Of a stretch of 64,000 bases of DNA, positions 1 to 64,000 are shown one piece after another; position 1 is the stretch's first letter, and each line of letters starts with the position of its first letter. The notes under the pieces are model-generated. The model was not told where the DNA came from. It searched no databases and saw nothing but the letters and a program-made list of their open reading frames with translations. Location of the stretch: positions 973,909 to 1,037,908 of the forward strand of contig NZ_JBHSXH010000015.1 of assembly GCF_042662625.1 (NCBI RefSeq), in the 5' to 3' direction. Position numbers and translations under genes: made by a program. The stretch is from Halopelagius fulvigenes (GTDB lineage Archaea > Halobacteriota > Halobacteria > Halobacteriales > Haloferacaceae).

Positions 1-1305
1 GGAGTCCATGCGCTTCTCCACGTCGTCTAAGTGGCCGTACGCCTTGCCGTACCCCGCCGACCCGCGGACGTTCGGTTCGAAGACGGCGTACCCGTGCGCG
101 AGGAAGTACTGCTTCACCGCGCTGAACGACGGCCGGCGTTGGGACTCGGGGCCGCCGTGGATGTCCACGATGACGGGCGTGTCGCCCTCGCCGGTGTCGG
201 TCTGGGGTAACGAGAAGAACGCCGGTATCTCCCGCCCGTCGAACGTCGGGTAGCGGACGAGTTCCGGTTCGACGAACGACTCTCTCGGGATGCCCGCCGT
301 CGCCGCGCGGGTCCACCGTTCGGCCTCGCCCGTCTTCGCGTCCACGACGTACACGTTCGTCGCGTCGGTGCTCGTCGTCACCGTCAGGGCGAACCGGTCG
401 CCGTCGGGGCCCCACGAGACGCCGCCCGCGACGCCGCGCGGCACGTCAGGTTCGGAGGACGGGTCGATTCTGTCGGGCGCGGTGAGTTCGCCCACCGTGA
501 GTCGGGTGTAGCCGTCCGCGTTCCGCGAGTAGGCGACGCGGCGGGAGTCCTCGTCTATCGAGACGCCGTCTATCTCCCACTCGTCGTCCGAGACGACGAG
601 CGAGAACTCGCCGGTGTCGATATCGACGCGCCACAGGTCGAGCGTGTCGCTCTCGCGGTCCGAGACGAGGTAGACGCTCTCGCCGTCGGGACCCCACGAG
701 GCGCTCTGGAAGCGCACCGTCCCCTCGTGGGGCGTGAGGTGCGTCACCTCGCCCGATTCGATATCGAGGACCGAGACGTCCTGGTCGAAGTTCGAGTACG
801 CCTCCGAGACGATGAGCTTCGCGTCGTCGGGCGACCACCCGCCGAGGGTGAGCCACCCGTCGCCCTCGTGGACGAGTTCCGCCCGTTCGCCCCTCTCGTC
901 GCGACCCTGCACGTACACGTCGAAGACGGACTCCTCGCGGCGGTTCGAGGTGAACGCGACCCTGTCGCCGTCGTGGCTCCACCCCCCCCAGCGGTGCTTC
1001 GCGTCCGGCATCGCGGTGAGGTTCGTCACCTCGCCCGTGCCGGGGTCGTAGCGGAACAGCTGCTGACGCTCGTTGCCGCCCTCGTCCATCCCGAAGGCGA
1101 GTTCGTCGCGTTCGGGCGACCACGAGGCGAACGTGACGCGTTCGTCGTAGAAGGTCTGCTGTTCGGGCCACACGCCGGGTTCCGTTATCGTCCAGACCTG
1201 CGGCACGCCCGTCGTGTCCATGAGAAACGAGAGGCGCTCCCCCTCGGGACCGAACGACGCGCCGTAGGCGCTTCTGACGTTCAGATACCGCTCGATGTCG
1301 TGCAC
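1..1305 (-). CDS. S9 family peptidase (acylaminoacyl-peptidase/prolyl oligopeptidase-like; beta-propeller N-domain + alpha/beta-hydrolase C-domain); 3' end runs off the window start
   Basis: One minus-strand frame reads continuously: VHDIERYLNVRSAYGASFGPEGERLSFLMDT...HRWGGWSHDGDRVAF...VIVDIHGGPESQ...NVRGSAGYGKAYGHLDDVEKRMDS (GSAGYG nucleophile-elbow region). Absent from the ORF track because there is no stop inside the window. Start uncertain: GTG at c(1303..1305) or ATG at c(1219..1221). Confidence 0.8.
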   Translation of the reverse strand, partial: MHDIERYLNVRSAYGASFGPEGERLSFLMDTTGVPQVWTITEPGVWPEQQTFYDERVTFASWSPERDELAFGMDEGGNERQQLFRYDPGTGEVTNLTAMPDAKHRWGGWSHDGDRVAFTSNRREESVFDVYVQGRDERGERAELVHEGDGWLTLGGWSPDDAKLIVSEAYSNFDQDVSVLDIESGEVTHLTPHEGTVRFQSASWGPDGESVYLVSDRESDTLDLWRVDIDTGEFSLVVSDDEWEIDGVSIDEDSRRVAYSRNADGYTRLTVGELTAPDRIDPSSEPDVPRGVAGGVSWGPDGDRFALTVTTSTDATNVYVVDAKTGEAERWTRAATAGIPRESFVEPELVRYPTFDGREIPAFFSLPQTDTGEGDTPVIVDIHGGPESQRRPSFSAVKQYFLAHGYAVFEPNVRGSAGYGKAYGHLDDVEKRMDS

Positions 1306-1363
1306 GGGGGAACGTCGGGGGCCGGCGAGGAAACGTTTCGGGTGGTCGGGGCCGCGTCCGCCG

Positions 1364-1618
1364 TCAGTAGCTCCGGAACTCGCGTCCGACCTCGGTCAGC
1401 TTCGGGCGGAGTTTGTCCGTCGCGAGCAGGTACGCGAAGGTGAGCGCAACCGCGCCCATGACCGCGGCCCACGCGGCGAGCTTCGGTTGGCCGCCCTGCG
1501 CGGTGGCGACGGCGAAGGACTCCGCGTAGAGCGCCGCCGCCGAGAGGCCGAGCGACCCGGCGCCGTAGAACAGTAGTTCGAGGAGTTCGGGAAGGAGTTC
1601 GAGTAACGCAGTCGTCAT
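1364..1618 (-). CDS. small hydrophobic membrane protein (hypothetical)
   Basis: 84 aa ORF, two predicted TM helices, no Arg-rich artefact composition; sits directly upstream of the peptidase on the same strand. Confidence 0.35.
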   Translation of the reverse strand: MTTALLELLPELLELLFYGAGSLGLSAAALYAESFAVATAQGGQPKLAAWAAVMGAVALTFAYLLATDKLRPKLTEVGREFRSY

Positions 1619-1682
1619 TACCGACGCGTCCCGAGCGACCGGCTGAAGTTCTTTCGGTCGTCGGACGGGATTCGACCGCGAC

Positions 1683-1955
1683 TCAGAGCATCCCTTCGGC
1701 CTTCAGGCCCTCGATGATGTCGTCCACGAGGGTATCGACGTCATCGTAGGGGAAGCTCTGGTGGCTTCCGAGCTTCGCGGCCATCTCCATCGCGGTGAAG
1801 CTGACTTCGCCGTCGTTCGCCTCGAAGCGAGTGCCCGGCCCGTTCGGGAGGGCGGGGACGAGGTCCATCTGGTTTTTCACGGGGAAGTCGGCACCTTCGA
1901 ACGCGTCTCGAAGTTCGGAGCGGAGTTCCGATTCGGCGTCTGCCATGGCACCCAA
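1683..1955 (-). CDS. small acidic protein, MTH865-like family (hypothetical)
   Basis: 90 aa, very acidic haloarchaeal composition (ELRDAFEGADFPV...DTLVDDIIEGLKAEGML); family assignment is from memory and tentative. Confidence 0.45.
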   Translation of the reverse strand: MGAMADAESELRSELRDAFEGADFPVKNQMDLVPALPNGPGTRFEANDGEVSFTAMEMAAKLGSHQSFPYDDVDTLVDDIIEGLKAEGML

Positions 1956-2055
1956 TGGTCACATGAGGCGCAAAAGCGTTCCGGAACCACGGCAAACGAG
2001 TTTACCGTTCTACCGGGACGCGAGTCTTTTTGCGGCGGCGTCGGGAAGGGAGTCC

Positions 2056-3111
2056 ATGGCCGACTACGAGTTCGACTTCGACCTCCTGAAGGAACTGACG
2101 GAGACGAGCGGCGTCCCGGGGTACGAGGACCGCGTCCGCGACGCGGTTCGCCGGGAGTTCGAATCGAGCGTGGACGAGGTTCGCTCGGACGCGATGGGAA
2201 ACGTCGTGGGCACCATCGAGGGCGACGGGGACTACGCCGTCGCCGTCGCCGCCCACATGGACGAGATAGGCTTCATGGTGCGTCACGTCACCGACGACGG
2301 GTTCGTCCAACTCGACGCCCTCGGCGGGTGGGACCCGCGCGTCCTGAAGGCCCAACGCGTCCGCATCCACACCGAGGACGGCGACGTGCCGGGCGTCATC
2401 GGGTCGCCGCCGCCGCACACCCTCTCCGAGGAGGAGAAGGAGAAGGCCCCGAAAGTTGAGGACGTCCACGTCGACGTGGGCCTCTCCGCCGAGGACGCGA
2501 AGGACGCGGTATCCGTCGGCGACGTGGTGACGATGGAGCAGACGACGGTGGAGATGGGCGACGTGGTGACGGGGAAGGCCCTCGACGACCGGGTCTGCCT
2601 GTTCTCGATGCTCGAAGCCGCGAAGCGAATCGAGGACCCCGACGTGACCGTCCACTTCGCCGCGACGGTGCAGGAGGAGGTGGGACTCCGCGGGGCGAAG
2701 GCCCTCGGCGTCGATATCGACCCGGACCTCGCCATCGCACTCGACGTGACCGTCGCCAACGACGTGCCCGGGTTCGAGGCGGGCGACCGCGTGACGGAGC
2801 TCGGCGAGGGGACGGCGATAAAGCTGAAAGACGGCAGCGTCATCACGAGTCCGAAGGTCCACCGCCGCCTCCGGTCGGTGGCCGAATCGGAGGACATCTC
2901 CCACCAGATGGAGATCCTGCCCGCGGGCGGCACGGACACGGCGGGCTTTCAGAACACCCACGGCGCGAAGCCGGTCGGCGCGCTCTCCGTGCCGACGCGG
3001 TACCTCCACACCGTGACCGAGAGCGCGCACGTCGCCGACGTGGACGCGACCATCGACCTCCTCGCGGCGTTCTTAGAGAGCGAGACGGGCGAATACGACT
3101 ACGCCTACTGA
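2056..3111 (+). CDS. M42 family metallopeptidase (TET/FrvX-type aminopeptidase)
   Basis: 351 aa from MADYEFDFDLLKELTETSGVPGYE...; the ORF-track ORF begins upstream at 1795 in an Arg/Ser-rich stretch taken as non-coding. Conserved M42 motifs (HMDEIGF, QEEVGLRGA, DVTVANDVPG) are read directly. Confidence 0.85.
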   Translation: MADYEFDFDLLKELTETSGVPGYEDRVRDAVRREFESSVDEVRSDAMGNVVGTIEGDGDYAVAVAAHMDEIGFMVRHVTDDGFVQLDALGGWDPRVLKAQRVRIHTEDGDVPGVIGSPPPHTLSEEEKEKAPKVEDVHVDVGLSAEDAKDAVSVGDVVTMEQTTVEMGDVVTGKALDDRVCLFSMLEAAKRIEDPDVTVHFAATVQEEVGLRGAKALGVDIDPDLAIALDVTVANDVPGFEAGDRVTELGEGTAIKLKDGSVITSPKVHRRLRSVAESEDISHQMEILPAGGTDTAGFQNTHGAKPVGALSVPTRYLHTVTESAHVADVDATIDLLAAFLESETGEYDYAY

Positions 3112-3224
3112 ACCGTCGCCGACGGCCGTCGCGCGTCGCCGACAGTCGCCGCCGGGGGACGGACCCCCCTCTCCGCGAGCCGTAAACCAAAGTATTCACT
3201 ACAGCCGACTCCCAACCCCCGACT

Positions 3225-3887
3225 ATGACTGACGGCAACGCGGAGATGTCCCGTCGTGCCTTCCTTCGGACCGCCACCGGGGCGACGGCCGTCGCAGGAG
3301 CGGCAGGGACCGCCGCGGCGCAGGAAACGGGTACGAGCACGGCGTCCGGCGGCGAAGGGACCGGAACCTCGGGCGGGGGAACCGGAACCTCCGGCGGCGG
3401 CAACGAATCCTCCGGCGGCGGAGGCGGTGGCGGTGGCGGCGGCGGTACGCAGACGATAGAGGTCGGTCCCGGCGGTGACCTCGTGTTCAAGCCCGGTACC
3501 GACCAACCGGCGCAGGTGACGCCCGGCACGACGGTCAAGTGGGTCTGGAAGTCGGACAACCACAACGTCGTCCCCGACACCATCCCCGACGGCGCGAGTT
3601 GGTCGGGTCACAAACCCATCGAGAACTCCGGATTCACCTACAGCCACACGTTCGACACCCTCGGCACGTACGAGTACTACTGCGAACCCCACCAGTCCGC
3701 GGGCATGGTCGGGACGCTCGAAGTCGTCGAGTCCATCTCGACGCCCGCGCCCGAGCAAGTGCCGTCCGTCCCCAACTCGGCGAAGACGCTCGGCGTCGCC
3801 ACCACGTTCGCGATGGTCGCCACGCTCGGTCTGGCGTTCTTCTTCCTGAAGTACGGCGGCGACTACGAACTCGACGACGAGGAGTAA
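3225..3887 (+). CDS. halocyanin (plastocyanin-like type-1 copper protein) with Tat signal, Gly-rich linker and C-terminal membrane anchor
   Basis: SRRAFLRTATGATAVAG twin-Arg signal; cupredoxin ligand pattern ...YYCEPHQSAGMVG...; C-terminal hydrophobic helix plus acidic tail. The 13-Gly run is encoded by the ggc/ggt repeats at 3418-3456. Confidence 0.85.
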   Translation: MTDGNAEMSRRAFLRTATGATAVAGAAGTAAAQETGTSTASGGEGTGTSGGGTGTSGGGNESSGGGGGGGGGGGTQTIEVGPGGDLVFKPGTDQPAQVTPGTTVKWVWKSDNHNVVPDTIPDGASWSGHKPIENSGFTYSHTFDTLGTYEYYCEPHQSAGMVGTLEVVESISTPAPEQVPSVPNSAKTLGVATTFAMVATLGLAFFFLKYGGDYELDDEE

Positions 3888-3970
3888 TTCCGACCGCCTT
3901 TCTCCGATTTTTCGGCCCCGAGAGCGGTCAGCTTCGCTGGCTCGTGAGGCGGGAGCGGTGCCGTCCTATC

Positions 3971-4133
3971 GTACCGCGACGAGCGAGCGTCAGCGAGCGA
4001 GTCGCGGCCTTTTTGGGTCCAGCGTTTTTGGCGGGGTTCGAGGCGACGTCGCCGAACTTCGTTCGGCGGCCCACCGGACGCAGTCCGGTGACGGCATCGC
4101 CGTCGCCGAGGACCCCGTGAAAAAGGGTGGTTA
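3971..4133 (-). repeat. Structured intergenic repeat, copy A (long subtype). In element orientation: stop codon of GT4 gene - CCACCCTTTTT - GC-rich hairpin region - AAAAACGCTGGACCCAAAAAGGCCGCGACTCGCTCGCTGACGCTCGCTCGTCGCGGTAC
   Basis: Shares the ordered motifs with copies at 6484-6598, 35800-35875 and 62126-62215. Lies between convergent halocyanin and GT4 genes. The GT4 stop codon (TAA, c4131-4133) is immediately followed by CCACCCTTTTT. Confidence 0.7.
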
Positions 4134-5189
4134 GAAGTACCCGTAGTCCTCGACGGCCTCGGTGTAGCAGTCCACGTACTGCCGGACCACGGTCGAGTGG
4201 TCGTAGTCGGCGAACGCCTCGTTGACCGTCATCTCGTCGGCGCGGGCGGCGACGGCGATTTCGCGCGCGAGTTCCTGCGGACTCGTCACGCGGACGCCCC
4301 GGTCGCAGTTCTCGACGAGTTCGTGCGCGCTGGACCGCGCTTGGTACTCCACGAGGGCGACGCACCCGCAGGCGAGAGCCCACAGCAGTTCGTTCGCGAA
4401 CGGTTCGACGGCGGCGGTCTGTGCGAACACCCGCGCGCCTTTCATGACGGGGACGAACTCCTCCGGCGGCAGGTCGCCGAGGAACTCCACCCGATCGTCG
4501 ATGCGGAGTTCGGCGGCCGTCTGCTTGGCGGCGTCGAGTTCCGGGCCGTCGCCGACGACGGCGGCGCGCCAGTCCCTGTCGCGCAGTTCCGCGAGGGCGA
4601 GGAAGAACGACTCGACGTTGGCGTGCTCGTCGATGTCGCGGGCGTACACCATGTCCGCGCGGGCCTCCACGTCGCTCTCGCGGACGAGGTCGAAGTCGAT
4701 GGACTCCGGGACGACGCGGACGGACTCCTCGGACGCGCCGTACTCCCGGACGTGGGTCTTGACCATTCGGGAGGGGGCGATGACGCGTTTCGCCGCGCGC
4801 GCGGCGCGCTTGCTCGCGCCCTTCGAGTCCTCCTCGCGTTCGTCCCACCAGTCGACGACCACCGGCGTGCGGAGGAACCGCGCCGCCGTCTTCGCAGCGG
4901 TGACGTGGGAGGGCGGACTGTTGGCGGCGTGGACGACGTCGGGCTTGACGCGCCGGAGGGCGAAGGGGAGTTTCGAGGCGAACGACCCCACCGAGGGCGT
5001 CTCGGTGACGGCCGCGTACGTCACGTCGTCCTGTTCGAACTCTGACACGTCGCCCTCCCACCACCGCGCGCAGAGGACGGTCACGTCGTGGCCGCGCGCG
5101 GCGAGGAGTTCCGCCGTCCGCCGCGTCCGTCTCGTCGCACCGTCGGCGCGACGTTGCTCGGTGTACATCGAGACGAACGCGATTCGCAT
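4131..5189 (-). CDS. glycosyltransferase family 4 (GT4, GT-B fold)
   Basis: 352 aa; GT4-like C-terminal region (EPFANELLWALACGCVALV... EX7E-like). Confidence 0.7.
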   Translation of the reverse strand: MRIAFVSMYTEQRRADGATRRTRRTAELLAARGHDVTVLCARWWEGDVSEFEQDDVTYAAVTETPSVGSFASKLPFALRRVKPDVVHAANSPPSHVTAAKTAARFLRTPVVVDWWDEREEDSKGASKRAARAAKRVIAPSRMVKTHVREYGASEESVRVVPESIDFDLVRESDVEARADMVYARDIDEHANVESFFLALAELRDRDWRAAVVGDGPELDAAKQTAAELRIDDRVEFLGDLPPEEFVPVMKGARVFAQTAAVEPFANELLWALACGCVALVEYQARSSAHELVENCDRGVRVTSPQELAREIAVAARADEMTVNEAFADYDHSTVVRQYVDCYTEAVEDYGYF

Positions 5190-5283
5190 ATCCCACGGCT
5201 TGTCTCCGTCCGATAAAAACCCTCAGCATTTCCGCGTGCGATTCGAGGCGGTTCAAGCGGTGCCGCGACGCTCGCCGCCCGCC

Positions 5284-5910
5284 TCAGAGGGGGGCGGCGA
5301 CGAGTGCCGCCGTCGCGGATTCGACGTACTTCCAGCCGTAGAGGTGGTTCAACAGGAAGTACGTGACGACGCCCAGAGACAGAGAGAGGAGCCACGACCC
5401 GGCGGCGATACGGCCCACGCGTCGGTGCGGCGTGTCGCGGCGCAGTTCGCCCGGCGAGTGCGTCACTCCGAGGACGAGTGCGTAGAGGACGACGGGCACC
5501 GCGACGATGGAGAGGAGGATGTGTATCGCCAGCATGGCGAGGTACGGGTAGTAGACGGCCGTCGGGCCGACGAACTCCTTGGTCCCGCCACCGCCTATCT
5601 TCGCGAGGTACATCACGAGGAAGACGAGGATGAGGGCGAACGAGGCGACCATCGCGGCGGCGTGCTTCCGCACCTCGTCGCGCCGAATCCACCGCCACCC
5701 GGCGGCGATGACGACGACGTTCACCGCGTTCACGAGGGCGATGGCGTCCGAAAGCAGGTTCACCTCGGCCAAAGACAGGTCGGGGAAGACGGTGCCGGGG
5801 ACGTACCCGAGGAACGTGCCGACGACGAGGCCGTAGCCCACGACGGAGAGCACCGCCGTCACCGCCGCGGGGTGTTCCTTCACCGGATTGTCGGCGCTCG
5901 CGGTTGCCAT
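5284..5910 (-). CDS. DUF420 family membrane protein
   Basis: 208 aa, 4-5 TM helices; the pattern (YVPGTVFPDLSLAEVNLLSDAIALVNA...HRRVGRI) resembles DUF420/YozB proteins. Confidence 0.6.
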   Translation of the reverse strand: MATASADNPVKEHPAAVTAVLSVVGYGLVVGTFLGYVPGTVFPDLSLAEVNLLSDAIALVNAVNVVVIAAGWRWIRRDEVRKHAAAMVASFALILVFLVMYLAKIGGGGTKEFVGPTAVYYPYLAMLAIHILLSIVAVPVVLYALVLGVTHSPGELRRDTPHRRVGRIAAGSWLLSLSLGVVTYFLLNHLYGWKYVESATAALVAAPL

Positions 5911-6110
5911 ACGGGCGACTTCGAAAGGAACCGCCTTCCGTCTTCGGATTCCGGGCGGGGTTTCGCGGCGCGGTTCGGCCGCGTACGCGGTCAGTCGCCT
6001 ACTTCGACCGAAACGAGAATCGAGACGGCCTCCTACGGATTCGGGCCCCCACGTACACCGCTAACGCCCGGTAGAGACGATATTTAGCGGAGCGACGGTC
6101 GCTACTCGGT

Positions 6111-6509
6111 GTGCCCTCCTCGAAACGGATAGTCGCAGGGAGCGTGCTCGGAATCGCGTGGGGAGTCACCGAACCGAGGATGTTCGAGGGCTTCTTTTGG
6201 CTGCATCTGGCCGCGGCGGGGGCCGCGCTTGCCGTCCTCACCGTCGCGGTTGTCGGATACGGCCCCGTGAGACACCGGAACCTCGGGACGATTGCCGTCG
6301 TCCGGACGGTTACGACGGGGTCGTTCGCCGCCGGGTATCTCGTCTACGCCTACCGGTTCGGTTTGAGAGGTTCCCGGGTACGCCTCTGGCGGGACCGCTC
6401 CGACGAGTCGTCACCGGAGGTATCGTCAACCGCCGGCCGAGAGAACACCGCTGAGAGATGCTACGGGAAGTTCCGTACTGTACTGTACCGCGACGAGCGA
6501 ACGGAGTGA
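6111..6509 (+). CDS. hypothetical small membrane protein (doubtful)
   Basis: ORF with 2-3 hydrophobic segments. Its last ~25 codons and stop lie inside the conserved arm of repeat copy B, so it may be partly or wholly an artefact. Confidence 0.25.
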   Translation: MPSSKRIVAGSVLGIAWGVTEPRMFEGFFWLHLAAAGAALAVLTVAVVGYGPVRHRNLGTIAVVRTVTTGSFAAGYLVYAYRFGLRGSRVRLWRDRSDESSPEVSSTAGRENTAERCYGKFRTVLYRDERTE

Positions 6510-6598
6510 GCGAGTCGCGGCCTTTTTGGTCCAGATTTTTGGAGGGGGTTCGAGCGTGCTGGAGGCACGCGAGGACCCCCTCGAAAAAGGTGGGGGCG
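6484..6598 (-). repeat. Structured intergenic repeat, copy B (subtype with GGGGGTCCTCG...CGAACCCCC hairpin)
   Basis: Read on the minus strand: TAA (stop of G1P dehydrogenase) - CGCCCCCACCTTTTT - CGAGGGGGTCCTCGCGTGCCTCCAGCACGCTCGAACCCCCTCC (nested hairpin) - AAAAATCTGGACCAAAAAGGCCGCGACTCGCTCACTCCGTTCGCTCGTCGCGGTAC. Confidence 0.7.
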
Positions 6599-7645
6599 TT
6601 AGATTACGCCCGTGAACGTCGCAGCCTCTATCGCCGCCTCCTCACTGACGCCGTCGCCGAGGATGGTGTACCGGTCGCGGATAGTGTGGGCGGTGGTCAG
6701 CGCCTCGATGACCGTCTCGTCGGAGATACCGAGTTCCGAGGCGGTGGTGGGAGCGTCCATCGTATCGAGAGCGTCGCGGATGTCGCGCCACTCGCCCTGT
6801 TCGCCGCTGTGGAGGTACTCGGTCACGATGGACCCGACGCCGACTTGGTGGCCGTGGAGGGCGCGGCCGGGGACCAAGCGGTCGAGTTGGTGCGAGAAGA
6901 GGTGCTCCGCGCCGGAAGCGGGCCGCGAGGACCCCGAGATGGACATGGCGACACCCGAGGAGACGAGCGCTTTCACGACGACCCACGCGGACTCTTCGAG
7001 GCCCTTCTTGATGGAGTCCGAGTTGCCGACGAGCATCTCGGCGGTCATCTGCGAGAGCGCGCCCGAGTACTCCGAGTACTCGACGTTCTTCAGGCGGTGG
7101 GCGAGTTGCCAGTCTTTCACCGCGGTGTAGTTCGAGATGATGTCCGCGCATCCGGCGGTGGTGAGTTCCCACGGCGCGTCCGCGAGAATCTCCGTGTCGG
7201 CGACGACGGCCAACGGTGGGTCGGCGGCGACGGAGTGGCGGGTGTCGCCCTCCGGGATGGAGGACCGCCCGGAGACGATGCCGTCGTGACTCGCCGCCGT
7301 CGGCACGGAGATAAACCCGCAGTCGAGGCTGTCGGAGGCCATCTTCGCGGTGTCGATGGCCTTGCCGCCGCCGAGGGCGACGAGATAGCCCGCGTCCATC
7401 TCCCTTCCCGCCTCAATGACGCGTTCGACGGAGTCGAAGCTGGCCTCCGAGATGGTGATCGTCGTGGGGTCGTCGAACTGGGCGCGAACCCGGTCGCCCG
7501 CGATGTCGTTCGGCGTCGGACTCGTCACCAGTAGCGGCCGCCCCGAGAGGTAGAGTTCCCCCACCGCCGCAGAGAGTTCGTCCAACACCCCGTGGCCCAC
7601 GAGGACGTTCCGCGGGAGCTGAATCCACGTCGATTTGTCGAACAT
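6599..7645 (-). CDS. egsA: sn-glycerol-1-phosphate dehydrogenase [NAD(P)+] (archaeal ether-lipid backbone synthesis)
   Basis: Strong family resemblance (iron-containing ADH/DHQ-synthase-like fold; GGGKAIDTAKMAS..., HGHQVGVGS...). Start taken at the second Met (MFDKSTWIQLPRNV). Confidence 0.85.
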   Translation of the reverse strand: MFDKSTWIQLPRNVLVGHGVLDELSAAVGELYLSGRPLLVTSPTPNDIAGDRVRAQFDDPTTITISEASFDSVERVIEAGREMDAGYLVALGGGKAIDTAKMASDSLDCGFISVPTAASHDGIVSGRSSIPEGDTRHSVAADPPLAVVADTEILADAPWELTTAGCADIISNYTAVKDWQLAHRLKNVEYSEYSGALSQMTAEMLVGNSDSIKKGLEESAWVVVKALVSSGVAMSISGSSRPASGAEHLFSHQLDRLVPGRALHGHQVGVGSIVTEYLHSGEQGEWRDIRDALDTMDAPTTASELGISDETVIEALTTAHTIRDRYTILGDGVSEEAAIEAATFTGVI

Positions 7646-7727
7646 ACGTGCCTCTCTTCGGCGACGGTTCATACCTTTTCTCGTCCGGAACGGCCGACGA
7701 CGGTGACGACGGCCGGGGGACGGCCGC

Positions 7728-8465
7728 TCAGAGCAGACCGCCCGCCGCCTGCGAGAGAAAGAGGACGCCGAACCCCGTGAGGACGACGGCGCTGACGCCC
7801 GCGACGACGGGCGCGAAGGCGTCCACGCGCCGTTCCGCGCCGACGAGCGCCGCCGGGAAGCCCATCACCCAGAGGACGATACCGCCGAAGAAGCCGACGA
7901 CGAGCGCCGGCGACCCCGTCTCGACGACGAGCGTCCCGGCGAGTTCGCCGCCGACGTACGGCGTCTCCGCGAGAACGTCCAGCGTGCCGGGCTTCAGCAG
8001 TCCGACGCCGATGGTGAGCCAGAACAGAATCTGGTAGGGGTTCGTCAGGGCGAGGAGGAACGCCTTGCCGAACCCGGTGGTCGCCCGCGACTCCACGGCA
8101 CCCTCCGTCGCGGCGTTCCCGTCGTCCGTGGCGTCCGCGCCGCCGTCGCCGCGAGCGTCCGCTCCGAACGAACTGCGAACGTCTCTGGCCGCGCCGTACG
8201 CGAAGTAGAGCATGAGGACGCCGCCGACGCCGACCATCGCCGCGCGAACCGTCGGGAACCGTTCGACGAACGCGACGACGCCGAGGGCCGCGAGGACGAA
8301 GAAGATGGCGTCCGCCGTCATCGCGCCGAGTCCGGCCTTGAACCCCGCGAACCACCCGCGGAGAACGCTCTCCTCGGCGATAATCGCGTTCATCGGACCG
8401 GGCGGCGCGGCCAACGCCAGCCCGAAGACGACGCCGGCGAGGAGAGAGGGAGCGAGATTCGTCAC
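7728..8465 (-). CDS. LysE/RhtB family amino-acid exporter
   Basis: 245 aa, 6 TM helices, LysE-type N-terminus (LLAGVVFGLALAAPPGPMNAIIAEES). Confidence 0.7.
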   Translation of the reverse strand: MTNLAPSLLAGVVFGLALAAPPGPMNAIIAEESVLRGWFAGFKAGLGAMTADAIFFVLAALGVVAFVERFPTVRAAMVGVGGVLMLYFAYGAARDVRSSFGADARGDGGADATDDGNAATEGAVESRATTGFGKAFLLALTNPYQILFWLTIGVGLLKPGTLDVLAETPYVGGELAGTLVVETGSPALVVGFFGGIVLWVMGFPAALVGAERRVDAFAPVVAGVSAVVLTGFGVLFLSQAAGGLL

Positions 8466-8672
8466 GTCACGCGACTACGCGAGACCGTACAAAAAGCACA
8501 CGGAGACAGAACGGGAGACCGCGGTACGACGGCGGGGCGAACCGGACGGGTCCGGCCCCGACCGGACGGAACCGGTCCCGAGTGGACAGAACCGAACACG
8601 AGGGGAGCGAACCCGACACGACCGGGACGAACTGGAGCGAACCGAACGCCGCCGGGGGTCGCAGGTCACGGG

Positions 8673-9377
8673 TCACAGGAGGCCGGTCACCGCGGAGGCG
8701 ATGCCGCCGACGGCCGTCTCCCAGACGGAGAAGCCCGTCACCATCGAGACGACGGTGTCGAGGCCGAAGAACAGGAACAGCGCCGCGCTGAACAGGTGGG
8801 CCTTCCGCATATCGACCCGGTGGGCGAACGTGTGGAAGAAGTAGGCGTTCGCCAGACTCACCGGGAGGATGGCGAGCATCTCGCCCACCCAGATGGCCGA
8901 CGTCGCGCCGTACTGGACGGCCAACCCGACGGTGACGAGTTGGGTCTTGTCGCCGAACTCGCCAGCGGCCATCATCGAGAAGATGGGGACGAACCCGCCG
9001 AACCGGCCGGAGACGCGGTCTATCGGGGCCGGGAGGTCCCAGTCCGCGGTGAGGCCCCCCGTCCCGCCGTCCGTCTCGGCGCCCGCTCTAGTCGTCCCCG
9101 GTTCGGGCGCGGACCGAAACAGCAGGACGGCGAAGGTGACGAACAGTACCGCGGTGACGGCGTCGAGGACGAACGGCGAGAACGCGTCCTGTAACGCCTG
9201 CCCGAACCACACTTCGAGGGCGGTCCACCCGGCGAACGCCGACCCCGCGGCGGCGACGACGACGAGGGGATTGTACCGCGTCGAGAGGCCGGCGATGATG
9301 AACTGCACCTTCTCGCCGGGCAACACCAGCAACTGCGCGACGAACGCGACGGTGAGCACTTCGAGGTAGCTCGTCAC
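8673..9377 (-). CDS. UPF0016 (GDT1/TMEM165) family cation transporter, putative Mn2+/Ca2+:H+ exporter
   Basis: Two repeats carrying the family E-x-G-D-(KR)-(TS) motif (GEKVQF... and EFGDKTQL). Overlaps the upstream regulator gene by ATGA (9374-9377). Confidence 0.75.
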   Translation of the reverse strand: MTSYLEVLTVAFVAQLLVLPGEKVQFIIAGLSTRYNPLVVVAAAGSAFAGWTALEVWFGQALQDAFSPFVLDAVTAVLFVTFAVLLFRSAPEPGTTRAGAETDGGTGGLTADWDLPAPIDRVSGRFGGFVPIFSMMAAGEFGDKTQLVTVGLAVQYGATSAIWVGEMLAILPVSLANAYFFHTFAHRVDMRKAHLFSAALFLFFGLDTVVSMVTGFSVWETAVGGIASAVTGLL

Positions 9378-10087
9378 GCCGTGGGTACCTCCTCGCTTCC
9401 GCCGTCGAAGTTACCCGTCGCGCGGACGCGAATCGACGCCGCGACGGCGTCCGGAAGGCTCTGCTCGTCGCCCTCGATTCGGTCGCCGTCGGCGACGCGG
9501 ACGGTCACCATGCCGAACGGGGCGACGTCCGTCACCTCCACGCTCGTTCCGGGGGTGATGCCGGCGTCCGCGAGGTACTCCAGTTCCTCCTCGTTGCGGT
9601 CGCTGACGCGCGCGACGACGACCGTATCGCCGACGGAGTGATCCGAGAGTCGCGTCGTCTCCTCGTGGTCGAGGGGGGTCAGATCGGGCGAGGGAATCGG
9701 GTCGCCGTGCGGGTCTACGGTGGGGTTCCCGAGGACGTCCGCGACGCGCCGTTCGAACTCCTCGGAGATGTGGTGTTCGAGGGCGTCCGCCTCGTCGTGG
9801 ACCTCGCTCCAGGAGTAATCGAGGTGTTCCGCGAGGTACGCCTCCAGCAGGCGGTGGTGACGGAGGACTTCCAGCGCCACCGTCTCGCCCTCCTCGGTCA
9901 GTTCCGCGCCCTTGTACTTCTCGCGGTGGACGAGGCCGCGGTCGGAGAGCTTCCCGAGCATGCTCGTGACCGTCGGCGGCGTCTTCCCGAGGTACTCGGC
10001 GATGGCGGAGGTGGAGACGGGCGGCCCGCTCTCGGCCTGAATCTGGTAGATGGCCTTCAGGTAGTCCTCCATCACGTCGCTCAACAT
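9374..10087 (-). CDS. DtxR/MntR family metal-dependent transcriptional regulator with C-terminal FeoA/SH3-like domain
   Basis: N-terminal wHTH (MEDYLKAIYQIQAESGPPVSTSAIAEYLGKTPPTVTSMLGKLSDRGLV), metal-binding/dimerisation helix region, then an FeoA-like beta domain. Confidence 0.8.
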   Translation of the reverse strand: MLSDVMEDYLKAIYQIQAESGPPVSTSAIAEYLGKTPPTVTSMLGKLSDRGLVHREKYKGAELTEEGETVALEVLRHHRLLEAYLAEHLDYSWSEVHDEADALEHHISEEFERRVADVLGNPTVDPHGDPIPSPDLTPLDHEETTRLSDHSVGDTVVVARVSDRNEEELEYLADAGITPGTSVEVTDVAPFGMVTVRVADGDRIEGDEQSLPDAVAASIRVRATGNFDGGSEEVPTA

Positions 10088-10175
10088 ACCCCGAATTAGA
10101 CGAGTCTAAAGTAAATATCCTCGGGCCTCGAAACCGTGCGGGTCCGGCGACTGTCGCCGCCGCGGATTGGTCGCG

Positions 10176-11351
10176 TTAGATGCCCTTCCCCATCAGGTGA
10201 CTGCGGAGGATGTCGGCCGTCTTCGTCCCGGATTCGGTGTTTACGACCACCACGTCGTCGTCCGCGCCGACGACGCCGTCCTCGGCGAGTCGCCACGCGG
10301 CGGCGACGGCGGCACCGCCGGCCGCGCCGACTTCGAGTCCGGCGTTCTGCGCGGCGGCGACTGCGCTCTCCAGTATCTCGTCGTCGTCAACCGCGAGAGC
10401 GTCGCCGCCCGTCTCCGCGAGGGCGGCGAGTGCGGCGGCCCCGCCGTTCGGGTCCGGAATCTCGAGTTCGCCGACGATGGTGTCCGGACCGGACCACGGT
10501 TCCACGTCGTCCGCGCCGCGTTCGTGCGCGGTGACGACGGGCGCGCATCCCGACGGTTGCGCGGCGTACACCGGCGGCACGTCGTCCGTGACGCCCGCGT
10601 CGCGGAGTTCGCGGAAGCCCTTCGCGACGCCCGCGACGACTTCGCCCGTCCCCGCGGGGACGACGACGGCGTCCGGCACCGTCCACTCGAGGGATTCGGC
10701 CACCTCGAACGCCACCGTCTTGATGCCGTCGTGGCGGTACGGGTTGTCGAACTCCTGCAGGGTGTGCCACTCGGACTGCAGTTGCTCGTGGAGGGCCTCC
10801 TCGGCGTCGGGGTAGCGGCCGCCGACGACGCGCATCTCGCCGCCGTGGACGTTCACCATCGCCTTGTTCGGGAACGGCGCGCGCGAGGGGACGAACGAGT
10901 ACGACCGCAGGTCCGCCATCCCCGCGTACGACGCCGCCGACTGGCCCGCGTTGCCGGGCGTGGCGAGGGCGACGAGTTCCGCGTCCGCCTCGCGCGCGGC
11001 GGTGACCGCGGGCGAGAGACCCCGGTCCAACACGGTGCCGGTCGGGTTCCGCCCCTCGTCTTTGATTCGGAGCGTTCCGACGCCGAGTTCCGCCGCGAGC
11101 GTCGGCGTCTCCACCGACGGCGTCCCCCCCTCGTCGGCGGTCAACGGGTCCGAGAACGGGAGGAGGTCGGCGTACCGCCACATCGTGCCGGTCGGCGCGT
11201 CGTCCAACCCGCCGTCCCCCCACGCGACGGCGTCGAGGTCGTACGCCGGGTCGAGATGCGCGCCCGCGTCGCTCCCGCCGGTCGTCGTCGCCTCGTACTC
11301 CTCGCCGCTCTCGGCGCAGCGCAAGCCGAGAAACGCCTCGCTGGTGTCCAT
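10176..11351 (-). CDS. thrC: threonine synthase (PLP-dependent)
   Basis: 391 aa; PLP-fold type II enzyme pattern (NPTGTVLDRG..., GNAGQSAASYAG...) and overall archaeal ThrC length. Confidence 0.75.
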   Translation of the reverse strand: MDTSEAFLGLRCAESGEEYEATTTGGSDAGAHLDPAYDLDAVAWGDGGLDDAPTGTMWRYADLLPFSDPLTADEGGTPSVETPTLAAELGVGTLRIKDEGRNPTGTVLDRGLSPAVTAAREADAELVALATPGNAGQSAASYAGMADLRSYSFVPSRAPFPNKAMVNVHGGEMRVVGGRYPDAEEALHEQLQSEWHTLQEFDNPYRHDGIKTVAFEVAESLEWTVPDAVVVPAGTGEVVAGVAKGFRELRDAGVTDDVPPVYAAQPSGCAPVVTAHERGADDVEPWSGPDTIVGELEIPDPNGGAAALAALAETGGDALAVDDDEILESAVAAAQNAGLEVGAAGGAAVAAAWRLAEDGVVGADDDVVVVNTESGTKTADILRSHLMGKGI

Positions 11352-11482
11352 ACCGGGCGTTGCGGCGCGACCGACAAATCCCTAGCCATTCGGCTTTTTC
11401 GACGCTTCGCCGCGCGCGGCCGACCTGCACCGACTGACTGTCGCGCACAGTACATTAGTGCGGTGCGCGAGAAGGCCGGGGC

Positions 11483-12760
11483 ATGGACGAAACCGTGGTC
11501 GTCGTCGGCGCGGGCCTCGCGGGTCTCGTCGCGGCGCGTCACCTCGCCGACGAGGGTGCCGACGTGACACTGTACGAACGGCACCACGAAGTCGGCGGAC
11601 GAGTTCGGACGCAGAAACGAGACGGGTTCACCCTCGACCGGGGCTTTCAGGTGCTCTTCACCGGCTATCCGGCGGTACAGCGAGAACTCGACGTGGACGA
11701 ACTGGACGTTCGGGAGTTCTCCCCGGGGGCCGTCATCGCCCGCCCCGGCGAGCGTTCGACGCTGTCGGACCCACTGCGCGACCCGAAGTCCGTCATCTCG
11801 ACCCTGCGGAACGACGAGGTGACCCTCACGGACAAGGTTCGGACGATGGCGCTTCGCCAGCACGTCCGCGGCATCTCGGAGCGCCACCTGTTCGAGGGAC
11901 CGGACACGAGCATCCGAGAGTACCTCCGCGAGTGGGGGTTCTCCGAGAAGTACATCGAGAACTTCGTCGCGCCGTTCTACGGCGGTATCACCCTCGACCG
12001 GTCGCTCACCACCTCCAAGCGCGTCTTCGAGGCGACGTTCAAAGCGCTCTCGAACGGCCGCATCGTCGTCCCCGCCGAGGGGATGCAGGAGATTCCGAAG
12101 CAACTCGCGGAGAAGGCCCGACAGGCGGGCGCGGAGATTCGCCTCGAAACGGGCGTCGAGTCCGTCGAGAACTACGACGACGGCGTGACCGTGCGGACGA
12201 CGGCGGAGACGGTGGAAGCCGACGCCGCAGTCGTCGCCGCCGACCCGAAGGAGTCGCTCCGACTCACGGGCGTCGACGAGATACCGACGATCGCGCGGAC
12301 GTCCACGACGCAGTACTACCGCCTTCCGGCGGGGACGGACTTCGGAACCGGGCGCAGACTCCTGTTGAACGCCGGCAGCGACGCGCCGAACACCGTCGCG
12401 CCGATGACGAAAGTCGCGCCGGAGTACGCGCCCGGCGACTACGAACTCCTCGCGGCGACGTTCCTCGGAAAGGAGGCGGCAGAACAGAGCGCGATGCAGT
12501 TGGCCGCCAAGACGAGGCGGAAACTCAACTCGTGGTACCCCGACGGGTCGATAGACGACATCCAGTCCATCCACACAGACCGCATCGAGTTCGCGCAGTT
12601 CGACCAACCGCCGGGAATCCACGACCGACTGCCGAAGTACCGCGACCCGGGCGGGTGGACGTACCTCGCGGGCGATTTCACCGAGTGGTCGTCGATACAG
12701 GGCGCGATGCGAAGCGGTCGCAAGGCCGCCGAGGCGGTGGCGTACGACCTGCGACTCTGA
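11483..12760 (+). CDS. FAD/NAD(P)-binding oxidoreductase (amine-oxidase/protoporphyrinogen-oxidase-like)
   Basis: N-terminal Rossmann dinucleotide motif VVVVGAGLAGLVAARHLADEG; 425 aa. Confidence 0.7.
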   Translation: MDETVVVVGAGLAGLVAARHLADEGADVTLYERHHEVGGRVRTQKRDGFTLDRGFQVLFTGYPAVQRELDVDELDVREFSPGAVIARPGERSTLSDPLRDPKSVISTLRNDEVTLTDKVRTMALRQHVRGISERHLFEGPDTSIREYLREWGFSEKYIENFVAPFYGGITLDRSLTTSKRVFEATFKALSNGRIVVPAEGMQEIPKQLAEKARQAGAEIRLETGVESVENYDDGVTVRTTAETVEADAAVVAADPKESLRLTGVDEIPTIARTSTTQYYRLPAGTDFGTGRRLLLNAGSDAPNTVAPMTKVAPEYAPGDYELLAATFLGKEAAEQSAMQLAAKTRRKLNSWYPDGSIDDIQSIHTDRIEFAQFDQPPGIHDRLPKYRDPGGWTYLAGDFTEWSSIQGAMRSGRKAAEAVAYDLRL

Positions 12761-12761
12761 C

Positions 12762-13493
12762 TCAGAGCATCCGCCGGAACTCGCCCAACGGCGGGAACGT
12801 CAGCGCCTCGTCCGCGCTCTCGTCGTACAGTATCGGGCGGAACGCGTCGATGTCGGTCACGAGGGGCGACTGCACGTCCCGGGTCCGGAGTCGGTTCACC
12901 ACCACGCCCGCCGCGAGGCGATTGAACGCCGGGAGCATCAGCACGTCCGCGCCGCGGAACGCCTCCTCGCCGTAGAGGAAGCAGGGCCGACGCGTCCCCT
13001 CGATGGTTATCGCGGGGTGGTCGTGACCGACGACGTACAGCGACGCCTCCCGTTCCGGGAGGGCGTGCCCGTGGCAGACGACGACGGACGCGTCCGTCTC
13101 CCCGCCGAGGACGTACTCGTCGTGGACGGTGCCGTCGAAGACGGAGTCGAGGACGGTGTCGTGGTTCCCCCGGACGAAGACGGGGCGCGCGCCGGCCTCG
13201 CGGCACGCCTCGGTCAGGTCGGCGACGCCCTCGCGCGCCCGCGACGTCGCGGACCCGAACTCGTGGAGGACGTCGCCCGCGAAGACGACCGTCTCGGGCG
13301 AACGGGCGTCGAGGTGGTCGGCGAGGCGTTCCCGCAGGTCGCGACGCTCCCCGAGGGGGAACTCGACCGACGACGCTTCGTCCCGGCCCACGTGCACGTC
13401 CGCGAGGACGAGGGCGTCCGCGCCGGGGAGGTACGCCGCCCTGTCGCGGTAGACGACCTCGAACACGGTGCGAGGCAGGGCCCCGACGCTCAA
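12762..13493 (-). CDS. calcineurin-like metallophosphoesterase
   Basis: Motifs LVLADVHVG, FAGDVLHE, GNHD and VCHGH match the phosphoesterase signature. Confidence 0.7.
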   Translation of the reverse strand: MSVGALPRTVFEVVYRDRAAYLPGADALVLADVHVGRDEASSVEFPLGERRDLRERLADHLDARSPETVVFAGDVLHEFGSATSRAREGVADLTEACREAGARPVFVRGNHDTVLDSVFDGTVHDEYVLGGETDASVVVCHGHALPEREASLYVVGHDHPAITIEGTRRPCFLYGEEAFRGADVLMLPAFNRLAAGVVVNRLRTRDVQSPLVTDIDAFRPILYDESADEALTFPPLGEFRRML

Positions 13494-13585
13494 AGCCGTA
13501 CCGTTCGGCGGCGGAACCGCGGCGAACGGGTCGGCGACCCGCGGGGGCGACGGGATTTTTCACCGCTCGGTTCGTGCGACGGAGC

Positions 13586-14389
13586 ATGACCGGGGCCCTC
13601 GAAGACAAGCGGACGGCCACCCGACTCCGCATCCTCGTCGAGATAGCCGACAGACAACCGGCGGTGAGTCAGGGCGAGATAGCGGACGCGGTGGGCGTGA
13701 CGAGTCAGGCCGTCAGCGAGTACATCCGGGAGTTGGTCGAGGACGACTACGTCGAGAAGGAGGGACGGTCCCGGTACCGGGTCACGAAGGAGGGCGTCGA
13801 CTGGCTGTTTCAGAAGGTCAAGGACCTCCGGCGGTTCGCCGACCACGTGACCGACGACGTGTTAGAGAGCGTCCAAGAGGACGCCGCCGTCGCCGCCGAG
13901 GACGTCTCCGCCGGCAAGACGGTGACGCTGTCGGTTCGAGACGGCCTCCTCCACGCCGCCCCCGGGTCGTCCGGCCCGGCGACGGGCGTGGCGACGACGG
14001 ACGCCGAGGCGGGCGACGACGTGAGCGTCACGGGGTTCGAGGGCGTCATCGAGATCGGTCCCGGGCGGGTGACGGTCGTCCAGGTACCGCCCGCGCGGTC
14101 CGGCGGGAGTTCCGCGGTGGAACCGTCGGCGCTGGAAACCGCCTGCGACGGCGCGGACGTGGTCGTCGCCGCGGGCGTCGAAGCGGTCGTCGCCCTCCGG
14201 AAGGCCGGCGTCGAGTCGGAGACGGCGTTCGCGGCGGGCGAGGTGGCGTCCGCCGCCGCGGAACGGGGGTTGGACGCGACGGTGGTCGCGACCGCGGACC
14301 TCGTCGGCAGGGTGACGGACGCCCTCCGCGACGGCGACGCCCTCTACGAGGTCACCGAGGCGGCGCGGGTGGAAGAGGACGGACGATAA
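13586..14389 (+). CDS. winged-helix transcriptional regulator with uncharacterised C-terminal domain
   Basis: N-terminal wHTH (SQGEIADAVGVTSQAVSEYIRELVEDDYVEKEGRSRYRVTKEG), acidic composition. ORF-track start at 13574; 13586 (MTGALEDK) is equally possible. Confidence 0.55.
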   Translation: MTGALEDKRTATRLRILVEIADRQPAVSQGEIADAVGVTSQAVSEYIRELVEDDYVEKEGRSRYRVTKEGVDWLFQKVKDLRRFADHVTDDVLESVQEDAAVAAEDVSAGKTVTLSVRDGLLHAAPGSSGPATGVATTDAEAGDDVSVTGFEGVIEIGPGRVTVVQVPPARSGGSSAVEPSALETACDGADVVVAAGVEAVVALRKAGVESETAFAAGEVASAAAERGLDATVVATADLVGRVTDALRDGDALYEVTEAARVEEDGR

Positions 14390-14399
14390 AACAGACTCT

Positions 14400-15008
14400 T
14401 CAGGCGGCCGCGCCCTCGGCGTGTTCCCTCGCCGTCGCGTACGCCTCCTGTAGCTCCTTGAACTCCGATTGGGACCCGCCGTGGTCGGGGTGGACGTCCT
14501 TCACCCGGTCGCGGTAGGCGCGTTTCACCTCGGCGGGGTCGGCCGTCGTCGGCACGCCGAGGTAGTCGAACGCGGCGGTCACCGGACTCTCGCGGGTCGG
14601 CGCCGCGGGTTCGAACTCCGGCACCTCGAACGGGAGGCGACGCCCGAGTCCGTGCGCGGGCATCTCGTGTTCGCAGAGGACAGTGTACGTCCCCGCCCGT
14701 TCGAGTCGGAAGTACGCCTGCGCGTCGAAGGTGATGGCCACGTCGCGTTGCGGGAGGTAGAACGCGACCGTCTCGCCGTGGAGGGCGTGGTCCTCGACAA
14801 ACGGTTCGCCTATCGTCCGGAGGTAGTCGCGGATTTCGGTCCGACGACGGCCCGCCCCGTCGATGTTCGGACCGCGGGACACCGCCTCGTCGGGGAACAG
14901 TCGCCCCCCCACGAGGAACACCCCGGCGACGACGAGGGAGGCGACGATACCCCCGACGACGCCGAGGAGAAGCCACGGCGGCGTGAGCGACACCAAGTCC
15001 GATTGCAC
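14400..15008 (-). CDS. membrane-anchored J-domain (DnaJ-like) protein
   Basis: C-terminal J domain (DYLGVPTTADPAEVKRAYRDRVKDVHPDHGG), N-terminal TM helix. The ORF-track N-terminal extension (to 15419) is Arg-rich junk overlapping a real plus-strand gene. Start set at an in-frame GTG, c(15006..15008); uncertain. Confidence 0.5.
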   Translation of the reverse strand: MQSDLVSLTPPWLLLGVVGGIVASLVVAGVFLVGGRLFPDEAVSRGPNIDGAGRRRTEIRDYLRTIGEPFVEDHALHGETVAFYLPQRDVAITFDAQAYFRLERAGTYTVLCEHEMPAHGLGRRLPFEVPEFEPAAPTRESPVTAAFDYLGVPTTADPAEVKRAYRDRVKDVHPDHGGSQSEFKELQEAYATAREHAEGAAA

Positions 15009-15160
15009 GACCCAACAGAGGTCATCGAGGATAAAGAAACTCTCGGGGCGAGCGGTGCCGTTCCTCGCCGTAGTCGGGTGTTCGGACGCCTCGTTCCGGG
15101 CCGGACGTTCCGTCCCCGCCACGCGACGGACGTTTACTGTCTCGGTTCCTACTGCACCCC

Positions 15161-15409
15161 GTGCGACCGATACGATTCGAGGAGGCCGACTCGGCGGAAC
15201 GGACGCAGATAGGCGAAGGGTTGACCCGACCCGCCGTCGCCGCCGGCCGGTTGGAGACCGGTCGCGAGGAGGGGAAGTACTTCCTCCGCCACGACGACGG
15301 GTGCGCCGTCTGCGGCGAGGAAGTAAGCGCCGGCAAACCGTTTTATCTCGACCCTGAAACCGGCGAGATACTCTGTGAAACCCACGGTTCGGCCAGACGA
15401 GAGGAGTGA
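15161..15409 (+). CDS. small CPxCG-related zinc-finger protein
   Basis: 82 aa acidic protein with C-x2-C...C-x2-H (CAVCGEE...LCETHG); a typical haloarchaeal small zinc-finger family. Confidence 0.55.
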   Translation: MRPIRFEEADSAERTQIGEGLTRPAVAAGRLETGREEGKYFLRHDDGCAVCGEEVSAGKPFYLDPETGEILCETHGSARREE

Positions 15410-15420
15410 CCGTATTCACC

Positions 15421-15436
15421 GAACCTAACGTACTCG
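15421..15436 (+). promoter_or_regulatory. TrmB-type cis-regulatory motif TACT-N7-GAGTA (TACTCGCGGCCGAGTA), palindromic, upstream of ppsA TATA-like boxes (15438-15446 TATTTTATT; 15472-15479)
   Basis: Exact match to the TACT-N7-8-GAGTA motif described for Halobacterium salinarum TrmB, which activates gluconeogenic genes including ppsA. Confidence 0.6.
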
Positions 15437-15513
15437 CGGCCGAGTAGTATTTTATTCATGCTTGCGTTGTCCGGAAAGTACTTATTACGAATTGTGGTGA
15501 TTAACAAACGCTA

Positions 15514-17838
15514 ATGGCTGTAGTTTGGCTGGACGACGTACGCGCCGCCGATTTGGGTACGGTCGGCGGCAAGGCGGCTTCGCTCGGCGAACTCACGGCG
15601 GCGGGACTTCCCGTCCCTCCGGGGTTCGTCGTAACAGCAGGAACGTACCGGGCATTCATCGAGGACGCCGGTATCGACGAGGAACTGTTCGAGGCCGTCG
15701 ACGTGGACCACGAGGACTCCGCCGCGTTGAAGGAAGCGCACGAACGCGCGCACGAGCTCATCGTGGAGACGCCGGTCCCCGAAGAGGTTCGCGAGGAGAT
15801 TCTCGCCGCCTACGAGGAGATCGGCGAGGACGCCTTCGTCGCGGTGCGGTCGTCCGCGACGGCGGAGGACCTGCCCGACGCCTCCTTCGCGGGGCAACAG
15901 GAGACGTTCCTCAACGTCCAAGCCGACGACTTGGTGGAACGCGTCAAGGAGTGTTGGGCGTCGCTGTTCTCTCAGCGAGCGATATACTACCGCAACAGAC
16001 AGGACTTCCCCCACGACGAGGTGGACATCGCGGTGGTCGTACAGGAGATGGTCGCCGCCGAGAAGTCCGGCGTGATGTTCACGTCGCATCCCTCGACGGG
16101 CGAACCGCGCATCATCATCGAGGCGGCGTGGGGTCTCGGCGAGGCGGTGGTCTCCGGCACCGTCTCCCCGGACAACTACGTCGTAGACCGCGGGACGAAG
16201 GCGGTCGAGACGGCGACCGTCGCCGACAAGAAGGTGATGATGGAGAAGGACGAGGAGACGGGCGAGACCGTCGAACGCGAGGTGTCGGAGGACCGCCGGA
16301 ACGCGCGCGTCCTCTCCGACGAGGAGATTTCGGAGTTGGTCGAACTCGGCGAACGCGTCGAGGAGCACTACGGCGAACCGCAGGACGTGGAGTGGGCCGT
16401 CTACGAGGGCGACATCTACATGCTCCAGTCGCGGCCCATCACCACCATCTCCGAGTCGGGGACGGACGCCGACTCCGGGGCGGTGGAGGCCGCCGGCGAC
16501 GGCGGGGCCGAGGTGGCGAGTGCCGGTAACGGCGCGGACGGCGCAGACGGAACCTCGGACGACGGTGACGTACTCGTGCAGGGACTCGGCGCGAGTCCGG
16601 GCATCGCCTCCGGCGAGGCGCGCATCGTCACGAAACTCGACCACCTCGACCAGGTGGGCGACGGCGACATCATCGTCACCGAGATGACGATGCCTGACAT
16701 GGTGCCCGCGATGAAGCGCGCGGCGGGCATCGTCACCGACGAGGGCGGCATGACCTCCCACGCCGCCATCGTCTCCCGCGAACTCGGCGTCCCCGCCGTC
16801 GTCGGCACCGGGTCGGGCACCCGCGAACTCGACGACGACCAACCCATCACCATCGACGGCGACAAGGGCACCGTCCGCGAGGGCGTCGTCGAGTCCGAGG
16901 ACGTCCAACGCGAACCCATCGAGGAGGCGCGTCCGAAGACGCCGGTCAAGCCGATGACCGCGACGGAGGTGAAGGTGAACGTCTCCATCCCCGAGGCGGC
17001 CGAACGCGCCGCCGCGACGGGCGCGGACGGCGTCGGACTCCTCCGGATGGAGCACATGATCCTCTCGACGGGGAAGACCCCCGAGAAGTACATCTCCGAC
17101 AACGGCGAACGCGCCTACGTGGACCAACTCGTCGAGGGGATGCGCACCGCCGCCGAGGAGTTCTACCCCCGGCCGGTCCGCATCCGAACGCTCGACGCGC
17201 CGACCGACGAGTTCCGCCAACTGGACGGCGGCGACGACGAACCGAAGGAGCACAACCCGATGCTGGGCTACCGCGGCATCCGGCGGTCGCTCGACACCCC
17301 CGAGGTGTTCAAACACGAACTGGAGGCGTTCCGGCGGATGTTCGAGATGGGGTACGACAACGTCGAGATAATGTTCCCCCTCGTAAACGACGCCGAGGAC
17401 GTCTACCGCGCGAAGAACCTGATGCGCGAGGCCGGCATCGACCCCGACAAGCGCAACTGGGGCGTGATGGTGGAGACGCCCGCCTCCGCACTCGGCATCG
17501 AGGAGATGGCCGGGGCGGGCATCGACTTCGCCTCGTTCGGGACGAACGACCTCACGCAGTACACCCTCGCGGTGGACCGAAACAACGAGAACGTCGCCGA
17601 CCGCTTCGACGAACTCCACCCCTCGGTGCTGAAACTCATCGGCGACACCATCGAGACGTGCCGCGAACTCGGCGTGAAGACGAGCATCTGCGGGCAGGCC
17701 GGGTCGAAGCCGAAGATGGTGCAGTTCCTCGCCGAGAAGGGCGTCTCCTCCATCTCCGCGAACATCGACGCCGTCCGCGACGTGCAACACGAGGTCAAGC
17801 GCGTCGAACAGCGTCTCATCCTCGACTCGGTGCGCTGA
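15514..17838 (+). CDS. ppsA: phosphoenolpyruvate synthase (pyruvate, water dikinase)
   Basis: 774 aa; N-terminal ATP-grasp, central phospho-His domain (GGMTSHAAIVSRELGVPAVVGTG), C-terminal PEP-utilising TIM barrel. Confidence 0.9.
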   Translation: MAVVWLDDVRAADLGTVGGKAASLGELTAAGLPVPPGFVVTAGTYRAFIEDAGIDEELFEAVDVDHEDSAALKEAHERAHELIVETPVPEEVREEILAAYEEIGEDAFVAVRSSATAEDLPDASFAGQQETFLNVQADDLVERVKECWASLFSQRAIYYRNRQDFPHDEVDIAVVVQEMVAAEKSGVMFTSHPSTGEPRIIIEAAWGLGEAVVSGTVSPDNYVVDRGTKAVETATVADKKVMMEKDEETGETVEREVSEDRRNARVLSDEEISELVELGERVEEHYGEPQDVEWAVYEGDIYMLQSRPITTISESGTDADSGAVEAAGDGGAEVASAGNGADGADGTSDDGDVLVQGLGASPGIASGEARIVTKLDHLDQVGDGDIIVTEMTMPDMVPAMKRAAGIVTDEGGMTSHAAIVSRELGVPAVVGTGSGTRELDDDQPITIDGDKGTVREGVVESEDVQREPIEEARPKTPVKPMTATEVKVNVSIPEAAERAAATGADGVGLLRMEHMILSTGKTPEKYISDNGERAYVDQLVEGMRTAAEEFYPRPVRIRTLDAPTDEFRQLDGGDDEPKEHNPMLGYRGIRRSLDTPEVFKHELEAFRRMFEMGYDNVEIMFPLVNDAEDVYRAKNLMREAGIDPDKRNWGVMVETPASALGIEEMAGAGIDFASFGTNDLTQYTLAVDRNNENVADRFDELHPSVLKLIGDTIETCRELGVKTSICGQAGSKPKMVQFLAEKGVSSISANIDAVRDVQHEVKRVEQRLILDSVR

Positions 17839-17902
17839 CCCCCGAGTAACGCCCCCGCCACGCGCTTTTATCTCTCGGTCGGCCGTACGACCGCAGTAGT
17901 CC

Positions 17903-18658
17903 ATGCCCTCCACCCACGCCTCGTCGCCCCGTCGCGGCGTTCGGTCCGCCGTCGTCGCCTTGACCGTCGTCTCGGTCCTTCTCGTCGTGACGCTCGTCGT
18001 CGCGGCGGCGGCCGGAGCGGTGGTCGTCCTCTCCGTCCTCGCGGCCGAACCCGCGGGGGAACGGTCCATCGCTCTCGTCCTCCTCGCGGCGGTGGTTCCG
18101 ACGGAGGCGGTGTACCTCGCCGTCTCCATCACGTACGCCCACGTCAGGGAACTCCCCGTCCCGGTTCGCGTCCCGACGCGGCGCGACGCCGCCCTCGTCC
18201 TCGCGGGGTCCGTCGTCACCGTCGTCGCCGCGACGGTCATCTTCGCCGTCGGCGACGCCGCCGGCGTCAGCCCCGTCTCCAGCGCGTTCGACCCGGCGAC
18301 GGGGGCCGACCCGTCGGCGCTCCTCCTTCTGGCCCCCCTCTCGATACTCGTCGTCGCGCCCGCCGAGGAGGCGTTCTTCCGCGGCGTCGTGCAGGGCCGC
18401 CTCCGGCGGACGTTCGGACCGGCCGCCAGCGTCGGCGTCGCCAGCGCCCTCTTCGCCGCCGTCCACGTGTTCAACTTCGTCTCGTTCGACCGGCCGGTCG
18501 GACTCCTCGTGCCGTTGGGGGCCATCTTCGTCGTCTCGCTGGTTCTCGGCGGCGCGTACGAGGTGACCGACAACCTCGTCGTCCCGGTGGCCGTCCACGG
18601 CGCGTACAACGCCACATTGGCCGTCGTCTCCTACCTCTCCGTCGTCGGCGCGGTGTGA
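17903..18658 (+). CDS. CPBP family intramembrane metalloprotease (CAAX protease/Abi-like)
   Basis: Motifs EEAFFRG (EExxxR), FAAVH (FxxxH) and a distal His in VHGAYN; multi-TM. Confidence 0.7.
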   Translation: MPSTHASSPRRGVRSAVVALTVVSVLLVVTLVVAAAAGAVVVLSVLAAEPAGERSIALVLLAAVVPTEAVYLAVSITYAHVRELPVPVRVPTRRDAALVLAGSVVTVVAATVIFAVGDAAGVSPVSSAFDPATGADPSALLLLAPLSILVVAPAEEAFFRGVVQGRLRRTFGPAASVGVASALFAAVHVFNFVSFDRPVGLLVPLGAIFVVSLVLGGAYEVTDNLVVPVAVHGAYNATLAVVSYLSVVGAV

Positions 18659-18686
18659 GAGAACGAGGGAGGGCCCCCGGCGGCCG

Positions 18687-19259
18687 TCACTTCCGGAACG
18701 GCGGTTCTTCGAACTCCGCGCCGCAGTCGGGGCAGACGGTCACCGGCCGGTTCCCGTCCGTCAGCGTCGCTCGCAACTCGTCGCCGCCGCAGTCCGGACA
18801 TCCCGGCGGAACGCGTTCGGCGCCGCAGTCCGGGCAGACGAGTTTCGGTTCCCCGCCGTCGGTTTCGGCGCGCACGTCGTCGCGTCCGCAGTCGGGACAG
18901 GCGACCGGAATCCGAACGTCGGTACTCTCCCGGGGCGCACCAATCGCGAACGCCACGAGAACGCCGTCGGAGTCGTTCCGCCCCGACTGGAACTCGCCGG
19001 GCGCGAACCGCACCGCCTCGCCGGCGTCGACGGCGAGTTCGCCGGCCATCGTCTCGAACGTCGCCGTCCCCGCCACGACGACGAACACCTCCTCTTGGTC
19101 GGCGTGCGCGTGCAGTCCGCCGGGGAACCCCTCGCCGGGCGCGAGTCGGTAGCGGTTGAGGGCGAAGCCGGTCGTCCCCAACGCGTCCGAGAGGCGGCGT
19201 CCTTCGCTCTCGTCGCCGAGAGGGACTGATTCCGCGTCGTCGAAGGAGACGCGTTCCAT
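18687..19259 (-). CDS. cupin-domain protein fused to three C-terminal CPxCG zinc ribbons
   Basis: Real 190 aa gene [11 protein letters not shown]...; cupin core ([22 protein letters not shown]); three repeats of CPDCG. The long ORF-track ORF (to 20558) is an artefactual N-terminal extension. Confidence 0.65.
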
Positions 19260-19385
19260 GCATCCCGATTCGTCGCCGTCCGCATATGCACCGGGGTGGT
19301 TTCGGGCGGACGCCGCCGCGCGGACGCGACATCGCACCCGACAGACAACGGAATTGATAAACGCCGCCGCGGGGTAGGAGGTTCC

Positions 19386-20462
19386 ATGCAGCGGGCCGCC
19401 CCGCAGGAGTTCACTCGCGTCCTGTCGTCCATGTGCACGGAACCGCATCCGGCGGCGCGGGACGCCGCGGAGCGGTTTCTCGCCTCGAACCCGGGCGACC
19501 CCGCGACGTACCGGACGGTCGCCCGACTCGAACACCGGGCGGTCGAGACGCTCGGCGAGATTACGGGCCTGTCGGACCCCAACGGCTACGTGACCAGCGG
19601 CGGCACGGAGGCGAACATCCAAGCCGTCCGGTCGGCGCGCAACCGTCGCCGCGTCGAGAACCCGAACGTCGTCGCCCCCGAGAGCGCGCACTTCTCGTTC
19701 ACCAAGGCCGCGGACGTCCTCGGCGTCGAACTCCGCCGCGTCCCGACGGACGAGGCCCACCGCGCGGACGTGGACGCCGCGCGGGCCGCCGCGGACGACG
19801 ACACCGTTCTCGTCGTCGCCGTCGCCGGGAGCACGGAGTTCGGACGCGTGGACCCCGTCCCCGAACTCGCCGCCGTCGCCCGCGAGGCGGGCGCGTTCCT
19901 CCACGTGGACGCCGCGTGGGGCGGGTTCTACCTCCCCTTCGCCGACCGCGAGTGGGGGTTCGCCGACGCGCCGGTGGACTCGATGACCATCGACCCCCAC
20001 AAGTGCGGGCAGGCCGCCGTCCCGGCGGGCGGACTCCTGTTCCGCGAACGCGCCGGACTCGACGCCTTGGCGGTCGATACGCCGTACCTCGAATCCACGT
20101 CGCAGGCGACGCTGACGGGCACGCGAAGCGGTGCGGGCGTCGCCGCCGCCGCCGCCGCGATGGACGCCCTCTGGCCGGACGGCTACCGCCGCGAGTACGA
20201 ACGGGCCGCGGAACTGGCGGCGTGGTTCGCGTCGGAACTCCGCGAACGCGGATTCGACGTGGCGGACGTCGAACTCCCCATCGTCGCCGCCTCCGTTCCG
20301 GAATCGCTCTTCGAGCGTCTCCGCGAGGCGGAGTGGCGAATCTCGCGCACCGAGTCGGGGGAACTCCGCGTGGTCTGCATGCCGCACGTCACCCGCGAGA
20401 TGCTCGCCGCCTTCCTCGCGGACCTCGACGACTTCGACGAACGCCGCTCGTCGGCCCCCTGA
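19386..20462 (+). CDS. mfnA: PLP-dependent L-tyrosine/L-aspartate decarboxylase
   Basis: Archaeal group II decarboxylase pattern ([17 protein letters not shown]..., ...[19 protein letters not shown]). Start at MQRAAPQEF; the upstream part of the ORF is Arg-rich. Confidence 0.75.
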
Positions 20463-20550
20463 TCGGAGTCCGTTCCGGGTCGGTCGGCCGACGGGACGGC
20501 CCGTCACCGGAGTCGGAATCTCAAGACTTACAACCTCTCGTTTGGGAGGA

Positions 20551-21171
20551 ATGAGCAAAGTGTCTCTCGCCGCCGCTATCGAGGTGTTCGCTCAGGGCGC
20601 GGTCCCCGTCGGACACGCAGTGGACCCGGCGGCGGTCGGCGCGAGCCTCTTCCCGGAGTTCGGCTTCTCCGACACGGTCCGGCGCGCGACCGGACTGTTC
20701 GGCCTCTTCGTCATCTTCGTCTACTCGTTTCTCATCGCCTTCGCCCTCCCCGGCGTGAGCGAAGTCGTCCTCCTCGCGCCGATAGACCTCGGACTCACCT
20801 ACTGGCAGCGGATGACCGTCATCATCGTCGTCAGCGGAGTCGGCAAGGCCGCGGGGAGCGTCTTTGCGTTCCACATCGGGCAGGAGGCCAAGGAGGCCGG
20901 CCCGATCATCCGCGCGCTCCGTCGTTCGCGGTTCGACGTGGTGGAGTGGTCCGAGCGAAAGACGGTCAAACTCGCGCAGACGTGGGGGTACGCCGGCCTC
21001 GCGGCGGCCCTCTGCGTGCCGGGGTTCCCCGACACGCTCTCCATCTACGCGTTCTCGGTCCTCGAAGAGGACTACCTGAAGTTCGCGGCGGCGACGTTCG
21101 TCGGGAGCGTCGGCCGTCTCGTCATCACCCTCGTCGGCGTCGAAGCCGTCGTCGCGTTCGGATTGCTGTAG
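20551..21171 (+). CDS. DedA/TVP38-like membrane protein
   Basis: 206 aa, 4 TM helices, G-x-P-G-FP-like loop (ALCVPGFPDTLSIYAFSV). Start at MSKVSLAAA. Confidence 0.5.
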   Translation: MSKVSLAAAIEVFAQGAVPVGHAVDPAAVGASLFPEFGFSDTVRRATGLFGLFVIFVYSFLIAFALPGVSEVVLLAPIDLGLTYWQRMTVIIVVSGVGKAAGSVFAFHIGQEAKEAGPIIRALRRSRFDVVEWSERKTVKLAQTWGYAGLAAALCVPGFPDTLSIYAFSVLEEDYLKFAAATFVGSVGRLVITLVGVEAVVAFGLL

Positions 21172-21336
21172 CGCGGAACCGAGGTGCGCGCCGCGACGAC
21201 TCCCGAAGCTGTCCCTCCCCCGAGGAGTCCCAACTCTCCGAGTAAGTGCCGTCTCGCGACCGGTCCGCGCCGAACACGTTCAAAATGTCGGCGGGAATAA
21301 CTATGTGGTAACCAACCGACAGTGCCATGCACTACC

Positions 21337-21597
21337 ATGGAACGAAGCAGTCGAGCGTTCATCCGAATCGCCATCGCAACCGGTGCCGTCGCGGGAGCGA
21401 GCGGAACCGCTCTCACGGGGTGTAAGACCCACGACTGCAACAAGTTCGGCAACCGCGAGGAACAACCGGGGAACGAGAACGGGCAGGCCGTGGGCCACGA
21501 CAAGGACGAGGGTGATCCCGGCGGCGACGCCCACGACCAGGACGAGGAGAACCCCGAGAAACCGGGACAGCGAGTTGGACACTGCAAGTACGATTGA
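21337..21597 (+). CDS. small secreted/lipobox protein (hypothetical)
   Basis: MERSSRAFIRIAIATGAVAGASGTALTGC... (twin-Arg-like signal followed by a lipobox-like TGC), then a His/Asp/Glu-rich tail. The antisense ORF 21301-21819 is the alternative and I judge it less likely. Confidence 0.35.
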   Translation: MERSSRAFIRIAIATGAVAGASGTALTGCKTHDCNKFGNREEQPGNENGQAVGHDKDEGDPGGDAHDQDEENPEKPGQRVGHCKYD

Positions 21598-21769
21598 GCC
21601 CCGGCCCGACGAATTTTTTCCATCCGTCGCCCCGGCGGTGACGGACGCGTCTCCCTCGCGAGAGGGTCCGAATCGAGAGTGTAACGTTTCGGAGAGGATC
21701 TTCGTTCCGGTTCGGACGAAGCGCCGAACGGCGAGCGGATTTATCCTGCCTCGATTCGTGTCACCACAC

Positions 21770-22054
21770 ATGGACGTAGAGACCGGTATGCGACAGATCG
21801 ACGAAGCGGTCCGGAACACCGTCGGCGCACAGAACTACGACGAGGGGACGGAAGCGGAGTACCGGCAGGTGCTGAAGGAAGTCGAGAGCATCGCCGGCGG
21901 CGGTGCCGTCGAAGACGTCGTCGGGTGGATCTCGGGCGAGGTTCGCGGCGAGGAGTCGCTCCCCTCGAAGAACGCCGTCGAGGAACGCGCGGCGCAGATA
22001 TGCCGCGACTACGACGAGGAGATTCCGTCGTCCTCGCGGTTGGCGAACGCCTGA
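21770..22054 (+). CDS. small acidic cytosolic protein (hypothetical)
   Basis: 94 aa, strongly acidic (MDVETGMRQIDEAVRNTVGAQNYDEGTEAEYRQVLKEVES...). Confidence 0.4.
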   Translation: MDVETGMRQIDEAVRNTVGAQNYDEGTEAEYRQVLKEVESIAGGGAVEDVVGWISGEVRGEESLPSKNAVEERAAQICRDYDEEIPSSSRLANA

Positions 22055-22308
22055 ATCGGCGCGGCGCGTTCGACGGACCCGAGTTACTTTTCTTCGGCGC
22101 GCGACTATCGACACCCGTGACGCTCGTCCGCACCGGCCCGATGCGTATGCGCACTTCCTTCTAGCGCCGGGTGGACCCGAGGCGCGGTCGGCGGTCGGTA
22201 ACGCGGCCGGCGGCCGGGCCCGGCGAACCTCGGGCGCGCGGTTTTCCGCCGAGAGACGCTTCCGAAACCAGCGGGATTTTGGTCCCGCCCCCGAACCACA
22301 CACGATAC

Positions 22309-24381
22309 ATGAGCCACGAGGACTTTCCCACGGACACGCCAGCGGTGGTGACGTGCGGGTTGCCGTACGCGAACGGCGACCTGCACATCGGACACTTACG
22401 AACGTACGTCGGCGGCGACATCTTCAGCCGCGCCCTCCGGAAACTCGGTCAGGAGACGGCCTTCGTCAGCGGGTCGGACATGCACGGCACGCCCGTCGCC
22501 GTCAACGCCGAGAAGGAGGGCGTCACGCCCGAGGAGTTCGCCCTCCGCCACCACGAGAAGTACGAGGAGACGTTCCCCGAGTTCGGCGTCGAGTTCGACA
22601 ACTACGGCCACACCCACGACGAGACGAACACCGAACTGACGACGGACATCGTCCGAACGCTCGAAGACGAGGGGTACGTCTACGAGAAGGAGATCCAGGT
22701 CGCCTACGACCCCGAGGCCGACCAGTGGCTTCCGGACCGGTTCGTCGAGGGCACCTGCCCGTACTGCGGCGAACACGCCCGCGGCGACGAGTGCGACGAG
22801 GGGTGCGGCCGGCACCTCGAACCCGGCGAGATAGAAGATCCCACCTCGGCGCTGACGGGCAACCCCGCCGAGTACCGCGAACGCACGCACAAGTTCTTCG
22901 AGGTGTCCGAACTGCAGGAGTACCTGCAGGAGTTCATCGACAGACTCGAAGGGACGCCGAACGCGCAGAACCAGCCCCGAGAGTGGATAGAGGGCGAACT
23001 GCAGGACTGGTGTATCACCCGCGACATGGACTGGGGCATCGACTACCCCGGCGACAACCCGCAGGACCTCGTCCTGTACGTATGGGTGGACGCGCCCATC
23101 GAGTACATCTCCTCGACGAAGCAGTACACGGACCGCGTCGGACGCGACGAGTTCGACTGGGAGGCGGCGTGGCGCGAGGAGGGGGAGATAACCCACATCA
23201 TCGGCCGCGACATCATCCAGCACCACACCGTCTTCTGGCCGGCGATGCTCCGCGCCGCCGGGTTCGTCGAACCCCGCGCCGTCATGGCGTCGGGGTTCAT
23301 CACGCTCAACGGCAAGGGGTTCTCCACGTCGCGGAACCGCGCCGTCTGGGCCGACGAGTACCTCGACGAGGGCTTCCACCCCGATCTGTTGCGCTACTAC
23401 CTCGCCACGAACGGCGGGTTCCAACAGGACGTGGACTTCTCGTGGGACCGCTTCCGCGAACGCGTGAACAACGAACTCGTCGGCACCGTCGGCAACTTCG
23501 CGTACCGGTCGATGCTGTTCGCCTACCGCGAGTTCGAGGGTGCGCCGGACGCTCCCCTCTCCGACGAGGTGCGCGACCGAATCGAACGGGCGATAGAGGA
23601 GTTCGAGGCGGGCGTCAACGACTACTCCGTCCGCGAGGCGGGCAACGCCGCCGTCAGAGTCGCGCAGTTCGGCAACGAGTACATCCAGCGGAACGAACCG
23701 TGGAAGCTCGACGACGACGACCCGCAGAAGGCGCAGGTCATCCGCGACTGCGTGCAGGTGGCGAAGGCCGTCGCCGTCCTCTTCGAACCCGTCGCGCCGG
23801 ACAAGGCGGAGGCCCTGTGGGCCGACCTGAACGAGGGGAGCGACGTTCACGGCGTCGGAACCGACGCCGCACTCGAAGCGCCCGCCGAGTCGTTCGGCGA
23901 ACCCTCGGAGCTGTTCGAGAAGATTCCCGAGGAACGCGTCGAAGAACTCAACGAGAAGCTCCGGTCCCGCGTCGAGGAGAGCGAGGACGAGGCGGAAACC
24001 GAAACTGACGACGACGACGAGAGTGATTCGACTGTGAGCGACGAATTCGAACCCGTACTGGACGACCGCATCGACTTCGAGGGGTTCCAAGAGCTCGACC
24101 TCCGCGTCGGCGAGATTCTCGACGCCGAGGGCATCGAGGGCGCGGACAAGCTCGCCAAGTTGACCGTCGACATCGGCGTTGAGGAGCGTCAGATCGTCGC
24201 CGGCATCAAGCAGCTCCACGATTTAGAGGAACTGCCCGGCACGAAGGTAGTCGTCGTGGCGAACTTAGAGAAGGCGGAGCTGTTCGGCGTCGAGTCCAAC
24301 GGGATGGTCCTCGCCGCGGGCGAACAGGCCGACCTGTTGACCACCCACGGCGACGCCGTCCCCGGAACGAAGGTCAGATAG
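22309..24381 (+). CDS. metG: methionyl-tRNA synthetase with C-terminal tRNA-binding (EMAP/Trbp111-like) domain
   Basis: HIGH-type motif (YANGDLHIGHLRTY); zinc knuckle (CPYCG...CDEGCG); KMSKS-equivalent (KFSTSRN); C-terminal OB fold (...DLRVGEILDAE...KVVVVANLEKAELFGVESNGMVL). Confidence 0.9.
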   Translation: MSHEDFPTDTPAVVTCGLPYANGDLHIGHLRTYVGGDIFSRALRKLGQETAFVSGSDMHGTPVAVNAEKEGVTPEEFALRHHEKYEETFPEFGVEFDNYGHTHDETNTELTTDIVRTLEDEGYVYEKEIQVAYDPEADQWLPDRFVEGTCPYCGEHARGDECDEGCGRHLEPGEIEDPTSALTGNPAEYRERTHKFFEVSELQEYLQEFIDRLEGTPNAQNQPREWIEGELQDWCITRDMDWGIDYPGDNPQDLVLYVWVDAPIEYISSTKQYTDRVGRDEFDWEAAWREEGEITHIIGRDIIQHHTVFWPAMLRAAGFVEPRAVMASGFITLNGKGFSTSRNRAVWADEYLDEGFHPDLLRYYLATNGGFQQDVDFSWDRFRERVNNELVGTVGNFAYRSMLFAYREFEGAPDAPLSDEVRDRIERAIEEFEAGVNDYSVREAGNAAVRVAQFGNEYIQRNEPWKLDDDDPQKAQVIRDCVQVAKAVAVLFEPVAPDKAEALWADLNEGSDVHGVGTDAALEAPAESFGEPSELFEKIPEERVEELNEKLRSRVEESEDEAETETDDDDESDSTVSDEFEPVLDDRIDFEGFQELDLRVGEILDAEGIEGADKLAKLTVDIGVEERQIVAGIKQLHDLEELPGTKVVVVANLEKAELFGVESNGMVLAAGEQADLLTTHGDAVPGTKVR

Positions 24382-24421
24382 CCGGAATAACGAGTCCGTC
24401 CCGCGGCGCGTCGCGCCGCGT

Positions 24422-24652
24422 CTACTCCTCCATCGACACCTGCACCTCGTCGTCGGTGACCGCGACTATCTGCTCGGCCGTCAACGCGAGTTCGCCCGAC
24501 CCCTCCGAAACCGCCTCCTCCCGGTCGGCGACCGAGGGGGCGTCCGTCTTCATTATCGCCTCGTTCCCCTCGATGCCGGTGATTCGGCCGATGGGTTCGT
24601 CGTTCGGGCCGATCACGGTCTTTCCGACGAGTCGTTCGGTCACTTCCTGCAT
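24422..24652 (-). CDS. PRC-barrel domain protein
   Basis: 76 aa (LVGKTVIGPNDEPIGRITGIEGNEAIMKTD), typical haloarchaeal PRC-barrel. Confidence 0.5.
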   Translation of the reverse strand: MQEVTERLVGKTVIGPNDEPIGRITGIEGNEAIMKTDAPSVADREEAVSEGSGELALTAEQIVAVTDDEVQVSMEE

Positions 24653-24780
24653 AGTCGGTTCAAGGGGCGAGAGAACCGAAAGGCTGGTGGCGCACCTATC
24701 TCCCGGGGAGTCAGTTCAACCAGCTCACACGTCTCGTGAGGACACGAAACGGTTTTGCCACCCTAGGCGAGAGACCGGCC

Positions 24781-25116
24781 ATGTTCTTCGGTCTCACGAG
24801 CGAGGATGTCAAACTGGAACGGGGGCCGCCCGTTCGCCTCTCGGAGCGATTGGCGGTCGCTCACTTCTACTTCGTCGCGGACAGTAGCCGGGGCGTGCGG
24901 GAGGGAATCGAACACGTCGCGGTGCACGACCAAGGCGACGACACCTACGACGTGCGCTTCACCGGCCACACCGACGGCGCGTACGTCGTAGAGCGCGCGG
25001 TTCTGGAGGATATCTGCGCCTCACTCGCGGAGGGCGACCGGTATGGCGAGTGGAAGGCCCGGTTCAGGGGGGAGCGCCCCGACTGGGTGCCGAACAGTAT
25101 CACGGAAGGCGAGTAG
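24781..25116 (+). CDS. hypothetical acidic protein
   Basis: 111 aa from MFFGLTSEDVKL; no recognisable family. Confidence 0.4.
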   Translation: MFFGLTSEDVKLERGPPVRLSERLAVAHFYFVADSSRGVREGIEHVAVHDQGDDTYDVRFTGHTDGAYVVERAVLEDICASLAEGDRYGEWKARFRGERPDWVPNSITEGE

Positions 25117-25212
25117 GCCGCGGCGGACGGCGAACCGCCGTTCGTCCGGATGCGGGGCGGCACGGTTCGTGTGTGCGTGGTTTTTCGGCACGGACGGACG
25201 TCATCGTCGGGC

Positions 25213-25233
25213 TTTTTTATCCGATCGGGAGTA
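25213..25233 (+). promoter_or_regulatory. pyk promoter: TATA box TTTTTTAT (25213-25220) ~23 nt before the ATG (leaderless-type), overlapped by a TrmB-like motif TATC-N7-GAGTA (25218-25233)
   Basis: The reverse complement reads TACTCCCGATCGGATA: one perfect TACTC half-site and one degenerate half. Placement over TATA/downstream is consistent with repression. Confidence 0.45.
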
Positions 25234-25242
25234 ACTTGACGC

Positions 25243-27000
25243 ATGAGAAACGCGAAAATCGTCTGTACGCTGGGACCAGCGTCAGACGACCGAGCGACGA
25301 TTCGGTCACTCGCCGACGCCGGGATGAGCGTCGGGCGCTTGAACGCCAGTCACGGGACGCCCGAACACCGCGCGGAGGTCATAGACCGCATCCGCGCGGT
25401 GGACGAGACGACGGAAGCGCCGTTGGCGGCGATGGTGGACCTACAGGGGCCGGAGGTTCGGACCGCCCCCCTCGACGAACCCATCCACCTCGAAACGGGA
25501 TCGGAGGTACGGTTCGTCGAAGGCGACGACGCGACGCCCGAGGAAGTCGGGCTGTCGTACTCCATCGCCGCCGCGGAGGCGGGCGACACGATTCTCCTCG
25601 ACGACGGCCGCATCGAGGCGACGGTCGAACGGGTCGAAGACGCCGCCGTTATCGCCCGCATCGACTCCGGCGGCCAACTCAGCGGACGCAAGGGCGTGAA
25701 CGTCCCCGGCGTGAGCCTCGACATCGACCTCATCACCGAGAGCGACCGCCGCGAGTTGGAAGTCGCCGCCGAGAAGGAGGCCGACTTCGTCGCCGCGTCG
25801 TTCGTCCGCACCGCCAACGACGTCTACACCATCAGCGACGAACTGGAGAACCTCGGCGCGGACATCCCCGTCGTCGCCAAGATAGAGCGCGCGGGGGCCG
25901 TCGAGAACTTAGACGAGATTATCGATGCGTCGTACGGCGTGATGGTCGCGCGCGGCGACTTGGGCGTCGAGATGCCGCTGGAGGACGTGCCCATCATCCA
26001 AAAGCGCATTATCCGCAAGTGCCACGCGACGGGGACGCCCGTCATCACGGCGACGGAGATGCTCGACTCGATGGTCCACGCGCGGCGGCCCACCCGCGCG
26101 GAGGCGTCCGACGTGGCCAACGCCGTCCTCGACGGGACGGACGCGGTGATGCTCTCGGGCGAGACGGCCATCGGCGACAACCCCGTCCGCGTCGTCGAGA
26201 CGATGGACAGCATCGTGCGACAGGTGGAGGCGAGCCCCGAGTACGACGAGACGACGGAGGGGCACATCCCGACCGCCGAGGACAACTCGCGGACGGAAGC
26301 GCTCGCTCGGTCCGCGCGCTACCTCGCCCGCGACATCGAGGCCAGCGCGATAGTCGCCGCCTCCGAGTCGGGGTACACCGCGCGGAAGACGGCGAAGTTC
26401 CGCCCCGCCGTTCCCGTCGTTGCCACGACGCCGAACGACCGCGTGCGCCGCCAACTCGCGCTCTCGTGGGGGATCATCCCGACGTACTCCGCGTACCGCG
26501 ACGGCATCGACGAGATGATGGACGACGCCGTCGAAGCCGCACTCGACACGGACGTCGCCTCCTCGGGCGACACCATCGTCGTCCTCTCGGGGATGATGAC
26601 CGAACTGGAGGGGACGAACACGACGAACATGCTGAAGGTCCACGTCGCCGCGGAGGCCATCGCCACCGGGCGCAACGTCGTCGGCGGGCGCGTCGCCGGC
26701 CCCCTCGCGTTCGCCCCCGGCGGCGACCTGACGGACCTGCCGGAGGGCGCGATTCTCGCCCTGCCCGCGGACTTCGACGGCGAGTTCGAGGGCGACGCGA
26801 AGAAACTCGCCGGAATCGTGGACGCCCGGCCAGGCATGACGGGCTACCCCGCACTCGTCGCCCGCGAGATCGACATCCCGATGATATCGGGCGCGCCCAT
26901 CCCCGAGAGCGTCACCCCGGGCACCGAAGTGACGCTTCACGCGGAACGCGGCGTCGTCTACGAGGGGAACGTCATCGAACACGGGAAGGGGCGGCGCTGA
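25243..27000 (+). CDS. pyk: pyruvate kinase with extra C-terminal PEP-utilising (swivel phospho-His-like) domain
   Basis: 585 aa; PK barrel motifs (KIVCTLGPAS, MVARGDLGVEMP); C-terminal ~100 aa resemble the PEP-utiliser mobile domain (GYPALVAREIDIPMISG). Confidence 0.85.
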   Translation: MRNAKIVCTLGPASDDRATIRSLADAGMSVGRLNASHGTPEHRAEVIDRIRAVDETTEAPLAAMVDLQGPEVRTAPLDEPIHLETGSEVRFVEGDDATPEEVGLSYSIAAAEAGDTILLDDGRIEATVERVEDAAVIARIDSGGQLSGRKGVNVPGVSLDIDLITESDRRELEVAAEKEADFVAASFVRTANDVYTISDELENLGADIPVVAKIERAGAVENLDEIIDASYGVMVARGDLGVEMPLEDVPIIQKRIIRKCHATGTPVITATEMLDSMVHARRPTRAEASDVANAVLDGTDAVMLSGETAIGDNPVRVVETMDSIVRQVEASPEYDETTEGHIPTAEDNSRTEALARSARYLARDIEASAIVAASESGYTARKTAKFRPAVPVVATTPNDRVRRQLALSWGIIPTYSAYRDGIDEMMDDAVEAALDTDVASSGDTIVVLSGMMTELEGTNTTNMLKVHVAAEAIATGRNVVGGRVAGPLAFAPGGDLTDLPEGAILALPADFDGEFEGDAKKLAGIVDARPGMTGYPALVAREIDIPMISGAPIPESVTPGTEVTLHAERGVVYEGNVIEHGKGRR

Positions 27001-27078
27001 CGGACGCCGACCCGCGCGCGGATCGACCGCCCCTCCGTGTCGGTAGGCATTTCCCGACCCGTCTCCTACCGTCCGACG

Positions 27079-27354
27079 ATGGACCGACCCGACGACACTG
27101 AATCCGCCCGCGAGGGGCGGACTCCCTCGAACCGGGCGCAGTCCGACGAGGACGAGGCCGCGCGGACGGCCGAGGAGGGGGCGACGCCCACCGAGGGGAC
27201 CGCCGGCCTGTTCTGGTCCGAGGACGACGACGCGGAGACGCCCGAACTCGAACCGCTCGAACCCGGGCGGCCGTCGCCCGAGAACGTCCTGTTCGTCGTC
27301 CTCGGCGCACTCGGCACCGTCGCCCTCGTCCTGACCGCCGTCTCGCCGCTCTGA
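27079..27354 (+). CDS. small acidic protein with C-terminal TM helix (hypothetical)
   Basis: MDRPDDTESAREG...FVVLGALGTVALVLTAVSPL; start could be 27037. Confidence 0.35.
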   Translation: MDRPDDTESAREGRTPSNRAQSDEDEAARTAEEGATPTEGTAGLFWSEDDDAETPELEPLEPGRPSPENVLFVVLGALGTVALVLTAVSPL

Positions 27355-27496
27355 GGCGCGGACGGCCGACACGGGACCCGAGGGCGTCGAAGCGGCCGAA
27401 TCCGGGCCGTTGGATTATCAATTCTGAGTACCCGACCGTAGTCTTTTATGGGTGATGCCGGGTAGAGGTGCGTAACGTCCCGCGCCGGGCATTCCG

Positions 27497-29376
27497 ATGA
27501 GACGCACACACATACTCGCGACGGTGGTGGCGACGATACTCGTCGTCGCCGCGGTTCCCGTCCCAGCAGACGCCCTCACGACAGCCCCCGGTTCGAACGA
27601 CGCCGTCGCGTTCGACGTTGACGAGACGCAGAGCGTCTCGTCCGCCAACCAGAACGCTTTGCGTTCTGGTGACGTCGCAGAACACGGTTCTGCGGGCAGT
27701 GAGACGCAGTCTCGAAACGTTGCCGACGCCTCCGGTTCGTTTCCGGGTGGCAACGTGACGGTCACTCGCGGCGATAGAGTGACGTTCACCGTCAGTCACT
27801 CCGGCCCCGCGAACGTGACCATCGGCGGCCCGGACTACGGCTATCACCTCCGAATTCACCTCGGCGGGTCCGGTACCGACGAGGTTTCCATCGACACGTA
27901 CGCGACGACGAGCGCCGACCCCGACACGTACGTCACGGGCGGCGACGCCACGTTGGTCGGACCGAGCGGAGGCCTCGACGAACCGCTCGAACCCGGCGAT
28001 TACCTCGTGCGCGTCGACGTGGCCGGCGTCGAACGTGACATCGCGACACTGACGGTCGAACCGCGCGGAGGGATGAGCGCTCAGACGTTCGTCGCCCCCG
28101 GCGAGTTCGACCCGAACTCCGTGAACGCGGGCAACGACGGGAACGCCAACGTCGGCCCCCTCACCGGCGTGGCGTCCGCGAGGGGAACCGTCGCCAAGGG
28201 CGACTACGCGGTGGTGAAAATCGAAGAGAGCGGATTGGAGACGGCGCTCAACGCCAGCGACCTGAGCGGCGGTGAGGCGGCCAACGGCGTGAAACTGACC
28301 TTCACGCAGACGGCCCCCGGCCCGAACCGCGACCCCACCACCTACCTCGCGCACGGAACGACCGACGGAGCGAAAGAAGCGAACGTGACCGTCTACCCGG
28401 CCTTCGGGAGCGACCACGTGTACGTCGTCTGGGACACCTCGAACGTCTCCCTCTCGCGGCAGTCCGAGCGGAACCGATACGAGGCCCGTCTGACCCTGAC
28501 CGAGGGGAACTCGCTGGTGGACGAGGAGACGGTGGTGGCAGCGACGCCCGTCCGGTTGGTCCGTCAGACGGTGAGTCTCTCCCCCGAGACGGACCACGTC
28601 CACCTCCCGTGGGAGAACGACACGTACGTCGTCTCCGGGCGGACGAACCGCGCGCCGAACACGACGCTCGAAGTTCGGATCCGGTCGCCCGACCCGAACG
28701 CCTTCCTCCAGATTCGCCCGATGACGGTGGACGGAGACGGGCGGTTCAGGGCGTCGTTCGACCTCGGTGACGTCTCCCGCGGCGCGAACGCGACGATGTG
28801 GGTGCGCGACCACTACTTGGAGACGATGCAGGAGGTGGCGATAGTCGCCCCCGACCCGAGCGTCACCATCGACGACCAGGACCCCGGCGACGACCCCGAA
28901 CTGACCGTCGCGCGCGCCGAAGTCCCCGAGGGCGGGTTCGTCAGACTCGTAGACGAGGGGGGAACCGCCGTGGGGCGGTCGAACTACCTCGAACCGGGCC
29001 GCCACGAGAACGTCTCGGCGTCGCTTTCGATGCCCCTGTACGACTCTCAGACGATACGCGCCGAACTCGTCGCCGACCGGACGGCGACGAGGCGTACGAC
29101 GCCGGGAACGACACTGCGTACCTCCGAAACGGCTCCGCGGTGAACGACACCGCGTACGTCGAGTTCCCCGCGGCGCCGACGGAGACCGCGACGCCGACGC
29201 CGGAACCGACGGCGACGCCGACGCCGGAACCGACGACGACGCGGTACCCGATTCTGACGGAGACGCCGTTGGACCCCTCGGAGGCGTCGAAGTCGAGCAT
29301 CCCGCTTCCGATACCCGTGACCCTCACCGCGCTTCTCGCGGCGGCACTCCTCCTCGCCCGACGGAGGGAGAACTGA
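27497..29376 (+). CDS. secreted N-glycosylated cell-surface protein with Thr/Pro linker and PGF-CTERM-like anchor; interrupted by a -1 frameshift at ~29076-29080 (possible pseudogene or sequencing error)
   Basis: Sec signal MRRTHILATVVATILVVAAVPVPADA; at least 12 N-x-S/T sequons. Frame A ends ...IRAELVADRTATRRT* at 29143 and protein-like sequence continues in the -1 frame (PDGDEAYDAGNDTAYLRNGSAVNDTAYVEF...TETATPTPEPTATPTPEPTTT...PIPVTLTALLAAALLLARRREN). Both frames turn Arg/Thr-rich junk exactly at the junction. Confidence 0.6.
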
Positions 29377-29473
29377 TGACCGTGTTTCAGCCCGCACCTA
29401 CCACCCCGACGCGTCGAACCGACCCCGCCGAGACGACACCGCACGCCCCGCCGCGGAGCGGAGGTGACGGGCG

Positions 29474-30604
29474 GTGATTCCCGAGTTGGAACCGGAGGAC
29501 TTCGTGTCGTTCCTCGGCGACCTCTGGGGCGAACGCGGGTGGGAGACGACGGTGCAGGAGCGAGCGAACGGGACGTACTTCATCATCGGCGAACGCGGCG
29601 ACGGCAGGCGGGGCGTCCTGTTCGTCTTCCCGACGACCGAGTCGCACGTCTCCGGTCAGCACCTCCGCCGGTTCGTGACGCTCTGCGGGAAGAAGGGCGT
29701 GGACGTGGCCGTCGTCGCCACCCAAGGCGCGTACGCCGACGAGGCGCGGAAGATAGCCGACGCGAAGGGTATCCACCTCCTCGATCGGACCACGCTCGAA
29801 GGGACCGTCGAGGAGGGCGGCTTCCACCACGTCCTCCGGAAGTACACCGGCGGCGGTCCGTTGGACCCGATTCTCGCGAAACTCAGGGCGCTCGGACTCC
29901 CCGTCCCCGAGACGCTCCCCTTCGACCTGCCGTTCGACCCGGCCGAGTTGCAGGCGCGGATCCGGAGCAGACTCGGCGGCTACAGCGACGGAACCGACGA
30001 CTCGAACGCCGACGGGCCGCCCCCGGACGGCGAGGGAGACGGCGGCGGCGGCGGGCGATTCGACGCGCTTCCGGTGTCGCCGCGGACGCTCCTCCCCGTC
30101 GTCGTCGCGGTGGTGCTGTTGGTCGTCGCCGGGTCGGCCACGGGAGCGCTCACCGTCCCCGGGATGGGCAGCGGCGGGGGGGACACGGCGGTGTCCGCCG
30201 TCTCGACCGCCGGCGCGAACGCCGCCCTCGACGTCCGCTGGAACGCCGAGACGACCGACAGTGTCACGATAAACGGGACGACGTACGACGCGCCGGAGAA
30301 CGAGACGTTCGTCGTCGTCCGGATGAACGTGACGAGTCTCTCGGAGTCGCCGGAGCAGCTGTCCCAAGCGCAGTTGGCGCTGGAGGTGGCGGGCGACCGG
30401 TACGGTTACCAACCGCTCCGGAACAGCACCGGGTTCCCGTCGGCGGGCCTGTTCGCGCCGGGCGAGTCGCGGGAGGTGTGGACGGTGTTCTCCGTCCCCG
30501 CCGACGCCGAGAGCGGGACGCTCCTCGTCCGGTCGGGCGAGGACGTTCCGGGCGTGAAGTTCACGAGAGACACCGCCATCTCCGCGGAAGCGACCGAACT
30601 CTGA
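29474..30604 (+). CDS. membrane protein: N-terminal cytoplasmic Mrr/restriction-endonuclease-like fold (apparently degenerate active site) - TM helix - extracellular glycosylated beta-sandwich (DUF4352-like) domain
   Basis: The first ~120 aa follow the Mrr_cat fold pattern, but the DGGID and QxK catalytic positions read ANGTYF and VFPTT. One TM (LLPVVVAVVLLVVAG). The outer domain carries NGT/NET/NVT/NST sequons. Confidence 0.5.
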   Translation: MIPELEPEDFVSFLGDLWGERGWETTVQERANGTYFIIGERGDGRRGVLFVFPTTESHVSGQHLRRFVTLCGKKGVDVAVVATQGAYADEARKIADAKGIHLLDRTTLEGTVEEGGFHHVLRKYTGGGPLDPILAKLRALGLPVPETLPFDLPFDPAELQARIRSRLGGYSDGTDDSNADGPPPDGEGDGGGGGRFDALPVSPRTLLPVVVAVVLLVVAGSATGALTVPGMGSGGGDTAVSAVSTAGANAALDVRWNAETTDSVTINGTTYDAPENETFVVVRMNVTSLSESPEQLSQAQLALEVAGDRYGYQPLRNSTGFPSAGLFAPGESREVWTVFSVPADAESGTLLVRSGEDVPGVKFTRDTAISAEATEL

Positions 30605-30684
30605 CGGATGGGTCGGCCGCGCCGCCGGATGAAATTCGGCGATGGCGTGACAATCCTTAATCGGGAGCGTTCCATAGGTCCGCT

Positions 30685-31266
30685 ATGCTCGGGTCGTCGC
30701 TCTCGCCGTTGCAGCTCTCCATCGGGCCGGAGGCGTTGCCGCTTCTCCTCGTCACGGCCGGACTCGGACTCACCCTCGCCGAGGCCCTCGCGCCGGGCGC
30801 GCACTTCATCGTCCTCGGCATCGCCCTCCTCGCGGCCGGACTCGTGGGACTCGTCATTCCGTTCGCCGGACCCATCGTCCTCGGCCTCCTCGTCCTCGTC
30901 TTCGGCGCGTTGGCGCTGTACGGCTACCGCGAACTGGACATCTACGGCGGGAAGGGGACGGGCCGAACGTCGGACTCCACGTCGCTCCGCGGGAAGACCG
31001 GTCGCGTGACCGAACGCGTGACGCCGACGGGCGGCGAGATAAAGCTGCTCGACGGCGGCGGCTTCAACCCCTACTACGCCGCGCGGTCCGTGAGCGGAGA
31101 GATGGCCGAGGGGACGGAGGTCATCATCGTCGACCCCGGCGGGGGCAACGTGGTGACGGTCGAATCGCTCGAGGCGCCGCAGGACGAGATAGACCGCGAA
31201 CTCGCGCGGGGGCGCGCCCGCACCGAACGCGACGCAGGCGTCGAGTCGGAGACCGAACGCACCTGA
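30685..31266 (+). CDS. nfeD: NfeD family membrane protein (C-terminal OB-fold)
   Basis: N-terminal multi-TM then soluble beta domain (GKTGRVTERVTPTGGEIKLLDGGGFNPYYAAR); lies immediately upstream of a stomatin gene, the canonical arrangement. Confidence 0.7.
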   Translation: MLGSSLSPLQLSIGPEALPLLLVTAGLGLTLAEALAPGAHFIVLGIALLAAGLVGLVIPFAGPIVLGLLVLVFGALALYGYRELDIYGGKGTGRTSDSTSLRGKTGRVTERVTPTGGEIKLLDGGGFNPYYAARSVSGEMAEGTEVIIVDPGGGNVVTVESLEAPQDEIDRELARGRARTERDAGVESETERT

Positions 31267-31381
31267 ACGCGGCCGAACGACCCGACCCGGCCGGCCCGTC
31301 GGCGGATTCGGTCGCGTCGCTCGGTTCGCTCGTCATTGTCTCGGGCTAACACTTATCCGCACAACTCACCAACCCCCGGGT

Positions 31382-32620
31382 ATGGTAGTGGACCCCGTAG
31401 CACTCCAACTCGGCCTCGGTTTCGGATCGTTCGCCGTCGGACTGTTAGTCCTCCTTCTCGCGGTCGTCACCGTCTACCAGATGGTGGAGATCGTCGACGC
31501 CTACGAGAAGAAGGCGCTGACCGTGTTCGGCGAGTACCGGAAGCTGCTCGAACCGGGTATCAACTTCATCCCGCCGTTCGTCTCGCGGACGTACGCCTTC
31601 GACATGCGGACGCAGACGCTCGACGTCCCCCGGCAGGAGGCCATCACGCGGGACAACTCGCCGGTCACCGCCGACGCCGTCGTCTACATTAAGGTGATGG
31701 ACGCGAAGAAGGCGTTCCTCGAAGTCGACGACTACAAGAAGGCCGTGTCGAACCTCGCGCAGACGACGCTCCGCGCCGTGCTGGGCGACATGGAGCTCGA
31801 CGACACGCTGAACAAGCGACAGGAGATAAACGCGCGCATCCGCAAGGAACTCGACGAACCCACGGACGAGTGGGGCGTCCGCGTCGAGAGCGTCGAAGTC
31901 CGCGAGGTCAACCCCTCCCAGGACGTCCAGCAGGCGATGGAGCAACAGACCTCCGCGGAACGCCGCCGCCGCGCGATGATCCTCGAAGCGCAGGGTGAAC
32001 GTCGCTCCGCCGTCGAGACGGCCGAGGGTGAGAAGCAGTCGAACATCATCCGCGCGCAGGGTGAAAAGCAGAGCCAGATCCTCGAAGCGCAGGGTGACGC
32101 CATCTCGACGGTCCTCCGCGCGAAGTCCGCCGAGTCGATGGGCGAACGCGCCATCATCGAGAAGGGCATGGAGACGCTCGAAACCATCGGGCAGGGCGAG
32201 TCCACGACGTTCGTCCTCCCGCAGGAGCTCACTTCGCTCCTCGGCCGCTACGGCCGCCAGCTCTCCAACAGCGACGTGCAGGAACAGGCCGGCCTCGACA
32301 GCCTCGACTTCGACGCCGAGACGCGGGAGCTCATCGGCCTAGACGACATTGAGGAGATTCTCGGCCAGATAGACGAAGCCGCCGAGATGGACGTCGAAGA
32401 GCTCGAACAGGAGGCGCAGGCCATCAAGGAGGGGGCCGACCCCGACATCAAGAGCGCCGACGAGATAATCACGGAGGCGGACACGGAGGACAAAGCGAAC
32501 ATCCGCGACTCCGACGAGGTCGTAGACGACGGTGCCGGCGGCGCGGCCGCCGCCGGGGGAACGTCGGCGGACGGCCCCCCCTCCGACGAGGACGCGGAGG
32601 TCGAACGAGAGGTCGAATAG
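31382..32620 (+). CDS. SPFH/band-7 (stomatin/prohibitin-like) protein with long acidic coiled-coil tail
   Basis: N-terminal TM plus SPFH core (YEKKALTVFGEYRKLLEPGINFIPPFVSRTYAFDMRTQTLDVPRQEAITRDN...). Confidence 0.85.
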   Translation: MVVDPVALQLGLGFGSFAVGLLVLLLAVVTVYQMVEIVDAYEKKALTVFGEYRKLLEPGINFIPPFVSRTYAFDMRTQTLDVPRQEAITRDNSPVTADAVVYIKVMDAKKAFLEVDDYKKAVSNLAQTTLRAVLGDMELDDTLNKRQEINARIRKELDEPTDEWGVRVESVEVREVNPSQDVQQAMEQQTSAERRRRAMILEAQGERRSAVETAEGEKQSNIIRAQGEKQSQILEAQGDAISTVLRAKSAESMGERAIIEKGMETLETIGQGESTTFVLPQELTSLLGRYGRQLSNSDVQEQAGLDSLDFDAETRELIGLDDIEEILGQIDEAAEMDVEELEQEAQAIKEGADPDIKSADEIITEADTEDKANIRDSDEVVDDGAGGAAAAGGTSADGPPSDEDAEVEREVE

Positions 32621-32714
32621 GAAAGAAAGTCTCGGAATCGTACGTATTAACGCCTCACTACAAAATGGAGCGAAGCGCTTTTGCACTCGACCTCCCGTAT
32701 TTGAGGTAGTACCG

Positions 32715-33338
32715 ATGGCAGACAACGGGGTAGACGAGGAAAAACGGGCCACGCTGCGGCGATTCGCCGCGCTCGGGGCCGCAACGCCGCTCGTGGGGTT
32801 CGGAGACGACGAGAGCGAGACCGAATCCGGCGAAACCGGAAGCGACGCGCGCGACGCGATCGTGGGGTACGTGGCCGCGACGCCGGGGGCGCACTTCTCG
32901 AAGATACGCGACGACCTGAAACTGGGGACGGGGGAGACGCAGTACCACCTCCGGCACCTCCTGGAGGAGGGCGTCGTGGAGTCGCGCCGCGACGGTGACT
33001 ACAAGCGGTTCTTCCCGACGGACCGGTTCGAAGAGTTCGAGCAGGTGTCGCTCGGCTACCTGCGCCGTTCGACGCCGCGCGGGATGCTCGTCGAACTGCT
33101 CCGTGACCCGGAGGCGACCGGGTCCGACCTCGCGGGCCGACTCGACGTGTCGCGTGCGACGGTGAGCACGTACGCGCGGGAGCTCGACGAGGCGGGACTG
33201 CTCTCGCGAGAGGACGGCTACGCCGTGCGCCGCCCGGAGACGGTCATCACGCTGTTGATCCGCTACGCGGACTCGTTCGGGCCCGACGCCGCCGCGTTCG
33301 CCGACGACGCCTCGCGGTTCATCCGCTTCGACCCGTAA
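32715..33338 (+). CDS. winged-helix transcriptional regulator (two wHTH-like segments)
   Basis: Start at MADNGVDEEK; wHTH signature (GAHFSKIRDDLKLGTGETQYHLRHLLEEGVVESRRDG) and a second (DLAGRLDVSRATVSTYARELDEAGLLSRE). Confidence 0.55.
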   Translation: MADNGVDEEKRATLRRFAALGAATPLVGFGDDESETESGETGSDARDAIVGYVAATPGAHFSKIRDDLKLGTGETQYHLRHLLEEGVVESRRDGDYKRFFPTDRFEEFEQVSLGYLRRSTPRGMLVELLRDPEATGSDLAGRLDVSRATVSTYARELDEAGLLSREDGYAVRRPETVITLLIRYADSFGPDAAAFADDASRFIRFDP

Positions 33339-33479
33339 GCGTCGTCGCGGTTGCGGCGTCGCTGTCGGCGATACCTTCTCGAAAAACGAGCGTCACCGAG
33401 AGCGACGACGCCGCCGAACGTCGGCGGTGCGTCCGCGTCTCGTCGTCCTGTCGCGGTGGTACGGTCAGTTAACGTGGGC

Positions 33480-33722
33480 TTAGACGGTCACTTTCCACGT
33501 CGTGCCCGAGGAGTAGCCCCACTTCTCGACGGTCACGTCGTACTCGTCCGACAGGAGCGCTCGCATGTTGGCCCCGACTTCCTTCGCCGAGAGACCGAGA
33601 TCCTCCGCGATGAGACGGGACTTGAAGTACATCTGGTCGGGCGCGTTCGATTCGAGGTAGTTGAGGATGCGACGCTGTTTCTCGCTGAGGTCGGTCGTCG
33701 CGGCGGAGGCGGTGGTGCTCAT
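33480..33722 (-). CDS. small winged-helix DNA-binding protein
   Basis: 80 aa from MSTTASAATTDLSEKQRRILNYLESNAPDQMYFKSRLIAEDLGLSAKEVGANMRALLSDEYDV... Confidence 0.45.
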   Translation of the reverse strand: MSTTASAATTDLSEKQRRILNYLESNAPDQMYFKSRLIAEDLGLSAKEVGANMRALLSDEYDVTVEKWGYSSGTTWKVTV

Positions 33723-33951
33723 ACTACACGAAAGGCGACAATGGGGTATGAGGGGTTTGGTACGAGCGCTTAACACGCCGTCGTCGTGCGGTTTTCTCCC
33801 CCCGACCCCCCCGCCCGCTGGGGCGACAGTCCGTTGCAGGTACAGTCGTCTAACAGTACCATAATCTAGACTATCAGGCGCTCAGGGTGCGTTTGACGGC
33901 CAAATACGAAGACAGAAAATTCATACCTGCGGGCCGCCCACGAGGAATACA

Positions 33952-35799
33952 ATGGGTCGTCCGACCGCAAGCAACGCGGTCGACGCTTCACGCGCCGTCG
34001 AAGTGAGCGTCGTCCTTCCCGCGTACAACGAAGAGAACACTATCGAACGGACCGTCGAGACGACGCTCTCGGCGCTCTCTTCGTTCCTCCCCGACGACGC
34101 CTTCGAGGTCATCGTCGCCGAAGACGGCTGTTCGGACCGAACGCCCGAACTGGCCGAAGAGATGGCCGCCGCCGACCCGCGCGTCCGCCACTTCCACAGC
34201 GACGAACGGTTGGGGCGCGGCGGCGCACTCGAACACGCGTTCGAGGCGGCCGCGGGCGACGTTCTCGTCTACTTCGACACCGACCTCGCGACGGACATGC
34301 GACACCTCGAAGAACTGGTCGAACGCGTGCGCTCGGGCGACTGCGACGTCGCCACCGGGTCGCGGTGGATGCCGGAGAACGTCGCCGACCGGCCCGCCAA
34401 GCGCGGCGTGCCGAGTCGCGCGTACAACGTCCTCGTGCGCCTCTTCCTCCAGTCCGACCTCCGGGACCACCAGTGCGGCTTCAAGGCGTTCTCCCGGGAG
34501 GTGTTCGAGACGCTCCGCGACGGTGTGGAGGACGAACACTGGTTCTGGGACACGGAGATGCTCGTCCGCGCCCAACGCGAGGGGTTCGAGGTCGGCGAGT
34601 TCGCCGTCGATTGGACGCCGCAGAGCGACACGAAGGTGGACCTCGTCCGCGACGTGTTCGGCATGGGGAGCCAGATACTTCGGGCGTGGTGGCAGCTGTC
34701 GGTTCGCCCGCGCATCACGCGCAGAGTCGCGTTAGTCGCCGGCGCGGTCCTGACCGTCGCCGCGATGCTTCTCATGACGCAGTACATCGACTTCGGGGCC
34801 GTCCTCTCGGAGGTCAGGCAGGCCGACATGACCTTCGTCGCCGTCGCCACCGTCATCTACATCCTCTCGTGGCCCGTCCGCGGCGTCCGCTACCGCGACA
34901 TCCTCGAAGAGTTGGGCTACCGGGAGAAGGCGAGCTTTCTCACCGGCGCGGTGTTCATCAGTCAGACCGGGAACCTCGTGTTCCCCGCGCGCGCGGGCGA
35001 CCTCATCCGCGCGTACGTGGTGAAGGCGCGGCGTGGCATCCCCTACCCGACGGGGTTCGCCTCCCTCGCGGCCGAACGCGTCTTCGACCTCCTCACGATA
35101 GCCGGCATGGCGGGCGTCGTCCTCGTGGGCTACACCGTGACCGGAGAGACCGCCGAACTGGCGGCGACGCTCGTCGGCGCGGAGGAGGCCGGGCTGGTCG
35201 CCGTCGTCGTCGCGACACTCGTCGGTCTGGCCGCCGTCGTCGCCGTCGCCGTCATCGCCCTCACCGCCCGGTCGGACAGCAACTTCGCGGGGAGTCTCGT
35301 CCGCCGGGCGAGTTCCGACTCCTACGCGGAGTACGTCGCGGGCGTCGTCGAACGGTTCGCGGGCGACTTGCAGACCGTCGCCGGGACGCGACGCGGGTTC
35401 GCCCGCGTCGGCGCGTCGAGCGTCGTCATCTGGACGCTGGACGTCATCACGGCGGTCGTCATCCTCGCGGCGTTCGACCCCGGACTCGGAGTCGTCGAAC
35501 TCCTCGCCGTCGGCTTCTTCGCCGTCAGCGTCGGCAACCTCGCGAAGGTGCTCCCCCTCTCGCCCGGCGGCGTCGGCCTCTACGAAGGCGCGTTCACCCT
35601 GCTGGTCATGGGCCTGACCGACGTGGGCCCCTCCATCGCCATCGGCGCGGCGGTGCTCGACCACGCGCTGAAGAACGTCATCACCATCATCGGCGGGTAC
35701 GCCTCGATGATCGGCCTGAACGTCTCCCTGACGACCGCCGTCGAGGAGACGCGCGACGTGAAAGACGCCCCCGAGGGAGCGGCGAAACTCGACGACTGA
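33952..35799 (+). CDS. AglD-like glycosyltransferase: N-terminal GT2 (dolichyl-phosphate hexose synthase-like) fused to C-terminal multi-TM lysylphosphatidylglycerol-synthase-like (flippase-like) domain
   Basis: GT2 motifs (VSVVLPAYNEE, EVIVAEDGCSDRT, DTD, QCGFKAF) followed by 8 or more TM helices. Confidence 0.75.
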   Translation: MGRPTASNAVDASRAVEVSVVLPAYNEENTIERTVETTLSALSSFLPDDAFEVIVAEDGCSDRTPELAEEMAAADPRVRHFHSDERLGRGGALEHAFEAAAGDVLVYFDTDLATDMRHLEELVERVRSGDCDVATGSRWMPENVADRPAKRGVPSRAYNVLVRLFLQSDLRDHQCGFKAFSREVFETLRDGVEDEHWFWDTEMLVRAQREGFEVGEFAVDWTPQSDTKVDLVRDVFGMGSQILRAWWQLSVRPRITRRVALVAGAVLTVAAMLLMTQYIDFGAVLSEVRQADMTFVAVATVIYILSWPVRGVRYRDILEELGYREKASFLTGAVFISQTGNLVFPARAGDLIRAYVVKARRGIPYPTGFASLAAERVFDLLTIAGMAGVVLVGYTVTGETAELAATLVGAEEAGLVAVVVATLVGLAAVVAVAVIALTARSDSNFAGSLVRRASSDSYAEYVAGVVERFAGDLQTVAGTRRGFARVGASSVVIWTLDVITAVVILAAFDPGLGVVELLAVGFFAVSVGNLAKVLPLSPGGVGLYEGAFTLLVMGLTDVGPSIAIGAAVLDHALKNVITIIGGYASMIGLNVSLTTAVEETRDVKDAPEGAAKLDD

Positions 35800-35875
35800 T
35801 ACCCACCTTTTTCTGCTTCGGGTGCGCTTCGCGCACCCTCACCGCAAAAATCTGGACCAAAAAGGCCGACTCAGC
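35800..35875 (+). repeat. Structured intergenic repeat, copy C (short subtype): TGA(stop) - TACCCACCTTTTTCTGCTTC - GGGTGCGC-TTC-GCGCACCC hairpin - TCACCGC - AAAAATCTGGACCAAAAAGGCCG
   Basis: Perfect 8 bp stem with a 3 nt loop. Same motif order as copies A, B and D. Lies between convergent AglD-like (+) and YjjX-like (-) genes. Confidence 0.7.
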
Positions 35876-35937
35876 CGTCGAAGACGGCTTCGTCGGTGAA
35901 CCGCACGCCTTCGGCGCGCGGATGTTCTTACGGCCAA

Positions 35938-36447
35938 CTACCGATACAACTCGCTCACGAACGGCGCGAGGGCCGCCGTCACCGCCGATTCGAGCGCGTC
36001 CGTCCGGGACATCCGGCCGCCGGTGAACGCGCCGGCCGCGCCCTGCTTCTTTGCCACGTCTTCGGTCCCGAGAACGTCGTCCATCACCGGCCCGAGTTCC
36101 TCGCCGGCCCGCACCCTGTCCGCGATTCGGTCGGGGAGGCGCAGGCTCGGCCCCGCGCCGTACCCCGTCGTCTCGCCGTCGGTGACGGCGGCCCACATCA
36201 CCAAGAACAGGTCGTCGGACCCCTCGAAGGAGGCCACACCCCCCTCGATGCCGACGCCGAAGTCGTACGCGCCCGCGTCGAGGGCGGCGACGGCGCGGTT
36301 CTCCGCGCCGGTGCGCGTCTCCGCGTGCCCCGTCGGTTGCTCCGAGACGCCCGAGGGCACGGACTCGGACGCCACGGTCGCCTCGTCGAAGGCGCGTTCC
36401 GTCGCGTCACGCTTCACCGGATTTCCGCTGCCGACTGCGACTCGCAT
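35938..36447 (-). CDS. inosine/xanthosine triphosphatase (non-canonical NTP pyrophosphatase, YjjX/DUF84 family)
   Basis: MRVAVGSGNPVKRDATERAF... family-typical N-terminus; 169 aa. Confidence 0.6.
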   Translation of the reverse strand: MRVAVGSGNPVKRDATERAFDEATVASESVPSGVSEQPTGHAETRTGAENRAVAALDAGAYDFGVGIEGGVASFEGSDDLFLVMWAAVTDGETTGYGAGPSLRLPDRIADRVRAGEELGPVMDDVLGTEDVAKKQGAAGAFTGGRMSRTDALESAVTAALAPFVSELYR

Positions 36448-36495
36448 GCCCGCCGGTTCCGCGTCGGCGGGGATGTGCGTGTCGCTTTCGGCGAC

Positions 36496-37272
36496 TCACT
36501 CGCCGCCGTGAAGGAGAGACGAGAGCGTCTCGATACCCTCGACGAGGCGGGGACTCGGCTGGTTCAACAGGTCGTCGTCTACGACGTGAACGTCGGCGTC
36601 GACGTTCCACCCGCGGGCGCGGAACGACTCGGGGTCCACCCGGTCGCCGTGGCCGCAGACGTGCAACACGACGTGGTCGGGGTCTTCGACTTCGACCGCG
36701 GAGCGAGACACCTCTCTGGAGCGTTCGCCGGGCGGGACGAACGGGTAGCGTCCGCCGGCGGCCGCCACCGCCTCGGGGACCCAGTTGCCCGCGGCCATCG
36801 GCGGGTCGGACCACTCCTCGCAGTAGACGACCGGGCGAGGACCGTCGCCCGGTTCGTCGGCGACCGACTCTCGGACCGCCGCGAGTCGGTTCCGCGCCTC
36901 CGCGGCGAGTTCGGCCCCCGCCTCCGGTCGCCCGACGGCGCGACCCAGCGTCTCGAAGGAGTCTACGACGGCCGCTAACCCGTCGGGTTCGACGTGGCAG
37001 ACGTCGAAGCCCCGGTCGAGGAGTTCGTCGCGGACGTCCGCCTGCAAGCCGTCGCTGGTGCAGACGAGGTCGGGGTCTAACTCGGCGATGCGGTCGTAGT
37101 CGGGGTTCAACCACCCGCCGACGACCGGCCGGTCCAACTCGCAGTGCGTCGTAACGCCGACGACGATGTCGTCCGCGCCCATCGCCGCGAGCGTCGCCGT
37201 CGAACTCGGTGCCAGCGATACGACGCGCGGTGCCCCCTCGGCCCCGCGTGCGCCCTCCGGGTCACCCTCCAT
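36496..37272 (-). CDS. BtuF-like (class III periplasmic-binding-protein fold) cobalamin/iron-siderophore-binding protein homolog without signal peptide
   Basis: PRVVSLAPSSTATLAAMGADDIVVGVTTHCE...PDLVCTS pattern of the Peripla_BP_2 fold. Start set at MEGDPEG; the ORF track offers 37317. Confidence 0.55.
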   Translation of the reverse strand: MEGDPEGARGAEGAPRVVSLAPSSTATLAAMGADDIVVGVTTHCELDRPVVGGWLNPDYDRIAELDPDLVCTSDGLQADVRDELLDRGFDVCHVEPDGLAAVVDSFETLGRAVGRPEAGAELAAEARNRLAAVRESVADEPGDGPRPVVYCEEWSDPPMAAGNWVPEAVAAAGGRYPFVPPGERSREVSRSAVEVEDPDHVVLHVCGHGDRVDPESFRARGWNVDADVHVVDDDLLNQPSPRLVEGIETLSSLLHGGE

Positions 37273-37489
37273 ACCCCCTCTCGAACGTGTGAGCGCAAAG
37301 GAGTTACGCGAAGTCAACAGTATATAAACATGAACGACACCCGTTCACAAACGTCGGAAATCGAGGCCTATCGTACGAATTCGAAGAAAATTCCGAACTG
37401 CTTATGTGGTCTTACTCGCTCTTTGGGGTACGGACCGCCTCGGGCTTTCTCAGCCGTGTTTCCGCACCGGGGCATTCGTCGCTGTACCA

Positions 37490-38542
37490 ATGAGCGAGAA
37501 GAGCACCTTCACTCGCAGAACTGCGAGAACGAGAGAGGAACCGAAAGAGCGGACCGGCGAGAAACGGAACGCCGACTCCGCGGGAGAGAAGTGGGGGCGA
37601 CCGGCGGACGAATCCGAGACGGAGTCGGAGACGACCGACGAGGAACTGACGTGCCCGGAGTGCGGCGGCAACGTCATCACCGACGACGAACACGGGGAGA
37701 CGGTCTGTGACGACTGCGGCCTCGTCATCACCGAGGACTCCGTGGACCGCGGCCCCGAGTGGCGCGCCTTCGACGCCCAGGAGAAGGACAGCAAGTCCCG
37801 CGTCGGCGCGCCGACGACGAACACGATGCATGACAAGGGTCTCTCGACCAACATCGACTGGCGCGACAAGGACGCGTACGGCAACTCGCTGTCGTCGAAC
37901 CAGCGCCAGAAGATGCAGCGTCTCCGCAAGTGGAACGAGCGGTTTCGCACCCGCGACTCCAAGGAGCGCAATCTGAAGCAGGCCCTCGGCGAGATAGACC
38001 GCATGGCCTCGGCGCTCGGTCTGCCGGAGAACGTCCGCGAGACGGCCTCGGTCATCTACCGCCGCGCACTCGACGACGACCTACTGCCGGGACGCTCCAT
38101 CGAGGGCGTCGCCACCTCCTGTACGTACGCCGCCGCGCGGATGGCCGGCGTCCCGCGTTCGCTCGACGAGATCACGGACGTCTCGCGTGTCGAGAAGAGC
38201 GAAGTCGCCCGGACGTACCGCTACATCGCCCGCGAACTGTCGCTGGAGGTCAAGCCAGCGGACCCAGAGCAGTACGTCCCGCGCTTCGCGTCGGAACTCG
38301 GACTCTCCGACGAGTCGAAGATGCGCGCGCGCCAACTGCTGAAGAACGCCAAGGAGAAGGGCGTCCACTCGGGCAAGTCGCCGGTCGGCCTCGCGGCCGC
38401 CGCCGTCTACGCCGCCGCCCTCCTCACGAACGAGAAGACGACGCAGGCCGCCGTCAGCGACGTCGCGGACATCTCCGAGGTCACCATCCGCAACCGCTAC
38501 CACGAACTCCTCGAAGCCGAGGAGAGCCTCGGCCTCGCCTGA
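37490..38542 (+). CDS. tfb: transcription initiation factor IIB
   Basis: Zn ribbon (CPECGGN...CDDCG), B-reader/linker, then two cyclin-fold repeats; start at MSEKSTF. Confidence 0.9.
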   Translation: MSEKSTFTRRTARTREEPKERTGEKRNADSAGEKWGRPADESETESETTDEELTCPECGGNVITDDEHGETVCDDCGLVITEDSVDRGPEWRAFDAQEKDSKSRVGAPTTNTMHDKGLSTNIDWRDKDAYGNSLSSNQRQKMQRLRKWNERFRTRDSKERNLKQALGEIDRMASALGLPENVRETASVIYRRALDDDLLPGRSIEGVATSCTYAAARMAGVPRSLDEITDVSRVEKSEVARTYRYIARELSLEVKPADPEQYVPRFASELGLSDESKMRARQLLKNAKEKGVHSGKSPVGLAAAAVYAAALLTNEKTTQAAVSDVADISEVTIRNRYHELLEAEESLGLA

Positions 38543-38700
38543 ACTGCGCCGTTCGCCGCGGTTTTCGGTTTTATCGACGCTCGCAAGCGACCGCTCCGCT
38601 CTCCCCGCCGAACCGAGGCGATTTGACCTCTCCCCCGACGGGTTCCGGCCGATTTCGCGCGCCGGGTAAGCGTTTAGTCGCCGCACTCCGGCCTTCGAGT

Positions 38701-39405
38701 ATGCACCTCTCGTTCGACTCGTTCGTGTTGGCGGCGGCCACCGCCGACCTCTCGGACGCCGCGGACCCCCTGGTCGACGAACACGCCGATGCGGTGGAGT
38801 TTCGGATGGACCTCGCGGATTCGGACCCCGAGTCCGCCCTCGACGCCTACGACGGAGGCGTTCCGCTCATCGCGACGAACCGCGCGTCGTGGGAGGGCGG
38901 CGAGTGCGACGACGGCGAGGACGACCGGTTGGCGGCACTCGAACGGGCGGCCGAACGGGACGTGGTGGCGGCCGTCGATATCGAACTCGACAGCCTCCTC
39001 ACCCCGCGGGGCGCGGCGGCGGCCGACCGGGTTCGGGAGTCGGGCGCGTCCGTCGTGGCCTCCGTTCACGACTTCGAGGGGACGCCCGCCGCCTCCGAAC
39101 TCCGCCGGAAACTCCACCGGGCGGCGACGCTCGGCGACGTGGGGAAAGTCGCGGTGACGGCGACGGACGACCGCGACGCCCTGCGACTCCTCGAAGCGAC
39201 GGACGCCGCGACGACGTGGGGCGACACCGTGGCGACGATGGCGATGGGCGAGGCAGGGCGACACACGCGCGCCGTCGCGCCCGTTTACGGGTCGAAAATC
39301 GGGTACGCGCCCGTCAGACCGGCGGACGCCACCGCACCGGGCCAGTACGACTTGGAGACGCTTTCTCGACTCGTCGGCGACCTCGAAAGAAATCCGGACA
39401 CTTAA
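38701..39405 (+). CDS. aroD: 3-dehydroquinate dehydratase, type I
   Basis: 234 aa; type I DHQase pattern including the Lys region (...AVEFRMDL..., ...SVHDFEGTP...). Confidence 0.75.
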   Translation: MHLSFDSFVLAAATADLSDAADPLVDEHADAVEFRMDLADSDPESALDAYDGGVPLIATNRASWEGGECDDGEDDRLAALERAAERDVVAAVDIELDSLLTPRGAAAADRVRESGASVVASVHDFEGTPAASELRRKLHRAATLGDVGKVAVTATDDRDALRLLEATDAATTWGDTVATMAMGEAGRHTRAVAPVYGSKIGYAPVRPADATAPGQYDLETLSRLVGDLERNPDT

Positions 39406-39431
39406 GCGTCGTGACCGCTTCGGGGCAGGAC

Positions 39432-39869
39432 ATGGCGGATACGCGTCGGCGAGCGATGGTCGCCGCCCTCGTGGGCGTACTCGGTGCGAGCGTCGGCATC
39501 GCCGGCGCGGGGCACGTCTACCTCCGGCGGTGGCGCAGAGCGGTCGCGTGGTTCACGCTCGTCGTCGCCGTCGGCGTGGGCCTCGTGTTCGCGTTCGCCG
39601 ACCCGACGACGGTGTCGGTGTGGGACCTCTCGGCTCTCCCTACGGAGGTGACCGGGCCGGTGTTCGCGCTCCTGTTTCTCAGCACGGTGGACGCCTACTA
39701 CGTCGCCGCGCGCAGTTACCGGACGGACTCCGGCCCGCGGTGTCCGCACTGCGGCGGCGAACTCGACGCGGAGATGTCGTTCTGCCCGTGGTGCGCGACG
39801 GAACTGAAGCGTCGGCCCGAGGGCGTCGAGAACGTCGAAGTCGAGGAACGCGGCGACGAGACGAAGTAG
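39432..39869 (+). CDS. membrane protein with C-terminal zinc ribbon (hypothetical)
   Basis: Start MADTRRRAMV; 3 TM helices then CPHCGG...CPWCAT. Confidence 0.45.
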   Translation: MADTRRRAMVAALVGVLGASVGIAGAGHVYLRRWRRAVAWFTLVVAVGVGLVFAFADPTTVSVWDLSALPTEVTGPVFALLFLSTVDAYYVAARSYRTDSGPRCPHCGGELDAEMSFCPWCATELKRRPEGVENVEVEERGDETK

Positions 39870-39897
39870 AGAGACGGAGCGACGGGCGGAACTCGGA

Positions 39898-41088
39898 TTA
39901 CTTCTCGATGATGCTCTCTTCGACCGCCTCGCCGAAGTGGCGGGCGGTCTGTTCGTAGTAGAGGAGGATTTCGTCGCCGGCTTCGAGGTCCGTGACCGAC
40001 GTGCGGCCCTCGCGCGTGTGGACCTTGATAGTCTCGGCGTTCTGCAGGAGCGTCTCCACCCTGTCGCCGTCTACGTCTGCTTCGACGCGGAACATCGGTC
40101 GCTTCTCTATCTTCACGCGCCCGACGATGGCCTCCCGCGTCCGACCGGTCTGGTCTACCACCTGCACCTCGTCGCCGCTTTTCAGCTCCGAGAGGTACTT
40201 CGTCCCGCCGTCGGGCGTCCGGACGTACGCGTGGACAGCGCCGGCGTTGACGCGGAACGGTCGGGAGGCGACGTACGGCGACTCGGCCGTCTCGGCGTGG
40301 ACGAAGAAGAGACCCCGGCCCATGCTGCCGACGAGCATCCCCTCGTCGTGTTCCATCAGGTTGCCCGTGTCGACGCAGACCCGGTCGGCCATGCCGGTCC
40401 GTTCGACGGCGGTCACCTCGGCCCACCGGAGTTCGAGCGACTCGCGTTCGGCCTCGTCGCGTATCTCGACGGTTCGGCGAATCTCGTCGGGGTCGTCGCT
40501 GTCCAAGAGGACGCCGTCGGAGCCGGATTCGAGCGTCTCGAACGCCGTCTTCGCCTCCTCGGCGGAGGTGACGCCCGCGATGAGTTCCGTCTCGTCGCCG
40601 ATGCGGGCGATGAGGTTCTCCAAGGGGATGATGGTCCAGTCCTCCCCGATGACGATGGTGTGGTCGGCGTCCAGGGCCGCCTCCTCGGCGAACGACTCGT
40701 AGTCCTTCGAGAGGATGCGGACGTACGCGCCGTTGGCTCTCTCGTCGTCGCGGCGGAGCGTCGTGAGGTCGGCGGAACCGGAGAAGTCGGAGGGGAGGTC
40801 CACGGTGCCGTCGCCCTCGCCGCCCTTGCCGACGAAGTAGGCGTCGGCGTTCTCGTTCGGGTCGGGCGTTTCGTCCTCCGCCTCCTCGACGTCGTCGACG
40901 AGTCGCACGTCCCCGTCGTTCCGGAAGGCGGCCACGTTCACGTCGCCGAGCGAACGGACGCGTTCGACGTCTTCCTCGTCTACGAGCACCCAATCGACCC
41001 CCGCTTCGAGGCCCGCGGTGATTCGTCGCTTCCTCGTCTCCCAATCGCCGACGGCGTCGTCGGCCTTGAGCCAGACGCTCCGAGTCAT
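39898..41088 (-). CDS. aroB': 3-dehydroquinate synthase II (archaeal-type, from 2-amino-3,7-dideoxy-D-threo-hept-6-ulosonate)
   Basis: 396 aa from MTRSVWLKADD...; characteristic of the archaeal DHQS-II family (MJ1249-like). Confidence 0.8.
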   Translation of the reverse strand: MTRSVWLKADDAVGDWETRKRRITAGLEAGVDWVLVDEEDVERVRSLGDVNVAAFRNDGDVRLVDDVEEAEDETPDPNENADAYFVGKGGEGDGTVDLPSDFSGSADLTTLRRDDERANGAYVRILSKDYESFAEEAALDADHTIVIGEDWTIIPLENLIARIGDETELIAGVTSAEEAKTAFETLESGSDGVLLDSDDPDEIRRTVEIRDEAERESLELRWAEVTAVERTGMADRVCVDTGNLMEHDEGMLVGSMGRGLFFVHAETAESPYVASRPFRVNAGAVHAYVRTPDGGTKYLSELKSGDEVQVVDQTGRTREAIVGRVKIEKRPMFRVEADVDGDRVETLLQNAETIKVHTREGRTSVTDLEAGDEILLYYEQTARHFGEAVEESIIEK

Positions 41089-41904
41089 TGTGCGAACCGA
41101 CACGTCAGTAGGGCTTGAACGTGGCGACTCTCAACAGAATTGCCGGACGACGGCGCGGAATCGACGACCGGCGAGACGCCGCGACGGCGGCATCGACCGG
41201 GATTAGATATAGCACTCAATGGTTTATTTCGTTCCCGAGGGGCGCCTGCGGCGGCGTCGTTCGCTCCGCGGACGAGTTTCCCCGACGCGGCGTTCAGGTG
41301 CCCGAGTCGGACGTGAGAAAGCCCCTTCCCGCGGCGGACGAACCCGCGACGAGAACGGACGGCCGACTCGCCCGGCGGCACCCCCGGAGTTTCGGCCGCG
41401 ACGACCGCCCGCGGGATCAACGCCGAACCGCCCACCGGCGAAACGGCCGCGTGGGGCACGAGGGTGAGAAGTCGGCGTTCGTCCCGAGGAGAGTCGTCGA
41501 GACCGCGGACCGACTCGGTGTCCCGTCGTCTCACCGGATTCGCTCGCCGGGGATACCGAAGCGTCGAGAACTCGCCGCCCGGGAGTACGCACGCGAACCG
41601 GTCAGCCCCCCGTTCGTCTCGCTACCGACCGCCCCACCTCCGAATCGCGTCCGTACTCGGCGGGGTCCGACCGCTATCGGAACGGATCCGTGAGCGAAAT
41701 CGCCCGGAGGGACGTCCGTGACGGGCCGCGGCGGCACTCTGCGAGAACGAGAACCGACGCCGGCGAGAGAGACATACATCAAATACCGCGATACGAAATC
41801 GGGGCGTTCCGAGAAATCGGACACTCGGCGGAGGGTGCACGTCGCTCCGACCGCTTACCGGCCGAAACGGGAGAATCTGGAGAAACAGCGACTGACGAGT
41901 GCGA

Positions 41905-42981
41905 TTACGCCGGCGCGATGCCGCCCTCCTCTCTGGTGAGGAGGCAGAGGACGAACGAGGAGAGCCAGTGGGACCCGGCGTAGTTCTCGGTGAACGCCCG
42001 TTGTAATCCGCGCTCGGCGTGTCTCTCCGCGCTCTGACGGAACGGCTCGGCGTACCGGTGGCCGTCGAGGGCGGACGCGAGGCCCGCCGCGCACCACGCC
42101 TTCGAGACGTTCAGTCCGACGAGGTGGAGCGCGACCCCTTCCTCGGGGTCCGAATCGGCGCGGACGGGTTCGAGGACGGAATCGTACGGAGAGCGGGCCA
42201 GGTCGGGGAAGAACCCCTCGGCCCACGTTTCGAACTCGTCGCGGTCGTAGACGCGGCGCATCAGGTCCGCCTCGGTCAGCGAGGGCGAGAGGAAGTCCCA
42301 CCCGAGCGGTTCGTACTCGACCGGGTAGTCCCGATCCTCGGCGAAGAACTCCCTCGCCGTCTCGGAGGCGGCGGATTCGAGCGCGGTGTCGGACACCGTC
42401 CGCGCGTAATCGAGGACGCAGTGCAGGGCGAACGCGGAGTTCCGGTGCGTTCCGACCCGGAACGGACGCTCTTGGGTCAGAAACTCCGAGCGGACGAGGG
42501 AGACGATCTTCCGCTCCAACGGTTCGAGGACCGAGCGCCACGCTGCGGCGCGGTCGTTCCCCCACAGGTGCAGTTCCGACGCGAGGTGGAGGAGCCACGC
42601 CCAACCGTAGGGTTTCTCGAACGCGGGGTTGCGCTCGAACTGTTCGACCTCACGTTCGACGTTCTCGGGCGTGAACCGACCGTCGATGCTCTCTACGATT
42701 CGAGAGCGCTCGGGGTGGTCCTCGAACAGTCGGAGTTGGCGAACGAGCGCCCAGTGACTGTGGACCGCCGAGTGCCAGTCGTAGCAACCGAAGAACACCG
42801 GGTGTCGCTCCTTCGGTCGCGGCCCGCCGGAGGGGGAGTCCAGAGACCGAGCGTGGTGGGGGAACTCGGTTTCGACCGATTCGAGCGGGTGGTGCGCGAG
42901 CGTCTCCGCCGCCTCCGAACCCAACCAGTCGCTCTCTCCGGCGAGAATGGCGTCGATGTCCGCGTCGGCGAACGTATCCAT
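41905..42981 (-). CDS. DUF2891 domain protein (conserved, function unknown)
   Basis: 358 aa (...FFGCYDWHSAVHSHWALV...); embedded between aroB' and aroA'. Confidence 0.6.
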   Translation of the reverse strand: MDTFADADIDAILAGESDWLGSEAAETLAHHPLESVETEFPHHARSLDSPSGGPRPKERHPVFFGCYDWHSAVHSHWALVRQLRLFEDHPERSRIVESIDGRFTPENVEREVEQFERNPAFEKPYGWAWLLHLASELHLWGNDRAAAWRSVLEPLERKIVSLVRSEFLTQERPFRVGTHRNSAFALHCVLDYARTVSDTALESAASETAREFFAEDRDYPVEYEPLGWDFLSPSLTEADLMRRVYDRDEFETWAEGFFPDLARSPYDSVLEPVRADSDPEEGVALHLVGLNVSKAWCAAGLASALDGHRYAEPFRQSAERHAERGLQRAFTENYAGSHWLSSFVLCLLTREEGGIAPA

Positions 42982-43086
42982 CGGAAGATTCGTTTCTCCC
43001 TCTCCGTATTCAATCGGTTGCCGGTGCGGTGTTCAGGGGCGGTACCCGCGGTTCGGGCGGCGGGAGAAGAGGAGAACCGCGTCGGT

Positions 43087-43881
43087 TTACGCTTCGATGC
43101 CGAGTCCGGCCTGCCGGAGTGCGCTCTCTGCGTCGGCGTCGTCGTGGACGACTGCGCTCACCGCGCGCGTGATGGCCTCCGGGTCGTCGTGTTGGAAGAT
43201 GGATCGACCCATCGAGACGCCCGCCGCGCCGCCGTCCATCGCGCCGCGGACCATCTCCACGGTTTCTCTGTCCGTGCCGCGACTGCCGCCGGCGATGATG
43301 ACCGGCAGGCGCGTCGCGTTGCAGACGCGTTCGAAGGAGTCGCCGTCGCCGGAGTACGCCGTCTTCACCACGTCCGCGCCGAGTTCCTCGGCGAGGCGGA
43401 CGGCGTGGGCGAGGCTCTCGGCGTCGTGTTCGTCGATACCGGGGCCGCGCGCGTAGTTCATCGCGAGGACCGGCACGCCGTAGCGGTGCGCCTTCTCGGT
43501 CAGTTCGCCGAGTTGCGTCATCTGGTCGGGTTCGTGCGCCGACCCGACGTTCATGTGGAAGGAGACGGCGTCCGCGCCGGAGCGAAGGGCCTCTTCGACC
43601 GACCCCGTCATGCGTTTGTCGTTCTCGTCGGGGCCGATGACCGTCGACCCGTTCAGGTGGACGATGTAGCCCTTGCCGTTCTTGTTCGGGTGGACGCGGG
43701 GGGCGACGCCCTTCTGCGTCAGAACGGCGTCCGCACCGCCGCGCGTGATGGCGTCTACCGTCGATTCGAGGTCCACAAGGCCCTTGACCGGGCCGAGCGT
43801 GATTCCGTGGTCCATCGGGACGACGACGTATCGTCCGCGTGTCGAGATGCGTTCGAGTCGTGCGTGGAGTCCTGCGTGCAT
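43087..43881 (-). CDS. aroA': 2-amino-3,7-dideoxy-D-threo-hept-6-ulosonate synthase (class I aldolase DhnA family)
   Basis: 264 aa; Schiff-base Lys region (ADVVKTAYSGD) and DhnA-family pattern. Confidence 0.8.
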   Translation of the reverse strand: MHAGLHARLERISTRGRYVVVPMDHGITLGPVKGLVDLESTVDAITRGGADAVLTQKGVAPRVHPNKNGKGYIVHLNGSTVIGPDENDKRMTGSVEEALRSGADAVSFHMNVGSAHEPDQMTQLGELTEKAHRYGVPVLAMNYARGPGIDEHDAESLAHAVRLAEELGADVVKTAYSGDGDSFERVCNATRLPVIIAGGSRGTDRETVEMVRGAMDGGAAGVSMGRSIFQHDDPEAITRAVSAVVHDDADAESALRQAGLGIEA

Positions 43882-43911
43882 TGTATTGTGTGAGACTGTG
43901 GCAACCTCGGG

Positions 43912-44796
43912 TTATGTGCGTTCCGCTTGTGGCTCACGTTGCGCGAATCCGCGCTCCGCTCCGTCCTTCAGTTCGCGCGCCAGCGATTCGAGTCGTTCCG
44001 CGACTGCGTCCGCGTCCTCGTCGTTCTCGTGGCCCTCCGCCACGAGGTCCACGAGGGCGCTCCCGACGATGACGCCGTCCGCGCCGCCGGCGACGATTCG
44101 CTCGGCGTGGTCGCCCGTCTTGATGCCGAATCCGACCGCCTTCGGCACGTCGTACGCTTCGAGTCTGTCGAGGCTCTCCTCGGTCTGTCCGGACACGTCC
44201 TCGCGCGCGCCCGTGACGCCGAGTCGGGCTTGGACGTAGACGTAGCCCGACACCTGCTCCATGATCCGTTCGAGGCGTTCCCCGCGCGTCGTCGGCGCGA
44301 CGATGAACACGAGGTCCAACCCGAACTCGTCGCAGGCCTCGCGCAGGGGGCCTGCCTCCTCGGCGGGCAGGTCCGGGACGACGAACCCCGAGAGGCCGAC
44401 GTCGGCGGCCTTCTCGACGAACGGGCGCGGGCCCGTACTCGCGGTTTCACCGCTCGCTTCCGAGGCGCCCCGCGCCTCGCTCTCCCCGTACTGGTAGATG
44501 AGGTTGTAGTACGTCATGCAGACGAGGGGCACGTCCACCTCCAGGTCCTCGACGAACTCGAAGAAGCGGTCGGGGGTCATCCCGGCCTCCAGCGACCGAA
44601 CGACCGCCCCTTGGATGGTCGGCCCCTCCGCGACGGGTTCCGAGAACGGCAGGCCGAGTTCGATGACGTCTGCGCCGCCGCGCGCGAGGGCTTCGACGTA
44701 CTTCAGCGACGATTCGTAGTCCGGGTCGCCGGCCGCGAGGTACGGGACGAACGCCGGCCCGTCCGCGAACGCCGCTTCGAGGGCGTCGTTCGCCAT
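43912..44796 (-). CDS. trpA: tryptophan synthase alpha subunit
   Basis: Family motifs ([22 protein letters not shown]...; ...GFGI...VIVGSA). Confidence 0.85.
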
Positions 44797-46044
44797 CTAG
44801 AACCCCCCCGCGAACTCGGTCATGTCGGGCGCGATGTCGATGTCGCGCTTCTCCGTCTCCTCGATGACCGATTCGAGGTCCTTGTCGCCGCGGCCCGAGA
44901 GGTTCACCAGCACGGAGTCGCCCAACTCCCCGCGGTTCTCTTCGAGGTAGGCGAACGCGTGGGCGGACTCCAACGCCGGGATGATGCCCTCCAGTTGCGA
45001 GAGGCGGTGGAACGCCGTCAACGCCGCGTCGTCGTCCACGTTCGCCGCCGTCACCCGCCCCTCGTCCACGAGGTGGGCCAGTTCCGGGCCGACGCCCGCG
45101 TAGTCCAGCCCCGAGGAGACCGAGTGCGACTCCATTATCTGGCCGTCGCGGTCCTGCAGAATCTTCGTGCGCGCGCCGTGGAGGACACCCTCCCGGCCCG
45201 TCGAGAGGGACGCGGAGTTGGGCGCGACGCCCGACTCCTCATCCACGGAGAGGGAACTGCCGCCCGCCTCGACGGCGTAGAGGGCCACGTCCTCGTCGTC
45301 TACGAACTCCGCGAACGCGCCCATCGTGTTCGACCCGCCGCCGGCGCACGCGAGGACGGCGTCGGGGAGGCCGCCCGTCTTCTCGCGCATCTGTCCGCGC
45401 GCTTCCTCGGAGATGACCGACTGGAAGTCCCGCACCATCGCCGGGAACGGGTGCGGGCCGACGACGGACCCGATGACGTAGTGCGTGTCCTCGACGTTCG
45501 TCGCCCAGTCGCGCATCGTCTCGCTTATCGCCTCCTTCAGGGTGCCGCGACCCGCCGTCACGGGCGTCACCGTCGACCCGTTGAGTCGCATGCGGAAGAC
45601 GTTGGGACGCTGGCGGTTGATGTCGCGCTTGCCCATGTACACCTCGCAGGGCATGTCGAGGTGCGCCGCCGCCATCGCCGTCGCGGTGCCGTGTTGGCCC
45701 GCGCCCGTCTCCGCGACGATGCGCTCTTTGCCCATGTACTTCGCCAAGAGAACCTGCCCGAGGGCGTTGTTGAGTTTGTGCGCGCCGCCGTGGACCAGGT
45801 CCTCGCGCTTCAGGTAGACGTTGCAGTCGTACCGCTCCGACAGTCGCTCCGCGTACTGCGTGGGCGTCGGTCGCCCGCCGAAGTCCCGCAGGCGACGCCG
45901 GAACTCGTCCATGAAGCCGTCTTCGTTCTCCAGCACGTACCGCTCGTAGGCGTCCGTCAACTCCGTTATCGCCGGCATCAACGCCTCGGGGACGTACTGA
46001 CCACCGTACTCGCCGAACTTGCCGTCTGTCTGTGTCTCCGTCAT
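44797..46044 (-). CDS. trpB: tryptophan synthase beta subunit
   Basis: [20 protein letters not shown]...; PLP Lys region ([13 protein letters not shown]). Stop/start abutting trpA. Confidence 0.9.
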
Positions 46045-46811
46045 TCGGATGTCTCCGCTGTCGTGAATCGTTCCGCGTTCGCTCGCACGTCGCCGTCCAT
46101 GATGGCCGTGCCGATGAGGAGGGCGTCCGCGCCCGCCGCGCGCATGCGACGGGCGTCTTCGACGCTGGAAACCCCGCTCTCGGCCAGAAGCGTCGCGTCG
46201 TCGGGGACGTGGGGCGCGACCCTCTCGAACGTTTCGAGGTCCACCTCCAACTTCGCCAAGTCGCGGTTGTTCACCCCGATTATCTCCGCGCCCGCCTCCA
46301 CCGCGCGGTCCAGTTCCGCCCGGTCGTGGACCTCCACGAGCACCTGAAAGCCGCGTTCGCGTGCCGCCTCCAGGAGGTCCGGCAGGTCGTCGCCGACGAA
46401 CCGCGCGATGAGGAGGACGACGTCGGCCTCCACGGCGTCGAGTTGCGCCTCGCTGACGACGAAGTCCTTCCGGAGGACGGGCACGTCCACGGCCTCCCGG
46501 ACCCGCCGGAGGTTCTCGGTCGAACCGCCGAAGTGCTCCGGTTCGGTCAGCACCGACAGGGCCGTCGCCCCGCCCGCGACCATCTCGCGGGCGAGTTCGA
46601 CGGGGTCGTCGGCTCTGGTCCCCTCGGTGGTCGGACTCGTCGGCTTCACCTCCGCGACGACGGGCACTCGTCCCTCGTCCTCGGCGGCGTCCACCGCGTC
46701 GGGGAACGACCGCGCGTCCACGCTGACGCGCGACTCCCCGCCCGACCGGTCGCGTGCGGCCGCGAGGATGGACCGCACCTCCGGCGCAAGTTCGTCCTCA
46801 CTAGCGTCCAT
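46041..46811 (-). CDS. trpC: indole-3-glycerol-phosphate synthase
   Basis: ([31 protein letters not shown]); 4 bp overlap with trpB. Confidence 0.85.
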
Positions 46812-46895
46812 CGTTGTACATCAACGGACTCATTTGCACATAAGGCTTGCGCGTCGTCGTCAAGGTTCAAGGCCGACGACGGAGTAGCGACGGGT

Positions 46896-47348
46896 ATGGA
46901 CGCAGGCGTCTTCGCCCGGCGGTCGGACAGACTCGGGCGAACCGTGCAGATCGGCGTCGCCAGCGGTCGAGTCATCAACGTCTCGTTCCCCGAGACGCCG
47001 CCGGACGACGCCGAGGCGGACCACCCCCTGTTGGATCGGGTGTTCGACTACCTCGACGGCGAGTCGGACCACTTCGACGACGTGACCGTCGCCCTCACCG
47101 TGCCGACGGAGCAACGGCGCGTCCTCGACGCGGTTCGTAAACTCCCGTACGGCGAGACGGTGTCGCTCGGACGGGTGGCGAAACTCGCGGGACTCGACGA
47201 CGAGGACGAGGAGGACCGACGGACGGTGCGGACGGCCCTCTCGGAGAACCCGGTTCCGCTCTTCATCCCCGACCACCGCGTCCGCGACGCGCCGGGCGGC
47301 GCGCCGGCCGAGGTGGCGCGCCGCCTGCGAGAGAGAGAGTCCGCGTGA
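46896..47348 (+). CDS. MGMT-fold DNA-binding protein lacking the acceptor cysteine (alkyltransferase-like, PDHRV instead of PCHRV)
   Basis: ...RRVLDAVRKLPYGETVSLGRVAKLAG...NPVPLFIPDHRVRDAPGG; Asp at the Cys position. Confidence 0.55.
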   Translation: MDAGVFARRSDRLGRTVQIGVASGRVINVSFPETPPDDAEADHPLLDRVFDYLDGESDHFDDVTVALTVPTEQRRVLDAVRKLPYGETVSLGRVAKLAGLDDEDEEDRRTVRTALSENPVPLFIPDHRVRDAPGGAPAEVARRLRERESA

Positions 47349-47355
47349 GGCCGCC

Positions 47356-47700
47356 TCAGACCCGTCGGATGACGAGGTAGCCGATGAAGCCGAGGACGAA
47401 GAACGCCGAGGCGACGGTTTCCACCGCGTTGGACCCCATCCCGGCGGCCCACATCGCGACGGAGACGAACTGCGCGAGGCCCGCGAGGACGAACGCCCCG
47501 GCGGTGGCCAGACGGACGCGCGGGTCGGTTCCGCGACTCCGCTCCTCGTAGACGGTGTAGCCGAAGTAGAGCGCGACGACGCCGAATCCGACGTCCACGG
47601 CGACGTTCGCGAGGGGGTTGCCGGTGACGACGGCCACGACCAAGAGTGCGAGGTAGCCGACCAGAATCGCTCGTATCGCCGTCTGCCGAGTGTCTGCCAT
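47356..47700 (-). CDS. small membrane protein (hypothetical)
   Basis: Start MADTRQTAIRAIL; 3-4 TM helices. Confidence 0.4.
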   Translation of the reverse strand: MADTRQTAIRAILVGYLALLVVAVVTGNPLANVAVDVGFGVVALYFGYTVYEERSRGTDPRVRLATAGAFVLAGLAQFVSVAMWAAGMGSNAVETVASAFFVLGFIGYLVIRRV

Positions 47701-48043
47701 GCCGGAACTGGGGAGGTCCGGACAGTAAAAGGTTCGTCGTTCGAGGATGTTGCGCGGGCGTCGCCGCCGCCGCGGTCGGTCGCTACCGAACGCGGCGCGG
47801 GGACGCGTTCGCACTCACCCCGGAGTGGGCGCGCCGGGTTCTTCTCGGTCGTCGTTTCGGTCACCGCGGTTGAGTATCGCGTCGCGGATGCGGTCGAACG
47901 CGGACCTGTCCGTGCTGATAGTCAGAGGGTACATGGCCTAGGTGAACGTTAGTTATTGTCACACTTGGTCCTAACGGGGATCGTCGCATCCGCGGTGTCC
48001 GTGAGACTCGCTTTGCTCGTCTCGCGAGGTTCGCCTCGCTCAC

Positions 48044-49024
48044 TCACGTTCGCTCGGCGAACCCTTCGTGGACGACGAACTCCAACGCGTTCACGAGGTA
48101 GTGCGCCACGAAGACGACGAGGAGGCTCCCGGTGAGGACGAACCCCGCCGCGAGGACGAACCCGAGGACGCCGGTGACGACGACGCCGATGCGGCCCTGC
48201 GCGCCGTGCCCGAGGGCGAACGCGACGGAGGAGACGACGGCCATCGCCCACGGCGAGACGTCGAACCCCGCCGAGATGACGCCGACGAGTGCGCCGCGGA
48301 AGAGAAGTTCCTCGAACCCCGCGATGATGGGCAGGACGCCGAGGAGAAGGACGGCCCATCCACGGAGCGTATCCGGGGCGAGGGCCTCCCGGAGTTCCTC
48401 GCCGCCGCCGAGTCCGAAGCGTTCGCCCACCGCGGAGCCAAGTTCGTTCGCGCCGTAGAGGACGACGCCGAATCCGACGCCGACGAGGGCGTACCACGGC
48501 GTGAGCGTCTCGAACCCCGCGCCGAACGCCCACGCGGGGATGTCCGAGAACCACGCGCCGGCGAGAAGGAGGACGGCAAACAGCCCCTGCGACACCGCCA
48601 CGTTCACGAGGAGGAGGGCTGTCGAGGGACCGGCGTCCGCAGTCGCCTCTGCGGCCGACGGGCGCGGGCGGTTCCGCCCCGGGTCCGCGGCGACGAACTC
48701 CTCGGACGGCGTCTCGGCACCCTCGGTGGCGCGGGTTTCTGCCTCGGTATCGGCCTCCGACCCGTCTCCGACGGACGATTCGGACGGGGGGGACGCGGCG
48801 TCGGACCGGAGGTCGTACCCGCCGTTCGGACCGGCGTCTCTCGGTTCAGTTCGTACGTCCGCACGCGACTCCGCCGACCGGTGCGGTGCGTCGGGCGCGT
48901 TCGACGGCGTCCGCCGGCCGTCGTGGTCGCCGTGGGAGATAACGCCGCGAGAAGCGTGAGAGAGTAAGAGAAGCGCCGACGTGACGAGGCCCGCGAACGC
49001 CGCGAACGTCGCCCAGTCGGGCAT
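48044..49024 (-). CDS. CPBP family intramembrane metalloprotease (second copy) with long acidic N-terminal region
   Basis: EELLFRG, FALGH and HYLVN motifs. Confidence 0.65.
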   Translation of the reverse strand: MPDWATFAAFAGLVTSALLLLSHASRGVISHGDHDGRRTPSNAPDAPHRSAESRADVRTEPRDAGPNGGYDLRSDAASPPSESSVGDGSEADTEAETRATEGAETPSEEFVAADPGRNRPRPSAAEATADAGPSTALLLVNVAVSQGLFAVLLLAGAWFSDIPAWAFGAGFETLTPWYALVGVGFGVVLYGANELGSAVGERFGLGGGEELREALAPDTLRGWAVLLLGVLPIIAGFEELLFRGALVGVISAGFDVSPWAMAVVSSVAFALGHGAQGRIGVVVTGVLGFVLAAGFVLTGSLLVVFVAHYLVNALEFVVHEGFAERT

Positions 49025-49030
49025 CCGCCG

Positions 49031-51160
49031 TTACTGCGGACTCGGGCTGGACGGCCCGGAGACCTTGTTCTCCTGCGAGAGTGCGGAACCGGTGATGCTC
49101 TTGAGGCGGGCTACGAGAGAGTCCTTCTCGGGTTCGCCTTCCAGAGCGATGTCGAGCACCTCGCTGATGTGGGAGACGGGGATTATCTCCACCATCTCGC
49201 GGTACTCGTCTTCGATCATCACATCCTGCATGTTCGCGGCGGGGATGATGACCTTGTCACATCCGGTCTTCGCCGCGGCCTCGATCTTGTGCGTGACGCC
49301 GCCGACGGGGAGCACGTCGCCGCGGACCGACAGACTGCCGGTCATCGCGAGCGACTGGTCCACGCCGACGCCTTCGAGCGCCGAGATGACCGCCGTCGCG
49401 ACGGTGATGGAGGCGGAGTCGCCGTCCACGCCGCCCTGTCCGGCCTGGACGAACTGGATGTGGATGTCCTTCTCGGAGATGTTCTCGTCGGAGAACTTCT
49501 TGATGATGGCCGAGACGTTGTCGACCGCCTCCTGCGCCATCTCCTTCAGCTGACCGGTGGCGATGACCTCGCCCGGCCCCTGCGAGGGCGTGACCTCGGC
49601 CATCACGGGGAGCATGATGCCGGAGTCCTCGCCCATGACCGCCAGACCGTTGACGCGGCCGACTTGGTAGCCCTCCGCGACCTGCAGTTCGTAGTCCTTG
49701 CGGCGTTCGATGTAGTCGTCCGCGAGCTGCTGCTCGATGGAGCGACTGCGACCCTTCGCCTGCAGGACGTGGTCGCGCGTCACGACGTCCGCGTCCTGTC
49801 CGCGGGCGATGTCGCCCGAGACGCGGACGAGACCGCCGAGGTTGCGGAGTTCGAGCGTCAGGTGACCCTTCCGGCCGGCGCGGCGGCGGGCTTCGAGGAT
49901 GGTCTCCTCGATGGCCTCCGCGGAGAAGTCGGGCAGGCGGCCGTCTTTCTCGACCTCTTGGGCCACGAAGCGCACGTACTTGCGGCGCATCTCCGGGGTG
50001 TCCTCGATGGTGTCGTCCATGTACACCTCGTACCCGTACCCCTTGATGCGGGAGCGGAGCGCGGGGTGCATGTTCTCCATCGCGTCGAGGTTACCCGCGG
50101 CGATCATGATGAAGTCCGTCGGGACGGGTTCCGTCTGGACCATCGCGCCCGAGGAGCGCTCGGACTGGCCCGTGATGGAGAACTCGCCCTCCTGAATCGC
50201 CGTCATGAGGTGCTGCTGGCTGCGGATGTCGAGCGTGTTTATCTCGTCGATGAACAGCACGCCCTTGTTCGCCTTGTGGATGGCACCCGGTTCGACCCGG
50301 TCGTGACTCGGCGTCTCCATGCCGCCGGACTGGAACGGGTCGTGGCGGACGTCGCCGAGGAGCGCACCGGCGTGCGCGCCGGTCGCGTCCTCGAAGGGCG
50401 CGGCCGTCTCGTCGGCGTTGTTCACGATGAGGTTCGGAATCATCGCGTCGCTTCCGCGAGAGCCGTAGCGGAACGCCAGATAGATGATACCCGCCGCGAG
50501 GATGCCGAGCAGAATCTGCCCGGCGATGATGAGCGAGTAGCCGAGGACGATGGCGATGATGATCCACATGAGGAACGACCGCATCTGGTTGCGCTTGCGG
50601 GCCTCCTCCTTGTGGGCCTCGACTATCTGCTCGCCCTTGCCGGCGGGGACGGTGCGTACCTTCGGGTTGTTCCCGTCGTCGGGGTTGTGGTAGACGAGGA
50701 CGTCCTGAAGCTCCTCTTTGGGGAGGAGTTCGGCCATTGCCTTCGCGAGCATCGACTTGCCCGTACCGGGCGAGCCGATCATCATGACGTGGCGGCGCTG
50801 CTTTGCCGCCTTTATCACGACGTCGCGGGCGTGTTCCTGACCGATAACCTGATCGACGAGCCTGTCCGGGACCTGAATCTCCTCGGTAGAATCTATCTGC
50901 AGACCGCCAAGAAGATCGTCTTCGTCGATATCGTCGGCGACGTCCGCCGTGACCTCGACTTCGCTGCCGAGGTCGTCGATGGTCCCTTTATCGGGGTCGT
51001 CAGACCCTGTCTGACGGCCCGCAGAGCCACGCTCTGCGACCCCGTCGTCAGGTCCGGACTCCGGAAACACCTCGTCGTCGGACGACGAGTCGGGGGTCTC
51101 GTCGGAGACGTTCTCCCCCTCCTCCGGAAGGTTGTCGTCGGTGTCGGTGTCGTTACTCAT
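49031..51160 (-). CDS. lonB: archaeal-type Lon protease (LonB; AAA+ ATPase with inserted membrane anchor + Ser-Lys protease domain)
   Basis: Walker A (GSPGTGKSMLAKAMA); two TM helices inserted in the AAA module; protease domain (...GDSASITVATAVISALEG...). Confidence 0.9.
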   Translation of the reverse strand: MSNDTDTDDNLPEEGENVSDETPDSSSDDEVFPESGPDDGVAERGSAGRQTGSDDPDKGTIDDLGSEVEVTADVADDIDEDDLLGGLQIDSTEEIQVPDRLVDQVIGQEHARDVVIKAAKQRRHVMMIGSPGTGKSMLAKAMAELLPKEELQDVLVYHNPDDGNNPKVRTVPAGKGEQIVEAHKEEARKRNQMRSFLMWIIIAIVLGYSLIIAGQILLGILAAGIIYLAFRYGSRGSDAMIPNLIVNNADETAAPFEDATGAHAGALLGDVRHDPFQSGGMETPSHDRVEPGAIHKANKGVLFIDEINTLDIRSQQHLMTAIQEGEFSITGQSERSSGAMVQTEPVPTDFIMIAAGNLDAMENMHPALRSRIKGYGYEVYMDDTIEDTPEMRRKYVRFVAQEVEKDGRLPDFSAEAIEETILEARRRAGRKGHLTLELRNLGGLVRVSGDIARGQDADVVTRDHVLQAKGRSRSIEQQLADDYIERRKDYELQVAEGYQVGRVNGLAVMGEDSGIMLPVMAEVTPSQGPGEVIATGQLKEMAQEAVDNVSAIIKKFSDENISEKDIHIQFVQAGQGGVDGDSASITVATAVISALEGVGVDQSLAMTGSLSVRGDVLPVGGVTHKIEAAAKTGCDKVIIPAANMQDVMIEDEYREMVEIIPVSHISEVLDIALEGEPEKDSLVARLKSITGSALSQENKVSGPSSPSPQ

Positions 51161-51406
51161 AGTAGTCTAACACGCTTTCCAGTTCCTGAGAGCGGCGCTC
51201 CCGTCCGGTCGTTTGCCGGTTGAGTGCCTGATACTCATAGAACTGTGTCGCTACTACAATGGTGGGTCGCTCAACTGATATACTTTCTCCCCGCATCCGA
51301 CCGACGCACTCCCCAATTAAACGGACGTTTCAGGGCGTTTAACAACGGATTAGGTGATTTATTACGACTCGCACACTTTATAAACGATGCGCGGGAAAAC
51401 AGGACC

Positions 51407-51949
51407 ATGCGGGGGTTCTACATCGGCCGGTTTCAGCCATACCACAACGGTCACCACCAGATGGTCAAAGAGATAGCCACGGAGGTAGACGAACTCGTCC
51501 TCGGAATCGGGAGCGCCGGCGACTCCCACTCGACGCGGAACCCGTTCACCGCGGGCGAGCGAATCATGATGGTCACGAAGTCGGTCGTCGACTTCGACAT
51601 CACCACCTACGCCGTCCCCATCGAGGACTTAGAGCGCAACTCCGTGTGGGTGAGTCACGTCCAGAGCATGTCCCCGGCGTTCGACGTGGCGTACTCGAAC
51701 AATCCGCTCGTCATCCAGCTGTTCAAGGAGGCGGGCGTCGAAGTGCGGCAGTCCCCGATGTTCAACCGAGGGGTCCTGCAGGGGACCGAACTCCGCGACC
51801 GGATGATATCCGGCGAGGACTGGCGGAGCCTCGTCCCCGAACCGGTGGCGGGCGTCATCGACGAGATCGGCGGCATCGAACGCATCCAACGCGTGAGCGA
51901 CACCGACTCCGGCGGGTATGACACCGACGAGGGGACCGACCCCGCTTGA
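51407..51949 (+). CDS. nadM: nicotinamide-nucleotide adenylyltransferase, archaeal type
   Basis: MRGFYIGRFQPYHNGHHQMV (H/TxGH motif); 180 aa. Confidence 0.8.
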   Translation: MRGFYIGRFQPYHNGHHQMVKEIATEVDELVLGIGSAGDSHSTRNPFTAGERIMMVTKSVVDFDITTYAVPIEDLERNSVWVSHVQSMSPAFDVAYSNNPLVIQLFKEAGVEVRQSPMFNRGVLQGTELRDRMISGEDWRSLVPEPVAGVIDEIGGIERIQRVSDTDSGGYDTDEGTDPA

Positions 51950-51953
51950 CACG

Positions 51954-52721
51954 ATGATAACGCTCGCTTCCGACTTCGGGTCGCCGTACCCCGCGGCGAT
52001 GAAGGGCGTCATCCTGCGGGAGAGCGACGCCCGCCTCGTGGACGTGACGCACGAGTTGCCGCGACAGGACGTCCGCGCGGCGGCGTTCTGGACGCGCGAG
52101 ACGCTTCCGTACTTCCCGCCGGCGGTCCACCTCGTCGTCGTGGACCCCGGCGTCGGCACCGACCGCGCGGCGCTCGTCGGGCGCGTCGGCGACCACGCCG
52201 TCGTCGCCCCGGACAACGGCGTCGTCCGCCCCGTCGCGCGGCGCATCGCCGCCGAGACGGGCGAGGACCCCGAGTGGTTCACCTACGAGTACGACGACCC
52301 GGCCTCGACGACGTTCCACGGCCGCGACGTGTTCGCCCCCGCCGCCGCCGCCGTCCACGAAGTCGGCGTCGGGGAGTTGGAATCGCTCCCCTCGATAACC
52401 CCCGCGGACGACGCGGTGGACCTCCGGTTCCCGACGGCGTCCGTCGAGGGCGACGAGGCCCGCGGCGAAGTGCTCGTCGTGGACGACTTCGGCAACGCGG
52501 TCACGAACGTCCCCGGGGCGTTCCTCGACGGGCGGACCGGCGACACCCTCTCGGTGAACGGGACGGACGCGCCCGTCGAGACGGCGTACGCCGCGGTGGA
52601 ACCCGGCGACCGACTCGTCACCGTGGGGAGTCACGGCTACGTCGAGTGCGACGTGAACCGGGGGCGCGGCGACGACGCGTTCGGCCTCGAACCGGGCGAC
52701 GACGTTCGCCTGCGGTTCTGA
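51954..52721 (+). CDS. SAM hydroxide adenosyltransferase / SAM hydrolase (DUF62, fluorinase-like fold)
   Basis: MITLASDFGSPY...VVDPGVGT...; start 5 nt after the nadM stop. Confidence 0.7.
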   Translation: MITLASDFGSPYPAAMKGVILRESDARLVDVTHELPRQDVRAAAFWTRETLPYFPPAVHLVVVDPGVGTDRAALVGRVGDHAVVAPDNGVVRPVARRIAAETGEDPEWFTYEYDDPASTTFHGRDVFAPAAAAVHEVGVGELESLPSITPADDAVDLRFPTASVEGDEARGEVLVVDDFGNAVTNVPGAFLDGRTGDTLSVNGTDAPVETAYAAVEPGDRLVTVGSHGYVECDVNRGRGDDAFGLEPGDDVRLRF

Positions 52722-52725
52722 GCGA

Positions 52726-53274
52726 CTACTCGATTCGCCCCCGAAGGAGGCACTCGCGGACCGTTTCGCCGAGCACCTCCGCCTCCCGTTCTTCGACGGC
52801 CTCGTACCCCCGCGACCGATAGAACGAGCGCCCGACCCGGTTCTCGGCGAGGACGCGCATTTCGAGCGTCTCACAGTCTTCCTGCCGGCAGAACTCCTCG
52901 ATTCGCGCCAACAGCGCGGTTCCGACGCCCTCGCCCCAGTAGTCGGGTTCGACGTAGATGGCGCTGAGCGTCGCGACGCCCTCCGTCTCGCCCGGTCCGC
53001 CCGCGGCGAACCCGACGACACCGACGGGGTCCGTCCCCCGGTCCGCCGGAGTGCGGCCGGAGGCGTCCGCCTCCAGTTCGGCCACGAAGTACGCCGCGTC
53101 GCCGCCCTCGACGAATGCCCGCGTCGCGTCGGGCGCGTACCACTTCGCCATCGCGGCGTCGATCGTCTCCCGCGAGAGGATGTCGCCGTAGGCGGTGTTC
53201 CATCCGCGCCGGGCGATGCGTCGGACGGCGGGCACGTCGTCGGCCGTCGCGTCGCGAACCGTCACCTCGGTCAT
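52726..53274 (-). CDS. GNAT family N-acetyltransferase
   Basis: (IYVEPDYWGEGVGTALL) acetyl-CoA motif A. Confidence 0.7.
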   Translation of the reverse strand: MTEVTVRDATADDVPAVRRIARRGWNTAYGDILSRETIDAAMAKWYAPDATRAFVEGGDAAYFVAELEADASGRTPADRGTDPVGVVGFAAGGPGETEGVATLSAIYVEPDYWGEGVGTALLARIEEFCRQEDCETLEMRVLAENRVGRSFYRSRGYEAVEEREAEVLGETVRECLLRGRIE

Positions 53275-53424
53275 GGCGAGGCGTTCGACCGACTCCGAAG
53301 TAAAGACTCGGTGAGAGGAGGGTCGGACGGTCGGGGGACGGAGCGGCGAGAGAAAATCGGGGGAGGTGACGTCGGACGGCGACTACGGCCAATCTGAGCT
53401 AGCAACTTCGTTGCTGCCACAGAT

Positions 53425-54165
53425 ATGTTCGATTGTGTCGTGGCTACTGCTCTCTTGGGAGGTCTTCTTTTAATAGGTTCAGGCCGCAGCACACGCGTAG
53501 TGATGCTACTAGAGCATCTAATAGGGGAGAACAGAGATTCAATCGGTAGTCGGCACCAGTATCCTTACCTCATTGTTGTTCTGATGCTGATGGTAGATGT
53601 GATATTATTCCTTTGTCTACCTCAGAAACAGATGTCAGTGGTAATCTCGATTGAAGGACTAATCCTGGACGTTATAGGGGCATCTCTTCTTGCTACCCTT
53701 GATACGGAATGGCTGTATGGGCGGTATGCGAATGAGGATGCCTCTGATCGAGTTAATGCATTCTATGACGGCTATGAGGAGCTAAGCCGTAAATTAGAGC
53801 TTGATAATACGAACTCCAAGTTCAGGCCTCTCGCTATGGCTGTTAAACAAGCCCTTGATGACAAGGTAGAAATTACAGCCCTCAAGATAGACGTTTCCGA
53901 AGTGAATTCTTGGGAGCGGTTGTTTGCTAATCGAGAGAATCCAATTCAGGCATTTGAACAGCATCACATGATCTTCAAGAACCTCCCACAGGTACGCGCT
54001 ATCACAGATAGTGACGAAGAAATCCCTCTTGGGTCACACCGACATGTAAAGAGAATGGTCCCTGTTCAAAATTATGTTCGTGACCAAAATCAGAAATATT
54101 TCCGATCTGCGATGATCATTTTTATATTGGGATTCTCCTTCCAAATTTTCTCATACGCGTTCTAA
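53425..54165 (+). CDS. orphan membrane protein encoded in a low-GC island (3 N-terminal TM helices, ~130 aa soluble domain, C-terminal TM helix); no recognisable family
   Basis: Only long ORF in the AT-rich segment 53390-54275 (~45% GC versus ~68% flanks). Composition is non-halophilic (Asn/Ile/Lys/Phe/Tyr-rich, low Asp/Glu excess). Confidence 0.55.
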   Translation: MFDCVVATALLGGLLLIGSGRSTRVVMLLEHLIGENRDSIGSRHQYPYLIVVLMLMVDVILFLCLPQKQMSVVISIEGLILDVIGASLLATLDTEWLYGRYANEDASDRVNAFYDGYEELSRKLELDNTNSKFRPLAMAVKQALDDKVEITALKIDVSEVNSWERLFANRENPIQAFEQHHMIFKNLPQVRAITDSDEEIPLGSHRHVKRMVPVQNYVRDQNQKYFRSAMIIFILGFSFQIFSYAF

Positions 54166-54279
54166 TCTCTATTTTCCAGAGCGAGGAAGGTGCACCACCG
54201 ATGACTGAATCCCATCGGGCGAGAGTCGGTGATTAACCACCGAAAGCGTAGAGTTCGCCCGACAGAGTATCTCTATTCT

Positions 54280-55851
54280 CTACTTCGCGGCGATGACGTC
54301 GTCGATGCGGAGAATCATCGTCGCGGCCTCCGTCGCGGACTCGACCGCTTCGCGCTTGACGGCGGCGGGGTCGATGATGCCGCGTTCGACGGGGTCGCCG
54401 ATTTCGCCGCTGCGACCGGTTGAGATGATGCCGGCGACGCCCTCGCTCTCGTAGCGGGCGCGGAGGTCCACGAGGGCGTCGATGGGGTCCATGCCGGTGT
54501 TCTCCGCGAGGGTGCGCGGGAGGGCTTCGACGGCGTCGGCGTACGCCTCGACGGCCAACTGCTTGCGGCCCTCGATGCTCGCCGCCGCGGAGCGGAGGTG
54601 GTCGGCGATGGCGATTTCGGTCGCGCCGGCGCCGGGGACGACGCCGCCTTTGTCCACCGCGGCGACGACGACGTCGACGGCGTCGTTGACGGCGCGTTCG
54701 AGTTCGTCAACCACGTGGTCGGTGCCGCCGCGGAGGAACAGCGTCACGGACTTCGCCGCCGCGCCGCCCTCCACGAAGGTGAGTTCGTCGTCGCCGAACG
54801 TCCGGGCCGAGACGGCCTCGGCGCGGCCGAAGTCGCTCGATTCGAGGTCGGCGACCGACCCGAGGCGCTTCGCGCCCGTCGCGCGGGCGATGGCCCGGGC
54901 GTCGGACTTCTTCACGCTCTTGAACGCGAGGATGCCCTCGTCGGCGAGGTGGCCCGCCACGCGGTCCGAGATGGACTTCGTACAGAACACCACGTCGACG
55001 CCCGCGTCGGCGAGCGTCTTCGCGTAGCCGCGGAGTTCGTCGTCCTCGGCTCGGATGGCGGCGTCGAGTTGCTCGACGGAGGTGATGTTGTACTCCGTGT
55101 CGAGTTCGCCCTTCCGCACGTCGAGTTTCACGTCGAGGACGGCCACGGTGGCGTCTTCGACGCGCAGGGGCATGTTGTCGTGGACGCGTTCCTTGTCGAT
55201 GACGACGCCCTCGACCAGTTCGGTCGCCGAGGAGGAGGACCCGGTGCGCGTCGTGATGCGCACGTCGTCCCGGTCGAACGTCTCGTTGTCGTCGTGGACC
55301 ATCCGCACCGCCCCGACGACGTGTTCGGCGAGGACGTCGGCGGTCACGTCACCGGTTCCCTTGCCGGTCATCGACGACTCGGCGACCTGTTCGAGGAGTT
55401 CGTCGTCCAGTTTGACGGCCAGCAGTTGCTCGTCGATGGCCTCCTGCGCGAGGCGGGCGGCCTCGTTGTACCCCTCGACGATGACGGTGGGGTGGAGGTC
55501 CCCTTCGAGGAGGTCCTCGGCGTGGACGAGGAGTTCGCCCGCGAGGACGGCGGCGGTGGTGGTGCCGTCGCCGACTTCCTCCTCCTGCGTCCGGGCGACT
55601 TCGACGATCATCTGCGCCGCCGGGTGTTCGATGTCCATCTGTTCGAGGATGGTCGCACCGTCGTTGGTGATGACGACTTCACCGGAGGAATCGACGAGCA
55701 TCTTGTCCATCCCGCGGGGGCCGAGCGTCGTCCGGACGGCGCTCGCGACGGCCTTTCCGGCGCGGATGTTCGAGTCCTGCGCGGCCTGACCGTTGGTCCG
55801 GTTGCTGCCGCTCGCCAGAATGTACAGTGGTTGCTGCATACGTGTCGCCAT
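54280..55851 (-). CDS. ths: thermosome subunit (group II chaperonin)
   Basis: ([33 protein letters not shown]) signatures; 523 aa. Confidence 0.9.
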
Positions 55852-55976
55852 AGTTATGAAACCTCACCCCTCCAGACGTTTGCAGTTCTATAAATACGTT
55901 TCGGCCCTCGGCGCGGCGTAACCGCACGACGGCGGCGGGAGGCGTGCTATCCCGCGTCGAAGCGGAAGCGAATCTC

Positions 55977-56285
55977 TCAGACGGTTCGGTGCGCCTCGAC
56001 GGTCACGTCCTCGCCGCTCGTGACCGTGACGACGTACTCGGCGTAGGTGAACGAAAAGAGGCCCTCGACGTGCGTCCGCGACCCCTCGAACAGTTCGTTC
56101 AGCGCGTCGGGGTCGATACCGGCGTCGTAGAGGGGCGGAAGCGAAATCTCGGAGACGCCCTCCGCGGCGGCGACGGCGCCGACGACGGCCATCGCAACCG
56201 TCTCGTACTCGGCGGCGTCCACGAGAGACCCCTTCTCGTGGACGATCATCTCGGACTGTGGGATTCGCTCCTCTGACTCGGACAT
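55977..56285 (-). CDS. HalOD1 (halobacterial output domain 1) family small protein
   Basis: MSESEERIPQSEMIVHEKG...PPLYDAGIDPDALNELF... The ORF-track N-extension to 56429 overlaps the divergent gene start and is dropped. Confidence 0.5.
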   Translation of the reverse strand: MSESEERIPQSEMIVHEKGSLVDAAEYETVAMAVVGAVAAAEGVSEISLPPLYDAGIDPDALNELFEGSRTHVEGLFSFTYAEYVVTVTSGEDVTVEAHRTV

Positions 56286-56427
56286 ACAGAGCACTACGGA
56301 GTCACCGGCCGTTACGATGACCGTTGACCGCACAACCCATTTAAGTACTCCCGTCCGGGGGAGGCGGGGGCGGCGCGGGGTGGTGCAACCTACAAGATAT
56401 TTGAACTCGTGGGGGTTCCGAGAGAGC

Positions 56428-57255
56428 ATGCTGGAGTTGGAACACGGGTTTCGGGTCGTGGACGTCCACGCCCGACTCGACCCCGACGGGGAGTCGGTGT
56501 CAACCCGGGGGCGAGAGGTGGGGCCGGAGCGATTGGAACGGGAACTGCATCAGGCGGGCGTGGTGAAAGCCGTCGTCTCGCCGGGGCGTCGCCCGGAGGG
56601 GATGGGGTACCTCCGCGCGAACAACGCCGTCGCGCGGTTGAGCGTGGACCGGCCGTTCTTGGCGTTCGCGCGCATCGACGGTCCGCGCGACCCGAGCAAC
56701 CGAACCTCGGCGCGCCTGCGCAACCTCACGGCCTCGCGGTCGCAGACGCACGTCGACCCCGAGGACGTGGAGAAGTACGCCTACGACGACCGGTTCTACG
56801 GGTTCACGCTCGCACCCGCCGCGGACGGCCTGCCGGACGAGGAGACGTTAGACCGGTTGGAGGACGTGGGCCTGCCCCTCCTCGTGCACGCCGGCGCGGA
56901 GTTCCCGCCCGTCGCCGCCGCGGAGACGTTGCTCCGACGGGAGTTGCCCGTGATACTTGCCGGGTTCGGCGGCTTTCCGCTGAACCGCGATCTGATGAAC
57001 GAGGCCATCGAGATGTTGGCCGACCATGACGAACTCTATCTCGACACGAGTTTCGTCCGCTACCGCAACGTGTTGGAACGCGCCCTCCTCGAACATCCCG
57101 ACCGCGTGCTGTTCGGAAGCGGCGTCCCCGAGACGCACCCGAACGTCGGCGTCATGGAGGTGCTGACGCTCGACGTCTCCGAAGACGCGATGCGCCGCGC
57201 GTTCTCGAAAAATCCGGCGCGCGTCGTCCCCGAACTCGGCCCGGGCGAGGACTGA
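56428..57255 (+). CDS. amidohydrolase-2 family TIM-barrel metal-dependent hydrolase
   Basis: Start MLELEHGFRVVDVHARLDPDG (HxH-type metal site), ...LLVHAG..., ...DTSF... Confidence 0.55.
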   Translation: MLELEHGFRVVDVHARLDPDGESVSTRGREVGPERLERELHQAGVVKAVVSPGRRPEGMGYLRANNAVARLSVDRPFLAFARIDGPRDPSNRTSARLRNLTASRSQTHVDPEDVEKYAYDDRFYGFTLAPAADGLPDEETLDRLEDVGLPLLVHAGAEFPPVAAAETLLRRELPVILAGFGGFPLNRDLMNEAIEMLADHDELYLDTSFVRYRNVLERALLEHPDRVLFGSGVPETHPNVGVMEVLTLDVSEDAMRRAFSKNPARVVPELGPGED

Positions 57256-57260
57256 CAGCG

Positions 57261-58163
57261 CTACCGGCGGTCGTACTTCGCGACGGCCCGGTCGGCCCGC
57301 TTCGAACAGCCGTGGGGGTTGCGCGCCGCCGACCGGTCGCGCCGCCGGGCGACGAACCCGTCCGAGGAACCCGTCGCTATGCCGACGAGAACGTCCCGTC
57401 CGATGCCGAACCAGCCCGTCGGCGAGGCGTCGCCGCGGACCACGTCTCGGGCCGACGAGAGGGCGTCCCGGCCGGCGTGCGACAGCGTTCGCCGCAGGAC
57501 GGACGGCCGGACGCCGTAGTTCTTCACGAGTCGGTACGAGAGCGCCCGGTACTTCCACCCCCAGTCCCGTTCGGTCACGCCGCCGTCGGACTCGTACTCG
57601 GTCCTGACGCACATCTCCGGTCGCCACTCAACCTCGTAGTCGAGTCCCGCGAGTCGGTGCGCCGCGTCGCGCGCGCCGCCCGTCTCCAGGTACTCGTCGA
57701 ACCCGTCGAGTCCGTCGATGACGTCCGCGCGGAAGGCGACGTTACCGCCGTTGAAGTACGTCACCTCGCGGCCGCAGACGGAGTTCCGCTCAGCGGACTC
57801 CGTCGTCATCCCGGCGCGGAGCGTCTGGTGGGTCGGCCCGGTGACGGCGTCGGCGTCTTCGAGGGCCTCCTCGACGGCGGAACGCCACCGCTCCTCGACT
57901 GCGAGGTCGTACCGGAGGAGTGCGACGGCGTCGCCCGACGCCGCGCGAATGCCCGCGTTGCGCGCGACGTTCAGCGTCCGGTCGGATATCTCGACGAGAA
58001 CGTCCACGTCGTCCCGGTCACGCACCATCCCCGTGGTCCCGTCCGCCGACGGACCGTTGACCACGATTACCTCGGCGTCGGGTGCGTGCTCGGCCAGCGC
58101 GTCGAGGCTGGTTGCGAGGCGGTCCCGACCGTTGAGCGTCGGGACCACTACCGAGAGATCCAT
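57261..58163 (-). CDS. glycosyltransferase family 2
   Basis: LSVVVPTLNGRD...EVIVVNGPSADGT... Confidence 0.65.
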   Translation of the reverse strand: MDLSVVVPTLNGRDRLATSLDALAEHAPDAEVIVVNGPSADGTTGMVRDRDDVDVLVEISDRTLNVARNAGIRAASGDAVALLRYDLAVEERWRSAVEEALEDADAVTGPTHQTLRAGMTTESAERNSVCGREVTYFNGGNVAFRADVIDGLDGFDEYLETGGARDAAHRLAGLDYEVEWRPEMCVRTEYESDGGVTERDWGWKYRALSYRLVKNYGVRPSVLRRTLSHAGRDALSSARDVVRGDASPTGWFGIGRDVLVGIATGSSDGFVARRRDRSAARNPHGCSKRADRAVAKYDRR

Positions 58164-58275
58164 ACCCGTCGGTTGCGACGCGGGAACTTAAATTTCTCCG
58201 CTCGAACGCGGCGAGGGAGGGAGCGAACCGGACGTTCGTCCGGTTCGCGGACTGTCGCCTCAGAGAAACCGTCGG

Positions 58276-58995
58276 TCAGTCCGACCGCTCGCCGACGGTG
58301 GCCCGCCAGTAGGAGACGGAGGCGAGTCGTTCTCCGAGACTCGTCTCGCCGAAGGAGGTGTCCGCCTCGCGGAACGCGCCGGCGACGCCGTTCGGAATCT
58401 TCCGGTAGAAGCCGTACGGAAGCACGAAATCGTTTCGCACGCCGGCGAGGGTGAGCCCCGCGGCGTCGAGCAGTTCGTGGACCTCCTCGTCGCCGTAGAG
58501 GCGCGACCCCATCGGCAGGAGCCAGTTGTACGCCACGCGCGCGCTGGTGTCGTTGAACGTGTCGAAGAACACCAACTCCTTCGAGACGCGCGCCATCTCC
58601 GCGAGAAACTTCGCCGGCGTGTCCGCGAGGTGGAAGAACCGCATGGCGAAGACCGCGTCGAAGTGGTCGTCGGGGAAGGGAAGGCGCGCGGCGTCGCCTC
58701 TGAGGAACTCGATGTGGTCTTCGACGCCCGCGCGGCGCGCCTTCTCGCGGCCCTGCGTCATCATCGCGCGGGAGATGTCGAGCCCCACGATGTTCGCGCC
58801 CCGTTCGGCCAGCATCACGGTGAACCGGCCGGTCCCGCAGGCGATCTCGAGGACGTCTTTGTCCTCGACGGGACCGAGTGCGTCGAGGACCGCTCTCTTC
58901 TCCCGGTGGTCGATGAGTCGCCCGCCGCGGGAGAACCGCTTCGAGTCGTACTCTTGGGCGACGTCGTCGGCCTGATACCACTCCTTTCCTTTCAC
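58276..58995 (-). CDS. class I SAM-dependent methyltransferase
   Basis: VLEIACGTGRFT motif I; 239 aa. Confidence 0.75.
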   Translation of the reverse strand: MKGKEWYQADDVAQEYDSKRFSRGGRLIDHREKRAVLDALGPVEDKDVLEIACGTGRFTVMLAERGANIVGLDISRAMMTQGREKARRAGVEDHIEFLRGDAARLPFPDDHFDAVFAMRFFHLADTPAKFLAEMARVSKELVFFDTFNDTSARVAYNWLLPMGSRLYGDEEVHELLDAAGLTLAGVRNDFVLPYGFYRKIPNGVAGAFREADTSFGETSLGERLASVSYWRATVGERSD

Positions 58996-59182
58996 ACTAC
59001 CCTGTTGTGCTCACCCGCGGACTAAAACCGTACTGGATGCAGTCGGGTCGGCCTCTATTCGACGCACTCAGCCTCGTCGCCCCGTTCGTCCGGTGGGCTG
59101 ACGAGCTTCGCTCGTCGACGCCGCCGAACGTCTTCGTCGCCGCCGGTCCTCGACCGACGGACCGTTCGGGAACAGTCCCCGG

Positions 59183-59575
59183 CTATTCGCTGGTGACCAC
59201 CTTGTCCGTCGGGATTCGGACGATGACGCGCGCGCCCTCCTCGTCGCCCTTGTTCGGGTACTCCTCGACGTCCATGTACCGCCGGGCGAGTTCGTCGATG
59301 TGCTCGACCGCGCCCTCCTCGTCCAACGTCGCCTCGCCGCGGACGGAGACGAACCGGTAGGGGTCGTCCGGGTCGATGACCGAGACGCCCACCTTCGGGT
59401 TCGACTCCACGTTGTTCACCTTCTGCCGGCCGCGGGCGCTGTTTATCAGGACGTACTCGCCGTCCTCGTGGTCCACCCACACGGGCGTGACGTGCGGCGT
59501 CCCGTCGGGCATCACCGTGGCGAAGTGAGCGAACGATTTCTTCTCGAAGATGTCGCGGTGGGATTCGGGAATCAC
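59183..59575 (-). CDS. pyridoxamine 5'-phosphate oxidase-family (split-barrel FMN-binding) protein
   Basis: (FAHFATVMPDGTPHVTPVW...) PPOX-class pattern; 130 aa. Confidence 0.6.
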   Translation of the reverse strand: MIPESHRDIFEKKSFAHFATVMPDGTPHVTPVWVDHEDGEYVLINSARGRQKVNNVESNPKVGVSVIDPDDPYRFVSVRGEATLDEEGAVEHIDELARRYMDVEEYPNKGDEEGARVIVRIPTDKVVTSE

Positions 59576-59713
59576 GGCGGAGGGGTTCGCGCGCGGCGAC
59601 CAAAGGGAGTTGGGCAGATGTCCTTATACATAGCAGAATGTGTATAAGGTGTCTGCATTGTTTTGTCACACTTGTAGCCAACCTTTACCAAGGAGTCCGC
59701 GTTTCGGATAGGT

Positions 59714-59986
59714 ATGAGCACCAGTACCGCAGAGACCACTCGCGAGGACCCCCTTTCGGAGTCGGAATTCCGCGAACGCCTCCGCGAACTCCCCCCTAGC
59801 GCGAAGCTCGTCGCCAAAGTGCTGGAGAGCGACGCGCCCCTCTCGCAGGGACAGCTCGCGGAGGAGTCTCTCCTCCCTGACCGCACCGTCCGATACGCGC
59901 TGAATCGCCTCGAAGACGCCGACCTGGTCGGTTCCCGCTACAGTTTCAAGGACGCGCGCAAGCAGGTCTACTTCCTCAACACGTAG
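59714..59986 (+). CDS. small winged-helix (MarR/TrmB-like) transcriptional regulator
   Basis: AKVLESDAPLSQGQLAEESLLPDRTVRYALNRLEDADLV. Confidence 0.55.
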   Translation: MSTSTAETTREDPLSESEFRERLRELPPSAKLVAKVLESDAPLSQGQLAEESLLPDRTVRYALNRLEDADLVGSRYSFKDARKQVYFLNT

Positions 59987-60133
59987 ACGCTCTCGCCGTC
60001 CCTTCCCAGACGCTCTCACCGAACTCCGCTACTCTCCGCCCGACCGGTCGCGGCCGCCGCGTCGGGAACGACCAAGCCACCGTCCGACGGCCGCACCGCC
60101 ACGATTTTCGCGCGACGCGTCGAACGACGAGTC

Positions 60134-60919
60134 GTGACTTCCATCCGGCGCTTCTCCGTCCCCGTCGAGACGCGTGCGCCGACGGGCGCGACGAACGCGT
60201 ACCTCCTCGGCGACGACCGCCCCCTCCTCGCGGACCCCGCGGGCCGGACCGCGGCCCTCGACGAGGCGGTCCGCGAGGCGGGCGTCGAACACGTCGCGGT
60301 CACCCACACGCACCCGGACCACGTGGGTGCCGTCGCCGACTACGCCGCGGAGACGGGCGCGACGGTGTGGGCGCGCCGCGGCCGCGAGGACCGGTTCGCC
60401 GCGGCGGCCGGCGTCGAACCCGACCGAACGTTCGCGGAGGGCGACCGACTCCCACTCGGGGCGGACGCCGCGACCGTCCTCGACGTGCCCGGTCACGCGC
60501 CGGACCACGTCGCCTTCGAGACGGACGCGGGAATCGTCGCCGGCGACCTCGTCGTCGCGGAGGGGAGCGTCGTCGTCGGCGCACCCGAGGGCGACGTTCG
60601 CGCGTACCTCGTCGCCTTACGCCGCCTGTACGCCCGGAACCCCGACCGACTGTTCCCCGGCCACGGCCCCGTCGTCGACGACCCGCGACAGACGTGCGAA
60701 CGCCTGATTCGGCACCGCCTCGACCGGGAGCGTCGCGTCCTCGACGCGGTTCGGGCGGGCGCGTCGGACGTGGACGCCGTCCTCGACGCCGCCTACGAGA
60801 AGGACCTGACGGGCGTGCGCGACCTGGCGCGGGCCACCGTCGAAGCGCACGTCGAGAAGTTGGCCGCCGAACGCCGCGTTCGCTACGACCGGGAGACGGG
60901 GCGGGTCGAACCGGTCTGA
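60134..60919 (+). CDS. MBL-fold metallo-hydrolase
   Basis: THTHPDHVG (HxHxDH), DVPGHAPDHV. Confidence 0.75.
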   Translation: MTSIRRFSVPVETRAPTGATNAYLLGDDRPLLADPAGRTAALDEAVREAGVEHVAVTHTHPDHVGAVADYAAETGATVWARRGREDRFAAAAGVEPDRTFAEGDRLPLGADAATVLDVPGHAPDHVAFETDAGIVAGDLVVAEGSVVVGAPEGDVRAYLVALRRLYARNPDRLFPGHGPVVDDPRQTCERLIRHRLDRERRVLDAVRAGASDVDAVLDAAYEKDLTGVRDLARATVEAHVEKLAAERRVRYDRETGRVEPV

Positions 60920-60979
60920 CGGGGCGGCCTCGCCGACTCGACCGAGGCGGTTTTCCCGCCGGGGCACCGACGACCGGAC

Positions 60980-61663
60980 GTGAACGACCGCGAACCGACG
61001 TTGGAGGCGGAACTCGAACGCGCCAGAGAGCTCGACGTCTCGGCCCTCGCGGACGCCATCGAGTCCATCGGCTTCGAGTGCACCCGGTGCGGCGCGTGCT
61101 GTAAGGGCCACGGCGAGGGCGACGAGAGGGAAGCCCACACGGCGACCGTCTTCCCCGACGAGGTTCGCGACCTGACCGACGCGACGGAGTACGACTTCCG
61201 CGACGCGGCCCGCCCGATGCCGTTCGGGTTGGTCGAGGGCGAGGCGGGTTTGGAAGGCGAGACGTTCGAGTGGGCGCTTCAGACGGACGCCTGCGGCGAC
61301 TGCACGTTCTACGAGGAGGACGACTCGGGGACGGGCGCGTGTCGCGTCCACGAGGACCGACCGCTCATCTGTCGGACGTACCCGTTCAGCGTCGCCCTCG
61401 GCGGGACGAGTCAACCGATGGGCGAGGCGGTCGACTCGGAGGGAATCGTCCGCGCGCACGAGTGCGAGGGCCTCGGACGCGACATCTCCCGCGAGGACGC
61501 CGAGGAGTTGGCCGCGGCGCTACGGACGCGGGCGGTGCGGGAGTTAGAGGAGGCCATCGGCGTCAGAGACGAGTTCTCGCCCGTCGAAACCGGACCGGGC
61601 GAGGTGGTCGTCCACGACTCCGAGGGCGCGAAGCGGCCCGACGGGTCGCGAATCGAGGAGTGA
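60980..61663 (+). CDS. YkgJ/UPF0153 family Cys-cluster (Fe-S or Zn-binding) protein
   Basis: CTRCGACC...CGDCTFY...CRVHEDRPLICRTYPF pattern. Confidence 0.6.
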   Translation: MNDREPTLEAELERARELDVSALADAIESIGFECTRCGACCKGHGEGDEREAHTATVFPDEVRDLTDATEYDFRDAARPMPFGLVEGEAGLEGETFEWALQTDACGDCTFYEEDDSGTGACRVHEDRPLICRTYPFSVALGGTSQPMGEAVDSEGIVRAHECEGLGRDISREDAEELAAALRTRAVRELEEAIGVRDEFSPVETGPGEVVVHDSEGAKRPDGSRIEE

Positions 61664-61711
61664 ACGCGTGTTAGCGGCGGTACACATTTAACGTTCGCTA
61701 GTGACGACAGA

Positions 61712-62125
61712 ATGGAGGTCTACACGGTGGAAATCTCAGATAAACTCCTGTGTCTGTTCAACACCGACGTGCGCGCGGAAGACGACCGATACGTGGTCGA
61801 AGTTCCCAAGCGCGAAGTCGAGGCCGGAACCGTCGAACCCGGCGAGACGTACCGCGTCGCTCTCATCTCTCGCGAAGTGACCGAAGAGGAGGAGGCGACC
61901 GAACCCAGCGGAACCTCGAGCGAACCGCAACCGCCGGTCGAGGTGGGCGAACTGCGCTACGTCGAGATAGAGGACATCGGCAAGCAGGGCGACGGCATCG
62001 CCCGCGTCGAACGGGGCTACGTCATCATCGTCCCCGGCGCACAGGTCGGGGACCGAGTCAAGATAGAGGTCACGGAAGTCAAGTCCAACTTCGCCGTCGG
62101 CGAAGTCATCGAGGAGGACTTCTAA
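61712..62125 (+). CDS. TRAM-domain protein (two TRAM-like beta-barrel halves)
   Basis: ...YVEIEDIGKQGDGIARVERGYVIIVPGAQVGDRVKIEVTEV... Confidence 0.55.
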   Translation: MEVYTVEISDKLLCLFNTDVRAEDDRYVVEVPKREVEAGTVEPGETYRVALISREVTEEEEATEPSGTSSEPQPPVEVGELRYVEIEDIGKQGDGIARVERGYVIIVPGAQVGDRVKIEVTEVKSNFAVGEVIEEDF

Positions 62126-62215
62126 CCACCTTTTTACGGTTCGGGTGCGCGAAGCGCACCGCTCGCCGTGAAAATCTGGACCAAAAAGCCGCGCCTCGCT
62201 ATCGCTCGCTCGGCG
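62126..62215 (+). repeat. Structured intergenic repeat, copy D (short subtype): TAA(stop) - CCACCTTTTTACGGTTC - GGGTGCGC-GAA-GCGCACC hairpin - GCTCGCCGTG - AAAATCTGGACCAAAAAGCCGCGCCTCGCTATCGCTCGCTCGGCGCGG
   Basis: Same stem as copy C, but the loop is the complement (GAA versus TTC). Confidence 0.7.
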
Positions 62216-62323
62216 CGGGACAACTGCGGGCGACCGGCACGGCGTCGTCTTCGGCCATCTGCGGACTCTCTCCGGTCGGACGACCGGAAACTGTTTTGTG
62301 GGATTCGAACACACCGTTGAAGT

Positions 62324-62812
62324 ATGAGTCCTCCTCGCATCGACGAGTCGCCCGGCCTACTCGCCAGATACACCCCCGATAGCCGCCGGTGGCGACGGCG
62401 AATCGCCGCCCTCGCCGCCGTCGCCGCACCCCTCGCGGCGTACGCGGCGCTGGCAATCGTCTCGGGCGTGAAGTCGGGGGCGGCGTACAACGTCCTCGTC
62501 GCCGCGTTCGGGATGCTCGCGTTGACGCTCCCGGCGGTGGCCGCGGCGTCCCTCCTCGCGCCCGACTCGGGGACGACGCCGGCGGAATCGACCGACGCCG
62601 ACGAACTCCGTTCGTCGAGCAACCGGACGGGGTCCGGCGACGCCGTGGAGGCGCTGAAAAGCCGGTACGCCGCCGGCGAGATAGGCGACGAGGAGTTCGA
62701 GCGACGCCTCGGGACGCTCGTCGCAACGGACGAAGTCGGCCTCGAAGGCTCCGCCGACGAGGGCGTCGGCCCGACGCCGCGCCCGGAAGAAGTCGAGTCG
62801 CCCCGTCGGTAG
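62324..62812 (+). CDS. membrane protein with C-terminal SHOCT domain
   Basis: Two TM helices, then ALKSRYAAGEIGDEEFERRLGTL (SHOCT motif). Confidence 0.55.
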   Translation: MSPPRIDESPGLLARYTPDSRRWRRRIAALAAVAAPLAAYAALAIVSGVKSGAAYNVLVAAFGMLALTLPAVAAASLLAPDSGTTPAESTDADELRSSSNRTGSGDAVEALKSRYAAGEIGDEEFERRLGTLVATDEVGLEGSADEGVGPTPRPEEVESPRR

Positions 62813-62843
62813 TCCTCGCGGCGATTCGACGGCCCGGCGGCGG

Positions 62844-64000
62844 TCAGTCCGCCCGGCGTTCGACCGGGTACCCGTCCGTGAACTTCGAGAGGTCCACCTC
62901 CGAGACGTTCACCTCGTCCGCCGAGGCGTACGGCCGGTCGATGACGATGTCGCCCGCGGTTCGCTTGCCGATGCCGGGGATGGCCGTCAGTTCGTCCATC
63001 GACGCCTCGTTCGGGTCGAGGGGGTGCGGCACGCCAGTCACCGACCGGTAGCCGTGGTCTACGACTGACACGTCGATGGTTCGGCCGAGTTCGCGTTCGC
63101 CCGGGATGCCCACGAGGAGGGGGTAGGTGCCGAGTTGCCGGCCGAACGTCCTGCCGTCCTGGTGGTATTCGAGGTGGACGTTCGGGAGCACCGTCCCCAC
63201 CGGGGCGAGGCGTTCGAGCATCGGCCGGTCTATCTCCTCGCGAACCTCGCGTTTGTACTGCTGGAACAGTTTCTTGTGGTCCTTCGCGATGTCCGCGCCG
63301 GAGTCGGCCATCTCGGTGCCCTCGAACGCCATCACCTGCCGGATGTTGATGCGGCGGACCATCAGACCGGCGTCGTAGACGCGTTGGAGGAACCGCTTGT
63401 TGTGCTCGAACGTCTCCTCGCGTTCGGCCTTCAGGCCGTGCAGCAGGTTGATTCCGGGCAGGAGTTTCGGCAGGCGGTTCGTCGCGTCGGGGCCGTGCGT
63501 CGGCGCGTCCGCGGGGTCCTCGCCCGGCCGCCATCCGGCCTCCTCGTTGACTATCTCGACCGCCTCGAAGCACTGGTCGGCGGTGACGTTGAGCGTGTTC
63601 GCCTCCTGCACCACGGGGTCGGCGGATTCGAGGCCGAACGCGGCGGTGTCGCCCGGCGTGTTGTGTTCGGCGATGATGCGGATGCACTCGCGGGACTTCT
63701 CGGGCCACTTCACCACCGTGATGGGGTTCATGTTGTCGAGGTGGAGCGTCTCTAAGTTCGGAGCCACCTCGCGGATGCCGCCGTAGAGTCGGCGGAGGGC
63801 GTCGGGGTTCGGCGCTTCGCCGTCGCCGCCGAACGCGAGGATGTCCGCCTGTCGCCCGAGTCGGAAGTGCTTCGCGCCGCGGTTCGAGAGGTTCTCCACC
63901 TCCTTGACGACGGAGTCGGCCGACCGGAACGCCGGGTTCCCGTACATCGGTTCCGTGCAGAACGAACACCGGTAGGCACAGCCGCGTGACGTCTCCATCT
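62844..64000 (-). CDS. radical SAM protein with C-terminal helix-hairpin-helix; 5' part lies beyond the window end
   Basis: CAYRCSFC (CxxxCxxC) sits only ~6 codons from the window edge, so the N-terminal domain must lie beyond 64000. HhH near the C-terminus (LTAIPGIGKRTAGDIV). Confidence 0.7.
   Translation of the reverse strand, partial: METSRGCAYRCSFCTEPMYGNPAFRSADSVVKEVENLSNRGAKHFRLGRQADILAFGGDGEAPNPDALRRLYGGIREVAPNLETLHLDNMNPITVVKWPEKSRECIRIIAEHNTPGDTAAFGLESADPVVQEANTLNVTADQCFEAVEIVNEEAGWRPGEDPADAPTHGPDATNRLPKLLPGINLLHGLKAEREETFEHNKRFLQRVYDAGLMVRRINIRQVMAFEGTEMADSGADIAKDHKKLFQQYKREVREEIDRPMLERLAPVGTVLPNVHLEYHQDGRTFGRQLGTYPLLVGIPGERELGRTIDVSVVDHGYRSVTGVPHPLDPNEASMDELTAIPGIGKRTAGDIVIDRPYASADEVNVSEVDLSKFTDGYPVERRAD

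Follow-up and report, generated by a model that had tools for sequence, protein, structure and literature searches.

A composite palindromic element was found in four copies in the 64-kb window (the whole stretch of DNA analyzed here), and the same element recurs beside the ends of genes in many genera of Halobacteria. Judged from its sequence, the element is most likely a compact two-way terminator at the 3′ ends of transcription units.

The four copies in the window

Copies A and B lie on the minus strand and copies C and D on the plus strand, and all four were found at the places given by the initial annotation. When aligned in one orientation they share the order of parts that had been described for them, namely a stop codon, CCACC(C)TTTTT, a GC-rich hairpin, AAAA(A)-TCTGGACC-AAAAAG, and a second hairpin, with copy A having CGCTGGACCC; the proposed division into two hairpin subtypes, A/B and C/D, was also recovered. 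Copies B, C, and D contain one and the same 18-mer core, AAAATCTGGACCAAAAAG (three occurrences observed against 0.01 expected, a count that none of 100 shuffles reached), and the core of copy A is the variant AAAAACGCTGGACCCAAAAAG. Matches to CCACCTTTTT with at most one mismatch are restricted, within the window, to the four copies. Scanning of the window with the covariance model described below gave scores of 81.7 bits for D, 78.2 for C, and 46.5 for B, showed that the hairpin of copy A is split by a nested insertion of ~60 nt, and detected no clear copy beyond the known ones. Single-strand DNA folding z-scores were −4.5 for A, −5.4 for B, −3.9 for C, and −1.1 for a truncated D.

Copy C is a plus-strand composite element spanning 35803-35924, so that its end lies at ~35924 and not at 35875 as had been proposed; copy D likewise reaches ~62220. 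The T5 run of copy C (T5C, 35808-35812), the putative plus-strand terminator, begins 9 nt past the TGA stop (35797-35799) of a gene encoding a GT2/LPG_synthase_TM fusion protein. The main hairpin (P1 and P2, GGGTGCGC-TTC-GCGCACC, 35813-35845) is closed by T5/A5, and an outer pairing joins CCA at 35803-35805 to TGG at 35853-35855. The core, A5-TCTGGACC-A5-G (35846-35864), reads CTTTTTGGTCCAGATTTTT on the minus strand. Folding placed a second hairpin, P3, at 35865-35897 (CCGAC..GTCGG with a nested GCCGTC-GAAG-ACGGC), and it is followed by a third hairpin module, GAACCGC..GCGGATG (35898-35924), which recurs in many copies elsewhere. The minus strand of copy C offers two T5 runs to the convergent DUF84 NTPase gene, whose stop lies at 35938-35940, and a simple scan flags a hairpin plus T-run site on this strand.

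Copy D (62126-62220, plus strand) begins directly after the stop codon of a TRAM gene (62123-62125) and comprises CCACC (62126-62130), T5 (62131-62135), a hairpin (62136-62169), GAAAA (62170-62174), the core TCTGGACC (62175-62182), A5-G (62183-62188), and a second hairpin, CCGCGCC..GGCGCGG (62189-62218). On the minus strand, copy A (3972-4130) abuts the stop codon of a GT4 gene (4131-4133) and is made up of CCACCC (4125-4130), T5 (4120-4124), a long nested hairpin (4030-4119), A5 (4025-4029), the core variant CGCTGGACCC (4015-4024), a further A5 (4010-4014), and a second hairpin, GGCCGCGAC..GTCGCGGTAC (3972-4009). Copy B (6484-6593, minus strand) has CCACC at 6589-6593, 5 nt from the egsA stop codon (6599-6601), followed by T5 (6584-6588), a hairpin (6541-6583), A5 (6536-6540), the core TCTGGACC (6528-6535), A5-G (6522-6527), and a second hairpin (6486-6521).

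The names first given to the genes that end at the copies agree with Pfam for GT4 (A), the GT2 + LPG_synthase_TM fusion (C), and TRAM (D), and with homology for EgsA (B), the window protein being 95% identical to EgsA of Halopelagius inordinatus. In all four cases the T5 run starts 5-14 nt past the stop codon. The statement that three of the four copies sit between convergent genes was upheld where copy A meets the halocyanin gene and copy C the DUF84 NTPase gene; at B the convergent partner is an unsupported 132-aa ORF (6111-6509), and at D the next gene, encoding a SHOCT-domain protein, is co-directional. The window, at 68% GC, has 25 runs of at least five T or A, 11 of them inside the four copies, and many of its convergent gene pairs have no element.

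Some further features of these loci were observed. The stop codon of the 132-aa ORF falls within the loop of the second hairpin of copy B. What lies between the egsA element and the DUF420 gene differs from genome to genome (window 5911-6509; L119 4050-4890; L117 5048-5302): the window has the 132-aa ORF, a metagenomic relative has an Ig_halo gene and, inverted, one further element containing a T10 run, and H. inordinatus has neither. Beside copy A, a degenerate element-like sequence (3908-3952, minus strand, CCGCC..hairpin..TCGGGGCCGAAAAA) adjoins the end of the halocyanin gene; it may be an older, decayed copy, and its match is weak (10.9 bits, E 0.8).

Anatomy and base pairing

The MFE folds of ~70 distinct copies gave a common design, in which T5/A5 pairing is followed by a helix of 3-5 bp (P1), an internal loop with TCG on the 5′ side and (A/G)CTC on the 3′ side, a second helix (P2, GGGT..ACC), and a variable apex that is often a perfect palindrome. 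Paired cells made up 88.5% of a model-guided alignment compared with 53-66% when partners were slid, and 255 double-change cells were counted against 93 ± 8 in shuffles. Helix P2 was 94% paired, with compensatory changes in six of its seven pairs. A model-fitted alignment leans towards the structure of its model, but the same picture came from the slid controls and from the independent MFE folds, and the hand-made seed alignment was 83% paired against 44-55% in its control.

Pairing extends outwards to the left terminus, where CCA pairs with TGG of the core, variants are compensatory (GCA/TGC and GGA/TCC), and core variants carry a fourth outer pair, C-G or T-A. On the evidence of this compensatory pairing, everything from CCA to TGG forms a single long imperfect palindrome, with the conserved TCTGG as its 3′ arm. 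The layout of the whole is CCA-xx-T5-(P1, internal loop, P2)-A5-xx-TGG, then ACC-A5-G, then one or two hairpins. The initial annotation had drawn attention to ~40 nt of conservation beyond what a terminator needs; part of this is the 3′ arm of the outer helix, in which CCA pairs with TGG.

The second hairpin has a constant CCG..CGG base with 68 different stem extensions in 98 copies, a pyrimidine-rich loop (TCGCTCACTNCGTTCGCTC), and a perfect stem of at least 6 bp in 43 of the 98 copies, against 15% of shuffles. The third module, GAACCGC-hairpin-GCGGAYG, is present in many copies, copy C included. Separately, it was observed that the loop motif of the second hairpin, TCACTNCGTTCG, recurs at the main-hairpin apex of some copies (L060, L049, and L020); by this shared motif, the small hairpin module appears to be nested into larger hairpins.

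Mismatches of the G·T and A·C kinds were about balanced (38 and 27, respectively), which argues, at the level of sequence, for a constraint on both DNA strands over the structure of a single RNA. The strand-specific pattern in which G·U is tolerated and A·C is not was absent from the pairing.

Range of the family

An exact 18-mer scan of a species-representative genome collection returned at least 116 loci. Among those listed, at least ~90 belong to Halobacteria and cover at least 25 named genera in several families, including Haloferax, Halobellus, Halogeometricum, Haloprofundus, Natrinema, Natronococcus, Haloterrigena, Natronorubrum, Haloarcula, Halosimplex, Halorientalis, Halomarina, Halorhabdus, Halococcus, Salarchaeum, Halarchaeum, Halohasta, and Natronomonas; the listed loci outside Halobacteria were chance matches or a Streptococcus gene. 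In 74 of the 97 haloarchaeal occurrences listed, CCACCTTTTT lies 39-106 nt upstream of the 18-mer, and CCACCTTTT was found upstream of the core at a commonest distance of 43-54 nt (again 74 of the 97 listed). The ordered architecture of the window copies is visible by eye at loci in other genera. It had been argued that the absence of further copies would reduce the element to a coincidence between a few terminators, and this number of loci shows instead that the structured family is real. A chance likeness of four independent terminators, which would account for the shared T-runs only, is thereby already refuted and has next to no probability, given the three exact cores in the window against 0.01 expected and the same ordered architecture at no fewer than ~90 loci elsewhere.

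A covariance model was built from 22 copies using a hand-annotated seed alignment, as hairpin length varies among copies and a plain MAFFT alignment was unsuited to RNAalifold. The model gave 109 matches in 750 kb of haloarchaeal DNA, and ~18 of these were not seeded by the 18-mer, equivalent to about one extra copy per 40 kb. The density in the window is one copy per 16 kb, and extrapolation suggests copy numbers of the order of one hundred per genome. Core variants found among the unseeded copies and at orthologous sites include CGTGGGCG, CATGGGTG, CCTGGAGGG, CACGGAGGG, and TCTGCACC. Because the sample was seeded with, and is biased towards, the exact 18-mer and such variants exist elsewhere, the perfect conservation of the core within it is an ascertainment effect.

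Exact-core matches in viral contigs were confined to unrelated low-GC phages, and a plasmid BLAST with the element gave two weak matches only. Rfam gave no match at gathering score in the window and nothing relevant at E ≤ 1 in six loci. The suggestion that the element is undescribed was borne out in Rfam and in the searchable full-text literature, where keywords retrieved no description of it and the motif string retrieved chance primer matches only; many subscription papers lie outside that scope, and an earlier description may exist among them.

Relation to gene ends and predicted termination

Position statistics were gathered for the 83 copies with enough flanking sequence. The stop codon of a same-strand coding-like ORF lies within 40 nt upstream of CCACC in 24 of them (29%), 20 at a distance of 0-6 nt, and a convergent gene stops within 220 nt beyond the core in 58 (70%), most often at 20-40 nt, just past the second hairpin. 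Both arrangements are present at 13 copies, and at least one gene 3′ end adjoins 69. Three copies begin 0-2 nt past a tRNA-Ala or tRNA-Ser gene (L032 7544-7685, L061 2295-2436, and L075 5118-5272). At these tRNA sites, it was observed that the CCA of the element sits about where the CCA end of the tRNA would be.

At the etfA gene of Haloferax gibbonsii the core side of the element faces the gene, 9 nt past its stop, and at etfA of H. volcanii (L136 2954-3010) there is a decayed copy in reversed orientation with a run of only T4 (AACC-TTTT..AAAA-GCTTCACC-AAAAA). Together with the 29%/70% split, these reversed copies indicate that the element marks transcription-unit 3′ ends in either orientation and is not a module bound to the gene upstream of CCACC. 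The initial annotation had read it as a stop-codon-adjacent 3′ module in fixed orientation to its gene. Adjacency is true of all four window copies but of only the 29% minority across the family, and 58 of 83 copies face a convergent stop from the core side, so the reading lacks support in the form first given. Fixed orientation is at odds with the two opposite orientations at one etfA site in close Haloferax species.

Forty mapped haloarchaeal transcript 3′ ends were reported to have a pentaU, often preceded by a stem-loop (Brenneis 2007; PMC2151090), and T5C was reported to end 95% of transcripts in vivo in H. volcanii (Berkemer 2020; PMC7237163). The plus strand of the element presents CCACC-TTTTT-C at its entry side and the minus strand reads second hairpin-CTTTTT-GGTCCAGA-TTTTT, so that a run of at least five T lies on the sense strand just past the transcription unit. 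RNA polymerase arriving from either side would meet a sense-strand T5 before the palindrome, and from the core side it would meet a stem-loop with T5 and then a second T5. As oligo-T is the established archaeal terminator and a T5 stands at each entry, two-way termination is predicted, and the T-tracts on both strands thus fit the bidirectional terminator first proposed.

The element resembles the haloarchaeal pentaU terminators in having T5 soon past a stop codon and, on the core side, T5 preceded by a stem-loop. It differs from them in being one family with conserved termini, a palindrome between opposed T-runs, and extra hairpins in many genera; the stem-loops at haloarchaeal 3′ ends were described in those reports as having no conserved sequence or structure (PMC2151090, PMC7237163). 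Since archaeal termination needs the T-run alone, the conservation of the palindrome, CCACC, and GGACC is unexplained by a terminator role, and since the T-run precedes the main hairpin on both strands, this hairpin is no bacterial-style terminator stem. Behind the palindrome and the non-T bases there may be a bound protein, a role as roadblock or insulator, or the mode of copying.

Duplicated gene ends beside the element

A direct duplication (T) of 28-180 nt with 80-100% identity flanks 36-37 nonredundant copies of the element (E) among ~85-100, several of them in complete chromosomes. It is the right duplicate that forms the genuine 3′ end of the convergent gene, and the left is a fragment that stops at CCACC; the duplication starts at or near the stop codon or takes in the second hairpin. 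The genes concerned have housekeeping roles, encoding EtfA, thiolase, malic enzyme, ArgF, citrate synthase, HisF, PurH, PheT, IleRS, DapD, and others. No flank duplication was found at any of the ~24 stop-adjacent copies or at the four window copies, and the duplicating process is therefore polar.

The joints follow a rule, in that the left duplicate carries an insertion of 1-2 nt (G, A, GG, or AG) followed by 2-6 gene-continuing nucleotides up to CCACC. This rule holds at 22 of 37 joints (L013, L045, L055, and L035 are examples of joints), while in permutation controls it held at 4.7 on average and at no more than 11. Neither the duplication of gene ends nor the insertion of 1-2 purines follows from terminator function. 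Arrays of the form T-E-T-E-T were found at three loci (L028, L037, and L068), with elements that are partly identical and partly of different subtypes.

Natronorubrum, Halosimplex, and Natribaculum share one joint, CCAGCGTCTC|agaa|CCACC in a DPH6-like gene; different genera also have joints in common in PurH, ArgF, and an MBL hydrolase. Duplicates within a genome are 88-100% identical, compared with 72-90% for orthologous gene ends between genomes. Either these are old events in which gene conversion has kept the duplicates alike, or the same sites have been used repeatedly.

The citrate synthase locus of Haloarcula regularis (L037 5000-5560) has three copies of the gene end. In its two pseudo-copies, a common 14-nt stretch past the duplicate departs from the live gene at each third position, resembling synonymous divergence, and the remainder is nearly identical, a pattern that suggests patchy gene conversion. 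At a locus in Haloferax gibbonsii (L063 1350-1560) the duplicated piece belongs to a co-directional gene lying downstream and is its 5′ end (ATG..), not a 3′ end.

Simple tandem duplication of the element together with the gene end was considered as an origin and judged insufficient, since the H. regularis array mixes core subtypes; it is strained too by L019, where a decayed element stands beside a 100% identical duplicate. The evidence for gene conversion weakens this counter-argument, and the model therefore keeps some standing. A diversity-generating retroelement, an integron attC site, and a CRISPR-like system were dropped: reverse transcriptase or integrase context is lacking, the genes are housekeeping genes, and the orientation rules differ.

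Turnover and exchange between copies

The comparison of orthologous sites called for by the initial annotation revealed the egsA and GT4 sites as occupied, decayed, or empty according to genus. Both are occupied in Halopelagius (H. inordinatus) and in a metagenomic relative, and that at egsA also in a Haloferax; they are decayed or unrecognizable in Halogeometricum borinquense and empty in Halobellus and Halorubrum. The possibility that the element supplies a TTCTAA stop codon was ruled out, as element-free GT4 orthologs still end ..DYGWF-TGA.

The hairpin type at one site can differ between close relatives while sites within a genome are alike. In L119, two hairpins are 81% identical to each other and only 60% identical to the window ortholog, and the second hairpin at the GT4 site of the window has 97% identity to that of the H. 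inordinatus egsA site and 82% to its own ortholog. Likeness between different sites in excess of orthologous likeness indicates, as far as sequence comparison goes, that copies within a genome exchange sequence.

In Halobellus ordinarius ZY16, at least seven near-identical units of ~300 nt contain the element between unrelated flanks (L002, L021, L025, L077, L084, L101, and L103, several at contig ends). Each comprises ~35 nt on the left, a three-hairpin element, and an AT-richer tail of ~90 nt ending ..TTCTATAACACCCTG. Together they suggest that a larger composite repeat has recently multiplied in a burst.

Discussion

Our preferred reading, held with modest confidence, is that the element is a REP/BIME-like palindromic repeat that forms a bidirectional oligo-T terminator and is renewed or spread by recombination at the foot of the palindrome, the terminator part being more secure than the copying mechanism. 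It shares with bacterial REP/BIME sequences a short, imperfect, GC-rich palindrome in many extragenic copies, mostly at 3′ ends or between convergent genes, with pairing that is conserved while sequence drifts, lineage-specific variants, and composite hairpin arrays. REP/BIME sequences affect termination and mRNA ends and promote local rearrangements. By the usual description of such repeats the element qualifies in being an imperfect palindrome of tens of nucleotides, extragenic, and numerous, at an extrapolated frequency of about one per 16-40 kb. It departs from them in being archaeal and in its T5/A5 framing, which is suited to an oligo-T terminator, and its terminus is CCACC, not the GTAG-like 5′ tetranucleotide that is cleaved by the RAYT transposase in REP sequences. 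Duplication of adjacent gene 3′ ends is, to our knowledge, no described feature of REP.

Like REP/BIME repeats, the palindrome keeps its pairing while its sequence turns over. Renewal would start from a break or nick at the foot of the hairpin (CCACC), and recombinational or microhomology-mediated repair with gene conversion would then renew and spread the element; these two steps are the least certain. Haloarchaea are polyploid. The joints bear a likeness to palindrome-driven rearrangement, in which hairpins or cruciforms are cleaved and templates switched at inverted repeats. The novel joint coincides exactly with the foot of the palindrome and, like a repaired break, shows microhomology (2-6 nt) and 1-2 added nucleotides. 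This likeness is an analogy, known here from the sequence of the joints.

Readings that give the element a mobility of its own must be weighed against this. It is possible, if rather doubtful, that it is mobile or self-renewing DNA of a new kind, a palindromic terminator cassette, which would enter the 3′ coding ends of housekeeping genes in one polarity, with a duplication of 28-180 nt rebuilding the gene end and its stop codon; a structure-specific nick at the CCACC foot and an enzyme of the host or of the element would drive entry. Unlikely as well, and a little more so, is a nonautonomous MITE-like element that would be moved in trans by an enzyme conserved in Halobacteria and inserted within the last 30-180 nt of genes, with a long target duplication restoring the gene end and terminator activity as a side effect making insertions tolerable. 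The termini are defined and conserved, with CCACC on one side and a hairpin with GGTAC on the other; 36-37 copies have direct duplications, the left one ending right at CCACC; polarity is strict, the pseudo-copy always lying on the CCACC side and none of the ~24 stop-adjacent copies being duplicated; arrays mix element subtypes (L037, L068); and cut-site contexts recur, such as ..CGTCTC in three unrelated genes. Like MITEs and Correia elements and the MITE, SMR, and PATE sequences of Haloquadratum, the element is small, noncoding, multicopy, intergenic, and hairpin-forming, and the seven or more near-identical ~300-nt units of Halobellus ordinarius stand in unrelated contexts. MITEs, however, make short duplications of fixed length and have inverted ends shared with a parent IS, whereas the duplications here, at 28-180 nt, are far longer and more variable than known transposase footprints, are polar, and copy a gene end, and neither a parent element nor a moving enzyme has a known candidate. 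Joints common to several genera and within-genome duplicates of 88-100% identity point to old events with gene conversion, elements within one array share patches of identity, and matches on viral contigs and plasmids are limited to the unrelated low-GC phages and the two weak plasmid hits. An origin as a PATE derived from IS200/IS605 was rejected: the element has hairpins, but long flanking duplications are common beside it, and the PATEs and SMRs of Haloquadratum give no target duplication (PMC3119063). The mobile MITE-like unit suggested by the initial annotation thus retains its repeat-like and mobile-like signs and loses the fixed short target duplication.

Two further readings set mobility aside. 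A DNA-level protein-binding or cruciform site, serving nucleoid organization, replication, or topology control with incidental T-runs, is very unlikely. Gyrase and IHF do use REP/BIME in bacteria, and the palindromic constraint on both strands, the conserved non-T motifs (CCACC, the TCGGG/CC(A/G)CTC internal loop, and GGACC), and a roughly regular spacing of one copy per 16-40 kb would suit such a site. It has no known binding protein, though, its core varies between lineages, and the link to gene 3′ ends with strict T5/A5 framing is better explained by termination. Apart from chance, the least plausible reading is that of a structured RNA, either a 3′-UTR stabilizer or the 3′-UTR-derived small RNA raised earlier, with the hairpins acting as RNA. 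Covariation in three helices and location right after stop codons would be expected of it, and on the minus strand the second hairpin fits the stem-loop plus pentaU that often ends haloarchaeal 3′ UTRs (PMC2151090). Against this, Rfam holds no related family even at E ≤ 1, mismatches are strand-symmetric, with G·T and A·C equally frequent, both orientations to genes are used, and tRNA genes also precede the element. The T5 upstream of the main hairpin on both strands means, moreover, that most transcripts should stop before reaching it.

Dispersed palindromic repeats and oligo-T terminators are kinds already known; the searchable literature describes no such palindromic repeat family in archaea. 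Transcription termination in archaea is still poorly understood, and a conserved two-way terminator in many genera, if confirmed as such, would be a defined and easily mutated substrate on which the roles of the T-run, the palindrome, and the conserved bases could be separated. Some of the difficulties in annotating and assembling haloarchaeal genomes trace back to these repeats and to the pseudo-copies of gene ends. The duplication of gene ends is a distinct rearrangement signature that could reveal a new pathway of repair or mobility, and, should the terminator cassette reading prove true, Halobacteria would acquire and refresh their terminators by a dedicated copying mechanism.

Follow-up and report, generated by a model that had tools for sequence, protein, structure and literature searches.

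Low-GC islets of haloarchaeal genomes show a sharp GC trough, foreign codons, absence from sister species, patchy spread and a cargo of hypothetical membrane proteins, and the insert of Halopelagius fulvigenes described here is like them in all of these. Its layout, a single ORF followed by about 114 bp of non-coding tail with an imperfect hairpin, also resembles that of integron gene cassettes. For the encoded membrane protein, comparison is made with genes of defence islands carrying Avs2, with RHH type II toxin-antitoxin (TA) pairs, and with SpoIISA. Avs2 is an antiviral STAND NTPase and is described as a single-gene system. SpoIISA, of the Bacillus SpoIISA/SpoIISB system, has approximately 220-250 aa, with N-terminal transmembrane (TM) helices followed by a cytoplasmic domain. 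Nothing specific to the gene or organism studied here was found in the literature.

The stretch of DNA analysed (64 kb, hereafter the window) belongs to H. fulvigenes, not to a Halobacterium as an initial annotation made from the sequence had assumed. It contains one region of low GC. In 200-bp windows, GC drops to 0.405-0.475 over positions 53400-54299 and is 0.62-0.76 on both sides. The lowest 600-bp value in the 64 kb is 0.437, at 53601-54200, and the runner-up is 0.575, so that this is the only such trough in the window. The GC drop of about 0.9 kb spanning one ORF, noted by the initial annotation, was thus reproduced, as were the GNAT and thermosome genes at its sides. The features of the locus are:

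52726-53274, minus strand: GNAT gene, flank (domain search)
53390-54279, no strand assigned: inserted foreign segment, 890 bp (junctions aligned to the empty site of the sister species)
53425-54165, plus strand: longest ORF, 246 aa, with the coordinates of the initial annotation; intact, filling the GC trough
53468-53475, plus strand: TATA-like box TTTTAATA, 25-32 nt upstream of GTG 53500
53503-54165, plus strand: probable CDS, 220 aa from ATG 53503 or 221 aa from GTG 53500 (homologues, structural model, TATA-like box)
53563-53619, plus strand: predicted TM helix a, residues 47-65 of the 246-aa ORF; Kyte-Doolittle 19-residue mean 2.70, kept by the homologues
53638-53694, plus strand: predicted TM helix b, residues 72-90; Kyte-Doolittle mean 2.11, motif IEGLxLDxIGA
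53695-54105, plus strand: soluble domain of about 135 aa, predicted to be cytoplasmic; long helix and small alpha/beta unit (AlphaFold)
54106-54162, plus strand: predicted C-terminal TM helix, residues 228-246; SAMxxFxxGFxFQIxxY, the most conserved part
54165-54176, plus strand: direct repeat copy 1, ATCTCTATTTTC (repeat search)
54166-54279, no strand assigned: non-coding 3' tail of the insert, about 114 bp, now the 3' region common to the convergent membrane-protein and thermosome genes
54215-54262, no strand assigned: nested imperfect hairpin in the tail, not significant
54269-54280, plus strand: direct repeat copy 2, ATCTCTATTCTC, touching the thermosome stop codon
54280-54282, minus strand: thermosome stop codon at the right junction, TAG in H. 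fulvigenes and TAA in both sister species
54280-55851, minus strand: Cpn60/TCP1 thermosome gene, flank (domain search)

The boundaries of the insert were determined from the sister species H. longus and H. inordinatus, whose flanks are 89-92% identical to the window. Genus-level alignments of the 3' flank were uninformative (homology ends at the stop codon), and the sister species were required. In the empty site of H. longus the sequence ...GTCTACGGC is directly joined to TTA|CTTCGCGG, the thermosome stop codon. In H. fulvigenes the left flank ...GACTACGGC stops at 53389, and the right flank restarts at 54280 as CTA|CTTCGCGG. The gap between the GNAT and thermosome genes is 183 bp in H. longus and 144 bp in H. 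inordinatus. The resulting limits, 53390-54279, are nearly identical to the island of 53390-54275 claimed initially. A relative from the JGI data is also without the gene, and the gene was not found at this slot in 80 other haloarchaeal genomes with the same synteny; orthologues of equally low GC occupying this locus across many genera, which would speak for an old conserved gene, were looked for and not found.

The insert is foreign in composition, with a GC of 0.452 against about 0.68 in its surroundings, and the ORF has a GC3 of 0.44 against 0.86-0.94 in the neighbouring genes. Because of this difference in GC3 and of the empty sister sites, a recent horizontal acquisition, as initially proposed, is well supported and very probable; the absence from the 80 genomes agrees with it. 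An assembly chimera or contaminant, to which the abrupt shift of composition at both ends might point, is effectively refuted. An independent Logan contig (run DRR723625) is 100% identical over 20,576 bp including both junctions, which excludes an assembly artefact, and an NCBI contig of 1.85 Mb carries the identical insert and both junctions. It is also very improbable that an ancestral AT-rich gene disappeared from H. longus and H. inordinatus through independent, precise losses. Members of the gene family described below do stay AT-rich in GC-rich DNA (as on contig L083), and two variants 6% apart in nucleotides both still have a GC of 0.42, so that low GC alone is no proof of recency. Such a history, however, calls for two or more exact deletions, each recreating an identical stop-codon junction, is at odds with the absence of the gene from the JGI relative and the 80 other genomes, and leaves a GC3 of 0.44 against about 0.9 with no amelioration.

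The termini and surroundings of the insert were searched for traces of the insertion mechanism. No terminal inverted repeats were found (the termini share at most 13/40 matches), no direct repeats of 2-10 bp span the junctions as a target-site duplication, and no transposase or integrase domain is present in the genes within 10 kb on either side. No tRNA gene was found anywhere in the 64 kb window. An IS element, MITE or transposon was rejected for the lack of terminal inverted repeats, target-site duplication and transposase, and an integrase-mediated element for the lack of tRNA, integrase and att repeats at both ends; the initial annotation was right that integrase and tRNA are missing. The junctions read C|CAATC and TTCT|CTAC, with no G|TT integron junctions, the whole insert contains no RYYYAAC, and the sole GTTRRRY lies within the ORF at 53842. 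An integron gene cassette was rejected, attC core sites and G|TT junctions being absent. The imperfect 12-nt direct repeats formerly offered as a signature of the insertion were dismissed as a target-site duplication or att site. With both copies at its 3' end, they do not bracket the insert, the second one is located at 54269-54280 and not at 54266-54277, and an 11/12 repeat arises in 50% of shuffled inserts (within 150 bp in 17.5%), which is the chance level. The thermosome/SAM-HAT slot was rejected as a hotspot of mobile elements, since elsewhere it is occupied by ordinary high-GC3 genes. Insertion would most likely have taken place by illegitimate or micro-homology-mediated recombination, leaving no site-specific signature.

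The tail of the insert was screened separately. Its hairpin has z = -1.74, with 9/200 shuffles folding equally well, and z = -0.18 on the minus strand. Rfam gave chance-level matches only, all of them inside the thermosome gene, and thus no non-coding RNA in the islet. A T4 run at 54172-54175, right after the stop codon of the membrane-protein gene, is possibly an archaeal terminator signal. Neither the insert nor its tail showed DNA similarity to the homologue contigs or to the rest of the window.

None of 2000 shuffled inserts reached the stop-free run of 255 codons (maximum 182). Annotation pipelines differ on the start of the gene, giving 241 aa and 177 aa. Conservation extends upstream of M70, so the 177-aa start of RefSeq is too short. 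All four homologues (219-230 aa) start near query residues 28-33, and the AlphaFold pLDDT is below 40 over residues 1-41 of the 246-aa ORF. The TATA-like box is the only match to TTTAAT/TTTAWA in the 5' half of the insert, and a spacing of 25-32 nt agrees with a leaderless haloarchaeal transcript. Because the homologues begin there and the box is well placed, the sequence suggests that the product has about 220 aa and three TM helices rather than 246 aa and four; the start codon and the promoter function of the box are predictions. The annotated start codon of the gene is corrected on this predicted start.

Hydropathy gives four hydrophobic segments in the 246-aa ORF, at residues 1-19, 47-65, 72-90 and 228-246, in agreement with the four TM segments of the initial annotation, but the first of these lies upstream of the start of every homologue and is probably not translated. 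The predicted membrane topology of the approximately 220-aa protein has a pair of TM helices, the soluble domain and the C-terminal TM helix, with a K/R-rich segment preceding the last. In the homologue alignment the motif of TM helix b carries conserved acidic residues. The pLDDT is 70-83 over most of the soluble domain; that of the model as a whole, built from five sequences, is 65.5, a moderate confidence. No conserved catalytic motif is present in the alignment of five sequences. The non-halophilic composition reported initially was borne out, with N+I+K+Y+F at 0.248 in the ORF product against 0.10-0.18 in the neighbours and D+E at 0.122 against 0.16-0.19. The pI is 5.5 (4.4-5.5 in the neighbours).

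Pfam and NCBIfam gave no credible match for the protein or its homologues; a Pfam DUF1759 match (E = 0.075) was below the cut-off and dismissed. PADLOC-DB v2 returned nothing at E <= 1 for the window protein and nothing at E <= 0.01 for the four homologues, PHROGs nothing below E = 0.049, and a sequence profile search of the PDB 0 matches at E <= 1. Foldseek found no fold match (3o6q_C, SpoIISA, at E = 1.4 and probability 0.03), and the best hit of the BFVD structure search had E 0.037 and TM 0.2. No matches were obtained in IMG/VR (two scans) or, by tblastn, in INPHARED and PLSDB. A structural or membrane protein of a halovirus was rejected, there being no homologue in PHROGs, IMG/VR, INPHARED or BFVD. 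A word-index search returned the protein itself as its sole match, and a word-index profile search added no members.

The gene is nevertheless not a strict ORFan. When 1.84 billion cluster representatives, which cover about 15 billion proteins, were searched exhaustively with phmmer (HMMER), four distant homologues came up, with 32-33% identity and E from 1e-28 to 4e-8; together with one close variant these make up the set. The earlier statement that the protein belongs to no recognisable family therefore stands for the curated libraries, but a tiny uncharacterised family exists. A match to a 572-aa repeat protein (E = 1e-4 over six short stretches) was spurious. No family members were found in JGI metagenome contigs (two scans). 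The source runs of the family contigs are SRR25394067, SRR25399834, SRR25400294, SRR25400205 and ERZ1758345. The homologue genes are all AT-rich (0.42-0.50), even within DNA of 0.64-0.69 GC. Two homologue contigs have 0.43-0.46 GC, and one of them encodes an acidic protein; this is compatible with a low-GC halophile as donor, without identifying one. Of the donors proposed initially (halovirus, nanohaloarchaeon or Haloquadratum) none can be named, the searches of IMG/VR, INPHARED and PLSDB having given no match. The family is under purifying selection: dN/dS is about 0.16 between two close variants, which have no substitutions beyond residue 194.

Three contigs show neighbouring genes, and the neighbourhood is different in each. 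On contig L085 the family member is followed, 190 bp downstream, by a full-length Avs2 gene (PADLOC, 1417 bits), both in one block of 0.43-0.47 GC bordered by partial genes of 0.55-0.60 GC. The gene upstream overlaps the family gene by 4 nt, and its 29-aa C-terminal fragment is unlike the C-terminus of the RHH protein of contig L083. On L083 an RHH/CopG gene located upstream runs 23 nt into the family gene, and a gene for a DnaG-like primase adjoins; the RHH protein has weak matches, below the curated cut-offs, to CopG antitoxin and VapB/BrnA antitoxin models. The family copy of contig L086 is broken across three reading frames. All known members of the family are AT-rich genes that lie in DNA of haloarchaeal type, beside mobile-element or antiviral genes. 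Avs2 occurs in one of three informative contexts, a small sample, and no copy is present within 10 kb in the window. Ahead of the 53425-54165 ORF the insert has just 35 bp, and it holds no partner ORF; the gene stands alone, without partner, regulator or sensor, which makes a multi-component system hard to reconcile with it.

The explanation preferred here, with a probability of approximately 0.4 as a whole, combines the gain of a single gene with a role as membrane conflict effector. An AT-rich single-gene segment of 890 bp would have been gained horizontally in the H. fulvigenes lineage after the split from H. longus, at the exact point where the GNAT-thermosome intergenic region meets the stop codon of the thermosome gene. 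The segment would supply its own TATA-like promoter. The encoded protein of about 220 aa would pass the membrane three times, with an N-terminal helical hairpin carrying the conserved acidic residues, then about 135 aa of cytoplasmic domain and, at the C-terminus, an anchor helix of high conservation, and may oligomerise in the membrane and perturb it. That it takes part in inter-genome conflict by acting on the membrane (in defence, in superinfection exclusion or as a toxin-like effector) is a tentative best guess. The toxin, abortive-infection or exclusion role suggested initially finds circumstantial support in the homologue contexts (Avs2; RHH gene and primase) and none in the libraries or the fold search, and with two informative homologue neighbourhoods only, guilt by association is weak. 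It would be a long shot to see in the gene a new class of self-sufficient membrane conflict effectors of haloarchaea, carried as promoter-bearing single-gene cassettes with no dedicated recombinase and with AT-richness selected or relevant. The part played by AT-richness there could be, e.g., distinctness from host sequence, or regulation.

Three other readings bear on function. The gene may be a neutral passenger, i.e., accessory cargo of a plasmid, provirus or integrative element with no defence or toxin role, which is possible though doubtful. A membrane anchor, a sensor or a maintenance protein, left behind or captured by illegitimate recombination, would be examples. The L083 context resembles a replication or regulation module, the defence libraries gave no match, the gene is solitary in the window, and the family is too small for a statistical association; on the other hand, IMG/VR, the INPHARED phages and the PLSDB plasmids yielded no matches either, one member adjoins Avs2 and has the composition of that gene, and purifying selection implies that some function is kept. 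Less likely is a decaying remnant, intact only through its recency and unexpressed or non-functional in H. fulvigenes, as the broken L086 copy, the disagreement of the pipelines (241 aa or 177 aa), the missing partner gene and a promoter based on a single TATA-like match would allow. A stop-free run of 255 codons in sequence of 45% GC argues against decay, as does a TATA-like box at the canonical distance from a start codon matching that of the homologues; residues invariant in the five-sequence alignment are, necessarily, kept in the window copy. The last reading, an orphaned membrane toxin of an RHH-type toxin-antitoxin-like pair of which only the downstream gene was transferred, is improbable as well. 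In the ancestral module the upstream RHH protein would repress and/or neutralise the membrane protein. The 23-nt overlap on L083 is the classic antitoxin-then-toxin order, the RHH protein has its sub-threshold antitoxin matches, the upstream gene of L085 also overlaps, and N-terminal TM helices with a cytoplasmic domain recall toxins of the SpoIISA type. But 35 bp upstream of the ORF leave no space for an antitoxin, and an unrestrained toxin should not be tolerated; SpoIISA was no match in Foldseek (E = 1.4, probability 0.03), RHH proteins are often plain regulators, and the L085 fragment does not resemble the L083 RHH C-terminus.

The locus provides a base-resolved case of a GC-rich haloarchaeon gaining one foreign gene without recognisable mobile-element machinery. 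The native 3' region of the thermosome gene was replaced by an insert abutting its stop codon, and a very rare uncharacterised membrane-protein family is revealed, to which only a handful of about 15 billion proteins belong. If the protein is a defence or exclusion effector, it lengthens a list of archaeal immune components that is still short; otherwise the case is one of tidy, ordinary turnover of the flexible genome.

Compared with the systems named at the outset, the family shares with the genes of Avs2 defence islands the position of one homologue, 190 bp upstream of Avs2 in the same AT-rich block; this is a single observation, the family is absent from PADLOC, and no Avs gene is near the window insert. 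The order of genes on L083, with the RHH gene overlapping the start of the family gene, is that of RHH type II TA pairs, but the family protein is an integral membrane protein, unlike known type II toxins, and the window copy has no upstream partner. SpoIISA is comparable in size and layout; it has no sequence or significant fold similarity to the family (Foldseek E = 1.4), which lacks a SpoIISB-like partner and has an extra conserved C-terminal TM helix. Integron cassettes differ in their core sites and G|TT junctions, which the tail and ends of the insert lack; the hairpin does not reach significance, the vicinity has no integron integrase, and the insert apparently has its own promoter. From the low-GC haloarchaeal islets the H. 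fulvigenes insert differs in having no IS element, integrase, tRNA, target-site duplication or inverted repeats, and it is unusually small and clean, with one gene in 890 bp, resolved to the base and abutting the stop codon of a chaperonin gene.

GC content falls to 0.405-0.475 across 53400-54299, compared with 0.62-0.76 on both sides (200-bp windows). The lowest value in 600-bp windows, 0.437 at 53601-54200, is an isolated minimum within the 64 kb, the next lowest being 0.575. The trough contains a single membrane-protein ORF. The features of the region are as follows.

52726-53274, minus strand, GNAT acetyltransferase gene, left neighbour of the ORF
53425-54165, plus strand, ORF of the insert, 246 aa
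53468-53475, TATA-like box TTTTAATA, 25-32 nt upstream of GTG 53500 and ATG 53503
54165-54176 and 54269-54280, 12-nt direct repeat ATCTCTATT(T/C)TC
54280-54282, minus strand, TAG stop codon of the thermosome gene
54280-55851, minus strand, Cpn60/TCP1 thermosome gene, right neighbour of the ORF

The stop-free run in the insert (255 codons) was not matched in 2000 shuffles of the same composition (maximum 182), so that a chance ORF is excluded and the sequence is coding. GC3 of the ORF is 0.44 versus 0.86-0.94; the protein has N+I+K+Y+F of 0.248 and D+E of 0.122, versus 0.10-0.18 and 0.16-0.19, respectively, in the comparison genes. The GC trough, the position of the ORF between the GNAT and thermosome genes and the shifted composition reported in the initial annotation are thus all confirmed. 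The host genus given there, Halobacterium, was wrong, as the protein is annotated in Halopelagius fulvigenes only. A milder dip (0.50-0.56) at 51100-51500, where the NMNAT gene and the Lon-protease side (which includes a 47-aa ORF) diverge from a shared intergenic region, matches H. longus at ~91-95% identity and is therefore native, not a second insertion.

The decisive comparison was with the sister species H. longus and H. inordinatus, whose loci were reached via SAM-HAT orthologues. The flanks of the insert are 89-92% identical to these species, in which the GNAT and thermosome genes are separated by 183 bp and 144 bp, respectively, versus 1005 bp in the window. In H. longus the junction reads ...GTCTACGGC|TTA CTTCGCGG; read on the opposite strand, this TTA is the stop codon of the thermosome gene. 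In the window, ...GACTACGGC ends at 53389 and is followed by 890 bp and then by CTA CTTCGCGG from 54280. This comparison places the insert at 53390-54279, a nearly exact match to the island delimited in the initial annotation. The entire former 3' untranslated region of the thermosome gene is displaced by 890 bp. As H. fulvigenes has TAG at this stop codon and both sister-species loci (L087, 7510-7512; L089, 7438-7440) have TAA, the right junction may fall within it.

No target-site duplication (2-10 bp tested), terminal inverted repeats (best 13/40 matches), attC-type core sites or G|TT junctions were found at the insert. The 64-kb window has no tRNA and the 10 kb on either side of the insert encode no integrase domain, as initially claimed, nor any transposase domain. 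The direct repeat pair noted earlier is present, with the second copy at 54269-54280, three bases from the coordinate given initially; it has no value as evidence, since shuffled inserts carry an 11/12 repeat in 50% of cases, and in 17.5% one falls within 150 bp. A small perfect palindrome, AGCAAC-TTC-GTTGCT, occurs within the insert near its left end (53403-53417); ATG 53425 lies 8 nt further downstream.

With the thermosome protein as anchor, 80 loci were retrieved from other haloarchaeal genomes. They widely share the gene order amidohydrolase - thermosome - variable slot - SAM-HAT - NMNAT. Neither the insert ORF nor the GNAT gene was found in the slot in any of the 80. The slot, between convergent genes, spans 16 bp to 5.7 kb in the 61 measurable loci, none of which has a similar GC trough. 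Elsewhere it is filled by ordinary high-GC3 host genes that differ between genomes, namely those for amino-acid (APC) permeases and for a UPF0126/TRIC-like membrane protein. Only in Halopelagius does the slot hold the GNAT gene; in the related JGI contig P0010 that gene is missing, and SAM-HAT directly adjoins the thermosome gene.

A recent horizontal acquisition specific to this lineage is well supported (probability about 0.9); it brought in one gene on a segment with an apparent promoter of its own, by a mechanism without site-specific signature. The initial annotation had proposed recent acquisition, and the empty sites of the sister species, the un-ameliorated GC3 and the failure to find, across many genera, orthologues at this locus that are just as AT-rich bear it out. 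An ancestral gene lost twice is very improbable: a single gain in the H. fulvigenes lineage is far more parsimonious than at least two precise losses, and the un-ameliorated GC3 points the same way. An artefact is hardly conceivable: run DRR723625, assembled independently, yielded a contig that matches 20,576 bp of the window at 100% identity and spans both junctions, which excludes an assembly chimera.

The insert protein has no match in Pfam, PADLOC, PHROGs, NCBIfam or PDB sequences, and a word-indexed search of 5.8 billion clusters returned only the protein itself. Exhaustive phmmer against 1.84 billion representatives yielded four genuine distant homologues (32-33% identity, E 1e-28 to 4e-8); a fifth match, a repeat protein, was judged spurious. 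One 90%-identity variant (P0127) was found; neither a profile search nor scans of virus, phage, plasmid and metagenome collections revealed further members. The earlier statement that no recognised family exists therefore holds for the curated libraries; on this sequence evidence the family is very small, and strict ORFan status is excluded. Two close variants differ by 26 synonymous and 14 non-synonymous codons over ~152 and ~505 sites, with residues past 194 unchanged; the crude dN/dS of ~0.16 indicates purifying selection.

Annotated starts conflict: GenBank MFC6826369.1 has 241 aa (GTG 53440) and RefSeq WP_379697879.1 has 177 aa (ATG 53632). The RefSeq start at M70 is judged too short because it removes a conserved TM helix. 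Full-length homologues (219-230 aa) all start opposite query residues 28-33, and residues 1-41 have pLDDT below 40 (AlphaFold). The TATA-like box, the sole TTTAAT/TTTAWA-type motif within the 5' half of the insert, lies at the canonical TATA position for leaderless haloarchaeal transcripts. Homologues and box favour ~220 aa (ATG 53503). From these three lines the product is inferred to have 220-221 aa and three TM helices, rather than 246 aa and the four initially proposed; hydropathy does give four hydrophobic segments in the longer ORF (residues 1-19, 47-65, 72-90 and 228-246).

In the family alignment, a short basic N-terminus (PGRRHxYP) precedes two TM helices, of which the second bears a conserved acidic motif (IEGLxLDxIGA); these are followed by ~135 aa of soluble sequence and by a C-terminal TM helix that is strongly conserved (SAMxxFxxGFxFQIxxY). 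The alignment has no obvious conserved catalytic motif. K/R residues before the last helix suggest a cytoplasmic soluble domain. The AlphaFold model from the five-sequence alignment (mean pLDDT 65.5; 70-83 over most of 70-160 and 190-246) predicts a helical hairpin, a long helix, a small alpha/beta unit and a long C-terminal helix. Foldseek against PDB gave no match below E = 0.49, and BFVD no significant match.

The homologue genes are all AT-rich (0.42-0.50), regardless of surroundings. Contigs L083 and L084 are the same sequence, so that independent contexts are few. In L083 (family gene GC 0.47, upstream flank 0.64-0.69) an RHH/CopG gene (1993-2319, 108 aa) overlaps the family-gene start by 23 nt from upstream; its product, with weak, sub-threshold matches to aCcr1, VapB and BrnA models, could be a regulator or antitoxin-like partner. 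A DnaG-like primase is encoded nearby. In L085, a metagenomic contig, the family gene is overlapped 4 nt by the upstream gene, and a full-length Avs2 antiviral STAND NTPase (970-5181; PADLOC, 1417 bits) follows 190 bp downstream. Both form one block of 0.43-0.47 GC, versus 0.55-0.60 in the partial flanking genes. With a pI of 4.6 the Avs2 protein (gene GC 0.45) is acidic, which fits a salt-in halophile, and the contig presumably derives from a halophilic archaeon. L082 and L090 are short AT-rich contigs. In L086 (ENA contig QH_Go_Scaff0564605, ~900-1651) the family copy is split over three reading frames (N-terminus with first TM helix, FTTxLxIE motif, remainder), reflecting either a pseudogene or assembly errors.

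The Avs2 and RHH/primase neighbours, together with mobility, rarity, AT-richness and polar residues conserved within the TM helices, which would suit an oligomeric pore or channel, tentatively suggest that the product acts at the membrane as part of inter-genome conflict (defence, exclusion or toxin-like). A rival reading of nearly equal probability is an ordinary gene carried as passenger by a mobile element. A non-expressed remnant is unlikely. Similarly unlikely is the orphaned toxin of an RHH pair, suggested by the L083 arrangement, as tolerance of a solo gene is hard to reconcile with it.

The insert would be of little surprise to a specialist, and alone opens no long-standing question. 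What distinguishes it are base-resolved boundaries against the stop codon of an essential gene, the lack of any mobility signature and an extremely rare protein family. Low-GC islets with hypothetical proteins are already familiar in haloarchaeal flexible genomes, and this insert is another such islet.
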